Shown here piece by piece: positions 1 through 64,000 of a DNA stretch of 64,000 bases. Both the position numbers and the translations under genes were made by a program. Under the pieces are notes generated by a model. The model worked only from the letters and a program-made list of their open reading frames with translations. It did no database searches and was not told the origin of the DNA. Location of the stretch: assembly GCA_002633005.1 (NCBI GenBank), contig NMRA01000593.1, forward strand, positions 194,880-258,879. Reading direction: 5' to 3'. Position 1 is the first letter of the stretch. Each line of letters opens with the position of its first letter. Source of the stretch: Phoronis australis. Taxonomy: Eukaryota > Animalia > Phoronida.

Positions 1-575
1 ATTCAAAAAAGGAATAGATTTTTCATTAAACTTCTTAATTTGTTCCTTAAGTACAAAAATGTGGCATGTTAAAAATTGAAATTGCGAAGCCCTTTCATCA
101 ACTGAACTTGCATCAGATGAGCTATAATTAAAGGTGTATTTCGTCCTGTTCAGCTAAGCTAAAAATGGAAATATAATGGCATTTCACCCCACATGAAATC
201 AGTCTCATAATATTCCTTATTGTGACATCACTCCATTACCATTACCAAGAAGATCGTCAAAACCATTAGTGACTCAAGAAAACGTTCTACAGTTTATTGC
301 TGTTGGCCTACCCCAAAATTGTGAATTCGAAAAAGAAACGTGGAGACATTTCCTGTGACCTCTGTTGCCTGCTCACCTGGCAACAACTCAAAATCGGATG
401 AGCGAGGTCACGTCTTTAAACCTCAAAGTTCTGTGGTTAAGAATCCAACATTGATAGCTAAACAGGAGCTAATTACATCAAGACAATAACAACAAAGCTT
501 AGAAAAGTGCATCAAACCCACTCTATTACTAGTAATGATAATGTAGCACAGCGCCCCCTCGAGATTGAATTTTAC

Positions 576-3500
576 CGTGGCCAAAAACAGTTCCGTTGGC
601 ATTTCCAGACAGCCGGAAGTCAAGATTCTGTTCACATATGATGTCGATCAGATGTGAGCTGGTGCCATGAAACAGGTGTTTTTCGTTCAAGCCTGTGGGG
701 CCATTCTTCTCCAACATCAGATTTTTGTGTCTGTGAATAGGCGCATTAATATACAAATGTATAAAAATAACTAATTGTTAATTACTGCATTTGTAGAGGC
801 TCTCTACAGGGAGAATGCCTGACGCAATGTCACATTGTTTAAGCACTTACTGCACATATGTCACATTGCTAAAACCATTGTATGTAAAGATACCATAGCT
901 CCCAGTAAATGGAAGTATATTCCTTAGAATGTGTGGCTAAGCGGTTTGAGCTCTGGACTCCCGTTTGGGAGACCCAGGTTCAAATCCTGGCTTCAATCGA
1001 GCAAACAATCGAGCATTGCACAAAAGTGTCTCCTACTGCTCTGAGCAAGTTTCGATAAAGAATGTCATTGGGAATCCATTCTATTCATTAAACTACTACC
1101 AGATATTTCACCAAGAATGGTGCAGACAGTCAACTACACAAAATTTGTCTAATTTCACTCTATCACACTCATTGAAAAAGCATAAAATCGTCATTGTGAC
1201 TCACAACGAGTAACATCGCCACAGATGAGGATTCTCGACCCGTTCAATGGAGGTAATGGTGGCACTCATGGTGAGGTAGAACTTAGCGGCGACCTCCTTG
1301 TACTCTTGAGAGTCCCCTTCCAGCAGTATTTTCACAAAGCCCTGAAAGCAACAATGGAGGAACATGGAGTTTTATGAAATAAACGATAAGTAAATTATTT
1401 ATAATTTGTGGACGGACTTAAAATGAGTTTGGTTCAAGTTTAAGTACATTCATATAATATTCCAGGATCCTGGCTGTTAAAAGTGGATGTACGCCACTCA
1501 GTATAACCCTATACAGCACACACCAGAAGAAATCTGACAATATTGTGTCTCCATAATGACTGGCCATTCTACCTACTATGCTGATGAATTGTACTTGCAC
1601 TGCGCCAGGTAATTCATTTTGCACTCAGCTGACACGACAGGGAATTCTGGGTCATTTTGTCAGATTGCATTTGGTGTCTACTATAAATAAGCTGATATCT
1701 CCAGAAAGTAATTGCAGATCACAGCACAGCAGTAAAACTAGTTGGCGTTGGAAGGGCAAACAGAGTAATGCCACTAAGAAAAACTTGCAAAGAATCAAAC
1801 AACAACCAACAACATGTGGAACTCCAATGGCACGAAAATGAGGCAGCAAATGTGCCACGAAGATATTTGCTGCATTGTGGGTAAATACAGCGAGATTTGA
1901 GTGTCACAGTGTAATCCTGGACGACCCTATTTAAAGCTGGATTTCATCACACTTAGCTTTCAATGTTGAATTCTTAACCAAAGTGCTTTGGGGTTTAAAA
2001 ACATGACCACGTTCATCCAATCTCGAATTGTAGTGGAACAAGTCAGCAACTCAGGGCACAGGCAATGTGTTCATGTGCCATTTCAAATTCATAATTTTGG
2101 GGTTGACCCACTAGAATAAACTCTTATGAATTTTTTGAGTCGCCGATTATTTTAATGTTCTTGTTGGTGACAGATTGGAATAGAATCATATCACAGTAAA
2201 GAATATTGGAAGACTCATTTTATAAGAGTAAAAGTCCTAAACTCAATTTTTGTTTTTTCACAAATGAACAGGACAAATTGCAATTTTAAAATTATCTTTC
2301 CACTTTCATGGAGCAAAAATTTCTTCAGTTCCATTAAAAGTGATTGCTGCAGCGTACAAGTCCTTGGAACAAAATACAATTTGCTGTTCATTTCCTGTTG
2401 AGAAATTCAACAAAATCAAATTTCACTTTTCCGCCACATTACATTTTAAACCAAAGCAAGTCTGCTGAGGTAAGAAAAAATCTTTCTCCTCTCCCTGTGA
2501 CACTAGGCCAGTGTATATGAAGTGTACACCTACTCTCACCTGTTTAGAAGGGTCCCTGGTTACCCAGTTGTCAGGTATGTCTGGACTCTTCTCTATTCCA
2601 CATTGACTGTGAGTAGAATTCTCATCCTCAGTGAACTCTTGTTTACAATAGCGGCACGTGGACTGAAATCAAACACAGGACAAAATTAAACAAACGTCTT
2701 TTGGTGACAACAATTGAAATTACCATGGTCTCAGGATGTGAATTCCAATCCTGAAAGTACTCAAACAATTTGAATTTCAGTTTTTCAGTATCTAAATGTG
2801 AAATTCAAAAGTTATACTTAAATTTCTCATATTTTCCATTGATCAGTATTAGCTCTAAAGACAAGTGCCTTTAATTTTGCACCCGTCTATATTATATATG
2901 ATACCATGGCACTTTTTTATTGCCTGGCTGACATAACAAAACGGACTCTTTCGAACAAAATACCTAAACCGTGTACTACAACACACTACCCACAACGGGA
3001 CGGTGTATTCCTGCAAACCACATACTAGACAAAAATAAAATACATTTCTTTTATCCTCAATCTCCAGCTATATATCAAGTAAACCCATCAGTTAACTACA
3101 TCCACCTGTTGCCAGACACTACATTTACCTGTCTACACTGCGGACAAGTTAGCACCTTCACATCATCATCAAGATGGACAACCAAATTACAACCGGGGCA
3201 GCTAAAGAGAACAAAGAGGAGAATTGCACGACAGTCAAGCAGGTAAACACAAACACAAACAACAAAATAGGCAGAACCCAAGAAAAATTCCAAATTTGCC
3301 TATCTTCACAGTGAACACCATACTTCAGAAGTGCTTAATCGGATTCATATGAAACTTTCGAGCTCATAACTTTTTCGTGAATGCCCACAATTTTTGAAAA
3401 TATTGTCCGAGTCGTAGCTATGGTAACAGAAGGGTACACATGGAATAGCAAGAATTGGTTCCAACACGTCTTTGATGGAAAAATGGGAAATAAACATTCA

Positions 3501-6500
3501 CCACATTGTGTCCTAAATTGATGAGATTTTTATCATAGATAAAGACTGAATTTCCAAGCTCAAAAATAAGCTCATAACCAGATTCAAGATCTTTCACACA
3601 GAACACTTACGCAATCATGCCTTGTGCATTCTCAATTTCCTTCAAGGCATCATGCTCCATGCGCTCTTCAATGGCATCAACGATAAATGATGGCAAGATC
3701 TTTCGAAGTTCAACTGTAAGTCAAAGAAGAAGGAAATTGAAATTAGAAAAAGGTCTTGTCGAAGTAATGTGGGATTTCAACAGGTAGTGTCAACATAATT
3801 GATTGTTCCCTGCCCCTAACATAATTGATTGTTCACTTCCCAAAAGTAATTTCATTAATAGTGACCTGGCAATGAACTTACCATTCAAGCACATCATCAT
3901 GTGCATTACATGTCTAAAGTCTACAAATGACTTAATTATCCAATACATGAAACATAATTGCAAGTAGTTTATCCCGTTCAATTCGCCATCTTTTTGATCA
4001 CATCACGTGACCTAATGTATAATATAAGTCCGAAAAGATTTCTGCCCCCGACCGGGACTCGAACCCAGGACCTTCTGCTAACCGTGCAGACGCTCCATCC
4101 ACTGAGCCATCGGGACCACTGGTCAGACACAGAAATCCAATCGGACTTAGTAGTGGGCATCTTGCCCATGATCTCCATTGTGTACGTAAATATCATCTTT
4201 TTCACATTAGGTCACGTGATGTGATCAAAAAGATGGCGGATTGAACAAAAAGATGGCGGATTGAACGGGATAAACTACTTGCAACATATTCCAAGCCTCA
4301 CTTAAAAAGATGATATTTACATGAAAAATATTATTAAGTGAAATAACTGGCTCACAGTATCACATCATTGTTTGCATAGCAAGCTCCTTTCCAAGAAGAC
4401 AGAGCTTTTTGCATTTTCGCATTATCAACAAACCTGACATTACTAGCGGAGTTACATTTACATAATACACTTCCTATAAAGGTGTTAGGTGAATTCATAA
4501 GGCTTAACCACACGCCACCTGTTGAGATGGCACCACATTACCTAATGGTATGGAGTACCCACAATCCTTCACTGGGCAGTCAACAGAAAACTGTAACAAA
4601 GAAACTTTAATCAGTATCTCATTCATGAACCTAACACTACACAGAGATAAAATCACAGGCAGGACAAAGTGGGCAACAGAATATTTTTGTTAAGAAATTT
4701 TCACCAGGCAAATTGCAATAATGAAAAAAATATAATCGACAACTGAAATTTTGCGTAAATGACACTCTATAAGATTTTGTAACCTGGACTATATACTTAT
4801 GAAGGACACATTCATTGATAATAGAAAAATAATGTAATATCAAGTACGACCTAAGTTACCTCTTTGCCTTGGCCTTTAATGGCTTTCTTTGCATTATCTT
4901 CCATACATTTCCCACAAGTCAGGTGACCATCAAAGCAGACAACGAGCTTGTCGGGCAAGAATAAGGTCGAACAGGAGTCACAGGGAAACTTACTCTCTAA
5001 GGTTGGAGGAAAAGTACTTGTAATATTAAGAAGAGAAAACAAAGGTTGGTATGTTATTTAATAATTGCCTGTTCATATAACATAATGCAATCAAAGGTAT
5101 TCTTCAAATCAATCAAATTTCGTAAATTGACAAATAAACCAAGCTAGTGTGCTGAATTAGAGGAGAAATACTGTATTAAGGGGAACTGAATCAAAAACAA
5201 ACTTAAAACAAATAAGTTACCTGCATCGTCTTTTGTTGAATTGTGTTTAACAGGAGAGAGATTAATCCACGGCGACTCCCTGTCAGTATCATCATCAAGT
5301 AAACTCCTAGCCAGTTCATCATCGGTATCATCATTAAGTGACCCGTCATCACCATTGCGGGCATCATTGACCTCTCTTCGACGTCTACCTTTTAAAACTA
5401 CCCGTGGTAAATGTTCCTCATATGACCTACTAAGGTATTCTTCGGCATTACCTGAGACGGGTGACATCTTATTGGTCCCACCATTGCGCTCAGATAAACC
5501 GTTGGATTTTTTCGGACTATCGTCAATATAAATTGACGCCGCTGAAGACGAAAAATTCCTCTTCTTACTCCTATTTTTCGATACTAAACTAAGACTTGGC
5601 AATGCGTCGTCATCATTCCCAATGTTTAAAACACTTGGTAAAATATCTCCATCAGATTCGTCACTGCTGTGGTCACCAGTTCCAATCACTATCGATGACA
5701 ACCGCTCCATCGATGAATTAATATACCTGCCCTTTGAAATGCCTCCAATCGCACGGCCATTACTTGTCTTAACAACAGAACCACTGGGCTTCTCAGATTT
5801 GTTTTTAAACAAATACTTTGTCCCATTTGCAAGTCCTTTACCCTTGCTACGAGAAACAACATGTTCATTGACAATTTCTTCATCCGCCAGTTCGTCATAA
5901 TCTGGCAATGAAGCTGAATAATCAACAAGTTTAGCACGTTTTGCGATAAACTCTGGTTCACCTGTAGAGCTCCCATTTGATCTGTCCACCAAATGTTTCC
6001 CTTCAGTACCGTCACCAAATCCATTACTTTTGCACGTCATTTCATTTGACCCCAAAGCAGAGCCTTCCCTCACCAACTTCCTTTTCTGAGAATGCGCTTC
6101 ACCATTTTTCTCATTTGGCGAAGTGGCAATTACGGTAGTCGCACTGACTTTAGGATATTCAGTCATGGAAGAGATGTAACCACATACACGGTCACTGAGA
6201 CCTTCGGTGCCGTATAACTGTCCCATGTCCGTCATCAACGACGTCAGCCATTTCTTATCCACTTCAGGGAAAATACTCGCCTGATTGAAGACAAAGAAAT
6301 AACAAAAGAAATTCAGCAGACACTCGAATCTGTCTAAAATAGATTCATCACGATGACGCAGAATTGTAAGAATTTCATTTTCCATTCAAAATGTATATGG
6401 GAACAGATTTTCTGTTGACATTTTATTCTGGGACTGGAAGACGTTTCAACACACAATACACAGATCAATGTAAGTTACAAATTCTAAACTGAGCTTAAAC

Positions 6501-6713
6501 ATGTCATTTGACCAAGGCAGAAAACAAATAAAGTTTGTTCTGTAAAGCATTATTCTGTTAAATACTTCACAACGCCCTATTGAAGCAGTATTAAAATGAG
6601 TGAAATTTCCAGATAAAATTAAAAAGGATCTCACAGTTAAAAAAGTTTCAAGAATATTTAGCACTCACCACAGCTTTGAAAGAATCTTCTGAAATAGGTC
6701 GACAGTCAGCCAT
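576..6713 (-). CDS. Multi-exon gene (3'-incomplete): N-terminal CUE/UBA-like helix bundle + long disordered region + RBR-type RING1 and IBR zinc fingers + PARP (mono-ART-like) catalytic domain
   Basis: Hand-spliced exons, all GT-AG and phase-consistent: 6713-6669 (MADCRPISEDSFKAV), 6280-5221 (ASIFPEVDKKWL...KDDA), 4996-4860 (ESKFPCDSC...CFDGHLTCGKC...), 4590-4542 (FSVDCPVKDCG), 3713-3611, 3201-3129 (CPGC...CPQCRQ), 2662-2540 (STCRYC...H..C...PDNW), 1341-1205 (DSQEYKEVAAKFYLTM..ITSIERVENPHLWRCY), 730-576 (NEKHLFHGTS...ICEQNLDFRLSG..GTVFGHG). About 627 codons lie in the window. The next PARP exon (GxYFA) was not found, so the gene runs off the left edge. Confidence 0.85.
932..992 (+). repeat. 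tRNA-derived SINE head remnant
   Basis: A-box-like TGGCTAAGCGG and B-box GGTTCAAATCC at tRNA-like spacing; no intact acceptor stem; intronic. Confidence 0.5.
3958..4284. mobile_element. ~330-bp element with ~60-bp inverted arms enclosing a tRNA-like sequence (4044-4116, minus)
   Basis: Arm 3958-4018 (TTGCAAGTAGTTTATCCCGTTCAA...CACGTGACCTAATGT) is the reverse complement of 4204-4284, which carries an extra ~20-bp duplication. The minus-strand core reads GTCCCGATGGCTCAGTGGATGGAGCGTCTGCACGGTTAGCAGAAGGTCCTGGGTTCGAGTCCCGGTCGGGGGC. Confidence 0.7.
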
Positions 6714-6884
6714 CTTTTCTGAAGTTCAGCGGATCAGTTCAATCCCCAGTTCAGTTGAAGCCTCAGCACTGTTTAAACTTATCCTCACTAAATTATTCAA
6801 CTATGTCCACTTGATCAGTCATTTATGATATCTCTAAATCCATTTTTCCTGATAGTCCTCCATAGAGTTTCTAGCAGAAAGAGC
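6714..6884 (-). promoter_or_regulatory. 5'UTR portion of the start-codon exon of the RING-IBR-PARP gene, with three short uORFs
   Basis: TTACAG acceptor at 6885-6890 (minus); an in-frame TGA lies just upstream of ATG 6713; uORFs MEDYQEKWI*, MDLEIS* and MTDQVDIVE*. Confidence 0.45.
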
Positions 6885-6941
6885 CTGTAATTAAATATTA
6901 AATTAGTTTACCAAATCGGAACTCTTTTTTGAGATCTATAT

Positions 6942-6961
6942 TGAACTTTGAACTTTGAACT
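6942..6961 (-). promoter_or_regulatory. Triple AGTTCA half-site array (DR1-DR1), candidate nuclear-receptor element
   Basis: Plus strand TGAACT-T-TGAACT-T-TGAACT, about 57 bp from the acceptor of the start-codon exon. It may simply be a 7-bp microrepeat. Confidence 0.3.
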
Positions 6962-8007
6962 TGGAGCAGTCCTTTGTTGACTTATTATACCACTAGCATG
7001 CCCGTTTGGTGACATCAGCAACATCAAGAGCAACATCTATCACCAATTATCATTTGCTGGAATGGTGAAGGAAGCATCCTTTTGAGAATTTGACACCGAT
7101 CCGTAAGTTTCAGAAAACTTGCATTATTTGTTGATATTACTGGCAAAATTGTCTTTTTATTTGCTTATTTTTTTTTGGATTAACCTACAAGTCTTGGGAG
7201 GCCCCACGAGTGAGATTGAGTGTGCTTATGTAAAAAACTTGTTTCATAATATTGCATCTATCAGGGCTTGGTTGTATAAAACTTCAAAATTATCCACTGG
7301 ATAAGTCTGATTGTTGCATGACGTCAGGTGCATTGTTCAACAATAACATGTGACACGTGATAATGCGACGTCATTGTTACTATATGGCACATGAATTTTA
7401 TGCAACTGAGCCATGTATGCAAGAATACTTTTTAAAAAAAACTATCAGATTGTAATTTTTTTCAAAGATATAGTTACGCGTTGCAAATTAGATCCAGTAA
7501 ACCTTTAATTGATTTAGGCAAGAATGTACTATAAGAATGGCATAATCCGTTTTCTTAATGTGTTCATTAAAAAATTTCACCACTAGATGTCGGTTCTGAT
7601 GTTGATGACTTCACTGAAAGGGTTCACAGCTAAACAAAAAAGCCTCCTTCAGAGTTCAATAATAAACGAGGAGAGTTAAAATGTGGAGAGAAATCCACGT
7701 ACATGACTTGTCAAAAGTAATGTTTCCCATCACGAACGCTGTCATGACCTGCCATTTTAGCATTTGCACTGAGCCGTCATGATACGAAATTATGCTTACA
7801 TTCACGTGTTTGTGTAATGAATTCAGAGTCACTTTAAATGTCTCTTGAGCACGTGGATACGTTCACAACTCTAGCTTAACACATAACAAAGTTACGCCAG
7901 TTCAAAGTGGGACCGATATATCCGACTAGTGTTGCATTGGTGTTTTAAATTACTTTTTAACAAAAGAAAAATAACTAAAAACAGCCATCCAAAAAATAAT
8001 AATGTGG

Positions 8008-10101
8008 TGAACCATTTCATATCGCATAATCATCCTCAACTTGTCATTTGGGCAAGATAGATCATTGCTGTTGGCGGTGTCACTTGCTTAGACTTGGAGC
8101 CCCTTCTGTGTTGGCGGTATCAGTGCCATTTTTGTCATTGATCGAGGACAGCAGCCCATTACGAGATATCAGCATTTTGAGGAAATCCCTGGATTCAGGG
8201 GATATAACGTCATACCACCTGCTGTGCGCAGTGTTAAAAATGGCCAGTTTCAAATTTTGGGAACTGAACGATGGACTACTCTAATAAAAAGTTTGATAAC
8301 GAAAGAATTTGTTTGAGTTGGAAGGAATTAAAGGCATCTACGGCCTCCTAAGCTGTCCCTCTATGAGCAAAACCTACTAACTTATAACATGATTTTGAGG
8401 ATTTTAATCAGTGTGAAGCATAACTCGCCAAAAAGCTTCCGGAGTATGAAGTGCCTACAGGAGCTTCACCGTCTCTACTGAACCAGGTAGAGACGGTGGT
8501 CACTGTCCGGTGGTCTCCTAGCCTAGTCAGCCTGGCTGATAGACAGTGATCACCGTCTCTAGCTGAGTAGCCCAGTAGAGACAGTGGAGCTGCATACGCC
8601 AAAAGCTTTTCGGTGAATTATGCTTCACACTGACTAAAAAATCAAAGTCACGTTATAAATACCTTTTGCACATAGACAGACACCTTAGGAAGTCGTCGAT
8701 GTATTGAATTCCTACCAACTCGAAGATATACTCCCGTTATCAAACTTTTTCTTCAAACTGTCCCTCGTTCAGTGAACCCAAAATCGGTAACTCGCCATTT
8801 TTAACACTGGACACGGCAGGTGGTATGACGTCATATCTCCTGCCATGCGGGTGTAAAAATGGCAAGTTACCGATTTTTGGGAACTGAACTGGGGACTGAT
8901 TGAAAAAAAAGTTTGATAACGGCAGTATTTCTTCGAGTTAAAAGTAATTAAATACATCGACGGCCTAATAAGGTGTCCCTCTATGTGCAAAAGGTATTTA
9001 TAANGAACCATTTCATATCGCATAATCATCCTCAACTTGTCATTTGGGCAAGATAGATCATTGCTGTTGGCGGTGTCACTTGCTTAGACTTGGAGCCCCT
9101 TCTGTGTTGGCGGCATAAGTGCCATTTTTGTCATTGATCGAGGACAGCAGCCCATTACGAGATATCAGCATTTTGAGGAAATCCCTGGATTCAGGGGATA
9201 TAACGTCATACCACCTGCTGTGCGCAGTGTTAAAAATGGCCAGTTTCCAATTTTGGGAACTGAACGATGGACTGCTCGAATAAAAAGTTTGATAATGAAA
9301 GTATTTGTTTGAGTTGGAAGGAATTAAAGGCATCTACGGCCTCCTAAGCTGTCCCTCTATGAGCAAAACGTACTAAATTATAACATGATTTTGATGATTT
9401 TAATCAGTGTGAAGCATAACTCGCCAAAAAGCTTCCGGAGTATGAAGTGCCTATAGGATCGTCATCGTCTCTACTGAACCAGGTAGAGACAGTGGTCACT
9501 GTGTCTCCTAGACTAGTCAGCCTGGCTGATAGACAGTGATCACCGTCTCTAGCTGAGTAGCCCAGTAGAGACAGTGGAGCTCCTATAGGAGCTGCATACG
9601 CCAAAAGCTTTTCGGTGAATTATGCTTCATACTGACTAAAAAATCAAAGTCACGTTATAAATACCTTTTGCACATAGAGGGACACTTTAGGAAGTTGTCG
9701 ATGTATTTAATTCCTTCAGGCTCGAAGAAATGCTCCCGTTATCAAACTTTTTCTTCAAACTGTCCCTCGTTCAGTGAACCCAAAATCGGTAACTCGCCAT
9801 TTTTAACACTGGGCACGGCAGGTGGTATGACGTCATATCTCCTGCCATGCGGGTGTAAAAATGGCAAGTTACCGATTTTTGGGAACTGAACGGGAGACTG
9901 ATTGAAGAAAAAGTTTGATAACGGCAGTATTTCTTCGAGTTAAAAGTAATTAAATACATCGACGGCCTAATAAGGTGTCCTTCTATGTGCAAAAGGTATT
10001 TATAACAACATGACTTTGATGTTTAAGTAAGTGTGAGGCATAATTCGCCGAAAAGCTTCCGGCGTATGAAGCTCCTGTAGGAGTTCCGCCGTCTCTACTG
10101 A
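8008..10101. repeat. ~1-kb direct duplication (8008-9003 / 9005-~10000) of a foldback repeat built from alternately oriented ~270-bp arms
   Basis: GAACCATTTCATATCGCATAATCATCC begins both copies and an N at 9004 joins them. Each copy reads arm A, palindromic spacer, inverted arm A', arm A, with symmetry centres near 8525, 8830, 9520 and 9835. Confidence 0.85.
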
Positions 10102-10197
10102 GCTAGGCAACACGTAGCCCCTCCGTTGGCCAGTTAGATGTTACTAGTGCAATACTTCCCATCGCTTTCTGTACTAATTTCGTCTCGTGTATTTTCA

Positions 10198-11556
10198 ATG
10201 GGCGGTAGGCGAAATCCACACACCGATTAAGAGTTTTCACCATTTTAAAAATATCTACACTGATAACTATCACTTAAAAAGACGCTTACTTTCTTCATTG
10301 ATCCTTTTTGCTTCTACACAAATCTTTAATGAAGCATAGCTATGAGAATTAAGGTGACTTTGGTGAAGAACTCCAACTCCACTTTTTTGGTCATCGTTAA
10401 GTTTTTGACTGTGTGCGTGATAACCACAAATTTTTTAACTTGAGTCACGTGGGCTAGGCAAAGGCTAGTGCGAGACTGAGCGAAACGTGTGACATGGCAA
10501 TGAAACTTGCAAATGTGTTAGATTTGCGTCCCTTGGACTATTTGTTCATCAACAGGCATGATTTCATGTAACTTCCTCAAAATGGCACCCGGTGAGAGAG
10601 TCATGGTACCTGTTAGCCAGCCAGCTAGCTGTATGAAGACCGTCGTCAAAATACAGCTAGGTACCACTGTGTGTATTTCTTCCGAAAACCCCGAAATTGC
10701 ACACAGCCGGGGTAGATCTGCTCGTCAACTCGCTGTGAAGCCTGTATCAATATGTAAAGCTAAAGACCGGACGGGGTGCATGCAAAATCTGGGAATCAAC
10801 CGACACTCACCTTGCCCGTTACAGCCGTTTAAGTGAAAAACAATGCAATAAATGTCATTTTCTTGCATAACTCTCCGCCTTTTCTAACAATGAAAAGTAT
10901 GTCTTTGTTTTGAAAACAGTACGCTCATGTCACGCGCATGTGCTATTTCCGAATTTTTTTGCGACATCTCTCGGGAGATGATGGTAGTTTGACAGCAGCA
11001 AAATTTCTTCTGAAATTCGGTTTTTCGGTATCAAAATTCTAAAAACTTGTAATGAAGTGAAACCAGTTCTGATAATTTGTTGTGACGTGTACGCAACCTC
11101 GTGAAAGAAGAACAGTTGATTGCAGAATCGGCAAAAAAATGAACTGGCCAATAGGTGACGCAATATTTCATGGCACCGAAAGCCGTCACTAAAGATCGCT
11201 CCACAACTTCAGCAGCAGAATAACGGTAGAACGCCATTTTTTCCAACACCGTCAAATAATTTAGTTTACACAAGGAAGACTGCAGTTTTTAATGACACTA
11301 ATTCTGTGTCACATTTTATCTTACCACTTTTTTACCCACATCTGTGCAAAGCTGTATATTTACTAGTATACAGAACATACACCTATGTACCAAGTCTACC
11401 AAGGCTAGGCTTAACTGTTCATTATAACTCTATGAGCAAACATGCATGTTTCATTCGATTTTGTTTGTTGTGTTTTTGAATGAGTAAATTTTTATGGGGA
11501 TGTACTATCGCCCCTGTATGCCTGCAGCATTCACTCAGGGCGATGTAACTGCCTAC
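10198..11556. mobile_element. Dispersed repeat / probable non-autonomous DNA transposon (longer copy)
   Basis: 10200-10600 aligns with 39278-39701 and 11510-11550 aligns with 39875-39920. The ends GGGCGGTAGGC / GCCTACTACAC are imperfect inverted termini. Superfamily not determined. Confidence 0.55.
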
Positions 11557-12091
11557 TACACTTGTACTACTCAGTACTACTGAGTATTGGGCCAGCTAGA
11601 CTCCATCATTCATGATTCATGATTCATTGCCAACTGACAACTAACATACGGTGCTTCATGCTATCCTGCTAAATCCGCCCATAGGCCTAACACAGTGACC
11701 GCTATAGCGTGAACAATTTTACCAACACAAACCAAGGCGATAACTCACAATTTATGCACCACTGACGGTAAAAGCCCACTGACGACTCGGCTCCGCTGGA
11801 ATTTCCCAAACTTCGATATCAACAAGATTGAGCGGATATAGTCTCATAACCAAATGTTAGGTTTTTCCAATAGTCTAGAATCGAAATATAATTGACTTTG
11901 AAAGGTGGAATTACTCCGCGACTGGGAAAATGTTAACCGTCTAATAATTTATACTAATCCAAAAATAAATCTTTATTAATTTGAAAACAAAATCCCTTTG
12001 TTTGAATCTGGAAAGTTCCTGAGATAAATTTTAAAATATTCATTTTATCCATGAAAATAGTCTTTTTACAACGAACTATATTCTGTTCCCT

Positions 12092-12105
12092 GGCTCCATG
12101 GAGAC
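12092..12105. promoter_or_regulatory. Candidate RFX X-box upstream of CFAP58
   Basis: GGCTCCATGGAGAC (reverse complement GTCTCCATGGAGCC) resembles the GTYNCCATGGNRAC X-box and lies about 110 bp before the ATG of a ciliary gene. Confidence 0.45.
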
Positions 12106-12213
12106 GTGAAAATAACTGGACGAACAGACAATATTCTTGTTGGGTGCTGATGGTTCAATTTGCAACTTGATTGACATTTTTACGATTTGAAGTGATCAAG
12201 AGGATATATCATA

Positions 12214-15200
12214 ATGACAGAGGTATGAATACTTACGGTCAGACTTAAGTTTAGTGGACCTGAGTTCTACGTCCAGGTGCTTATTAGAGTGAGGCAAAGA
12301 CAACCACCACTCATGGTTCAGGGGCAGGGCAGGGTTGACAGTATTCAGTAACCACCGTCTCTAGCTGCCAGTAAAGACGGTGAATCTCCTATTGTAATGT
12401 CGTCTTGTTACTGTTAGGCTTCTTGATGATACGTTGTAGCAAATGAGTGCTGTCAAAAGAAAATAATTATACTACATACGAGTCATCTTTGTAGTGTTGC
12501 ACATTGAACCTCCATGGCATCAGAGGGCTACCTCACAATCGGTTTGTTGAGGTGGCTATTGCGTGACTTTAATGAGGTGAATCCGCCGAAGTGCTCCATA
12601 GCTAATTGCACACAACAATATAAGATATCGGTTGTAGTTGCATAGGTGGGTGACCGGCAGTGGGTCCATGATTTAAAATTGAATTGAGAACCTGAGTTAC
12701 TTCACTGAGTAATGGGCATTATTCCGTCGTAGTTATCGTTATCAAATCAGGAACACATCATGTATCCGACTATAAACCTAAGATACCCAATATGCAAGTG
12801 TTGCTGGTAAACAACACAACAACTATAGCCTCTTGTCTGTTCACTAGCAGCATTCGTCTCCTCCAAAAATAGTAGCGACCAATCTTATATTGTGCACTGT
12901 TCATTCGTCTCATTCTGACACGATGCATGCCCTTCACTTCTTGTAGTTATAACTAAATCAAGGAAATAGTCTGATATAACATGCCTGTATTTTGAGAGCC
13001 AGTTTGATGCTTGTTTTTCAGTGGAGAAAACTGGTTCTCAAAAATCGGGCACGTTATTTTAATTGTATCCGATCATTACGCTAAAGCAATCCTCTGTCGA
13101 ATATCTTGCTTTATACTTATGGGTTTAATCAAGAGTCCCAAAATTTACCTTTTGCAGTGCAGGTGGAGTTTTAATTAAATTTGCCATAATATTGTCAGAA
13201 ACTTTTGTTTGGACTGCATGAATTGAAGCTTGACTGAATTGTTTTAAAAATTGTAATAAAGTACCCAGATTTAACTTCTCCAGACAATGAATGACCATTT
13301 GCTTACCTGTAATAATTGAAAGTAATTGGCTTTGCTATTGTTAAGTGTGTTTTATTTGAACTAAACTTGGACTGTGGCATAATTTTAGGAAAAGAAAGAA
13401 ACAAAAGTGGACCCAACCAAAGATGCACTGTCGATCAATGACAGTGCATTCGAATCTCTGGAGAAGGACTTCCAAGATGCTTTGGCTGAACTCAAAGGTG
13501 ACAGAAGTTTGGAGAAGTTCCGTGTGGAGTACGAAAAGCTTCACCGTGCCTTGAAGAAGTCCCACGACAGTGAGAAGAGACTGATGCAGAAATGTCGCGA
13601 GCTCAATGCAGAAATTGTTGCCAACTCTGCAAAAGTCGCCACGGCGCTGAAATTATCACAGGAAGACCAAGCTACTATCGCCTCTCTCAAGAAGGAGATA
13701 GAAAAGGCATGGAAGATGGTGGATGCTGCCCACGAGAAGGAGACACGGGCAAGAGAGACAATCCAGTCTCTGAAGCTTGAGATCTCTAATCTAACAAAAC
13801 TGGTGGAACAGGGAGCTGGCTTAACCATGGGCCAGGAGCACAGGTAGGGCATTGGATTGCAAAAGTATGTTTATAAAATAAATTTGTTTTGTTCAGTTTG
13901 TTTAGGTGCACTCTGACATAGAAGCAATTTGTGTTTAATGGTACAGTATGTGGACGGTGTTTTTAACTAACATTGAACTGAAGTTAGAATTAACAGGGCT
14001 CGACGCTATTAAAATCGCCAGGTCGCATTTTGCGACCTAGCCAAAATCCCAAGTCGCATTTTCAAAATCCANTGAAGTTAGAATTAATGGATCTGTACAC
14101 GTGCTGCCGTTCTTACTTTGTTACGATTTCAATGAAATTCAGGTCGTCATTAAGATTGTTTTTTCAATCAATTTTGTTTATTGGTGCCAATGACTGTTTG
14201 TTCCCCCCTAGTGTTAACGAGCTGTTGAAACAGAAGGAAGACCTAACCAAGGAGCGTGATGACGCGCTAGGTGAGGTTGTCAAACTACGTGAACAAATGA
14301 CTAATGCCCAAGACCAGCAAGGCAAATTGGAGCAAGACAGAGCAGATGCTGAAATGAAGATATCTGAGGTAGATCGCCATCTGGTGGCTTCAGATGTTAA
14401 CCAGTAATACAAGTAACTATAGCAGCTCTAGTCACCGTTTTGTGAGAGCTGAGGAAAATCTTGGCACCATAAGATAGTAGAAAATCGTGCACATTTTAAC
14501 AATTGGCTTTTCTTGATAGACAGAAACACTGATGCATGTGCATCCCAGTCTCCCAGAACAGTAGTTCGTAGGATATCTAACAATCTTGCTACATGGCTAT
14601 TTGCATTTTTTCGGTTTCTGCCAATCAGTAGATCTGGTGGCTTGGTATATCCACTGCTGATACGAGGTTTCCCCATGCCTGTAAAAAAATAATCAATGTC
14701 AACTGCTGGGCTCCCCAACTCCTGTCGGCCTAAAATCTGTGTGTTTAGTTTCTTGTTTATGATACAGAATTTGTGCTGAGAACTACATACACTCAATGTC
14801 TCAGTGTACTGGCTGGTCCAAGAAGTCATCTGAGGGCTTACACATTCAAGCCTCATTCAGAGCGACAGGAACGTTGCTAAACATTTATTGAGGCACAGGT
14901 GTGACTTACCCATTATGTGGTGGTCAGACTAGCTCTTACTTTGTGCAGGAGAAGAAAATTACATTTTATACGTTCTTTCTGTTATAAGTGAGATAAAAAT
15001 TCGTGCTACATCCTCATTTTCAATCTTTCTTGCAAGTATATAATTTAGATTGGTTCAATTTATGCTATTTTAGTTCATTTCTTGTGTTATAATTTCGTAA
15101 CCAAATATGTGTTAATGCCACTGGCTGAAGGTAGTGTTGCTGCTTTGCTACTCCATTTTGAACTGTAAGAACGTCCATAGTAGCTTGGCACTGTGGTGAA

Positions 15201-18200
15201 TTGTTCGCTAATGCTGTCCAATCACATTCCAGCTGAAACAAGATATCCAGATGAGGAACAACGAGGCTCAGCGGGAGACGCGTAAAAAGGAAAAGATGGA
15301 GCGTGAGCTCAAGCAAGCGCGCGCCGATCTTGACGCGCGCTCCTCTGACATTAAGTCAATGACGACCCAGATCGAGCGCTACAAACAAGATGTTGCCAAA
15401 CTAGAATCACAGCTCAAAGAACAAAGGGTGGGTTGGCACCAGTGCACTATATGCGTGTTAGATTTTTAGTGTTGGAGCACTGTGAATATGTTGCCTAACC
15501 AATGAAAAATTTATCATGATTTGTACCCTGTGAAAAATAGTGAATTGGTAAAATTCATACTATTCATAAATAGGTGTCATGATTTGATACACATGATTGA
15601 CTTCGCTGGTTCAGCCGAGTCAACCAGGTGAGATACCTGATTGGTTCTTGATGAGGACTTTTGGCTTACAGACCAATGACTTCTCTGCTTGACCACAGGC
15701 AAAGCTGGCAAAGTCAATCAAGCACAGCTAGTGTGCCAGTTATCTAGTGTAGGTGAACTATTGTATCAACAGGTCACATGGAAATGAAAGTCCCACCAAA
15801 ATATTGCAAAGCAGTGGTGCCATCTTTCATAGTTGTACCTTCTGTTTTATATCAACCGCTATGATGGCTGAAAATTAATGTATTAGTTTTAGTCAGAATT
15901 TTTTTTAAAAAATAAGCTTTAGCTTTTGTTGCAGAAGATCAATGTCTGCATTGCTTATTTGAAAGGTTGTTCCTACAATATGGCCGCTATGGTCAGGTTG
16001 ATATCTAAAGACTCTTATGAATTCTATGTGTTCCCCCATTGTTCAGGTGATGAATGAGCGAATCACCAAGGACTCGGATATCTTAAATCAGCGTTTCCAG
16101 AAGCTACAGGGAGACTTTGAAGCTCAAATCGTCGCCACAGACAGTCTGCACGGAGAGAACCAGGCCAAAGTGTCGGAACTAAAGGTATGACGCTACTATG
16201 TTTACATTACAGGCAACTTGAGTGGAAACAAATTAATAATTATTTGTTTATTGATGTTAATTCTTCAGCCAATCTGAGACAAAAAAAAAATTTAAAGCAT
16301 TTGAAGGGTTGTCTCGTGGTGAAGCGCTTTGGGGGCTCAAACATTACCACACTCGTGGATTGTTGCACCATTTTCGAATTTGCAATTTAGGGCTGGCAAC
16401 CCCCAATAAACTCTGAAGTATTTTCTTAAGTCGCTGATGGTTTTAATCTTCTTGTTGGTAATGGAAATAGAATTCTATCGTGGTTAGAACTAGTGTGAGA
16501 CGAATTTTGTGACAGTAAAATGGCTAATTTGATTTTTTTAGCAAACTAACCTGGGCAAAGTGCACCTTTAAATTGAATGAAAATATTTGCTTCATTTCAT
16601 TGATGCCATCTTCTAATTAATTCTTGTGATAGTGCCATCTATTGTATAAAACTTACACTGTCCACATGTTGCATTGTCAATTACCCACTTACCTATTTGG
16701 TGTATTCTTCTGTAGCAAAAAGAAGATGAGGTGGGCGCGCTCAAATCGGAGGCACAGCGCATGTCTAAGATGAGAGAGACTGTCCAGCGCAAGCTGCGCA
16801 CTGTAGAGGATCAGAAGGCAGACGTAGAACAACAGAGGGAGACACTGAAGAGCCAGATTACTGGCTTAGAGCGAGGTACAGCATTTAATATTTAATAGTT
16901 AGGCAAATGAACACATTCTCAATCAAACCCCTTAAGCCAGTCTTGGCAAGCAAAAACAGAAAATGTTTCAAGATTTTTGGCATGTGCGCTTTGATCTGTA
17001 TCAATGACGTTTGACAAAAAGATGGTAGGCTTACTTGAACATCATTGCAGAATATTTAAGAAACAGACAGTAATCTGGAATTTCAGTATTTAATTTATAA
17101 AATAATGTTTTTGAAACTGTTCTAATTCAGCACACATGGATGTGTGAAATAAACTGTCAGTTGTCACCATATCAAATTCTCCAATAAGTTTGGCTTGTGT
17201 TTTGATATCTTTTTTGCATTTGAGCCTCAGAATGTGTTAATTTTTACTGCAGCATCTGTTAATTTTTTATCGTGTACCTTAATTAGCAAAAATGTAATGC
17301 GGTTTTAATTGGTTGACAGAGCTTGATGCTGCCAAGAAGCAAGCCGAAGCTGACAGAAAGGCCATTGATGATCTTGTGAGAGAGAGGGACATTCTTAATA
17401 AGGTAATGTAGTACACAGTCACAGAGGAAACGTGTGCGTTTATCATACGTGTTGTCACAATATGAACTGATCCAGCTTCTGGCTCCCGCTTTAAACAAGA
17501 GTACTTTGTCTAGTTTTGACTGATTTAGCAAATGTTGCCACAGTGGTAGATGGCGCTCCTCACCCATTGTTCAGCTGCATTTGTCACTCCACAGAGTTTT
17601 TTCTTTGTTCCCTCCTTGTTAAGTCAAATGCTACCTCTGACATACCGTTGCATCTTGTCATGTACAGCCTTTAAAAAATAATTGCAAGTGGGCTGGTACG
17701 CGTTGTACCAGATGTGCGCAATCCGCTCAGTGAACCTACTCCACTGTTTACCTGTTGGAGCCTTTAGATAACGTGCCAATTATACTGTCAAAACAACCAA
17801 ACTGAAGACTAAAACAAAAGCTTTCATTGTCTCAATAAACAATTTTCTGATCATGTCCTGTCTTGCCATTGAGTTAATTCCACCTGTCACTCATCGCGTA
17901 TATCTCTCGTTTTGTAGAACATGCTGAAGGCGGCAGGTGCCACCCAGAAGCAGCTGAATTTGGTGAAACTGCACGAGCAGTCCAAGAAGAACCTGGAGCA
18001 GGAGATTCAGAATTACAAAGAGGAGGCGCAGAAACAGAGGAAGATCATCTACCAGCTGGAGAAGGAGCGGGATCGCTACATCAACGAGGCTAGCGACCTC
18101 ACCCAGAAGGTGAGTTGAGGGGCAAGAGGAAGGAGAGAAAAGAAAATGGGGTAAAACTTGCATAGCTCGGATCGAACGGGTCCAAGTTCGGCAACGATTC

Positions 18201-21200
18201 GACTTATGTGTGTCGTACTTAGACACGTTTTGCTATTGATCTATGGTAGATTTGTTGTAATTGTTGTTGTTATTGTGTGAGCTGTAGATTGCTACGTTTT
18301 TGGCTCCTACCTGTATATTACCAATATGTCAGAAGTTTTCGAAATTCAGAAATTTCTGACAGAAGTTGAGTCATTTGTTGGCGTTTTTGTGATTTTGTGC
18401 TTGTTATCGCTATAATTACTAAATCGTCTTCATCCTCAGGTTCTGCAACACATGGAAGATGTGAAAGTTAGAGAGATGCAGATCTTTGACTACAAGAAGA
18501 AGATCGCCGAGGCAGAGACCAAGCTGAAACAACAGCAGAACCTGTATGAGGCCGTCAGGAGTGACCGGAACCTGTACAGCAAGAACCTGATTGAATCACA
18601 GGTGAGACCATGAGGGCCCTCTGTCTGTGGGGTCTGTAGGTGTGGGTCAGCTCTTGGAGAGACGTTTATGATAATCAATTGAGATTTTAGGAGTTTCTGG
18701 TGTGAACAAGTTTTACTTTAATTGAATCTGGCTAAGAGAAGGTCAGTTTCGTAATTAGAGTAATATGAGGTGAGACTGCTCATAAGAATGCATTATTGGT
18801 AATGTGCTGAAATTAAGAAACTTTGCTAACTTGTGCAAATACATCAACATAAAAATCATACTTTCTTTTTGGGACAGATATGTGTTGAAAAAACGAACCA
18901 AAATTGGTGTCCGCAATTATGATTTTTGTGTCACTGTTTACAATATGCAATTTTTGTCTCGGTGATAGGATGAGATTACGGAGATGAAGCGCAAGCTGAA
19001 GATCATGAACCACCAGATTGATCAGCTGAAGGAGGAGATCTCCTCAAAGGAGGCAGCACTTGTCAAGGAGCAGCTGGAGCGCCAACGTGTGGACAAGGAG
19101 AAAGAAAGCCTGAAGATGGAGTTGCAGAGGATGAAACAACAGGTCAGTGGAACAAGCGAGCTGGGATGTCATAGGTTGAAGTTTCGATATTATTAAAGAT
19201 CCGATACTGAGTTTAGCATATTGAAGGATTTTTTATCTAAAACAAAATCTTTCAAAAGTTTGCAGCGTGTTTTGTTAGCTTCTTCCTGAGAGTTTGTTCA
19301 ATGGAAAAGCGTCATCTGTTTGTTGCCAATCAGTACCTGTGTGTGTATATAACTCCATAGCATACACAATCAACTAAATGGATAGTGTTAAAGGCTTTTC
19401 CTTGTAAAATACCTTGATTGTTCACAGGCGTCAGAGAGCAAGGCATACATTGAGGCTCAAGAAGCTGAAGAACGTAAACTGCTAAAGATCATTGCTGAAG
19501 CCGACGCTGAGCGTGTACGTCAGAAGAAGGAGCTCGATCAGGTGATCAGCGAGCGCGACATCTTGGGCACGCAGCTGGTGCGCCGCAATGACGAGTTAGC
19601 TCTCCTGTACGAGAAGATCAAAATACAGCAATCGACACTGAACAAAGGCGAGATACAGTACAACCAACGTCTGGAGGATATCCGTGTGTTGAAGCTGGAG
19701 ATTAAGAAACTGCGACGGGAGAAGTCGATACTGCAGAAGAGCGTGGCTAATGTAGACGATCTGAGGTGAGGGGAAATGTAGTGTATTTCCATTAGCTTTT
19801 ACTTAATAGGTATTATTTGAGATAAATGTGGTTACAGACAAGCTTAGGATGAGGAAGAATGATGTTTTAGTGGTAATAGCTGACTTTCAAAATAGCCGCA
19901 CCATATTGAAATTCACTAACCCGCCAGACGGCAATCAGGTCTTGGGTGGACAGGCATTCAGCGCCACCTTCAGAGCCCATGTAGTGCGGATGGGAGGTTC
20001 AAACGTACCGATGCCTTTCAACACTCAGGGCTTGGAATTTTCCGCGGAAACGCGGATTTCCGCTTTTTTGAAATGTGCTTTCCGCTTTTTTATAATATTT
20101 CCGCGTAAAAAATCGGATTTGATATGAAATTTCCGCGGCAAATTCCTTTCTTACCGCGGCGTTGCAGACGACGTTCACCTCGGAAAGCGGAAGTTGCTCT
20201 TTATGTTTCGGAGGAACGTAAATTGTCAACATTGCCGGGGCATCTGGGTAAAGCGTGGTGTGATTTTCAGTGGCGGCTCGTGTTATTGTTAAGCGCGGCG
20301 ACAAATACTACCGCTCTGCAGCCAAAATTGTGTGGGTTGGGAGTGGACGGGCGAGCTAAAAGGACACAGACGCATGCTACTGATGGTGGTAACATTTTTT
20401 TTTTTTTAGTCCTCCCAATTTTTGTCGCGGAAAGGTTCACATTGACCATTTCAAAGGCTGGTTATCGGCCATGATTTGGGCCGTAAAAGTTTCCGCGTTT
20501 TTTGTCATTGGTCATTCCAAGCCCTGAACACTGAACCTGCTATTACAATCCTGGAAATTTCCAGTGCTGTGTGGTGAGATGCCTTACGAAAAAGCCAAAT
20601 CTTTTGAAATATAAATTGATGAGCAAGGGTGTCCTGTTCCATACATTTCTAACTTTAAAGATGTATCAGGCTGCGACAAAGCCAGTGGTTGCTGCTGATA
20701 AAGCGAGAGAATTTTGGTCCCAGCTGGTGTCAAAAGGCTAAAATAAATTAGCCAACTTTAACTAATCAAACAATAGGAGGCGCTGACAGTGGAATTATGT
20801 CCTCTCCTTTTATATTGATGAACCATTGTGTAGTTGTTGAATTTCTGTCCACTAAATCTGAGTTGGAATCAATCCAAAGTCACTTTCTTGCTCTCATTAC
20901 TCTAGAGAGCACCAATATAAAAGTCCCCTATTAGTGGCTTCATTGTCAAGGTGTCATTACTTGTTTTCTCAAGAGAGTCATTTAGCTTTTCCATGTTAAG
21001 CACAAATCATGTCACTGTTTGACCATCTCATGCAATTTTTGGCTGGTCATATCACTCTTTAGGTAGCTGTGTTAACCACCCTTAAGTGCTGTGACCAGTG
21101 AAGTGTATAATGTATTGTGTGTTTACAGACGTGAAGTGTACCACATCCAGCGTGAACTGCTACGGGAGCGTACTCGTTGCAAGGCACTTGAGGAAGAATT

Positions 21201-23176
21201 GGAGAATCCCATGAATATTCACAGATGGAGGAAACTAGAGGTAATTTTTCAACTGACTGTAATGACTGGAAACATTGACATATGCTACATACAGTGAGAC
21301 TGAAACAAGCACCATTCATGGCTATTTGAATGTTTTTTTATCAAATGGTAGTATTTCTAAATCCATATGCTTTAATTCTATTAATCCTGTAATTGAGAAA
21401 TAAAATGCCTGAGAGCTCTCATGGTTAGTTTTGAATCAGGCACATGAATCTGATAAAAGTTGTTGTCACTTTAGAAATCACGATGATTTACTCTTCGGTC
21501 AGTGATTGGTTCAGCCAAGACTAAATCTAAAAGCTTCTCTGCGGTCAGTCGAGGTTACTTTTGATTCTCTAGTGTGTTCATTCATCGGGAACTTACTGTT
21601 TGTCCTTGTATTCCAGGGCAGTGACCCAAGCACCTATGAAATGATTCAGAAGATACAGACGCTGCAGAAGAGACTGATCGCCAAAACCGAGGAAGTTGTC
21701 GAGAAAGAGCTGCTCATTCAGGAGAAAGAGAAGCTGTACGTGGAACTGAAGCACATCTTGGCAAGGCAGCCAGGCCCAGAGGTGGCAGAACAGCTGCAGA
21801 TCTATCAGCAGACGCTCAAGGAGAAAACGAAACAAATGAAGGTAGGTGGATGAGTCAGGTTGCAATGTTTGTCAGAAGCAAGGAGATGATAGTTGTATAA
21901 TATGTGAACTATAGACCCACAGTAGGTAAATATGTCTGTTTGTTGACTGGAATAAAAAACATGTTAGTTTTGTCAAATTGATTGGTTTACTGTAGTTATT
22001 ATGCATTTTAATTTTCAGTTTAGATGTTTGAATCAAGATTGCTGTTGAAGATCAGGAACAAAAGCTTGGTTCAATAATTTGATCTGAGTGTCTGTATAGG
22101 TCACGGTCACTTTTTTGCTTAACTGGTCCTGAACCTCCAATTGAGCTCTTACCATATTTCTTTTGTCTGTCAAAAACCAGTTACCAATTGAACAACTTGT
22201 ATTTAGACTGTCTTGAATTAGTATCGGTGTTTGTTTCGTGACATTTTTACGAGGAGCTAAGACCGAAGACAAAAGTTTCATAAAATGGTCCCTTGTGGTT
22301 TCTTGGAAGGTTCATATTTAATAGCGTGCTTTAATTTGCGCAGGGCATGGCGTCGGAGTTGAACATGTACGAGTCACAGGTGCAGGAGTACAAGTATGAG
22401 ATCGAACGACTGGCGCGTGAACTGCAGGAGGTAAAGAAGAAGTACTACATGCAGCGGAGGAAGGAGCAACAGCAGAAGTGAGTAAACAGGCTCCATCGGA
22501 TTGTATTATGCAGCGTCAATGTAATTTAAAAGTTGGTTGTCAGATATTGGAGATACGGCCTTCCTCAATCCTGGAGGAATTTCACAAAGTATAGTCATCT
22601 GGGGAAAAGTGTTGTCACACTTAAGTCAGAAATTTGGTGTTACACTCCCTCTGTGCTATTTGTAAAGTAAAGATTTTTGAATGTAATTGTTTACAGTTAA
22701 GTAATAATTTATACAAAATTTTGTAAATAACTAGCAAAATTTGAGAATATTCTCAAAGACTATGTACTTTGCTGCATCGAGATTAATTTATTTTTTAGAA
22801 GTGGTGATGTGGACCGTTTAACCTGAATTTCTGAGTTAAGCCCCAAGACGTTCATTTTGGAATAAACTAATGAAAATACTATGTATGTAATAGGTGTTAT
22901 TTTGGGTCCAGTCATTGTGAGAAAGATTTTGTTTCAATAATCAGCCAAATATCAGGACAATCTTTGTGTGAAAGTTGTTGTCTAACTAATGCTTCTTCTT
23001 TAAGTTTTCCTCTATGTGGTAAGTACATATTATGTAATGACTTAAATTTTCTTTTCAGGGAACGTGAACGAGCTATCGCTCAAGCAGGTCAGGCAGCCAT
23101 ACAACCTCAAAGGACAGATGCTGCCAGATTCACCGGAGGGGGATTTAACTTGAAGGCAACTAAAGGGGTGTCTTAA
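12214..23176 (+). CDS. CFAP58: Cilia- and flagella-associated protein 58 (CCDC147), complete, 15 coding exons, ~883 aa coiled coil
   Basis: Exons 12214-12222, 13389-13843, 14212-14368, 15233-15427, 16047-16184, 16716-16875, 17320-17402, 17918-18109, 18440-18601, 18969-19142, 19428-19765, 21129-21240, 21617-21841, 22344-22477, 23059-23176. Total 2652 nt, all GT-AG and in phase. Recognisable motifs: SAFESLEKDFQ, SLEKFRVEYEKLH, ERDILGTQLVRRNDELALLYEKIKIQQ, ENPMNIHRWRKLEGSDPS, RFTGGGFNL. The 9-nt first exon (ATG ACA GAG|GTATGA) is the least certain. Confidence 0.95.
13994..14072. mobile_element. Truncated CAGGG-terminated MITE end at an assembly N
   Basis: CAGGGCTCGAC... starts right after TGAAGTTAGAATTAA (13979-13993), and the same 15-mer recurs after the N at 14072. 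Confidence 0.4.
20026..20526 (+). mobile_element. MITE, TIR CAGGGCTTGGAAT, 6-bp TSD AACACT (hAT-like termini)
   Basis: Perfect 13-bp TIRs; AACACT at 20020-20025 and 20527-20532; a highly similar inverted copy lies at 58943-59436; in CFAP58 intron 11. Confidence 0.9.
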
Positions 23177-24628
23177 TCTCTGGAACAATTAACCACACAT
23201 GAACTCTTGCTGATTATGTTTTATCAATATTTATTACTGACATCTTTTGGCTGTGAACAGCACTACTCTCTGCTGTGTGAGATATCACTGTCTTCATCTA
23301 TTGATGTTCAAAGTGCAAAACAATCAATTGGTTTTAATTAATATTCTATCAATCAAAAATTATTGTGTTAAAGGTCAGTTGTGAGCATTATGTAATGCAA
23401 GATATGTATAATAAAGTTCGTTGTTTCTATGAAGTTTTGATACAGCATTGTTTCGTTGCAAGGCATTCACTCTTTTTGAGACGCACAGTCTATTATATGC
23501 AGAATGCATTTACGGGCTTCCATGCTTTTTAGTGCGTTAGCACATCATGATTCAGACCTCTCAAAGTTTAACTTTTTCCCAATTTTTCCTATTGTTTTGG
23601 AGGTATTCCTGTTTTTTCCTACTTTTTACGTTTTTCTACTTTTTTGTAGAGATTTGTCGATGAGTAAATTTCTTGAAACAACGATTGAAGTATCAATTTA
23701 TCAGAACTATTTGACAACTGTGCTAACTGTATCAGTTAGAGTTTTCAAGCTGTTGCATTGAACAATGGGTCCTCTTTGACACTGGTATTTCGAGAAAGGT
23801 TGCTTGAAACAAGGGTGTTAAAACTGATCACATGTTCACCCTTCACTCATTAACATAAAGCGGATAGAGATTGCCTGGAATATTGGATATTATTTGGTTT
23901 ATAAAAGTGCATTTTCCATTTTATGAATACCTTCAATTGAATTTTCATTCATTCAGTTTTTTGTACATTTGCGTTGCAATTTCATGGTTCATTTTAGTAA
24001 AACGTGACTTGATCCACAGGGCCTCAAATCTATGATTCAATTTTGAAGATCTATGGGTCATCAATTTCTGCCTGCCATTCATACATTTGCGAGGTTTTAT
24101 TGCATTATTTGCATGCTTTTCCTTTGTGTTTTGCTTATGTTTACCCCCCTCTAGTAATGTATAAAGCCAGGCATTCACTTCATTTCCTGTTTAGAAACCT
24201 AACCACTGGTATTATGTTTTGTTTCTATGCCTTCCTTGTATAGACTATGCACTGCTAGACTAGTCTCAAGGCCATGGTCAAGTTTTAAGTTACAAATGAA
24301 ATATATTAAATATAAATCACAAGGCACTAAGTTATTTTGAAATACTTTTGTGTACATTTGAATATACATATATTAACGTTCAAACTTAGGCGGGTATTCC
24401 CATTACCCTAGGTGACGATGGGGTACACAGCCACAGGGGCATGTTATTTTAAAAATTAGCCCAAGTAAGGCATTCTTATTGATGATTAACTTAAAGAAAA
24501 CGCCATGCCGTTTATTGATTAACACCCACTGCATGGGTAAATTTTGTGTACTAGCCGTCAGTTTCAAAATATCTTACATTCGGCAACACTCAGAGAAAAA
24601 TTGTTTTAGAACTATCACTTAGTTTTCT

Positions 24629-24700
24629 GTCCAGCCAGGAATCAAATACACGTCCCCGTCTGTCACAGTTTGCTACCTTCACCACCAGGCCAACGACTGG
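24629..24700 (-). repeat. tRNA-derived SINE head remnant
   Basis: Minus strand TTGGCCTGGTGG (A-box-like) ... TATTTGATTCC (degenerate B-box) with complementary CCAG/CTGG ends. Confidence 0.4.
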
Positions 24701-25280
24701 TTGATTTTTAATTAGAAAAGCTAATTTACTTGATATGCTAATGAGCAGGTGAAAATCCATTTTGCAGACTTTATGATGACATTGGGTGTTGTGGCTATTT
24801 ATCATGCCATATTGCCTGTTTTATGGGAAATGATTTGTTACTTTGGTACTTGATACAAATAACTGAATGGCCTTTTGTCATTGAATACAATTACACTTTG
24901 TTTAGTGTTGATTATGTTAAAATAGCAAACTATGTTATACATTAGCATAATTAGGAGCATGCAAATACATCTTTGTATAATTATAATGTACGACTTAATT
25001 TTGAGGTGGTTGTTCGTCCACGTGCATCGTCATGACAACGCTAAGAGATGTAGGTACTGATTTTGTTTAATTTGAATGACTTATTCCAGAAAACTACTGT
25101 CAGTTGATATAAAATGAATTACTAGCTAACATAAAGGATAAGATTGTCCAAAAAATAGTGGTCACTTGTTAAATTACGCATTTGACTGAAACATGTTCAA
25201 GATTTTGTAGCCACAATTTTTGCAATATTAATTTAAATGTTTAATGAAAAAAAAAATTAAACCAAGTATTTGAACTGTTA

Positions 25281-25612
25281 CTCACATTTTAGCAACATTG
25301 CGCCTACATCCAGCAGGCTTCAGCTTGTAAGGTGATGTTATGATGGGCCTGACCAACAGGAGGCGTCCTCGACAATGTGTCAAATCAGTACTGAGGTTCT
25401 ATCCCATACATGGGACAACAGAAACCTGAGACCACCATGTCTAGTCAATGATGGTTTCAATTGTCATTGAATAAACATGGCGGCCTCAGGTTTCACCGGT
25501 CCCATATATGGGATAGAACTCTTGCTATGATGCCACCTGTTGGTAAGGTCCAAACATAACAATTGCCAAGCTGAAGCCCATGGGATGAGAGCGCAACATC
25601 GCTAAATGTGAG
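25281..25612. mobile_element. ~330-bp palindromic (foldback) MITE
   Basis: CTCACATTTTAGC...GTTCTATCCCATACATGGGAC...ACCATGT is mirrored by ACATGGC...GTCCCATATATGGGATAGAAC...GCTAAATGTGAG; flanks are TTA and TTAA. Confidence 0.7.
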
Positions 25613-28407
25613 TTAAGTGTTCCAGTATTTCTTCTATATGAAACTGGATGTCTCAAAATTTACATGCTTATATTAGATGTTTAAACATTACAGCTTGTGA
25701 AGTAACGACACTTTTATTGCAAAAATAACACCACATACCAAAGACTGTGCTTCAACATGAATAGTCGCAATAAAAACCAGTCTTGACCATTCCATAAATA
25801 GGCGTGGGGAACAGGCAAATATAGCTTCTCTTTCATTTTGATTTTAAACATTATCTAAGTCAAGAATTAATCTTCACACTAACATTCTCCAAAATGAGGT
25901 GAACCAAATGTACAAAAAACAAGAAGAAAACAGTAAAGCAATGAATTACATCAACAAATATTTTACAAGACAATGGCAAAAAGTGGCGCAAAAGCAGCTG
26001 ACTGCAAACAATACTTTCCTGTATTCTCCAGTATATAAAAAGTAAAATAAAAATCTTTCATAAGAAAGACTTTTAACACTAAATAACAGCTCAATTGCGC
26101 TACTTCTACTTTCATGGTGTCTGTGTATTTTATTTCCCACATTGATATATGCAAAAAAAAAAACAGCGTTTATGCTCAGTTTTCATTTAACGTGGTTATA
26201 AACCAGTTTTCCACCAAAAAACAACTTCTAATTTAGACCACTTACCAGAATGCAATAGATCTTGAACGGTTCCTTAGACGAAGTGGATATGATTTCAGGG
26301 TTTTGGAAGAACAAAAAATAATTATCGCTATTGACATTAGGCGCTACACGTTATCTTCTCAGGGCGTGTCAGTTTATGCGCTGAGCATTGTCCAAAGTGA
26401 ACTAATAACGAAACATCACTTTTTGGCAAACCCCGAAATCAATTCTCATCTGTGTAAGGTAAGAGTTAAAATCAAATTTATAGCGGTAAGCAGTCTAAAT
26501 CAAAAGTTGGATGGAATGCAGATTGATACCGTCCCACTGTAACACCCAGTTACTGAAATAGGCTTCTCAAACACAATTGTTGCACAGAAAGTCTCGCCAA
26601 CTCCTCTTTGAGTTAAGAAGTTTCCCTCTAAAATGCACTGCAACGACAAGGACTGGAATGTACTTCTACATAAATCAACTCACGTTTTGAAGCAAACAAT
26701 GGCACGCTTTTGGCCAAAACAAATGGCTTGAATTGAGCAATCCATCAACGGTGCACAAAAACATACGTTATTCTCAGGTGCAATTCACAAACAATTAAAA
26801 ACATTGGAACATTGAAACATACGCTGTAAAGTCTCTTTACAATACATCACATACACGGGGTGACTTCAGGCTTTCAAAACAACAGTGTTCTGGTATTTTT
26901 GTCCTCATCTTATGGCGTTATTCACAACCAGGGAAATGGAGGTTTTCTAATAGAACAGGCCCAAAGGACATTAAACTCCCCTTGATCTGCCTAAGATACA
27001 CTTGAACAGTAAAAAATTTGATTTCATGCAAAAAATTAGGCAATAGCTGTCTGAGCCAATAAATGAGTTAAAAAATAAAATTCCCATTCTGCCATATTTT
27101 GGCCTACTCACGGATTATTCCGTAATTTGTTGATCATGATCCTTAATATATCAAATACCTTCTCCTGAAACTATCAAGTCAAAAATATGCACACAAATCA
27201 ATGTGAAAATTCAACAAGAGCACAACGAAAACTAGCTTCCAGTCAATTACCTCGAATTGCGCGACATACACAAATACTATTTTGGTCAAATGAACCCTGT
27301 AAAATTAACCCATTTCATGAACAGTCAACTTTCACAATCATACTGTAATAGAAATTAGGATAAAAACAGATACAAAATCACTACGAGACTAAGAATGACT
27401 AGACCAAGATAGACAACTGAGAAAGCTTAAAACTGCATTATGCTTTGTTTAGCTGGCTAAAAAACGAAAATGGAATTAAGCCCTTTACTCCCATAAGATT
27501 ACTAACTGCGACACAGACAGGATTCCATTTTCAATCCTAACACGAACATGGAAAAATTCAGGGGTTCATCAACCCTAAAACTGCAAAAATGGCATATATA
27601 CAACGCATTGCCTGCGGCAAGAAGGCAAAATGCAACTTCAATTTAAAAGTAATCCATTGGAAATCAAAACCAAATTTAAGCCTCAACCAGACAGTCAAAA
27701 TTATGAGCCAGACTGTGGTAAGCTATGGTGCTGGAAATTGGAGCAAACCGTGGCGAAACAGGCAGCTACAAGCACTACATCCGTGAGCAGCAAAGGTCGC
27801 TATGGTGATTATAATCTGTTTAAGACTACAATGAGTCACCCTAGATTCAATGTGAATCCCACGCACTACAGTGCTGCTCCAATAAAGACCTGTCATCACC
27901 TTCGTCAACGTAAGACTGCTAAGCTGTTTACCACTATGTTGACAGTATCACTAAGTTTGTCTGCTTTACTAGCAAAACTCTACGGTTAAGTTAGGGTTAT
28001 TGTGAATAAGAAGATTAGCAGGTAGTCTGACAGCAGAATCTACACTACAATGATTTGTACATAAACATTCTAACTTAAAAGTCATAATTCACACAGAAAC
28101 AAAATATAATAACACCCATGACAGCAGGCACCAACACAAATGGGTAATAGATAATAGTCTGCTTTAACTAATCTGTTATACTGGTAACAATATTTGATCA
28201 ATCAGTCTAATATCTAATACTAAATAAATTAACACCATAAAATTATAATAACATCAGATCTAGGTCACAAATTATTTCTGAAATCTTTATGACAGGTAAA
28301 ACATGTTTAACGATCAAAAATTGATGAAAGTCAAACGATGTATACATGATGAGGAACAATCACAAACAATTACACGTAATATTGAACACAAAGAAAATAT
28401 TCAACGT

Positions 28408-31400
28408 TTAAATACTGCCGACTGTATTACATTTCTGTAGCTTAGCCTTTCCGATATCATGAAAGTCAAATATTTCAAGCAACAATGGCTCGAGTGCGTC
28501 CGGGTCACAAGACAGCAAAACTTTGCCGTGATTTTCAGAGAGTACGCGAATTTCCGACAATTTCATCATCAATGCTGTGTGTATGGAGAAGGCCTCGGCG
28601 TATCCATACGTTGCTTCCAAATAGTGCTTCAGCAAAGCTGAATAGCGATCCTGAAGATTAGATACATAGGCTTTAGAGCCGACGGATGCAAATATGGGCG
28701 TGAACAAACATGTGATCTGTAACAAGGCAATAGTGAATGTGTCGTCCCGCAACAGTTTGCGAAGTTCTTTGACAAACTTGAGGTGCTCCATGTGAAGGGT
28801 CTTGTTGAAATCTTGCACAGCATCGTGGAGCACAGTTGACGGAGTCTCACCACGGGGGGTGATCCACGCATCCTTTTCCACCGAGAACAACTGGGCTGAG
28901 CGAATAAAAAGGCACGTGAGTGTCATCCCCTTCAGGATGTTGATCTGATCGACTTGCTCTAACGAGATAAAGTCATCGATTTTTTTTGCAAATCGTATCA
29001 GACGACGTACAACTGCTCCCATACTGTTTATAAGAACGTTGAGGTTGATCTCTTCTGTCATGTCAGGGGGGTGTATGTCCTCCTCTGTGTTGCCAACGGT
29101 TACCATATACAGCTGCTCAAACTGACGGATCAATGAATTCTCCTCCGGCGTGAGTTGTCTATGACTTTCATCAGAGTCATGGGGATCGTCTGCAAGGAAT
29201 GACAAGGAAGTAGAATAGATGGCAAGATACATACTTTGGTTCAATCAAGAAAAGACCACAAACTTTTGAGTATTTCTGAGTATTTTTGAGTATTGTTGCA
29301 GATGTGATCAGTTAGGCCTATGGCTGATTCATTCAGGTTAAATGTCTCTCTAAACAAGTCATTAAAGGACCAGTGTCCAGTTGTCGGCCTCGAAACTAAA
29401 CATTAAAACTGATCTATCTGAACATAAACTTAAAAAAACGATAAGTGGCATACAGCTTCAAATGCACGTTTGTAGGTTGCTCAGAATAGTGTCAGTTTGA
29501 AAAAAACAAAAGAATGTTTTCTACACAAAATCTCAAAATATAATTACCCAAAAACTTAGGAGAAAGACCCAACTGTTTATATGGGAACTTTCAGTAAAAG
29601 ATTGTGGGCTGAGTTTATTGGACATCCCACCTTTAAATCAAGGTCGCAACAAGAGACTATCACTGTCTTAAAGTGGCAATAAAAACACTCCCCGTCAAAA
29701 AACTATTACAGAACTGGTCATAACTTGCTCCTTACTCAGATTAGAAGTGATTTTTAGGTTAGGGGAGAATGGTAAGTTTGTTATTTCCTTGGTACAATAT
29801 GTTGGCAGCTAATATAGGGTCGCACAAGGAGAATAGGAACCAGCATGAACGCTGCGTCAGTTTTTTTCAAGCCAAGAAATGAATCCCTAGCATCAGAGTA
29901 AAGAACATGATAGGGTGAGTTCTGAAGCAGAAATTGACCAAAATCAAACCATAGACTGATTTTTTTTCAAGATTTGCCATTAAATGATGGATGAGTTGAA
30001 TAAGAATCATGTTTAGCAAAATGTTAATTTCAACTAACGTATTCGTTTCATTTTGTTAGCATGCTGCTTTTCATGAAGACCAAAGTTCGACCGTACCTAA
30101 ATTCACGCGTACTCAGAGTAAATGGTCAGTTCTCCAGCACAGGATTGGCAAAATGCGTGAATACCAGTTCACTGAGCCTCGTCTGAATAAAACTAAATGA
30201 CAGAAAAATACTGTCTTACTCACTCCATGGGAAGGTCATGGGGACATTACGCTGAGGTAGAGTAGATGACGAAGCGTTCTCACATGCTGGCCCCATGGAT
30301 TCACTAGTCTCCGATTTGATGGCCACCAGCACCTGTCGACGCTCCCTATTCATTTTTACCTTCATTGTACGTTTCTGTCGCTCTGTGTCATCTGTAAAGA
30401 CAGCCAATGCCCAGTCATCACGTGACTTACCACAGAGCATACATTGGCAAATACCACTGTGACAAAATTTAAGCTTCCACTAAAAAAGAATTAAGCAGAG
30501 CCGTCAATGCTACATAACTCCTATCATTTGCATGATTGACTTTAACATAATTAAGTGATTCCAAAGGTTAAAAAGAAGTTAGATCCACAAAAATTCTGTT
30601 ACTTTGTAGTTACAAGAAGTCATGGAGACATACTTTGGTTAATATTTACCAATCTGGTCAATACGCCATCTGTTGGCCACATTTCCTGACCTCAATGACC
30701 CACAGTACGTGAAGTCCAAGAAATTCAAACCGTGACAGAAATCTGCTCAAAATGAAAGAGAAAATGGGCCACAAAATGCGACCAGTTCGCGTTAAGACCG
30801 TCACCTGTCTTACCAAGAATCATGTCTTTCTTCATACCAACATCTAAACACTTCTGCAGTCTACAGGCAGAGCAGAACCGTCTCGTATTGATGTCAATCT
30901 TGCAGTCTTTTGAGAACATACATGCGAGAGGCTGTAATGTAATAACATCAAATGTTAGATAAATCATACTACTTTCTTAGCACACAACCTTTCACGGAAC
31001 CCGTACATTCTAAAAGTGTCCGAAAATATGCAAATAATTGCAGGCAGTCTGATACACGTTGTACCCATTGCAGTGAGCACCTGGAACCATTTTTATGCTT
31101 TATGAATGTATAGTTAAAACCAAACTGAGGACCTGAGACCTGACTCAAGGGTCTAGCAGTGTGCCCCAGCGGGACTCAGTTCCACGACCTTTAGTAAAGA
31201 AAGCGGACACTTGTATCACTAGGCCACACTGCATTCACATTCCAACCACATATCACTGCCCATTTGTTTAGACACAACGTGTGACAGAATTCCTTTGACT
31301 GCTCTTGACCTATCCTTTACCCACCAAACTTTACCAAAGACTCAATTTGCCAATTGACCAATAGCATGTAAAGTAAAAATTGAAATTAATTATCTTACTA

Positions 31401-34400
31401 AAGATCAAATATTTCATCAATTTTTCATTTGATTCTCAAGCACAGTTTGGTGGTTTTTTGGTTCCTGAAGTCCACTGTGGGACTAAAGAAGACAAAAAGC
31501 TAGAGTGAATTTGCACAGAAAATAAAAATATTTCACCAATTACCATACAATTGAGCTACGGTATAGGTCTTCATGGCAATCAGACACCAGGGAACAATAT
31601 GTAGTGCATTTCAAAACTCTGTCTCACGCTCATTAGTACAGTAGGCAGTAACAGTACACAATTCTCAATTTCAAACACTAAAAATTGATACTTTTCTCAA
31701 CACTTAGGAGGTTAAGTTCAGATACATAAAAATCAAATCATTAGGTAGTTAACAATCGTGCATTCAAAATATTTACTAACATGACAACATCCATCACCCA
31801 AGCTCATATTTTTCAAAAAAAAAATCATAAGGAAAAGACTGATTTGCCCTCTTACATGTACAGACACACACAAGACCAGTATTCCAACATGGAGACCACA
31901 TTAACTGCTAGTCCATAAATACATGTGCTCAAGATTTAAGACAATGTATGCGAAACAGAAATATAGATTTACTATAAATACGTAACACTTTATTGACAAC
32001 TCTGCATAGTTAGCCAAATATCTAGATTTTAGCTTAGTAAAAGCATATATCTTTTCAACATAGAACGATAGTAGAATTTGATTTTTGATTTTTTGAATCT
32101 GCAATTAATTGTACCACATGACCATGTCTTGACAACAAAATTTAGCACAAAAAGGTTTATCGATAATAAAGCAACAGTATCAAAAACATGATCAAATTTT
32201 GTTTTATATAAATGTTCAAGATGATGTATCGGAAAACATTTTCTAAAATACTGTTTCATTTTTGTAACATGGAAGTTTCATTTTTTTCATGAAAAGTCCC
32301 GTTTTTTGATAGCCTCTCGTGCAAAAGTGGAACATCTTAAAAATAATTCCTACCAGCATTTTAAAGAGCGGTGAATAAACCACAGTGCCTGAAGGTTTCA
32401 CATGAATCGTATCAGCCATTAATGAGACATGATGTTCTGGAGTTAGCCAAACTGAGACATTTTCCTAGGGTACTACAAAACCTTGCACATCCAGATGGCT
32501 AATTCACGTACCTTTGATTTTAAGGCATTCCGTCGAAAGAATGCTTTGCACGATTCACACGTGATGGCGTCAAAGTTATAGCCAAGAGCTCTGTCGCCGC
32601 AGACCCGGCAGATTTTGCTCTCTTTACTGCGTAGCTTCCTTTTCTGTGCGACATGACGAGACTCTTCTAATGAGCCCAATGAGTCAATCTGAAGAACACA
32701 AAAATGTAGAGTGTACTAGACGATGGATGTTATCATTCATCATAAATAGATTAAAAAATACAAAGTCATGACAACCGCAGGGGCTTGATGACATTCTGGT
32801 TCCTGCAAAAAATTTCGTCGCCATCTGCCGAAGTTGTTGTCGATGAACATTGACAGAGGGCGACGAAATNATTTACAGCAAGGCTATGATAATGATATGC
32901 ATATGGTTAAAATCTCCATTAAATTCTGAACAACTTTCATACAGACTACTTTTCTGTGAAGTTGACATTTTCCTTTCAAATTTCCAATTTAAAAATGTTA
33001 GGTCATTAATCTGAGTGACCTTCATAACAGCCCAGTGTACAGGAGTAGTGGTGACCTACTTAGCTCAGCACACAGGGAAAGTTGTCTGAATAGAGGCTTA
33101 GCAGGATAAGGGTTAAGTGAATATGCCAACACTGTCAACTTGATACGATGAAATTTAATTTCTAAAATTTTTTCATAAAGGATAAGTATGATAGAATGAA
33201 TGCTAGACTATTTTCAAGTTCTGTACACTAGCTACCGTCAAACAGCATTTTTGAAAAATTAAGGACAGTAACAATGTTGGTAACCCTTTAAAACTGAACA
33301 TATAACTGGGCACATAAATTTTTTTTTATTTGAAATTGGTGAGATTTTACTGCAAACAAAACGTATCAACGGTACATTACCTTTTACCTCTATGATATTT
33401 TTCAACACAAAGTTCATTTAATTTTTCTTCAATTCCTCGAAAATGTACACGGCATGAAAAACAACCCCGGTAATAAAAAATGCGCACCCTACGAGTTAGT
33501 TTGAATGTTCCATTCTCCTTCCTGGATGTCCAAATACCGTCCAATCAAATCAATCCGAAGAATTTTTAGAAGTTATTACATATCTAACATTGCGGCTGTT
33601 AAAATTTAAAGAAACAGAAATAGTGTAATAATTATTTAATATTCTGAATATTAAATCACCAATGTGATTTAATACCTTGCTGCGTGACCCACTGTAAACA
33701 GATTTCAGCACACCACCTACTTTTTGTTAAATCGAGTAGTTTCGACACCGATTTTCCAAACCTCTCAATAGTTCAATTTTTTTCTGTATTTATGATTTTC
33801 AAGAGATTGCCAATATCCAGTAAAACAGGGATAATACTAAACAGATCATACAATGTCTTCATTGATGAAAACAGAAAAAAATTTTTAAATGTGCGAAATG
33901 TCTGACATACGCAACAAGAATAGTACATTAACCGACAAAGGCTAACTATGTAAATAAATCTGTACAATAATTTACTTTTAAATACAATTCGGTAAAATTA
34001 TATTAATAGAAATGCAAACCTGTATAATTCAATGTTAGGACTTGATACCAATCTGCCATTGATTGAGTCCGGCGACAATACAGTCTTTTAAATAAAAATT
34101 AAGAAAAAACAAAAAAGTGCGTTCATCCCAACACATTGACAGCAAATTTCAATAACATGTTACAGTATGGCAGCAAATTTCAATAACACGTTACAGTATG
34201 GCAGCAAATTTCAATAACATGTTACAGTATTCTAAATTATCATTTTGTTCTCGTTTTATGCGAATTTTTCCCTAGACAAACATTTTTGATGATCCCTGCT
34301 TCAGAATAATTCCAAACACCATTCTTAACAGAGTTTTGTTGAACAGAGCATCAGTTTCATTTGAATCCAATCCTCCATTTCTGAAATATGATGGTCCAAA

Positions 34401-37400
34401 GTTAGCAGGACTTGCATATCTGTCCACAACCCCACAGTACTGTTCACTGCATAGTTTACTACTGAATAATTTACTACGCAATCACCTGTAAAGGATCTAT
34501 GACATTATGACACACCACAAAATCTTCAAACTGGGAAAAGCATTGAGAGAACTGTCCAATATTATAAACGAAAGGTCGTTCAACTACATCTGCTTACCAG
34601 CATTCCAACCAGAATACTAGAACAGCCCGTTAGAAATCCCAACTCAAAAAACATGGCATTTGAGAACAATTTTGTGTATCAAAATCTATACCGTGAAATC
34701 TCAGGAATCTCAGACTACAGCAATTGTCAGAAAGACCTTTGTCGACCTATTTTTAATTTTTCATAAGCTTCTGACTTGTTGTGAATGCTCACGAGTTTTC
34801 AAAATATTTGTTGTTTATGAAAAAAATGCATCCTAAATTGGTAAGAGTGTATCATTAATGTTTTTGGACAATTTTAAAATAGCAAAAATAGATGTTAGTA
34901 GATAGCTAAAAATACAAAAACAGTGATCTTTCAAATTGTTGATGAATGTATAGCACACATTATCACAGAAAAACAATTACCCGTGGCTGGGCGGAGTTAC
35001 ATGGTGACATTATTGTAACAAACATCCATGCAAAGTGCACAGGGACTCATAATTAAACACCCCTACAACAACCATCAAATATGCTTACAAAGAAACCAGA
35101 CAGAATTCATTAAAGTCCTTGAACTACCAGATACAGTGTGGAGTTATCACCCAAAGGCAGAAAGTAAAAATAAGTAGTTGCTATGAAAACACCAATACTG
35201 ATAAACTGGTTCGTGAAGCCAAACAAAACCTGCATTCAACTCATGAGGAACATTAACAGAAAGTGACTACGCAATTTAAATCAGAGCCACAAAGCAAAAC
35301 TGGTATTTGCAAAACCAGAAAATTGTAGGTATCAATATTGGCTTTACTGTAAAATGGCTGTACATGAAATTGCACCTACATCAGGAATTTTGTATTCCGC
35401 TTCAAGCAAAAACACGTGAGCAATGACCAAAAACAAGTTTTGCGGTAAAATCTCACCAATTTCGGACAAAAATAACAGCACTTTTCAAAGTCTTCTAACA
35501 CTGTTGTGAATAATTTTCAAAATATTGTTTGAATACACCAAACCATCATTTTTGCATTTTATGAAAAATTTCACCTGTCCACCATGTTGTGTGAAAATTG
35601 GCGGCATTTTACCATAAAAAGGAGGCAGGTGAAGCTTAGTCATACTTCGTTAATTATTGATGTTTTAAAAAAAATTACCTGTTACGGTGATTCAGCACTT
35701 CTTTAGCACAAAATATGGCCAAGCTGACAAGCGCAATTGTATTTTGACAAATTCTCCACAAAAATAAACAACGGGAACATTTTTGTTGTCTACTGTTATC
35801 ATGATAAGTAACCTAAATTGAAAAACGGAAAATGACAATTTTGGCAATTAATTTTAAACAAAGTAAAAAAATATTCTGTACAAAGTGATATGTAGATTAT
35901 TCACTTTTTACACAACAATAACTACCAAAAATTGTCATTTTACGAATTTTTGATGCTGACTTAACTTTGCGACAAATAAAAAACTTTATAACATCTCTAT
36001 ACAACAAACCAGCCTAATAATGAACTGAGAATATCTTAATCTTTATTTCTATTGAGAAATTTGATAAAACGTCCACCATATTGCGTGCAACACGAGTTTC
36101 TAATAGTAGAGGGAATTGGAAAATTGTTCAGAATTGATGAAACGGAAACCATTCCAGATTCGATGCTCGGTTCTGACATTCTTACTAAGCACAGGGACAA
36201 GGTAGTTTGCTTTGAAGGGCAATGAGACCAGACCAGAACACCTAAACAACAGAAGGTGCTGTCCTTAGTTACCAGAAGGAAATGTACGTGTGGCCACTGT
36301 AACTTTGCCCTGCTTACCTGACATTTTATATTTATTAGCAATGTTGAACAAAGATTTGCGTGCGGCCATGCTCTCATTGCCTCATCTATGTGAATTTTAA
36401 ATTTTTTGGCGATATCGCAGAAACGATTTTACAGTCATGGAATCACGTTTAATTCGACATTTTTCAGTGGCAACGATGACGGCTACAAATCATTGAATCG
36501 TATTTAATTCAATATTATTCAATATGGTATTTAGTCATTTATGAATTGTACTAAGGATGAACAAAAGACATACAGAACATATTTACTGTGACAAGCGCGT
36601 ATAAGGAAGTCGCTTGTATACCTTAGTGAGGCATCAGTACATATTCCTGTATGCGACACACTTGAGCCGAAAAATTTTTGAAAAAGGAATAGTATTTCCC
36701 ATATAGGCATGCAGGCCTCAGTATGTGCATTGTCACCAAACTGTCATTCATTGGAAAGAAGAATGTGCTAAGGTATTTTGAGAAAGCAGTTTCTCTGCTA
36801 TAAATAGTAACATAACCATTTTGTTATAAAGAGAAATACGTTTGTTCATACCCGAGGCCATCGGCCCACAGTACTTACATATCAAACACAACAATAAAAT
36901 ACAGTAAATACGCATGTGTAGTAGCTTCAAACGTCAAGTAGTTTTTGTCTTAAAACAGAAGCCTGATATACAAATTTGATTAGGTTTTAAGCACACAGGG
37001 ATCAGAAGTTTTCATTAACCTTTGAAATCCACGATTAGTGGCATTGGTCCAATATATTCTAGGTAACATTCTAATTCTCAGGTCTTCATACTATTTTGTT
37101 ATTTAAATATTCTACAATAAAAATCAAATTTGCTATGTGTGAAACACTTGAGCAAAACCAAAAAAAAAATTTCTAAATATTATTTGAGTGAAATTTGATG
37201 AAACTGTTAGACAATAACAGACGTCGATAGGTATTTGGTTTAACATTAATTTTATGCAAGATCCTCGAAAAACATGGGTCGGATTCACGTGAAAATTTCA
37301 GATATTGCGCTATATGCAGTGTTCTCTAAAACAATGTTAGGAATTAGTTTTAAAATGATTCACTTTTGTAGGAGAGACTATCACAAATAGGAGTTTCATA

Positions 37401-40400
37401 ATTTTTATAAAAAGCTCAGGTTATATAAATAAAAACAATTATTTAAAGAACCAATCACTGCTTTTTATATTTCATCTCCATGAACATTTGTATGAAACTC
37501 AATTTAGTGGTTACTTACATCTCGTTCACCTACAAATGTATCTTAATTCTTTTTTCCTAAATTTTACTAAAAAGACAATTGGTATAAAGTCAAAAATTAA
37601 ATTCTACAGACTTTTTACTTTCAGAAAATAAATACCTTTACACACTTAAATTTCAAGTTTTGTAGATATTTGAATGACTGGATGGAGTTGTGGATAAGGT
37701 ACAGAGCCTCAGTGTAAGCGCTTGAGAAACACTAGAGCAAACATTTTCTTCAAAAAAGCAAATTATTTTGAATGCAGACTCATGGGTCGAACTATGTGCA
37801 AATATGGTGAACACTTTCTGTATATGCGATGTTTCATGACATGGTCCCTCATTCAAACTTCACAGCATTAAGATCACTCTGCTAAGGGGTGATGTACAAA
37901 AGTGAAGTCGCCCTATTGCATAATGCTCAGGCAGGTTATCTAAACCTGTGAGAAACACCTGTAGTTGTCTGCAGGGCAATGAAATGTAGCGTCTAATCGA
38001 TAAATGAATTTCCGCGCAAGAGCAAAAACTTTCCCAATCTCACATAACTTCAGGGATTCTAAGGAAAGCTGCCTGTTTCGTGATTTAGAAGTTGTAAAAA
38101 TCATCAACTTTTGTCAACTTCATTTTACGACTTTTAATTCCTACTTAACAATGGGACATATAACCTTGTGAAGCAAACCAGCAGCACCTGGACAGCCATT
38201 GAGGAAGATTTTATACACCACATTTGGACAAACGTATTTACGGAGTAATTTGTGAAGTTGATTACGTTAAAATCTAACCAATTGATGACACAATACGGCC
38301 GACAAGTGAAATTTTATTTTATCACTTTTTCATAAGTGACAGATAGTACCAAAATAGTGACCCTTGTACCTAAGCCCTTAGAACTTTTTTAAAATGCAAC
38401 TTTTGTGAAAAAAGCGCATGACCAAGAGATGATTACATTTACAGCAAATCATTAGTATTTACAGCAAATCATTAGTATTCACAGCAAATCATTAGTATTT
38501 TTGATGCGGTGCACGATGGCTTGCCCATCATTACCTTCAGTTTTGATAGTCCTAATTAAGTCTATCGAAATAGGTCAACTTATACCTCACAAAATGTTTT
38601 AACGAGCACCTGCTAACTGAGAATTTTGCAAAAAAATCAAAAGAGGAAGGAATATTTACAAGCAACTTGACACCTTATAACAAGATAATTACGCCTGCAT
38701 TGATAATGAGATGAATTAACATGATGCAGGCATGGAGCCAGGATATAGAATAACAATTCAGCCAGATTCATAGCCAAACACCTTGAGCACATGGGCACTT
38801 TCAGTTACTTAATTTGCATGGATGAGGGGCTGTAATTTCCTCCTAACTTTTCCTTTTGTCTCTTCTCTCTTATGTGAAATACATAATGATTTGTTCCATT
38901 TTATGAAAGAGGTTCAACAAGGGCAGTTTCATCCTGCCCTCACCAACCACTGATCCATGAAAACTTTTGATAATTTAGTAGGTATTCAAACTCTTTTGTG
39001 AAGATGGGATATGGGGTGACAAAGAGGCAGGTGGTGAAAAGCTCTGAATCTGTTTAGTTTAATACCAGATTGACCTCACGGATGGCAGTGCACTCTCTAG
39101 AACAGTACAAGAAGAGGCTACTATGGAGTAAGGACTTTATAAAAAAATACTTTTCGTTTACACGGAAACATCAAGTACCATATTCACCCTAATAACCACC
39201 CAGGACACTTACAAAAATTCATTTCAGGGTGGGCACTTATTGTAACCCAAGGCGGTTGAAACCCATGTACTTTAAACGGGCAGTAGGCCAAATCCGGCCA
39301 CCGATTAGGAGTTTTTACCTCGTCCAAAATACATTCCACACTTAAAACTATCACTTAAAAAAGTGCTTACTTTCTTTAGTGGTCATTTCTACTTCTACAC
39401 ATATCTTCGATGAACTTAGTTACGAGAATTAAGATGACTTTGGCGAAGAATTCCAACTCCACTTTTTGGTCACCGTTAACTTTTTCCCCACGCGCGCGAT
39501 GGCCACAAAGTATTTCAACTGAGTCACATGAGTTAGGCAAAGGCTAGCGCGAGACTGAGTGAAGCGCGTGACGCTGGCACGTGACACTTGCAAAATATCA
39601 TAGGAAGGTATCAAGTGAAATTTGTAAGATTCGTGTCCCTTGGACTTTTTATTCAAAATGTGCGATTTCAACTAACTTCCTCAAAATGGCACCCGGTAAG
39701 AGAAACTTGAGCAAACCGCAACAGATTTGTATTGATTTGTTCAAATTATCTTGACTGAAACATCTCCAGACTTACGGTGTGTGTTAATTATAACTCCATG
39801 TGCAAATATGTATGTTTCATTTGATTTCATTTCCTGTATTTTGAAATTCGTAACTTTTTGTAGTGATGTACTATTGCCTCTGTATGCCTACGGCATCCAG
39901 GGTGATGTAATTGCCTATGCGGCTGGATGCGTGCGTGACTATCTGACAGTTATTTTTCAGTGTAAGGTGCATTCACTGTCAGTGGTCATTTTATCGGATA
40001 TTTGGCTTAAAAACACTAATTATGAATTAAATCAAACAATCCTTAAAAATAACGCAAAACATATTTTATAGTGTAGAAATTGTTGGAAATTAGTGCCAAT
40101 ATTCATTTCTAGCGAATGCTATGCTACCCGTTTCATGAATGGATAGTTCCCGGCTAATGTCTTTGATGACAGATACAATGTAGCGCGCGCTTCCTGGCCA
40201 GTGCTTTTAACGCTGGCCAAGCTTTTTAATAATCTTCGATTTGTGGTTTTTACATGTACAAAGACAAGTACACTACGTCTGTTCTGAAAAGCCGGACCAT
40301 AGTGGGACACATTCGTCGCAAGATCAGCAAAACTTTTGTGTTCGTTTGAGGCAGCGCTGAAGTTTGAAGTCTACAAATTCTGCACACAATGATTTTTTCA

Positions 40401-43400
40401 GGACTGTCGGATATTATTGATAAATTGAAGACGTTACTGTAGAATTTTAGAACCGTAGGTAAGGCATTTTTCGCACGTACACGTTCATGGGCTGGGTGCT
40501 TATTTTAGCAAAGTCTGAAAATGCGTGGGGGGCGTTTACAGGGGCATGGACGGTTATTAGGACGAATATTGCAGTTTTCAAGCCAAAAAAGCAACTGGTT
40601 CTCGTCTATATCTGACTCCTTTTTTGAGACCTGTGCCCACTGCAGCAAAGGTAAGCAAGATTTGAAACGCCATCATTTGCCAAGTAATGCACGGGGTAGT
40701 GCTCGAAAAGTTAACAGAGCTTATTTTAGCTAATCACATGTACTGGAACATTTGAAAGGCATCGTTATCATTATACTGCTACACATTGCAATACTTATTA
40801 ACGTGACTTTCACCACTAGCCGACTACATTTATGCTTCTGTCAGTTATGTATAATAAATTACTCCATTCCACCCTGCTCCAGTTCATTTCTTTCTTTGCG
40901 GCTCCTGTCGGTTGTTTTTGCTGCCCTCTCCTGTGATTTGAGCAAACTTACCGTGGAGCCACCTTGGACTGACCCGTCTCCCAAGCTATTCCTTACCACC
41001 ACCCAGCGTGATCTGCTTCTCAGTTTATTGTCAAAACGATAAAGGCATGCTTTTGAATGTCAAAAAATTATTAAAAGGTAAACATTCTCAAATTTGTGAC
41101 TGTGAAAGATTAATTAATTTGCTCTCAAGGCCAGAGCTTGTACCAAATTTTAGAAACAGGCAATACTGGCCATCCCAAATTCAAGAATTACCATAAATAC
41201 GGTAAAATAATAATTAACTGCCAAATCTTATTTTCAGACTCTGCTGATAAAAAATACTGTGTCTGAAATTTGAGAAAAATGATGTCCCAATCTGCAGAAT
41301 CAAGAAAATTCAATTTCTGCTGGAACATCGGTGTCCCAAGTTTTAGAGACTGTCCCAAATTGGAAAATTTTTTGCTAAATTGATTTTAAGCCACACTTGA
41401 CATTACATCCAACTGGTAGCTTCTGCAGTCACATTTTTGGAAACGAAGCATATCAAAACATTGTTCAGTCACAGACTTTCATTCAGTGCCACAAATTTAC
41501 AAAAAGAATCCTGTCTTTCGTGGCAATTTTGATGGCCAATTCCTGGCCTCATTTACTCTGTTCCAAAGTTGCAGACAGGTATGGTAGGGTCACGAGAAAC
41601 TGTGCAAATGACCTAGTTTTTCCATATATGGCATAGTGTAGGTTGACTCACTGCAGTAGTAGTAGTATTTATTTATTATAGTGACAAGTACAATTAATTC
41701 AAATAGTTATAGGTATATAACATTCCTTTAAGAAAGACAAGTACCCAGCCCAGTTGGGCTTATTAGTTACTTTAACCACACAACGCAGATGTAGGCCTAC
41801 CATAAATGCGTCGGTTTCTAAGTTCAAAAGCAGACTTGATATATTTAGCAAATTGCCTACGGAAATACTGAAATAGGAGTTTTAACATGTCTAATCTACT
41901 GAAATCTGCCAACTGAGTTCGGGATTTAAAGTGAAACATTATTAAACAAAATAGACCTCCGTGCGTTATAAAGAGAACAATCAAACACAAAGTGTAGCTC
42001 ATCCTCCACAGAACCAGAGTCACAACACAAGCAAAGTCTTTCACTTACAGGAATGTTTACATAACGACTAGTTTCCAAGTGCCATGGGAGATTTCCTGCT
42101 CTAAGTTGAGCCAGAGGAGGTCGCTCAGAACAAAATAAATTAATCTTTACATACGGCTCAGTTAGAAACTCGTGCTAAAATAAAATGTAGTTTCTTAACT
42201 TGGGTATTTTTACAAAAGACTCAGTTCAAGCATGTTTCGCGTATTCAATTAGTTTGTTTCTAGCGTCTACTATATTACAAGTAGTCAAATTTTGAAAACA
42301 GGATTGCATGCCAGTTATGTTAAACAAATTTTTGATTCCGTCTATCCAACCCTTTCAACCAACAGAGTAGTCCCATAGAAAAAATACCTTCTTCAGTAAC
42401 CTATCACCACCTGTGGTTACTAGTTTGTTCCAAAGACGCAGCATGTTCAATTTAAATCTATTTCTGGTGGAGTTCCACCCCATATCGCCACTAACAGCAT
42501 GAGTGGCTGTAAATCGGTTGACCCCTAAATACAAAACGCATAGCTCTCTTTTGAATATTTTCGTCATTACCAAAATTTTTGTAACCCCAAACAGATGACT
42601 CGTAATCCAAAATTGGTGTCACACACGAATTCAATAATGTTTTAAACGTTTCGAATCCTAGATTCTTGTTATCACGGAATGTTGAGCATATCTTCCCTAA
42701 TTCTTTACCAGAAGCTTCAGATAACGTACTCAAATTGTCTTTGAATTTAAAAGAGAACAACTTCAAAGTTATTATTGGCTAATACTGCCCTGACCCAATA
42801 CCTGAGAAACTTTGGCAGGCTTTTGTACGTCCATTTATGATGCCGCTGGTTAAAAACGATGTGAAAGAGAACTTTGGCGAATGAAAATAAATTTCAAGAA
42901 TAAATTTGAGCTGAATAATTTGTATTTTTCCACACAAAATACTGTACAGAGCATTCTGTATGACAATCTATAACAAATACAGAAAATTTACGCAGCCACC
43001 TGTAAGACAGCTGCATAAATGATTGTTGACAAATCACCATAAGTAGCCATAGAAATATTCAATGCACTTGGGTGCAAGGGTACCTAGGCAGCAACACCAG
43101 ATGGTTTGTAAACGAAAGCAGTTTTTAAGGGTGCCTACTGTCAGTTAAGTACTAGCCCATCTATCACTACAGGAGGAATGCTACAGGCATGTGTTGTCGC
43201 CAAGACTACCTCCCTCTGGCAGCCTTGCCCCACCCCAAATTGGTTAAAAATCCAGCATCATTTTTGTTCATCTCCAGTGGACTCTGTTTTGAAAATGTGA
43301 GCAACTCAAAAAAATCGTGAAACTGATCAGAACTGTCTGTGCTCTTTTGACCTAAAGGAAATCCACATGCAGCAAAAAGTTAATGGAGAATTTTAAGTAT

Positions 43401-46400
43401 GGTTGACTAAAATTCAATGGATGGTTGCTGAACACTTCTAAATAATAAAAAAAACTTCTATTTTTTTCTAACAATGTCATTTTTAAGATTAGTTGGCAAC
43501 CTTATCAGTAAAAAGATAACTCCAGTTTCATGCAGCATTCTTGTATTGCATTTCTTTGATTGAAATTTTGTAATGCATTTCACGCGCACAATTTCTAGTT
43601 GTTGCAGATCATTTCAGCTGCCACTTTAATACCATTTGACTTGTTTTATTGCAGTGAGGACAATCAATTTTTCTATGGCATGCAGGTAGAAGTTATTTTA
43701 TGCCTGAGGGAAACTTGTCTTACTTATGATTTTCCCTCAAACAACAGATATATTTTAGTCATCATATTATGATAGATTTCAATATAAAAACTGTGTTAAG
43801 CTCTGCGTAATAAACCTTTCCACCAGGGGTTTATCCATTAGATTTCAAAAACGGGACATCCGAAATGGATTTCCCAATATCTCAGGGAATACATGATTAA
43901 CGCATGTAACTACATTTGCGTGAACTCAAATCCAATATATTATAGTGTGGCCGCAACATGGTTTTGTAAAGCTTTCATACCTTACACCATTTCAAAATCT
44001 TTTTTTAATCTGGACAGGCCAATGAGCCCCCAGACCTGTTGCTACCAAGTGGGTAGAAACACCAGTACTCACTTGCATACTTTACTTGTTACCGTATTAT
44101 TAATGTGACATTTAAAATGAGGGTGGCCTCTTCAGTGATAGCACTGCTTTCCAAGAGGGCCCTCAACAAGAAAAATAGTAATATAATACAATAAAGTAAT
44201 AAAACAACAATGAAATATACAGAACAAAGATACAATTAAAACAGGTTGAGAATTAAGACAATAACTAAATGACAAATAATGGTAAAAATTTAACTAAGAC
44301 AGATGAAATAAATTAAGATGATTCTAGACAATGAGAGTATTTACGACAATGAAAAAAATGACATGATTAAGACAGGCAGGGCGTCCAAATGCTGAACAGA
44401 GAGTCCAAGTGGACACCCTGGACACCTTATAAATGAAGACCTATAGTGGAATATGTCCCAAAATTCATGCCAGTTGTACCCTTCTCAATAGGAACACATA
44501 TGGAATTTCAAGAAAACCCATCAAGGAAGTTGGTAGATATTCAGTACCAAAGAAAGGTAATTGCAGATGGACGGTAATATGACATAGCATACACAGAACT
44601 AAGTGGGTTAATAAAAAGTTGACGAAAATTCATCTTGTCGAAAATCAGTGAAAATATTCTTCTGACTGCTTTCATAACAAAAGTAATTTTCATCATGGTT
44701 TCGTTTTGGGTTTTCGCCATAATAGTCCGGGAGCCAAATGCTGTTTTTTTACTTAACCTGGATTTGTCGGATAAAGTTTTTTCTTTGCTGTTTCATGTAG
44801 CCTAGGCATAGTAAATCATGATTTAGGGGGGGTGACTGATCGCAACCCTTGAGAATTTTTTAAAATATGCAAATTAAGATCGCCATTATGCAAAATTCTA
44901 TTTTTACTTATGATTTCCCTACCAAGCACTGTAGCCAGATAATTTTGACGTTTTTACCTATGTTTTCATAGTCAATGAGTTTAATAGTACAAGTGTTTTC
45001 GTGAATACATTGTCAGTTTGCATAATTTATGCAAATTAAGGCCGTCATTATGCAAAATTCTATTTTTGCTTATAATTTCCTTACCAAGCACTGCAGGCAG
45101 GTTATTTTGATGCTTTCACCCATGTTTCCATGGTCAACAAATTTAATAGTGAAAGTTTTTGGGTGGATACATCGTCAATTTGCATAATTTATGCAAATTA
45201 AAGCCGTCGTTATTAAAAATTTTACTTGTTCTAATAGCCATGGCACCAATCACCACACGTGAATTATCATGATATTTGCATCTGTTTCTATGGTCAATTA
45301 GTTTAGCGAAATCATGCATGTTGTTGTATGATAAATTTGCATAATTAATGCAAATTAAGGCCACCATTATTCAAACTTATATTTTGTGTAAAAAAAGCCT
45401 TACCAAGCACCTCAGACAACTTATTTTAATGTTTTCACCTGTACTTCCATGGTCAGTGAATTTAATGGACCTCGTTTACTGCAGGATACATCGTGAATTT
45501 GCATAATATCTGCAAATTAAGGTTGCCATTATTCAAAATTCTACTTTTGCTTATAGCTGAAGTACCAGGCACCCCAAGTTAACTATTTTAATGTCTACCC
45601 AATGTTTCAGTGAAATCAATTGGCAAGTTGATGAATTTTCATACAAATAAAGAACACCAGTATTCCAAATACTGTTTCTGCATATAATTTCCTTACGGGC
45701 ATTAAATGTAGATTATTTTCAATTTTTTCTCAAGTTTTCGTGAATTTGCATAATTGATGAATTACACAAATAACAACTGTCATATTCAAAATTCTGCTTG
45801 TGCTAATAACTGCTGCATCAGACCCCAGAGGTTAGTTAAAAATATTTGCACACATGTTTCAGTGGTCAATGAATTTAATGAAATCTGCTTGCAGGTTGTA
45901 GCATGGTAAATTTGCAGAATCTCCTTTTTCATGATGAAATAAGAAAATATTTGGTGTAGCGTGTGTTCTGCAGTTTGAGACTTCAAATTCCAAGAAAGAT
46001 GTTGCCTACGACGTATTTCCCTACGCTCCCAGAGACCATAGAAAAAACACAGATTAGGTTAATGACTTGGGTGAATGCTAGAATGGGGCTCGGAGCGATC
46101 AGTTTACAGGGACCCCATTCATGAGGTACGAAAACATTAGTGAGGGTATAGTAGATGAGACTCTTAAGCATTGGACACAAGTTGCCATTTGTCCTACAAA
46201 ATTGAAACTGATCTTGGAAAGATGGAGAGCGGTCAACATTAGATCTTGTACTAAAACCTATCACACGGAAGAAAGTAAGGCACGTCTTGATGCACAAACC
46301 CAGGATATTGCACGAATCTATCAAAAGTAGATACCAGCATCGATCTATTGGTTCACTAGGTCCATCCCAAAGAGGCAGTAGTGAACATTAGCAGGGACAG

Positions 46401-49400
46401 GATTGCTACTCAAACAGCTAATGTAGAACTATGTAAAACAATAAGCATGGGACAAGCAATGTTATCAGAAAGGCTAGCAGTATGTTAAAAACACAAGTAG
46501 GTAATCACTGATGAAGATCCTTGTCCCTTGATATAGTACAAGGACAATGGAGACATCCCATGAAGAAGTTAGCTCCATTATTGTGCCACATGACGTGAAA
46601 TGTGCATATTATGAATTTAACAAATTTCAGGTTGTTTCGGATGACAAAAATGTGTTTGTCAGCTTCAAATACCATAACCATGAAATAACAAAAAGCGTAG
46701 AACAGTCGGAGACATAAAGTTAACACTGGAAACATGTAGCGATATTATGAAAGTCTCCTGATCTCTGCCCATGCGCTGTAGGGGTGTAACACATTGGCAT
46801 GCTACTATGGAGTTGGAAAGGAATCCATCGTTAAAATATTGAAGGCTGGACATGAGCTGTCTGGCATGGGCACTCGGCTTATTAATGCACATTTTTCTGA
46901 TAAAACAGGAAACTAAATGTATATGTGGCTGTTATGGAATGATAGAGAATCAGGAAGATGACAACAGAAGCATTTCACAGACAATGTAAATGTTAACAGA
47001 GCCCATTACCAGTCAGTCACGTGGTGGAATGTCACCAGCACTAGACCCAGAGGACTATGGATGGAAGAAAGATGCCATAAACAAATCACTCTCACCATCT
47101 ATAATTCTGCATGGTGTACTATTGCATACTGGCGATGATTAGGTGTGACTGCAAAGGTCAGATTTCATGAAGAACATACTATCGCAGTGTCAACTTTCTA
47201 CCCTGCACAATATTTTGGGCACCCTATACTGTAGTGTGCTCACATTCCAAGTGTTGAATTAGCATTTGAAACGTCTTGTGACTGGTCTCCATAAGATAGG
47301 TTATGTCCTGGGTTTATGTCTACTACATATACCCTGGGTATCAGACAAAACTAGAATTTGTAATGTTGTGTAAAAAAATACTGACAGATCATTTATGATG
47401 TAATGACAGATTACATTAAATTCATCAGTAAAAATACCAAAATAATCTACATGTAGTGCGCCCTCCCCCCGTAAGAAAGTTACGAGCAGAAATAGAATTT
47501 TTAATAAATTATGATAATTTATCATGCAACTTGCAAACTGATTTCATTAACCTAATTGACCATAGGAACATAGGTTCAAATATCATGAGAGTTTAACTGT
47601 GATGCTTGGTACCGCAGCTATAAGCACAAGTAGAATTTTGAATAATGATGCCCTTAATTTGCATTAGTTATGCATATGCAAATTTATCACGCAACAACGT
47701 GCAAACCGATTTCATTAAACTAATTGACCAAAAGAATATAGGTGCAAAAATCATGATAGTTCATCTGTGGTGCCTGGTACAGTAGCTATAAGCACGAGAA
47801 GAATTTTGAATAATGACGGCCTTAATTTGTATAAATTATGCAAATTGACAATGCATTCACGAAAAAACTGCCACTATTAAATTCGTTGACCATGGAAACA
47901 TCGGTAAAAACGTCAAAATTATCTGGGTGCAGCGCTTGGTAAGGAAATTATATGAAAAAATAGAATTTTGCATAATGGCGACCTTAATTTGCATATTTAA
48001 AAAAATGCTCAAGGGTTGCAAACGGTCATCCCCCTAAATCATGGTTACTTAACCCTAGGCTACATGAAACAGCAAAAAAAAACTTTCGGGCAAAACCAGG
48101 TTCAACCCCCCGGCTCCTGGACTATAACTTCATCGAAATACGTCAACTTTTTTGGAAACCACTTCACTATACTTTTCAATTCTACTTACCGTTCGTGGTG
48201 TATCAGGAGTCTGCACATAGGACTCATCCGAGACGGACCCTACGCTGTCCACTTCCATGGACGCCAGATATGAGAGCTCAGGAATATAGGGTGTAGGGTC
48301 AATGTAGCTGGTCAGACCAGGCACCTGGGAAATACATGAACAAAGTGAAGCTGAGGTCCTTTTTCAATTTCCATAACATCTCGCCATATTCAGATTCATT
48401 TTGGTGGACAAGTGAACTTTCATTTTTTTCTTTGTAAAAATAAAATTTAATATGATAATTTTTCACTTATTTAGCACAAAAAATGGGGCGACGTTGAAAT
48501 TCTGTTTTATTAAATTTGTCCACAAAATGTAGTTTCTACTGTGCAGATATCATAAACCAACTTTTGGTAACTTTTCCCTTATTTGTGGTAATCGGCCTTT
48601 GAAAAAAGTAAAAATGACAACTTTGGCAATATTTTTATGAATGCAAAAAAGTGGAGATCACTGCAATGTCTGCTTTATTAATTTTATAGTTCAACAGTCA
48701 GACAATGCACATTAAGACTCTCAAACAGGACTTTAAAAAATTCCTTGCCATTGATAACCTTGTTTTCAACACTTAGTCGGACTCACGATAACTTTCGATT
48801 CAACTGAAGTATTCACAAAGTGGAATGTCACTGGGTAGTCTTGTGATTTTGTGAATGTTTTTTGACTTGTAAAGCTCTGAAAGTTCTTCGTGACAAGGGA
48901 AAAATGTCCTACCATGGAAAGAAAAATTCTTTTAAGTGAAATTTCACAAAATAAAATTTGAATGTCCACCATATTGTGCCCCAAACTGAAGATTATTTCA
49001 CAGTGATAACAAGAAACAGTTCTATTCAATCATCAGTGCACACAGAACCCTGTTAGCAAATGAACTGGTACCTTGCACGCATGACACATTCAATCTCAAA
49101 TAAATAAAGGAGAGGGAGGGAGGGAGTAGGGGGGAGGGAGGGNNNNNNNNNNNNNNNNNNNNNNNNNNNNNNNNNNNNNNNNNNNNNNNNNNNNNNNNNN
49201 NNNNNNNNNNNNNNNNNNNNNNNNNNNNNNNNNNNNNNNNNNNNNNNNNNNNNNNNNNNNNNNNNNNNNNNNNNNNNNNNNNNNNNNNNNNNNNNNNNNN
49301 NNNNNNNNNNNNNNNNNNNNNNNNNNNNNNNNNNNNNNNNNNNNNNNNNNNNNNNNNNNNNNNNNNNNNNNNNNNNNNNNNNNNNNNNNNNNNNNNNNNN

Positions 49401-51332
49401 NNNNNNNNNNNNNNNNNNNNNNNNNNNNNNNNNNNNNNNNNNNNNNNNNNNNNNNNNNNNNNNNNNNNNNNNNNNNNNNNNNTGGATATTGGGAGGGAGG
49501 AGATAAAAAATTAAAATAACAGACAGAAGGAGGTACAGAGAAAAAACAAATAATTTATCAAGTTTTACTTTCACAGAACGACTACTTCCTCTTGTTGGTT
49601 TTAGGGAAATAACGAAAGTACCAACTACACTTTATTAGCAACTGTTTAATTAAGAGAGATCTCATTGAAAATGAAGCACAAAAAGTAAAAACAGCAGTGT
49701 TTGATACATTCTAGAGCTGAACGGACAGGACACAAACAGTGAATCAGACATAAAAACATAAGAGAGATATGAAACCTCAACACCAGAGAAGCAGACTTGA
49801 CCATGGTAAAACAACAAAACCAACTTTTGATAAGAACATTTATAGCTACAAAACTGGGCTGATTTCTGGGCTCAGAAAGAGCTGGCTAACTCTTGAAACT
49901 ACTCGGTGCATAAAACAGCCCACCATGACAATTCAACTCGCAACCTCAGGTCTCAAGCAATAACTGTCAGTTCTCGTAACCTCCAAATCAGCTCTAATCT
50001 GAGGAAGGGACAAAATGATACCAGTATTAAAATGATTAAACGTCTAACGGAAAAAGGTATCTTTAAAGAAGGCAGCCATATAGTCGTAGTCTAGTAGTTT
50101 AATCCATAATACTAGAACTTGGTAAGAAAAACATCGTTTAGATTTAACGGCATTTATAGTTACAAAAACTATTTTGTAATTTTTAGTGTCTTTTATCAAC
50201 ATTTCGAAGCAACTAAATACTAAATATTTTAACAATTAACTCGGTTATCCAAAACAAAACCAGTTCATCAACCTTTGTACTGTTTAACAAATGTGTATTT
50301 CGTCCTGTTCAAAAGGCTAAAAAACAATAATAGAATTAGGGTCTCAACTGTCATGAAATTAGACTCATGATAGTCTTTATTTTGAAAGGATTCTATTTTT
50401 GCTGCCAACATGAACACCAAAATCAACCCAAATAAACTCTGAAGCGAATAAACTCTGAAACGAATAAACTCTGAAGCAAATAAACTCTGAAGAGAATAAA
50501 CTCTGAAGCGTTTCCGTGTGTCACAGATGGTTTTGGTGTTCATGTTGGCAACAAAAATGGAATCTTGTCACAGTAAAGAATATTAGGCGACCGATTTTAT
50601 GTGAGTAGTAGACCCAATTCAATTTTCGTTTTTGGACATTACCAGACATTGCAGAATGTAGCTTTAACTTGGTACCTAAGAAAACTATTAAACAAAAATA
50701 GAGTAACTAATTCTAAAGTATACTACAAGAGCTTTCCACAAACAATTGATGAGTTTTTTTTGTCGTTGAGAATCGAGGAAAATTTAGAAGGAAAATTTTC
50801 TGGATAATTTTCAAATGAACAGTGTTATTTTTTGTTCGATTCCCGTCACAAAATTTGATGAACCAGGTGAATTTTGACGATATCATATTTCTTTGAAAAA
50901 CAACTACTAAAAGTATGTTAATGAGCTATAAATGATGAACCATACTGTTGGAACCTTTGCGACTAGTGTATATAAATATGTGTAGATGATTCACACAGAT
51001 TGATTGAAACTTACACAATGCCTTCACATACAAAAAAAATGAATAAAATATTTTCCTGAATTTCATAAAGCTATACAAGTACCAAACCATAGGAATATAT
51101 TAGTCAAGGGCTGTGCAGAACTACTGTAGTGAAAAATTCAACAGATGAGCCACTGTAATTTTCAGAAAATGTAAACTAATATAACAGAGAAAAACAAAAT
51201 GAAACCACAGAAAAATCACTAGGAGATAACTTAGTTAAACAATAAACGAGCAATTAACAAAAAATGTTATCTTACTTCATTGCAATAGATCGCTTGCAAG
51301 ATTTCCGAAAACTTGACATCCAGGATGCTCAT
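28408..51332 (-). CDS. Nuclear hormone receptor, NR1J (HR96/DAF-12/NHR-8; VDR/PXR/CAR-related), ~478 aa
   Basis: Core exons: 32688-32512 ([30 protein letters not shown]-box ESCKA), 30931-30814 (second zinc finger to GMKKDMIL), 30391-30224 (hinge), 29189-28408 (LBD: [26 protein letters not shown]-2 [12 protein letters not shown]). Upstream phase-0 exons are inferred at 48324-48190 (CCCAG acceptor, GTAAGT donor) and 51332-51276 ([19 protein letters not shown]|GTAAG). The core is very secure; the two 5' exons are moderately so. Confidence 0.88.
31163..31232 (-). repeat. tRNA-derived SINE head remnant
   Basis: Minus strand GTGTGGCCTAGTG...AAGGTCGTGGAACTGAGTCCCGC, with degenerate A and B boxes. 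Confidence 0.4.
34140..34230. repeat. Minisatellite, 31-bp unit x3
   Basis: CAGCAAATTTCAATAACA(T/C)GTTACAGTATGG repeated three times. Confidence 0.9.
38440..38500. repeat. Minisatellite, 20-bp unit x3
   Basis: ACAGCAAATCATTAGTATT(T/C) repeated three times. Confidence 0.9.
39178..40571 (+). mobile_element. Diverged Tc2-like element (relative of 53103-54101) with a nested second repeat (~39272-39925)
   Basis: Starts TA|CCATATTCACCCTAATAACC and ends GGTTATTAGGACGAATATTG. 39180-39270 and 40230-40570 align with the two ends of the 53-kb element, and the interior matches the 10.2-11.5-kb repeat. Confidence 0.65.
41655..42770 (-). mobile_element. 5'-truncated non-LTR retrotransposon (RTE-X-like) 3' end, frameshifted
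   Basis: Minus-strand peptides [14 protein letters not shown]...[19 protein letters not shown]...RLWNKL and [16 protein letters not shown]...[25 protein letters not shown] (C-terminal CCHC-type motif); the element ends in AATAAA plus a (TAC)n tail near 41655-41675. Confidence 0.8.
44723..48124 (+). mobile_element. Decayed Academ DNA transposon with long TIRs, subterminal tandem repeats and 3-bp TSD (TAA)
   Basis: Termini TAGTCCGGGAGCC...GGCTCCTGGACTA; TAA at 44720-44722 and 48125-48127; several hundred bp of inverted homology with ~160-bp subterminal repeats (TTATGCAAATTAAGGCCG...); internal transposase remnants. Confidence 0.85.
46000..47230 (+). pseudogene. Academ transposase/XPG-like nuclease remnants with Cys-rich tail
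   Basis: Interrupted peptides [69 protein letters not shown]...DPEDYGWKK and IRCDCK match the HEEAD / DTDV / HALSGCDT..GIGK / RA.YQ..W..YGW motifs of AcademX proteins. Confidence 0.8.
49143..49482. other. Assembly gap (340 N) flanked by GGGA-rich sequence
   Basis: Run of N. Confidence 1.
50340..50625. mobile_element. Inverted-repeat MITE enclosing a 16-bp minisatellite (x5)
   Basis: ATTCTATTTTTGCTGCCAACATGAACACCAAAA / TTTTGGTGTTCATGTTGGCAACAAAAATGGAAT arms surround AATAAACTCTGAAGCG-type units at 50431-50510. A related arm sequence occurs near 52530-52810. Confidence 0.65.
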
Positions 51333-51386
51333 TGTGCCGACAGGAAGTAGAAACTCAAGTTTCTGGCAACTTTCAGGCCTATCTTG

Positions 51387-51395
51387 CTATATAAA
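51387..51395 (-). promoter_or_regulatory. Candidate TATA box of the nuclear receptor gene
   Basis: Minus strand TTTATATAG, about 55-60 bp upstream of ATG 51332 of the inferred first exon. Confidence 0.4.
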
Positions 51396-51590
51396 CCCTC
51401 AGTAAGAATTGTCCCTCATAATTAGTATTCACATTCTCACAACAGTCATGGCGGTGGCATGAGTGATAGAAATAGTACTGTCAGTGAATGAATCTTCACC
51501 TGGATGTAACACTGACAAAATTATTAATAAGTTGTTCAAATTCTGACCATTATCAACCAAAACAAAGGATTATTCTGCAAAGTACTGGGG

Positions 51591-51610
51591 CGACCTTTGA
51601 CCTTTGACAC
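51591..51610 (-). promoter_or_regulatory. Tandem DR1 nuclear-receptor response element upstream of the NR1J gene
   Basis: Minus strand GTGTCA-A-AGGTCA-A-AGGTCG: three half-sites with 1-bp spacers, about 200 bp upstream of the TATA candidate. Confidence 0.5.
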
Positions 51611-53102
51611 CTCCCATTGCCAATTCAACTCACCAGTAATCAGATTACATAAAAATATACACAAAACCATGCTCCAAAAGATTGGAGCTGTTTTTTGAAA
51701 TTTTCATTCCTTTGCTGTGGAAGAAGAGTGACATGCTGAAAATAATGTCAAACTATTTTTTTCTGTGGATCAATGAAAAAAAATTTATTATTATTATTTT
51801 TATTCAATTGTTATAAAATGAGAGTGACATGATATAAACAATGACTGACTATTGCATCTTTCTGTGATTGCAAAAACAACACATTCTATTGTTTCTTATT
51901 CCTTTGTTGCGAGATGAAAGCACCAATCTGTAAATAATGTACAACTATTTTTCTGTGGAACAATGCAAGTGACTGCATTTTTATTCCTTTAATATAACTT
52001 GAGAAGTCAATCAGCAATTAAACGGCTTCATTTTTTATGTGTATCGATGCAACATTTTTATTCATGCTGTAAATAATTCAAAACTAATTTTTAAAAAGGA
52101 TCAATGCAAACACACGATCCACTGGCTCATGCTACATTTGCACATTTGACCATGAATAAAAACAAAACAACAAAAAGGTACCATTATATTTAATCATAGA
52201 GACTTTATCGCTATAAATGAGCCACCATGAGAACTTAACCCAAATTGAAACTGCAAAAAACTCCTTTTTTCTCTCAATTCTAAATCACAAGTACCAGCAG
52301 CCTTTAATATTCATTCATCTATCAGAGAACGCATATGGTAAAAAAGAAAACGGTTAACCCGTAACAGGAAATGAACAAGAAATTACATCTGTTCGCAGTA
52401 TCACCAAGTTCTTTTCAAAGGAAGCAAGACACATGTCTGAGGACCTTACTGACTAGGAAAAGATCTATTTCACACTGTTTGGCTGACTAAGAAACAAAAA
52501 TTAAATTAGGAATTTTACTTTCATAAAATTGGTCTCATAACATTCCTAACTAATTGAATGTATGTTACTCATCCTGTTAGGGCATAATGCAAAACAAAAC
52601 AAAAAATGAATCAATTTCTGGACGATCTCTGCAGAAGTCTCCACAGAGAAGTCCTGGAGATGGGGACGCTATGTTATCCTTTATATGAAGTAAGTCCAGA
52701 AAGTAACATTCCTAACTGTTAGGGATCTAGTTCCGCCCAATGCATGTTGTTCATGTTGGCAACCAAAATAGAATGTGTCCTAGGGAATGTTATGAGATTG
52801 ATTTTATGAGAGCAAACAGACCAAATAATTTTTGCTTTCAGTCAGAGTAACGGGGCAAAATGCACCTTCGACCTAAACAGTACGATTTTTCGTTTTCAAT
52901 TTCATATGTGACTCGGGGACCACTGTCTGCATATTATGACTGTTGTATATGACTTTTTACCTCAAACTCATGTCAAAATCACTGTCTAACATATTTTAGA
53001 AAGGTGTCATGTCAGCATTGTTGAGTGTTCATCTTGAACATTTGGATCAAATAAAATTTGGTCTTCGCCATTGATACTGTTGCTCTACAATGAATGAATG
53101 TA

Positions 53103-54101
53103 CCGTATTCGTCCTGAATAAGTGTTCGGGTGCTCAGAAAAATTCCGTTTGGGGGGGTGCTTATTGTAACTTGAGGCAGTTGAAACCCATTCTCCAAAAC
53201 GGGTGAAATCGGAAGTTGGGATTCATCAAATTTACGCTCTGTGATGTATCTGTAACCTATCACAGACTTTCTACAAAACTGTGGTGTATATCAAACTTCA
53301 TTGTTAAATTACGATCATTTTACAGAAAATTGTGCTGAAATCCGAGGGCAACAACTCGCCGATGTGTCACGATTGCCGATAAGGCAACTTGAATAAAAAT
53401 ACGACTTAACAAATAACCTGAAATCCTCACTTAAGTTTTTCAAATAGGGTCCTAAGATTTTTAAGTTCCTGTGGAGTCGGGATTAACAGCAGGTTAAGTC
53501 CAAATCTGTGCAAGATTGTACCCCACAACACAAGAAAAATCTGGACAAACTCCTCGGAAAACACGTTATCACATGACGTTTCTTTTGACTGGAATGCTTT
53601 TATCACCAATTTTTTTTTACTCGTGAGACAGTCGTCAGCTGAATGGCACGCTTTGAGTACCAGTCTTCGATTCGCGGTTTTCGCGTGTACAAAGAAACTT
53701 AGAATCACGTTGAACGAAAAGAATTGGAAACTATACGTGAAAGATTCAATCCCGTTGACAAGTACGCCGTGTCTGTTCTGAACGACCAGACCATAGTGGG
53801 AGACATTCCTCGGGAGATTAGCAAAACTGTTGCATTGTTTTTGAAGCACGGCGTAAGGTTGAAGTGTAGCCACGGCTATATACCAACACAGTGGCGAGGC
53901 TGGTGGTCTAGAAATTCTGTGCACAATTTTTTTCAGGACTGTTGGATCTTGTTGATAAATTGAAGACATTACTCTAGAATTTCAGGACTGTAGGTAAGGC
54001 ATTTTTCACATGTACACGCTCATGGTCTGGGCACTTATTTCAGCAAAGTCTGAAAACAGGAGTGCTTGAAGGGGCATGAGCACTTATTACGCCAAATACG
54101 G
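53103..54101 (+). mobile_element. ~1-kb non-autonomous Tc1/mariner (Tc2-like) element, TA TSD, carrying a HIRAN-like pseudogene
   Basis: TA|CCGTATTCGTCCTGAATAAGTG ... CACTTATTACGCCAAATACGG|TA; CCGTA termini are typical of TcMar-Tc2 elements. Confidence 0.8.
53643..53930 (+). pseudogene. HIRAN-like domain pseudogene
   Basis: MARFEYQSSIRGFRVYKET*NHVERKELETIRERFNPVDKYAVSVLNDQTIVGDIPREISKTVALFLKHG, then a frameshift into GGLEILCT. This fits the RG..VYK..W / RE..N..D..AV.V / VG.IP HIRAN pattern, with a TAG where W is expected. Confidence 0.7.
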
Positions 54102-57100
54102 TACCTTTCTTTCAAGCTAAATTTTACTAAAATGACAGGACCACATGTCCAATTAATGCCATATTGGTATGAAGACAAAATCAAACACTGCAGGATTATT
54201 TCGTTCAGAAAATATATCTTTTTACCAAGTTACGTGTTGCAAGTTTTATAAATATTTTGTTCAATACACAGACATGTTGCTAAGGTTGCAAATAACTTTA
54301 AAAAGCAAATAAAGGCAAAATACCAATGGCCTGAGTAAAAATATACAAGGGACATTCACATAACTCGCCGCATCATATATATTTCTTTATAACAGTTCGT
54401 TCTGGTAGTCAGACTCATTTCGAAACCTCTGCCCCACTACAGTATTAATTTCAACCAGAGTCTCATATTTATTTTCAGAAGTTCCCCAAACACAGACAAG
54501 ACAGGTTTCAATGCTATGGCTTGCCAATTGAGGTATAATTATGATCAAATATTCCCAATTTCAAGAACAAGTAATCGCTAAAATTGGTTGTTTTTCAATT
54601 TTGAAAAGCTAATTTCATTGCAAATGCTCGCAATTACTTAAAACATTGTCCGATAGTCATTACTGTGTAGAACTTAAAAATGTTAAAAGTATTCATTTAG
54701 TACTACGTTTGTATCTATTATATGTATAAATGAAAAAGTAAAATTCCACTTGTCCGCCATATTGCTTTTCACAAGTTGGTGAGACTTTACCTTACAGTCA
54801 ATGGTACACCTAATTGCTTTGTATGCATGAGTGCCACCAATACACTCAATGACCATGTTCTTATGCCTCAGCACTTTCATACAGGTTTTATCCTGCATTC
54901 AATCTCTGTGACAATTGTAGTTCATTATAAACAGAAGCATTTCACAGTCCTTGTGTCATGGACATATATTATAATTTAAACAGATCCAAAACAATGACGA
55001 AATAGTAATCAATAGGTCAATTTTTTTCGTAAAAGTACGAGTTCATTTAGTGTACAACCCTCTTGCTGATTCCACATAGTCTAAGATAGCGTTCGCATCA
55101 TGTTTCTCTAATTATTGCATGCATCTGTTGAATTTTTCAATAAAAAATACATTAGCAACCAAACATGCTTGCAAGAAAAAAGAAAATGCAAAAAAGAAAT
55201 TTATTACTTATTCTAATTACCGTACACAAAACTTAAATTCTATAAAAAAGTACATCTGTAAATTTACCTTTTCAGCACCTGTTGTTATTTCTGAATACAA
55301 TTAAAATTTAGTAGTTTTGTTAACTGGAAACATAAATTAATCAATGAAAATGAAATGTGTCACATTGCAACTAACCGACAAGAAACTAGGAACTACTATC
55401 CATTCTTGCACAATTCAAATTAATACTTCAAATCTACTTCAGTTTTATGTTCACATTATATATTTTTTCAGGTATAAATCCTTTTAACTTCAACATCAGT
55501 AACAAGCATGACTGTGTTCTGTTCAGGTTCAGTGACTTTACTAGATGTAGGGGGTTGTGAGCCTGTGATATAACATCTAGCTCCTTTGTTAACTGCCAAG
55601 CACATTCTTTTGTCAGGTAGGACAACAGGCAGGCCAATTATCTACCAGGCTTACTACAGACCATTTGTGATCACAATCAAATCCAGAGGGAATTGCTAGG
55701 TTTGGAATTTTGGCAATTCAAAAACTAAACTTGATCAGCATTTGATGAGGAATTCAGAAATGCTATTGGTTTATGTTAATTAAAATATGTTAGGTAACTT
55801 AACTTTTATTTTTAACAGCACAGCCCAGTTAGGCTAGACACGATCTTGTAGAAGATTAAAGCAATTATGGTAATGTGGGCAATCCGAAGCATTGAACATG
55901 CACACACGACTGCATCGACTGCATTGCAAACAGTTTGAAAAAGACTCTAGGTGGCGCAGAATGAATTGAACATGTCTGAAATTGGAAAGGCTTTGTAATG
56001 TCTTCCTCACAAAAACCTTTTTGCAAATTTCATGAAAATCTACCCAGGAGCTTAAAAGATGCTGAGTCCAACACAACAAATAGAATTGCTACTATTGCAC
56101 AGGCCACATACAGACTTGCCCCAGAACAAGTTACTCCTGCAAAGGAACTGTCGATAGGTGTTGAGCGCTGTGTGGATGCTATTTAAACTGGCGCAACTTG
56201 TCCCACTTGTGATGACTTACCCCAATTTATCGAGGTAGGGCAATTAGTTCCAGGGTAACTAATGCGCCACATCTAATTCTCGTGAGGCCTCAAACCTGGG
56301 GCAAGGTGGAAGTAATTATCACCTTCGGTTAAATGCACGAGGGTTTTGTCTTGCGTGTCGTATTCACATTAGGTGTTCAATGTCACGCACAGAACGACAA
56401 CTTCTGCCTTAGCCTAGTTATCGATATGTGTGTGTCAACGCCCCACTTAAAGCTGGGTTTGTGCAAGTTGTTCTAGTGTAGGCAGTGAGTGGACAGGACT
56501 TATGAGGCACAGCAGTAGTCAGATATGTCTGAAAGACGTCGTCACCTGCTGCCAAGTTGATATGAATGCAATTGTCATATTTCACTTAGATCCTGCAAGG
56601 GGTTTAGGAGACATAACTGTGGATGCAAAAAATTGCCACCCAGGGGACCACAGCTGTCAAACCCCTCCGACAATGAACATCTAAGTCATAGTATTGTCAG
56701 TAGGAAAACCTTTTGTTAATTTTCTTAATGAACCTTGAGCAGTTTCAGTTGGTGGTAGAGGCTGACACGGAAAAATATTCAAAAATAATAAAAATGGCCG
56801 CTAAGTAGCGGAGAAAATGTCAAAAAAAAAAGAAATATGTTACTTACTCAATAGAAACCCATTTGCTAAATTTCAAGGAACTCCGAAGATACGGGTACTA
56901 CGTGGCACAGATCTGCCCAACAATCATCATCAACTCAGTGAAAAGCATTTTCAAAAGTCTGCATTTTGGTTATCCCATACAGTGGATACATGTGGAAGAA
57001 ACCTAGTGTGCATCTGTCAGGAACAATGTGCCTTTTCAAATGTTTACGATTTAGTTCAAAAGTTTGCATTTCTCAATTTTTAAAAACTCAGTGGAAACAT

Positions 57101-58942
57101 GTGGAAAATTGACCATACGTTAATTGTGCTAGAATTCACCATACTAACCTAGTTGCAGCACACAGGTCACAGAAGTCTCTGGTCTACAAACAGAACTGCC
57201 TGATGTAGATCAACCTCTCAGAGGTTCACTAAACACTAAGCAATGAACTATACCTGACACAACTGGTGAGTTGGTCTTACATAAGGCTGACAAAAGGTCA
57301 TTATTAGGAGAACTGTGCCAACAATAATTGGACACTGACCTTATAGGGCCTGAGGTAGTCACTTATTACTGATTTGCCCTGAGGTACATGTATTGTGTTT
57401 GCTCTGAATTTTAAGGTGCACTCACTCCCCTCTCCTATCATTAAGGCCCATACTAGTTGACAAGCAGCAAATGGCATAAGCAACAGCTGATGTGGCACAA
57501 ACATGTGTGCCAACACTGCCATGAAACACCTAATGCCCTTTCTGACACTGGTTTAGAGTGGTAGAGCAAGTAGCACTTGATCAGTTGCTCTGCTGTGCAT
57601 GAACTTGGAATTGAATATTCTAGGCAAAAAAAAATTTTTTCTTCCGTGAAAAGAATTTTTGAAATTATTGGCCTCGCGATCAACCATTTTCTCCTTTACT
57701 GTAACTAATGTCGCTGAAGTGGAGAGATACGTGAATGGCTAAATCGATTATTGTTTGGTGAAACTGATCGCCCGTAGCTGAAAAGGTTGGTAAAAATTGA
57801 CATTATTTTATTCAAATGTAACTTGATTAAGTGCAGTGCAAATTTTTATGAACATGAACGTGATTATTTGAGTGAACTTTTCAAATTGCCTTACATATTC
57901 CAAGTTCACGCAACACACTTCCGCTTAACCTCGAGATTAAGCAGAATTCCAAGTTCACGTACAGCAGCTCCAGTGTCTCAACACAAACTGGGGCAAGGTG
58001 GAAGGGGTCATCTGCGTTACGCTGGTGGAACAGCGCACATACAGGTGATAGGTTTATGTTAGATAATGTAGCGTCTAGCACTATTTTAGGCTTTATTGGA
58101 TAATAATTCAACTGTCCTAAGGAAAGAATTAGTATCAAGCAAATAAAAAGGTGGAAGTTTCAAAAAAAGAATCAAAAGTTGATGCGAAAAGAGATGGAAA
58201 ATTAGGATACCCACCCATTTGTAGGGAGCTTCAATGAAAAGGACACCTTCAAAGAGTTTTGATACAGAAACACAGCCTGAAAATTAAATAAACCTACATA
58301 ATGTTGTCTTTTAAACTCATTAATATAAGGAAGAAGAGATAACACATTTTCAAACATGAGTGCATTTTTTGTATCCCAAGTTTTACAGACAATAATAAAA
58401 ACCTTTGGTAGGACTGTTTTTGCAGAGCTTCTAACTTTCAACGGTGAGGAGAGTTTACTGGAACACTAGGCAAGCTTTTGCAGGAAAGCTGTGAAAAAGT
58501 CACCCCCCTGTGAGCTGCACATCGATACCTCTTCTAGGTGTACCCGGTGAGATTGATGTCCTATGCAGTCGAGTTGTATGTGGGTCTAGTATCATGAACG
58601 ATTTTTACCAAGTCGAACAAATGTCGGGACAAAATAGGATATGACCTCTTTGACTACCTCAAATTATGGAACACTTTATTAATAAGAAAATAGTGAAGTC
58701 TTGATGGGCTGTGGCTGAAATCTTGTTACTCTTGTTACTGTGGTAACATCTTATCAATTTATGAAAAGTGAAAATTTGTTTATTTTTCATTTTTTCATAA
58801 AAGATTAAGTAACACCATAATGACCACATGCCAAGACATTTAAAAGATCTATACCACAGCCACCATCAGACAATGGTACCTCGTTCATCCAAGGGGGAAA
58901 GTGCCCGTGTCTTCTTTCGGGTGATGGGGAAATTCTACCTCC

Positions 58943-59436
58943 CAGGGCTTGGAATGACCAATGACAAAAAACGCGGAAACTTTGAAACTTTTACGGCCCA
59001 AATCATGCCCGATAACCAGCTTTGAATTGGTCAATGTGAACCTTTCCGCGACAAAAATCGGGAGGACTTTAAAAAAAAAAAAAAAACGTTACTACCATCA
59101 GTAGCATGCGTCTGCGTCCTTTTAGCTCACCCGTCCACTCCCAACCCACACATTTTTGGCTGCAGAGCGGTAGTATTTGTCGCCGCGCTTAACAATAACA
59201 TGAGACGCTCTTGAAAATCCCACCACGCTGTCCCAGATGCCCCGGCAATGTTGACAATTTACGTTCCTCCGAAACATAAAGAGCAACTTCCGCTTTTCGA
59301 GATGAACGTCGTCTGCAACGCCGAGGTAAGAAAGGAATTTGCCGCGGAAATTTTATATCAAATCCGATTTTTTTACGCGGAAAGCACATTTGAAAAAAGT
59401 GGAAATCCGCGTTTCCGCGGAAAATTCCAAGCCCTG
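58943..59436 (-). mobile_element. MITE, second copy (inverted) of the 20026-20526 family, 6-bp TSD ACCTCC
   Basis: CAGGGCTTGGAAT...ATTCCAAGCCCTG; ACCTCC at 58937-58942 and 59437-59442. Confidence 0.9.
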
Positions 59437-60886
59437 ACCTCCTGATCACCATCAGTAGCACCCTCCCATCCTGTTGCAAGCTCTCATAGGCTCTGCCTCA
59501 AATAGCGAAAACCAACTTATGCTCTTCAAATAAATTGTCACCTGCGTGAGTTACAAGTGATTCGAACTAAGATGGGAGTTTTTCAATCACTTGAGGGGGA
59601 TTTTTGGGCCTTGTGAGGGTAATTTCTAGTGATTTTTCAATATTTTTCAGAGGGCAATAGGGTCGATATTCGGCCCCACAATCAAAGGATTGAGGGTCCT
59701 GTTATTATAGATTGGTCACCCAAATGAGAAAAAGAAGTGGCTCAAACTCGGTCATTTTGGGTACTGAAAAACAAAACTATAAGACCACTGAAAGCCAAAA
59801 CAATTTGCATATATGATAGTTGAGGAAATTATTCCATCATTTCTAACTTTCTCACAAAAATAACAGACAAAATTATTTGTGTACAATGTCCCAAACAATG
59901 GAAACCAAAATGTTTTCTATATCCACACAGTAATAACCAAGCAAACAACAGACTTATCTTAATCTCTGATTTTATTCCCATGTTTTGAAAACAATTTTTT
60001 GAGACTTAATACGTTTCTGGTATTCCGAACCGCAGCTTACAGAAGAACAATTTAATCCGTTAATCCGTGTTATAAACATCAACCCTACAGCTGGGATGTA
60101 AGTACACAAGTGTATTTTAATAAAGAACATACACACCCCATTCACACTGGAATCTTAAATATAGTCACACATGTCATAATCAGATTGTTAGACAAACAGT
60201 CCTTCCACAGAGATCCACGTTTTTCTAAAATGTTCAGAATTCAAGAACACAAAATTTCGCTTGTCGGCCATATTTTGAGTTAAGTACCATACTAACTGGC
60301 AAAGTCTTCAGGCCATACACCAGATATGAATGGAAAAATGCATGTTATACAAAAACAACTCGTCAAATTTGTAATTCATACAACCAAAAATGCAAATATA
60401 CAAATAGATCAAAGGTAAATGGGAGCACACCTGTTCACTGGGATTAACATTAAGTTACATTAATCAAAGCTTCCAACAAAATGGAAATTATGGGGTGTTT
60501 TATCTGCCCCTACCTCCCCCCCCCCCGGGCGATAACTCTTTTCTTTCAGTATCCGAAGAAATACAGTGATTATACTCGGCCCACATGATTTTGCTGATCA
60601 ATATTCATATCCGGGGTGCCCCTACGTTCCCACATCCATTCACAACTCTAAGAGTGATACATTACACCCTGTTCAGAACATTCATTATCATTTCCAACAA
60701 TTATCATGCTGGGCTTATCTGGCGTATTCATAATGTTGACAAAAGAAACTAAGTGAAATTCCTGTAGTCAATGCAAAGAGGAGGGGGAATGTTTGGAGAG
60801 ACTGACAGCGAAAGCATCAACTGAGATATTTGCCATAAGCAACAACCGGATGAAATGATCCATTCTATCCCATTTTGAGAACTGAG

Positions 60887-61940
60887 CACAAGCGGAATTC
60901 ACCAGCAATTTTCACAATCATCCTTTGAGCGGTTTGGTTGACAGAGGGGTGGACGCAAAAATACAGACTCGAAAACAGTACAAATGGCCACTAGGTGGCG
61001 CAAACTATGTCGAATCCATCTGAAAACGGGAGGATAGCGTCATCTCACTAATAGGTGCCTACATACCAAATTTCATGTAAATCCGTTCAGGACTTTTGAA
61101 GATACAAAGATAAGCGTAACAAAATAAAATTGCCACTAGGGGGCACACTGGTAGTCGGATCCGTCCAAAAGTCGTCATCTTCCGTTGTTAACATCATATA
61201 AATATATTTACACAATTTCGTAAAGATCCTGCGAAAGGTTTAGGAGATACAGCCATAGGCGCAAAAAAAACAAAACTGCCACTAGGAGCGCCACAGTAGC
61301 CAAAATCGTCGGAAAATCATCGTCAACCGTCCTCTACATAGTAAGCATATACATGCCAATTTTCACAATCATCCTTTGAGCGGTTTGGTTGATAGAGGGG
61401 TGGACGCACAACAACAGACTCAAAAACACTAAAAATGGCCACTAGGTGGCGCAAACTATGGCAAATCCATCTGAAAACGGGAGGATAGCGTCATCTCACT
61501 AATAGGTGCCTACATACAAAATTTCATGAAAATCCGTTACGGACTTGTGAAGATACAAAGGTAAGCGTAAAAAAATTAAAATTGCCACTAGGGGGCACAA
61601 CGGTAATCGGATCCATCCAAAAGTCGTCATCTTTCGTTGTTAACAACATACCAAATTTCATGAAAATCCGTTCAGGACTTTTGGAGATACAAAGGTAAGC
61701 GTAAAAAACTAAAATTGCCACTTGGGGGCGCACCGGTAGTCGGATCCGTCCGAAAGTTCGCACATGCCGTCCCATTCATGAATGGAACATATGTGCCAAA
61801 TTTCATGAACGTATGTCAAAGTGTTTTGGAGATAGAGCAGCGGACGCCGGACGCCAGACGCCGGACGCCGCCCGGACGGACGGACGGACAGAGATGACGG
61901 CATAATGCGTTCACATATAAATATGTGGGCGCATAAAAAT
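60887..61940 (-). mobile_element. HINE/DINE-1/pearl-like non-autonomous Helentron with tandem ~146-bp core repeats
   Basis: The minus strand begins TTTTTATGCGCCCACATAT..ATATGTGAACGCAT (hairpin), then a (GTCC)n/GGCGTCC microsatellite, then 6-7 diverged ~133-160-bp monomers with a ~451-bp higher-order duplication (60907.. vs 61358..). Confidence 0.7.
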
Positions 61941-63023
61941 CAATAGAAGCTCGTTTAAATTGCTTCAACTATGGTGTGGATTGTTAAATGTAAACAATGC
62001 AGTAAAATTTAATTCCGAATGATAAACTTCCCGTCTAAAATGATGTAAAAAACCTAATTTGACTGAACACAGTGCCACCTCCTGAGGTCTTGCTTAGTGG
62101 AATAAAGTGCCACCTATTGACAAAAAGTACTCTGAGTCCAAAAGAGCCCAAGGGGATTTTCAGAAAAAATGAGGATAAAAGTTCTTTTGGAAACTTAAAT
62201 TGCCACCCACTCAATCATGGGTTATTAGTTCCAAGAGAAAGGTTTCACTTGATATATTTTGACAGTCCTTTGAAAGCCCAAAAATTGAGGAATATTGTCA
62301 CCTTGCCAACATTCTCCACATGTTATAGACATGCAAAATGATTCCAAGCCTTGTTTCTGAAAGAGCACTTGCAGGGGCTATAATTGGAAATACCCAGTAA
62401 CTGTTCAGTCACACAGAATTCAAGTATCAAACATAAGAAATGACAGAGATGTTCTTACCCAACAATGCAAGGGACAAAGATAACCTTTTTCGGATAATTT
62501 TCACTAAGAATACAAAACAGTTTTTACCTCAGTCAACTTTTAAACATTATATACTATTCTTCTGATTCTTATTAACGATACATGCAACTATAGTAAGATG
62601 ACACCCGTTGGCCAAACTGCAATCTATTTCACTGAGAAAACTCAATGACCAACTCAACTCGGACTGAGATCAAGTTGCTCAATGCTCAAGGCTTAGTGTG
62701 AAATACGCAGCAGAAACAAGACAGCATCACATCACCTCAGTAATGTTGCATGCACAGTTCATCCAGGAAAAAGAAACATTAAGTAATACTGAGATATTTC
62801 TGCGGAAACCAGACATTTGTACTTTAATTAAAACCAGCATTGCCACAAAACTTTGCCTCGTTGTGTGCCTTATCGTTTGCCATCAAATCTATGGTACGCA
62901 TAAATATCAGGGCCACAGGTCATGTGACACACCACTGACTAGTGGGAAGTAACCCATGAAGAAGATACGATATCCACAAATGTTGAGTCACTATACTACC
63001 GGCGCCCTCTCATGCTGTCTTAC

Positions 63024-64000
63024 CTTTTTCTCCTGCTGTTTCTGCTGCTGTACCATGCTCATATACTTCTGCATCACAGGGTCTATCCCTTCATCAGCTG
63101 TACTCTGTTTCTCTTCTCCTGCCTCCTGAGATTCCGCCTTTTCTACAGACTCCAGCTGCTCGCTGTCTGCCATTCTTTTATCTTCTGCTTCTCTCGCCGT
63201 CTGCTGTCTTTTCTCCTCTTCTTCTTTCTGAAACACAATTACAGCAGACAACATGAAGTGTATTGTTTTACTGAGGATTACGACCTTCGTCAGACAAAAT
63301 CTTGTGAATTTTTCAGCAACGTAACTGTGTGTAGTGATTCATACTCCATACCAAACTTTATTTGCATTCGAGGACAGAGCCCCAAAGTACAATAACAAAC
63401 AGACAAGCACAGTTATATAATAAACATTGAGTTAAACAATTTTTCTCTACGCACTGTGGCTAAAAGTAATATACAAACTTTACAATGTTTGCATCAGTGG
63501 TACTCAAATTCAAAATCTATCATTATCTGTACAAAACATTCACTGCATCACTTTCCATCAGGCAAGTTGACCTAATTGCTGAATGTCTCTGTAAGCACAT
63601 CACTGAAATCGACAAGAATACAATGTAAAGTTGACACCCAGATACCATCCAAAAGTTATAATTATTTTCACATAAGGAACAGTCGTTCTTTCAAGCTGAC
63701 AACAGTGACGCAGCATGCCTGTTCTGCCCCAAATGACTGCTGTAACACTCATCATTTTATACAAACCCAGACATCTCGTTTCAACTTTATCCCTATAGCA
63801 CTTCACCAAAATATAAACCACACAACAGCTATGAAATAGATTAGCTTTCAAATGAGCATGGACACTTGTAAACAGAAACACGGATGACTTCCTGATCAAG
63901 TCGGAGAGGTCAGCCAACTTTTTCAATAGTACTTAATGATAACCACTTCTTAAAAACCAGCACACCTTCTTAAGCTCCTCCAGCTCTCGCTGAGCACGCT
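63024..64000 (-). CDS. OFD1: Two internal 3'-region exons of a coiled-coil centriolar protein, probably OFD1
   Basis: Exon >64000-63966 (RAQRELEELKK|GT) splices in phase 0 to exon 63227-63024 (KEEEEKRQQ...GIDPVMQKYMSMVQQQKQQEKK|GTAAG). DPVMQKYMSMVQQQ resembles the OFD1 C-terminal motif as I recall it (human NPLEKYMKIIQQEQ). The terminal exon(s) were not located. Confidence 0.6.

Follow-up and report, generated by a model that had tools for sequence, protein, structure and literature searches.

A gene in the window, the 64,000-nucleotide stretch of Phoronis australis DNA analysed here, carries the RING1 and IBR of an RBR ubiquitin ligase followed by an ADP-ribosyltransferase (ART) domain. This raises the questions of whether these parts belong to a single gene and what the front half of a ligase could do ahead of an ART. 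The gene lies on the minus strand. Its nine coding exons amount to 1882 nt and 627 codons, stop-free, with every intron bounded by GT-AG:

6669..6713, minus strand: coding portion of exon 1; begins with ATG at 6713; aa 1-15; junction 6669/6280 covered by 8 reads plus 1 contig
5221..6280, minus strand: exon 2; aa 16-368; mainly low-complexity linker and basic patches
4860..4996, minus strand: exon 3; aa 369-414; RING1 ligands C374-C399
4542..4590, minus strand: exon 4; aa 415-430; RING1 ligands C419 and C424
3611..3713, minus strand: exon 5; aa 431-464; RING1-IBR helix
3129..3201, minus strand: exon 6; aa 465-489; IBR, first half
2540..2662, minus strand: exon 7; aa 490-530; the IBR ends (C492, C495, H507, C510) and the ART lead-in starts here (W522)
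1205..1341, minus strand: exon 8; aa 531-575; ART domain
576..730, minus strand: exon 9; aa 576-627; part of the ART domain that carries the triad His597 (HGT) and the D-loop
6170..6689, minus strand: CUE/UBA-like three-helix domain; aa about 9-52, across intron 1; putative ubiquitin binder

A first-pass annotation had read these nine exons as phase-consistent and forming one ORF. All eight junctions are indeed found in stranded RNA reads of the same species label (runs X1, X2 and X3, about 18-19% of each examined). Counted in the order X1/X2/X3, junction 6669/6280 has 0/3/5 reads and one X4 contig, 5221/4996 has 10/4/13, 4860/4590 has 9/0/10, 4542/3713 has 7/4/13 and 3611/3201 has 2/6/10. Junctions 3129/2662 (4/5/14), 2540/1341 (6/5/9) and 1205/730 (6/12/9), singled out for verification by that annotation, are matched exactly. 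The first mate lies on the plus strand in every junction read, as expected for minus-strand RNA, and the joints listed include no exon-skipping event for this gene. The reads are 151 nt long and thus link adjacent exons rather than trace a single full-length molecule. They show scattered base differences from the window sequence and therefore likely come from other individuals. RNA depth is also present upstream of the coding part of exon 1.

The gene continues past the left end of the window. Three reads in each of X1, X2 and X3 splice from 576 to outside sequence, whose manual translation gives an in-frame G-x-Y-F-A...S motif carrying the triad Tyr; the GxYFA exon predicted to the left is thus present in the reads that leave the window. 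Read ends beyond exon 9 are loose at 575, and five reads (four in X3 from two starts, one in X1) enter the intron that follows exon 9, below 576, and meet a stop 15 codons on. The gene is expressed, and splicing joins its exons into a single RING1-IBR-ART frame. The possibility that zinc-finger and PARP exons are separate genes is rejected because exon 7 spans both the end of the IBR and the start of the ART, placing the fusion point within this exon, and because junction reads join the exons. A pseudogene is likewise rejected for the part of the gene lying in the window.

The same domain order is found in 16 database proteins, the named ones being from bivalves and Lingula. Judged by sequence, the layout is a conserved family across bivalves (scallops, oysters, mussels), a brachiopod and the window animal. 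Fifteen of the 16 homologues stop 4-13 residues past the YPEY of the ART. One oyster homologue is labelled 'RNF216-like', and there are oyster entries that end after RING1 or within the IBR. Exon 9 and exon 2, used as queries in word-indexed homologue searches, gave no match. Atlas searches with the homologues gave scores all below 0.9, which we take as leads: 0.84 to a PARP cluster of 62 members, most of them Mollusca, and 0.75 to an RNF216 cluster. MIB-ankyrin-ART proteins, which combine Mind bomb with an ART, were found alongside the family.

The first-pass annotation knew of no characterised animal protein with this layout. This stands as far as print is concerned, no published description having been found in literature searches whose scope excluded subscription journals and InterPro architecture pages, but the protein is not a one-off and its database relatives go under generic names. 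PARP and a ubiquitin-pathway domain do share one chain in the Dictyostelium U-box-macro-PARP DDB0232928 and in the fungal clade 6A PARP-UBCc proteins (PMC2964712), with a U-box or an E2 fold, not RING1-IBR. The term 'IBR' is absent from the main text of Citarelli et al. 2010 (PMC2964712). [quoted passage not shown]

RING1 of the window protein has ligands C374, C377, C389, H393, C396, C399, C419 and C424, and the IBR has C466, C469, C484, C487, C492, C495, H507 and C510. All 16 are retained in 17/17 sequences (window and 16 homologues), so that the C3HC4 set of RING1 is intact in every row. In a homologue model RING1 has pLDDT 86-96 and a fold resembling RBR RING1 domains. Exon 6 matches Pfam IBR_1 below the cut-off (E 3.9e-4), and its best PDB match is the IBR of RNF216 (E 0.12). 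Across the homologues Pfam IBR_1/IBR reaches the cut-off in 3, stays below it with E <0.01 in 7 and gives no match in 6. The RING1-IBR of homologue P0079 hits RNF216 at E 4e-20, against 4e-5 for ARIH2 and 1e-3 for HOIP; the family profile hits RNF216 at E 1.2e-27, and Foldseek with the P0191 model puts RNF216 (8eb0) on top at E 4.8e-7, the sole match under 1e-3. The module is thus, on sequence comparison, nearest to human RNF216, in agreement with the RNF216-like front end proposed at first pass.

RING1, the RING1-IBR helix as well as the IBR align without large gaps to RNF216/TRIAD3, a human RBR E3 (PDB 7m4m, 8eb0). Unlike it, the family has an ART after the IBR and lacks the IBR-RING2 helix, RING2 and an equivalent of the catalytic C688 of RING2 (chain position 181); the P0079 match ends at chain position 142, ahead of RING2. 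The RING2/Rcat pattern occurs in 0/16 full-length homologues and in none of the three minus-strand frames of positions 1-6713, the later 3' exons of the gene lying outside the window. The replacement of RING2 by an ART, as first annotated, thus holds in every complete homologue. An IBR-less RING1-Rcat ligase, with the second zinc finger serving as Rcat, is dismissed: position 479 (V479 in the window), five residues ahead of the third ligand, where such a finger would have its catalytic Cys, holds V, I, L or A in 17/17, and the finger aligns to the IBR of RNF216, not to its RING2.

The ART lead-in begins with Trp522, 12 residues past C510, the IBR-to-ART spacing being 17-27 residues in the homologues. 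Exon 9 hits Pfam PARP at E 3.2e-5 and best matches PARP12 (2pqf, E 2.8e-8); the family profile hits PARP12 at E 8e-61, and Pfam PARP is over its cut-off in 16/16 homologues. The ART model of P0162 superposes on 2pqf with a target TM of 0.90 and an rmsd of 2.2 A across a low-complexity insert. The lead-in had been assigned to the PARP7/11/12/14 type, consistent with PARP12 being nearest. HGT is found in 17/17 sequences, and 15/15 complete homologues have GxY[FL]A and an Ile at the third position, giving the triad H-Y-I that marks the MARylating PARP7/10/11/12 (PMC9149570); in the window gene His597 is in the window and the Tyr comes from the nine reads outside. By fold and triad, the ART belongs to the PARP12-type (H-Y-I) mono-ART class, with activity predicted.

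PARP12/ARTD12 and the H-Y-I mono-ARTs PARP7 and PARP11 (PDB 2pqf) share with the family the triad, the C-terminal place of the ART and the best sequence and model match. They differ in having CCCH fingers or WWE where the family has RING1-IBR, and in lacking the insert, which is 134-309 residues long in 15/15 complete homologues as against 9-32 residues in 27 other ART domains scored. The insert is G/N/Q/S/F-rich and appears looped out in the P0162 model, the ART fold closing around it. WWE or CCCH domains were detected neither in the 16 homologues (Pfam, E 0.1) nor in the eight window exon frames scanned, and assignment as a PARP12/PARP7/PARP11 orthologue fails for want of them.

The N-terminal CUE-like region has three predicted helices and a motif that is MFP, IFP or WFP across family members, with IFP in the window in place of the MFP of Tollip CUE. 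Besides the window protein, family members from Lingula, scallops and oysters have it. The window region finds oyster homologue P0159 with phmmer (E 3.6e-5, 16-protein set). Pfam CUE appears in 2/16 homologues, both below cut-off (E 0.011 in P0159, and 0.098). P0191 matches Tollip CUE 1wgl weakly (E 0.3), and its model helices 192-238 give UBA/CUE folds at Z 5.2-5.7, equal to unrelated bundles. Assignment to the CUE class is accordingly weak. This domain had been missed at first pass, and the large ART insert lay outside the view of that annotation. The exon 2 linker has no Pfam match, and the corresponding homologue region has pLDDT <50. Other N-termini carry fn3 and SH2 (mussels) or a RanBP zinc finger (Sinanodonta). 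RNF216 acts when SUMOylation is blocked (preprint 10.64898/2026.06.26.734426). SUMO-interacting motifs number 15 in the 17 N-termini against 9.8 expected from shuffles, with patterns picked after some motifs had been seen, and 3 against 1.4 with a narrower pattern; they are not taken as a family feature.

We favour, with the chances about evenly divided, the hypothesis that this RNF216-type RING1-IBR joined to a PARP12-type ART, with no RING2, makes a ubiquitin-chain-targeted mono-ADP-ribosyltransferase and not a ubiquitin ligase. The protein would likely dock on ubiquitin-tagged proteins and add ADP-ribose instead of ubiquitin. In a lophotrochozoan ancestor, an RNF216 paralogue would have shed RING2 along with the IBR-RING2 helix and acquired a PARP12-type ART in that place. 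The RING1-IBR helix, where RBR ligases have their allosteric ubiquitin site (PMC9834252), was kept together with the IBR strand of that site and may bind ubiquitin chains jointly with the CUE-like domain, the chain type being K63 if the preference of RNF216 is retained. The ART would thereby be brought to ubiquitylated complexes, transferring single ADP-ribose units from NAD+ onto them or onto itself. The long insert, seen in the homologues and not in the window part, could aid localisation or entry into condensates.

PARP10/ARTD10, a K63-chain-reading H-Y-I mono-ART, is the functional analogue of this reading and a precedent that the design works (PMC9149570); it differs in its UIMs and RRMs, and its ART matches the family less well than those of PARP12, 14 and 15. 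Isolated HOIP RING1-IBR binds polyubiquitin (PMC12441119), whereas validation of the allosteric site of RNF216 by mutation was unsuccessful (PMC9834252). Modal conservation, over 17 unweighted and mostly bivalve rows, is 0.70 in the RING1-IBR helix against 0.36 in RING1 loop 1, which contains the Y519 position, and this counts for ubiquitin targeting. Counting against it, the RING1 central helix on the E2 side, with its invariant K405, is conserved like the ubiquitin-site helix (0.68 against 0.70). Direct di-ubiquitin binding by HOIL-1 is weak, about 50 uM. In the window protein the RING1-IBR helix has 20-27% identity to the homologues, the lowest of its domain segments.

It is doubtful that RING1, as the first-pass annotation proposed, still recruits E2~ubiquitin and keeps it in an open state beside the ART, which would then ADP-ribosylate E2 or ubiquitin or make hybrid ubiquitin-ADP-ribose marks, because the family has neither the IBR-RING2 helix nor RING2 and never has an aromatic residue at the Y519 position. 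Position 403, a Tyr in the RNF216 central helix that we take to have a role in E2 contact, is non-aromatic in 17/17. The window residues S376 and S378 align with C517 and Y519 of RNF216. C517A is tolerated by RNF216 (PMC9834252), so Ser or Ala at 376 is compatible with E2 binding, and the RBR RING1 central helix touches E2 F63 (PMC9834252). Y519 is an E2 contact (PMC9834252); its position is non-aromatic in 17/17, with human RNF216 as the sole RNF216 reference, and lies in the poorly conserved loop 1. In RNF216 it is mainly the donor ubiquitin that contacts RING2 and the IBR-RING2 helix, and intact RNF216 without allosteric di-ubiquitin shows no detectable E2~Ub binding (PMC9834252). The E2~Ub-discharge residues R660, E664, I672 and I683 of the IBR-RING2 helix fall past the matched region.

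An inactive or nearly inactive ART is unlikely. The protein would then serve as a scaffold, binding ubiquitin, NAD+ or ADP-ribose and entering condensates by way of the insert, like PARP13, which functions without catalysis. The length of the insert and the truncated forms (the five intron-entering reads and the shortened oyster entries) fit such a role, against which stand the constancy of the HGT, GxY[FL]A and Ile positions and the predicted closure of the fold round the insert. We give little credence to RING1-IBR being a ubiquitin-independent module for dimerisation, substrate binding or acting as a decoy for the animal's own RNF216, which would target the ART. The fold is kept while surfaces drift, RING1 of the window being 27-46% identical to the homologues, and the variable N-termini mean that targeting may come from elsewhere; the retention of the CUE-like domain, a second domain of ubiquitin-binding type, speaks against it. 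That RING1 has turned into an ordinary RING ligase, one chain writing both ubiquitin and ADP-ribose, is very improbable despite the intact C3HC4 set, since RBR RING1 domains keep E2~Ub open and so prevent direct discharge (PMC9834252), the last two ligands are at least 4 residues apart instead of 2 as in canonical RINGs, and aromatic E2-contact residues are absent.

Ubiquitin/ADP-ribose crosstalk has so far been studied in vertebrate proteins, as separate chains or simple UIM readers. If the ubiquitin-targeted reading is true, oysters, mussels and scallops, whose family genes bear generic or misleading names, hold a single-chain system for ubiquitin-directed MARylation. The RING1-IBR half has kept every zinc ligand across bivalves, brachiopod and window animal after the loss of RING2, and the family therefore lets one ask, in a natural setting, how RING1-IBR functions alone, be it in ubiquitin sensing or E2 recruitment. 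The family is also unusual in having a large low-complexity insert within an ART fold that is otherwise canonical. All component domains are already known, and domain shuffling is common among invertebrate PARPs. We advance as speculation, with low confidence, that ubiquitin writers became ADP-ribose writers more than once in lophotrochozoans, a PARP12-type domain replacing the catalytic end of an E3 (RNF216, Mind bomb), and that the RBR allosteric site is a linkage-specific switch gating the ART, K63 chains triggering ADP-ribosylation within one polypeptide.

The ART trees bear on the origin of the family. In a tree of the N-terminal half (68 rows, 111 columns; P0164, P0166 and P0168 removed by the filter) the window and 13 homologues fall on one side of a branch with support 90/73, unstarred. 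In a two-half tree (33 rows, 190 columns; P0167 and P0168 absent, 19 proteins without a matched C-half skipped) the window is unplaced beside a MIB-ART pair and P0123. From these results a single origin of the RING1-IBR-ART family appears likely, one clade that includes the MIB/ZZ-ART rows being tenable (p-AU 0.153, not rejected).

The RING1-IBR-ART fusion gene is real, expressed and conserved, and is apparently undescribed in the literature: our searches found no description of an IBR-PARP protein, and the term IBR is absent from the main text of PMC2964712, whose additional files could include such proteins. At 576-6713 on the minus strand, nine exons join into 627 stop-free codons and every intron is GT-AG. 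Three stranded raw-read runs that bear the species label of the window, each sampled to about a fifth, set the exon boundaries. All eight junctions are present in their RNA reads with 8 to 27 reads per junction, summed over the runs; two junctions have zero reads in one run each. The single spliced ORF proposed in the first-pass annotation is thus borne out, and the RING1 and IBR motifs quoted there lie at C374-C424 and C466-C510. In exon 2662-2540 the IBR ends and, 12 residues on, the lead-in to the PARP-type ADP-ribosyltransferase (ART) domain begins; the fusion is therefore independent of any splice. The gene exits the window at 576, where 3 reads in each run go on into outside sequence that, translated by hand, contains in frame the GxYFA...S motif of PARP domains, anticipated to the left. 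Five other reads extend past exon 9 into intron sequence (514-575), meeting a stop after 15 codons, before the triad Tyr; they may represent unspliced RNA or a truncated isoform.

With exon 9 as query, HMMER retrieved 163 proteins (E ≤ 0.001). Among the best 150 of these, two also match the window RING1-IBR (E values within those 150: 3e-28 and 1e-25), P0079 of the scallop Ylistrum and P0022 of the brachiopod Lingula. Among the top exon-9 hits, P0001, P0002, P0003, P0006 and P0011 carry two or three tandem PARP12-like domains. Residues 545-900 of P0079 retrieve 18 proteins, 15 with the RING1-IBR-ART layout (query included) and three ordinary PARP12-like ones. The 16 homologues comprise sequences from Lingula, four scallops, one pearl oyster, two Saccostrea, two Mytilus and Sinanodonta, plus five further entries, of which one falls in a cluster with Magallana/Crassostrea records; this range of molluscs and brachiopods, besides the window animal, is that of word-limited and length-limited (576-1836 aa) searches. 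Databases list them as 'uncharacterized protein', 'hypothetical protein' or 'Poly [ADP-ribose] polymerase', with one entry called 'RNF216-like' and another 'ABL1'. Identity to the window protein is 27-46% in RING1, 36-47% in the IBR and 37-51% in the ART half, the Lingula homologue being nearest in RING1 and ART. Truncated oyster entries end exactly where window introns 5 and 6 fall in the alignment, suggesting that these introns are common to both genes. The mussel-type members P0164, P0165, P0166 and P0168 have fn3 (4/4) and SH2 (2/4) before RING1, and Sinanodonta P0167 has a RanBP-type zinc finger in its front part: either the family front end keeps gaining modules or some gene models are fused.

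The RNF216-like character first read in RING1-IBR is supported by several comparisons. The P0079 segment matches human RNF216 at E 4e-20 (ARIH2 4e-5, HOIP 1e-3) over chain positions 7-142, stopping before RING2; the family profile is likewise nearest RNF216, and Foldseek with the modelled oyster fragment P0191 matches 8eb0 (RNF216) at E 4.8e-7. In a wide VIA search other RBR RING1 domains lead (Z 7-9), and RNF216 is absent among the 50 matches listed. The IBR and the catalytic RING2 (Rcat) of RBR ligases have the same fold, and for this reason the second finger was checked for Rcat identity, which is rejected: V, I, L or A occupies the catalytic position in 17/17 rows. An Rcat pattern was found in none of the 16 full-length homologues. 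Fifteen of them terminate 4-13 residues past the last ART strand, and in the sixteenth, P0168, the ART is gapped and incomplete. The homologues support the proposal that an ART stands in place of RING2, and without RING2 the fusion protein falls outside the RBR E3 ligases.

The ART is nearest to PARP12 by sequence matches and family profile. The 15 complete homologues have the H-Y-I triad, that of the MARylating PARP7, 10, 11 and 12 as given in PMC9149570. The architecture is not that of a PARP12 orthologue; fold and triad of the family are those of an H-Y-I mono-ART. In all 15 the GxYFA strand region is separated from the next strand by an insert of 134-309 residues (59-75% G/N/Q/S/F/P/T, 0-14 FG pairs), a position occupied by 9-32 residues in 27 other ART domains of the same search. 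An AlphaFold2 model of the homologue P0162 (16-row alignment) has a mean pLDDT of 56, mostly 60-91 in folded parts and under 30 in the insert; both ART halves are predicted to close into a PARP12-like fold. Residues about 9-52 of the window protein, and the Lingula, scallop and oyster homologues, have a three-helix element with an MFP/IFP/WFP motif whose likeness to CUE/UBA domains is weak by each test.

PMC9834252 describes RNF216 RING1 as binding E2 via its central helix, C517 and Y519, the IBR-RING2 helix and RING2 as supplying most of the donor-ubiquitin contact, and the RING1-IBR helix and an IBR strand as binding allosteric ubiquitin, the activator being K63-linked di-ubiquitin. The fusion family has, unlike RNF216, wholly lost the donor-ubiquitin surface, and has S, K, R, N, G, Q or P in place of Y519. 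The allosteric surface is retained in structure, and its RING1-IBR helix is conserved among homologues (0.70; modal conservation over 17 rows, unweighted and bivalve-heavy), the window's own helix being only 20-27% identical to theirs. Since, in addition, isolated HOIP RING1-IBR binds polyubiquitin (PMC12441119), we favour, at about an even chance, a putative mono-ART fused to a reader of ubiquitin chains, a design reported for PARP10 (PMC9149570); RING1-IBR would read ubiquitin chains and thereby target the mono-ART. Recruitment of E2~Ub by RING1 is unlikely. On the E2 surface, the Y519 position is replaced and loop 1 varies more than any other segment (0.36), but the E2-contacting central helix is conserved (0.68). 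An inactive scaffold would be still less probable and other protein-binding roles are improbable, while a dual ligase is very improbable.

The ART trees are only moderately informative on origin. One groups the window with 13 homologues (90/73); in the other it falls without resolution among the fusion family, two Mind bomb (MIB)-ART proteins and the protein P0123. The simplest reading would be one origin, preceding the split of molluscs and brachiopods, because the RNF216-type front and the fusion point are shared and introns apparently are too. A Pfam scan of 49 of the best 150 exon-9 hits (of 163) revealed Mind bomb fronts ending in a PARP12-type ART in P0046 (Argopecten, cluster 'MIB2-like'), P0085 (Potamilus, hypothetical) and P0098, with MIB repeats and ankyrins in all three and MIB/HERC2 and ZZ in two; no RING pattern was found in them. 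These would represent a second E3 family with an ART as catalytic end. One clade of the RNF216-type fusion family and the MIB/ZZ-ART rows is not rejected (p-AU 0.153).

Other features of the window are as follows.
3958-4018 and 4204-4284: inverted repeats of about 60 nt flanking a tRNA-Thr-like sequence
4043-4117, minus: the tRNA-Thr-like sequence, within the 3958-4284 part of intron 4
8772-8999, 8708-8884 and again 9569-9886, both strands: near-identical open frames recurring within about 8050-9900
13389-21850, plus: exons that belong to a CFAP58-like gene for a coiled-coil protein and point away from the fusion gene; 19392-19766 matches Pfam CFAP58_CC at E 4.7e-53
28411-29244, minus: 278-codon open frame with an uninterrupted nuclear-receptor ligand-binding domain (E 9e-10 to Pfam Hormone_recep)
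The recurring frames point to a repeated element at about 8050-9900, upstream of the fusion gene. At 3958-4284 in intron 4, RNA depth on both strands, with many differences, suggests a multi-copy, MITE- or SINE-like element.
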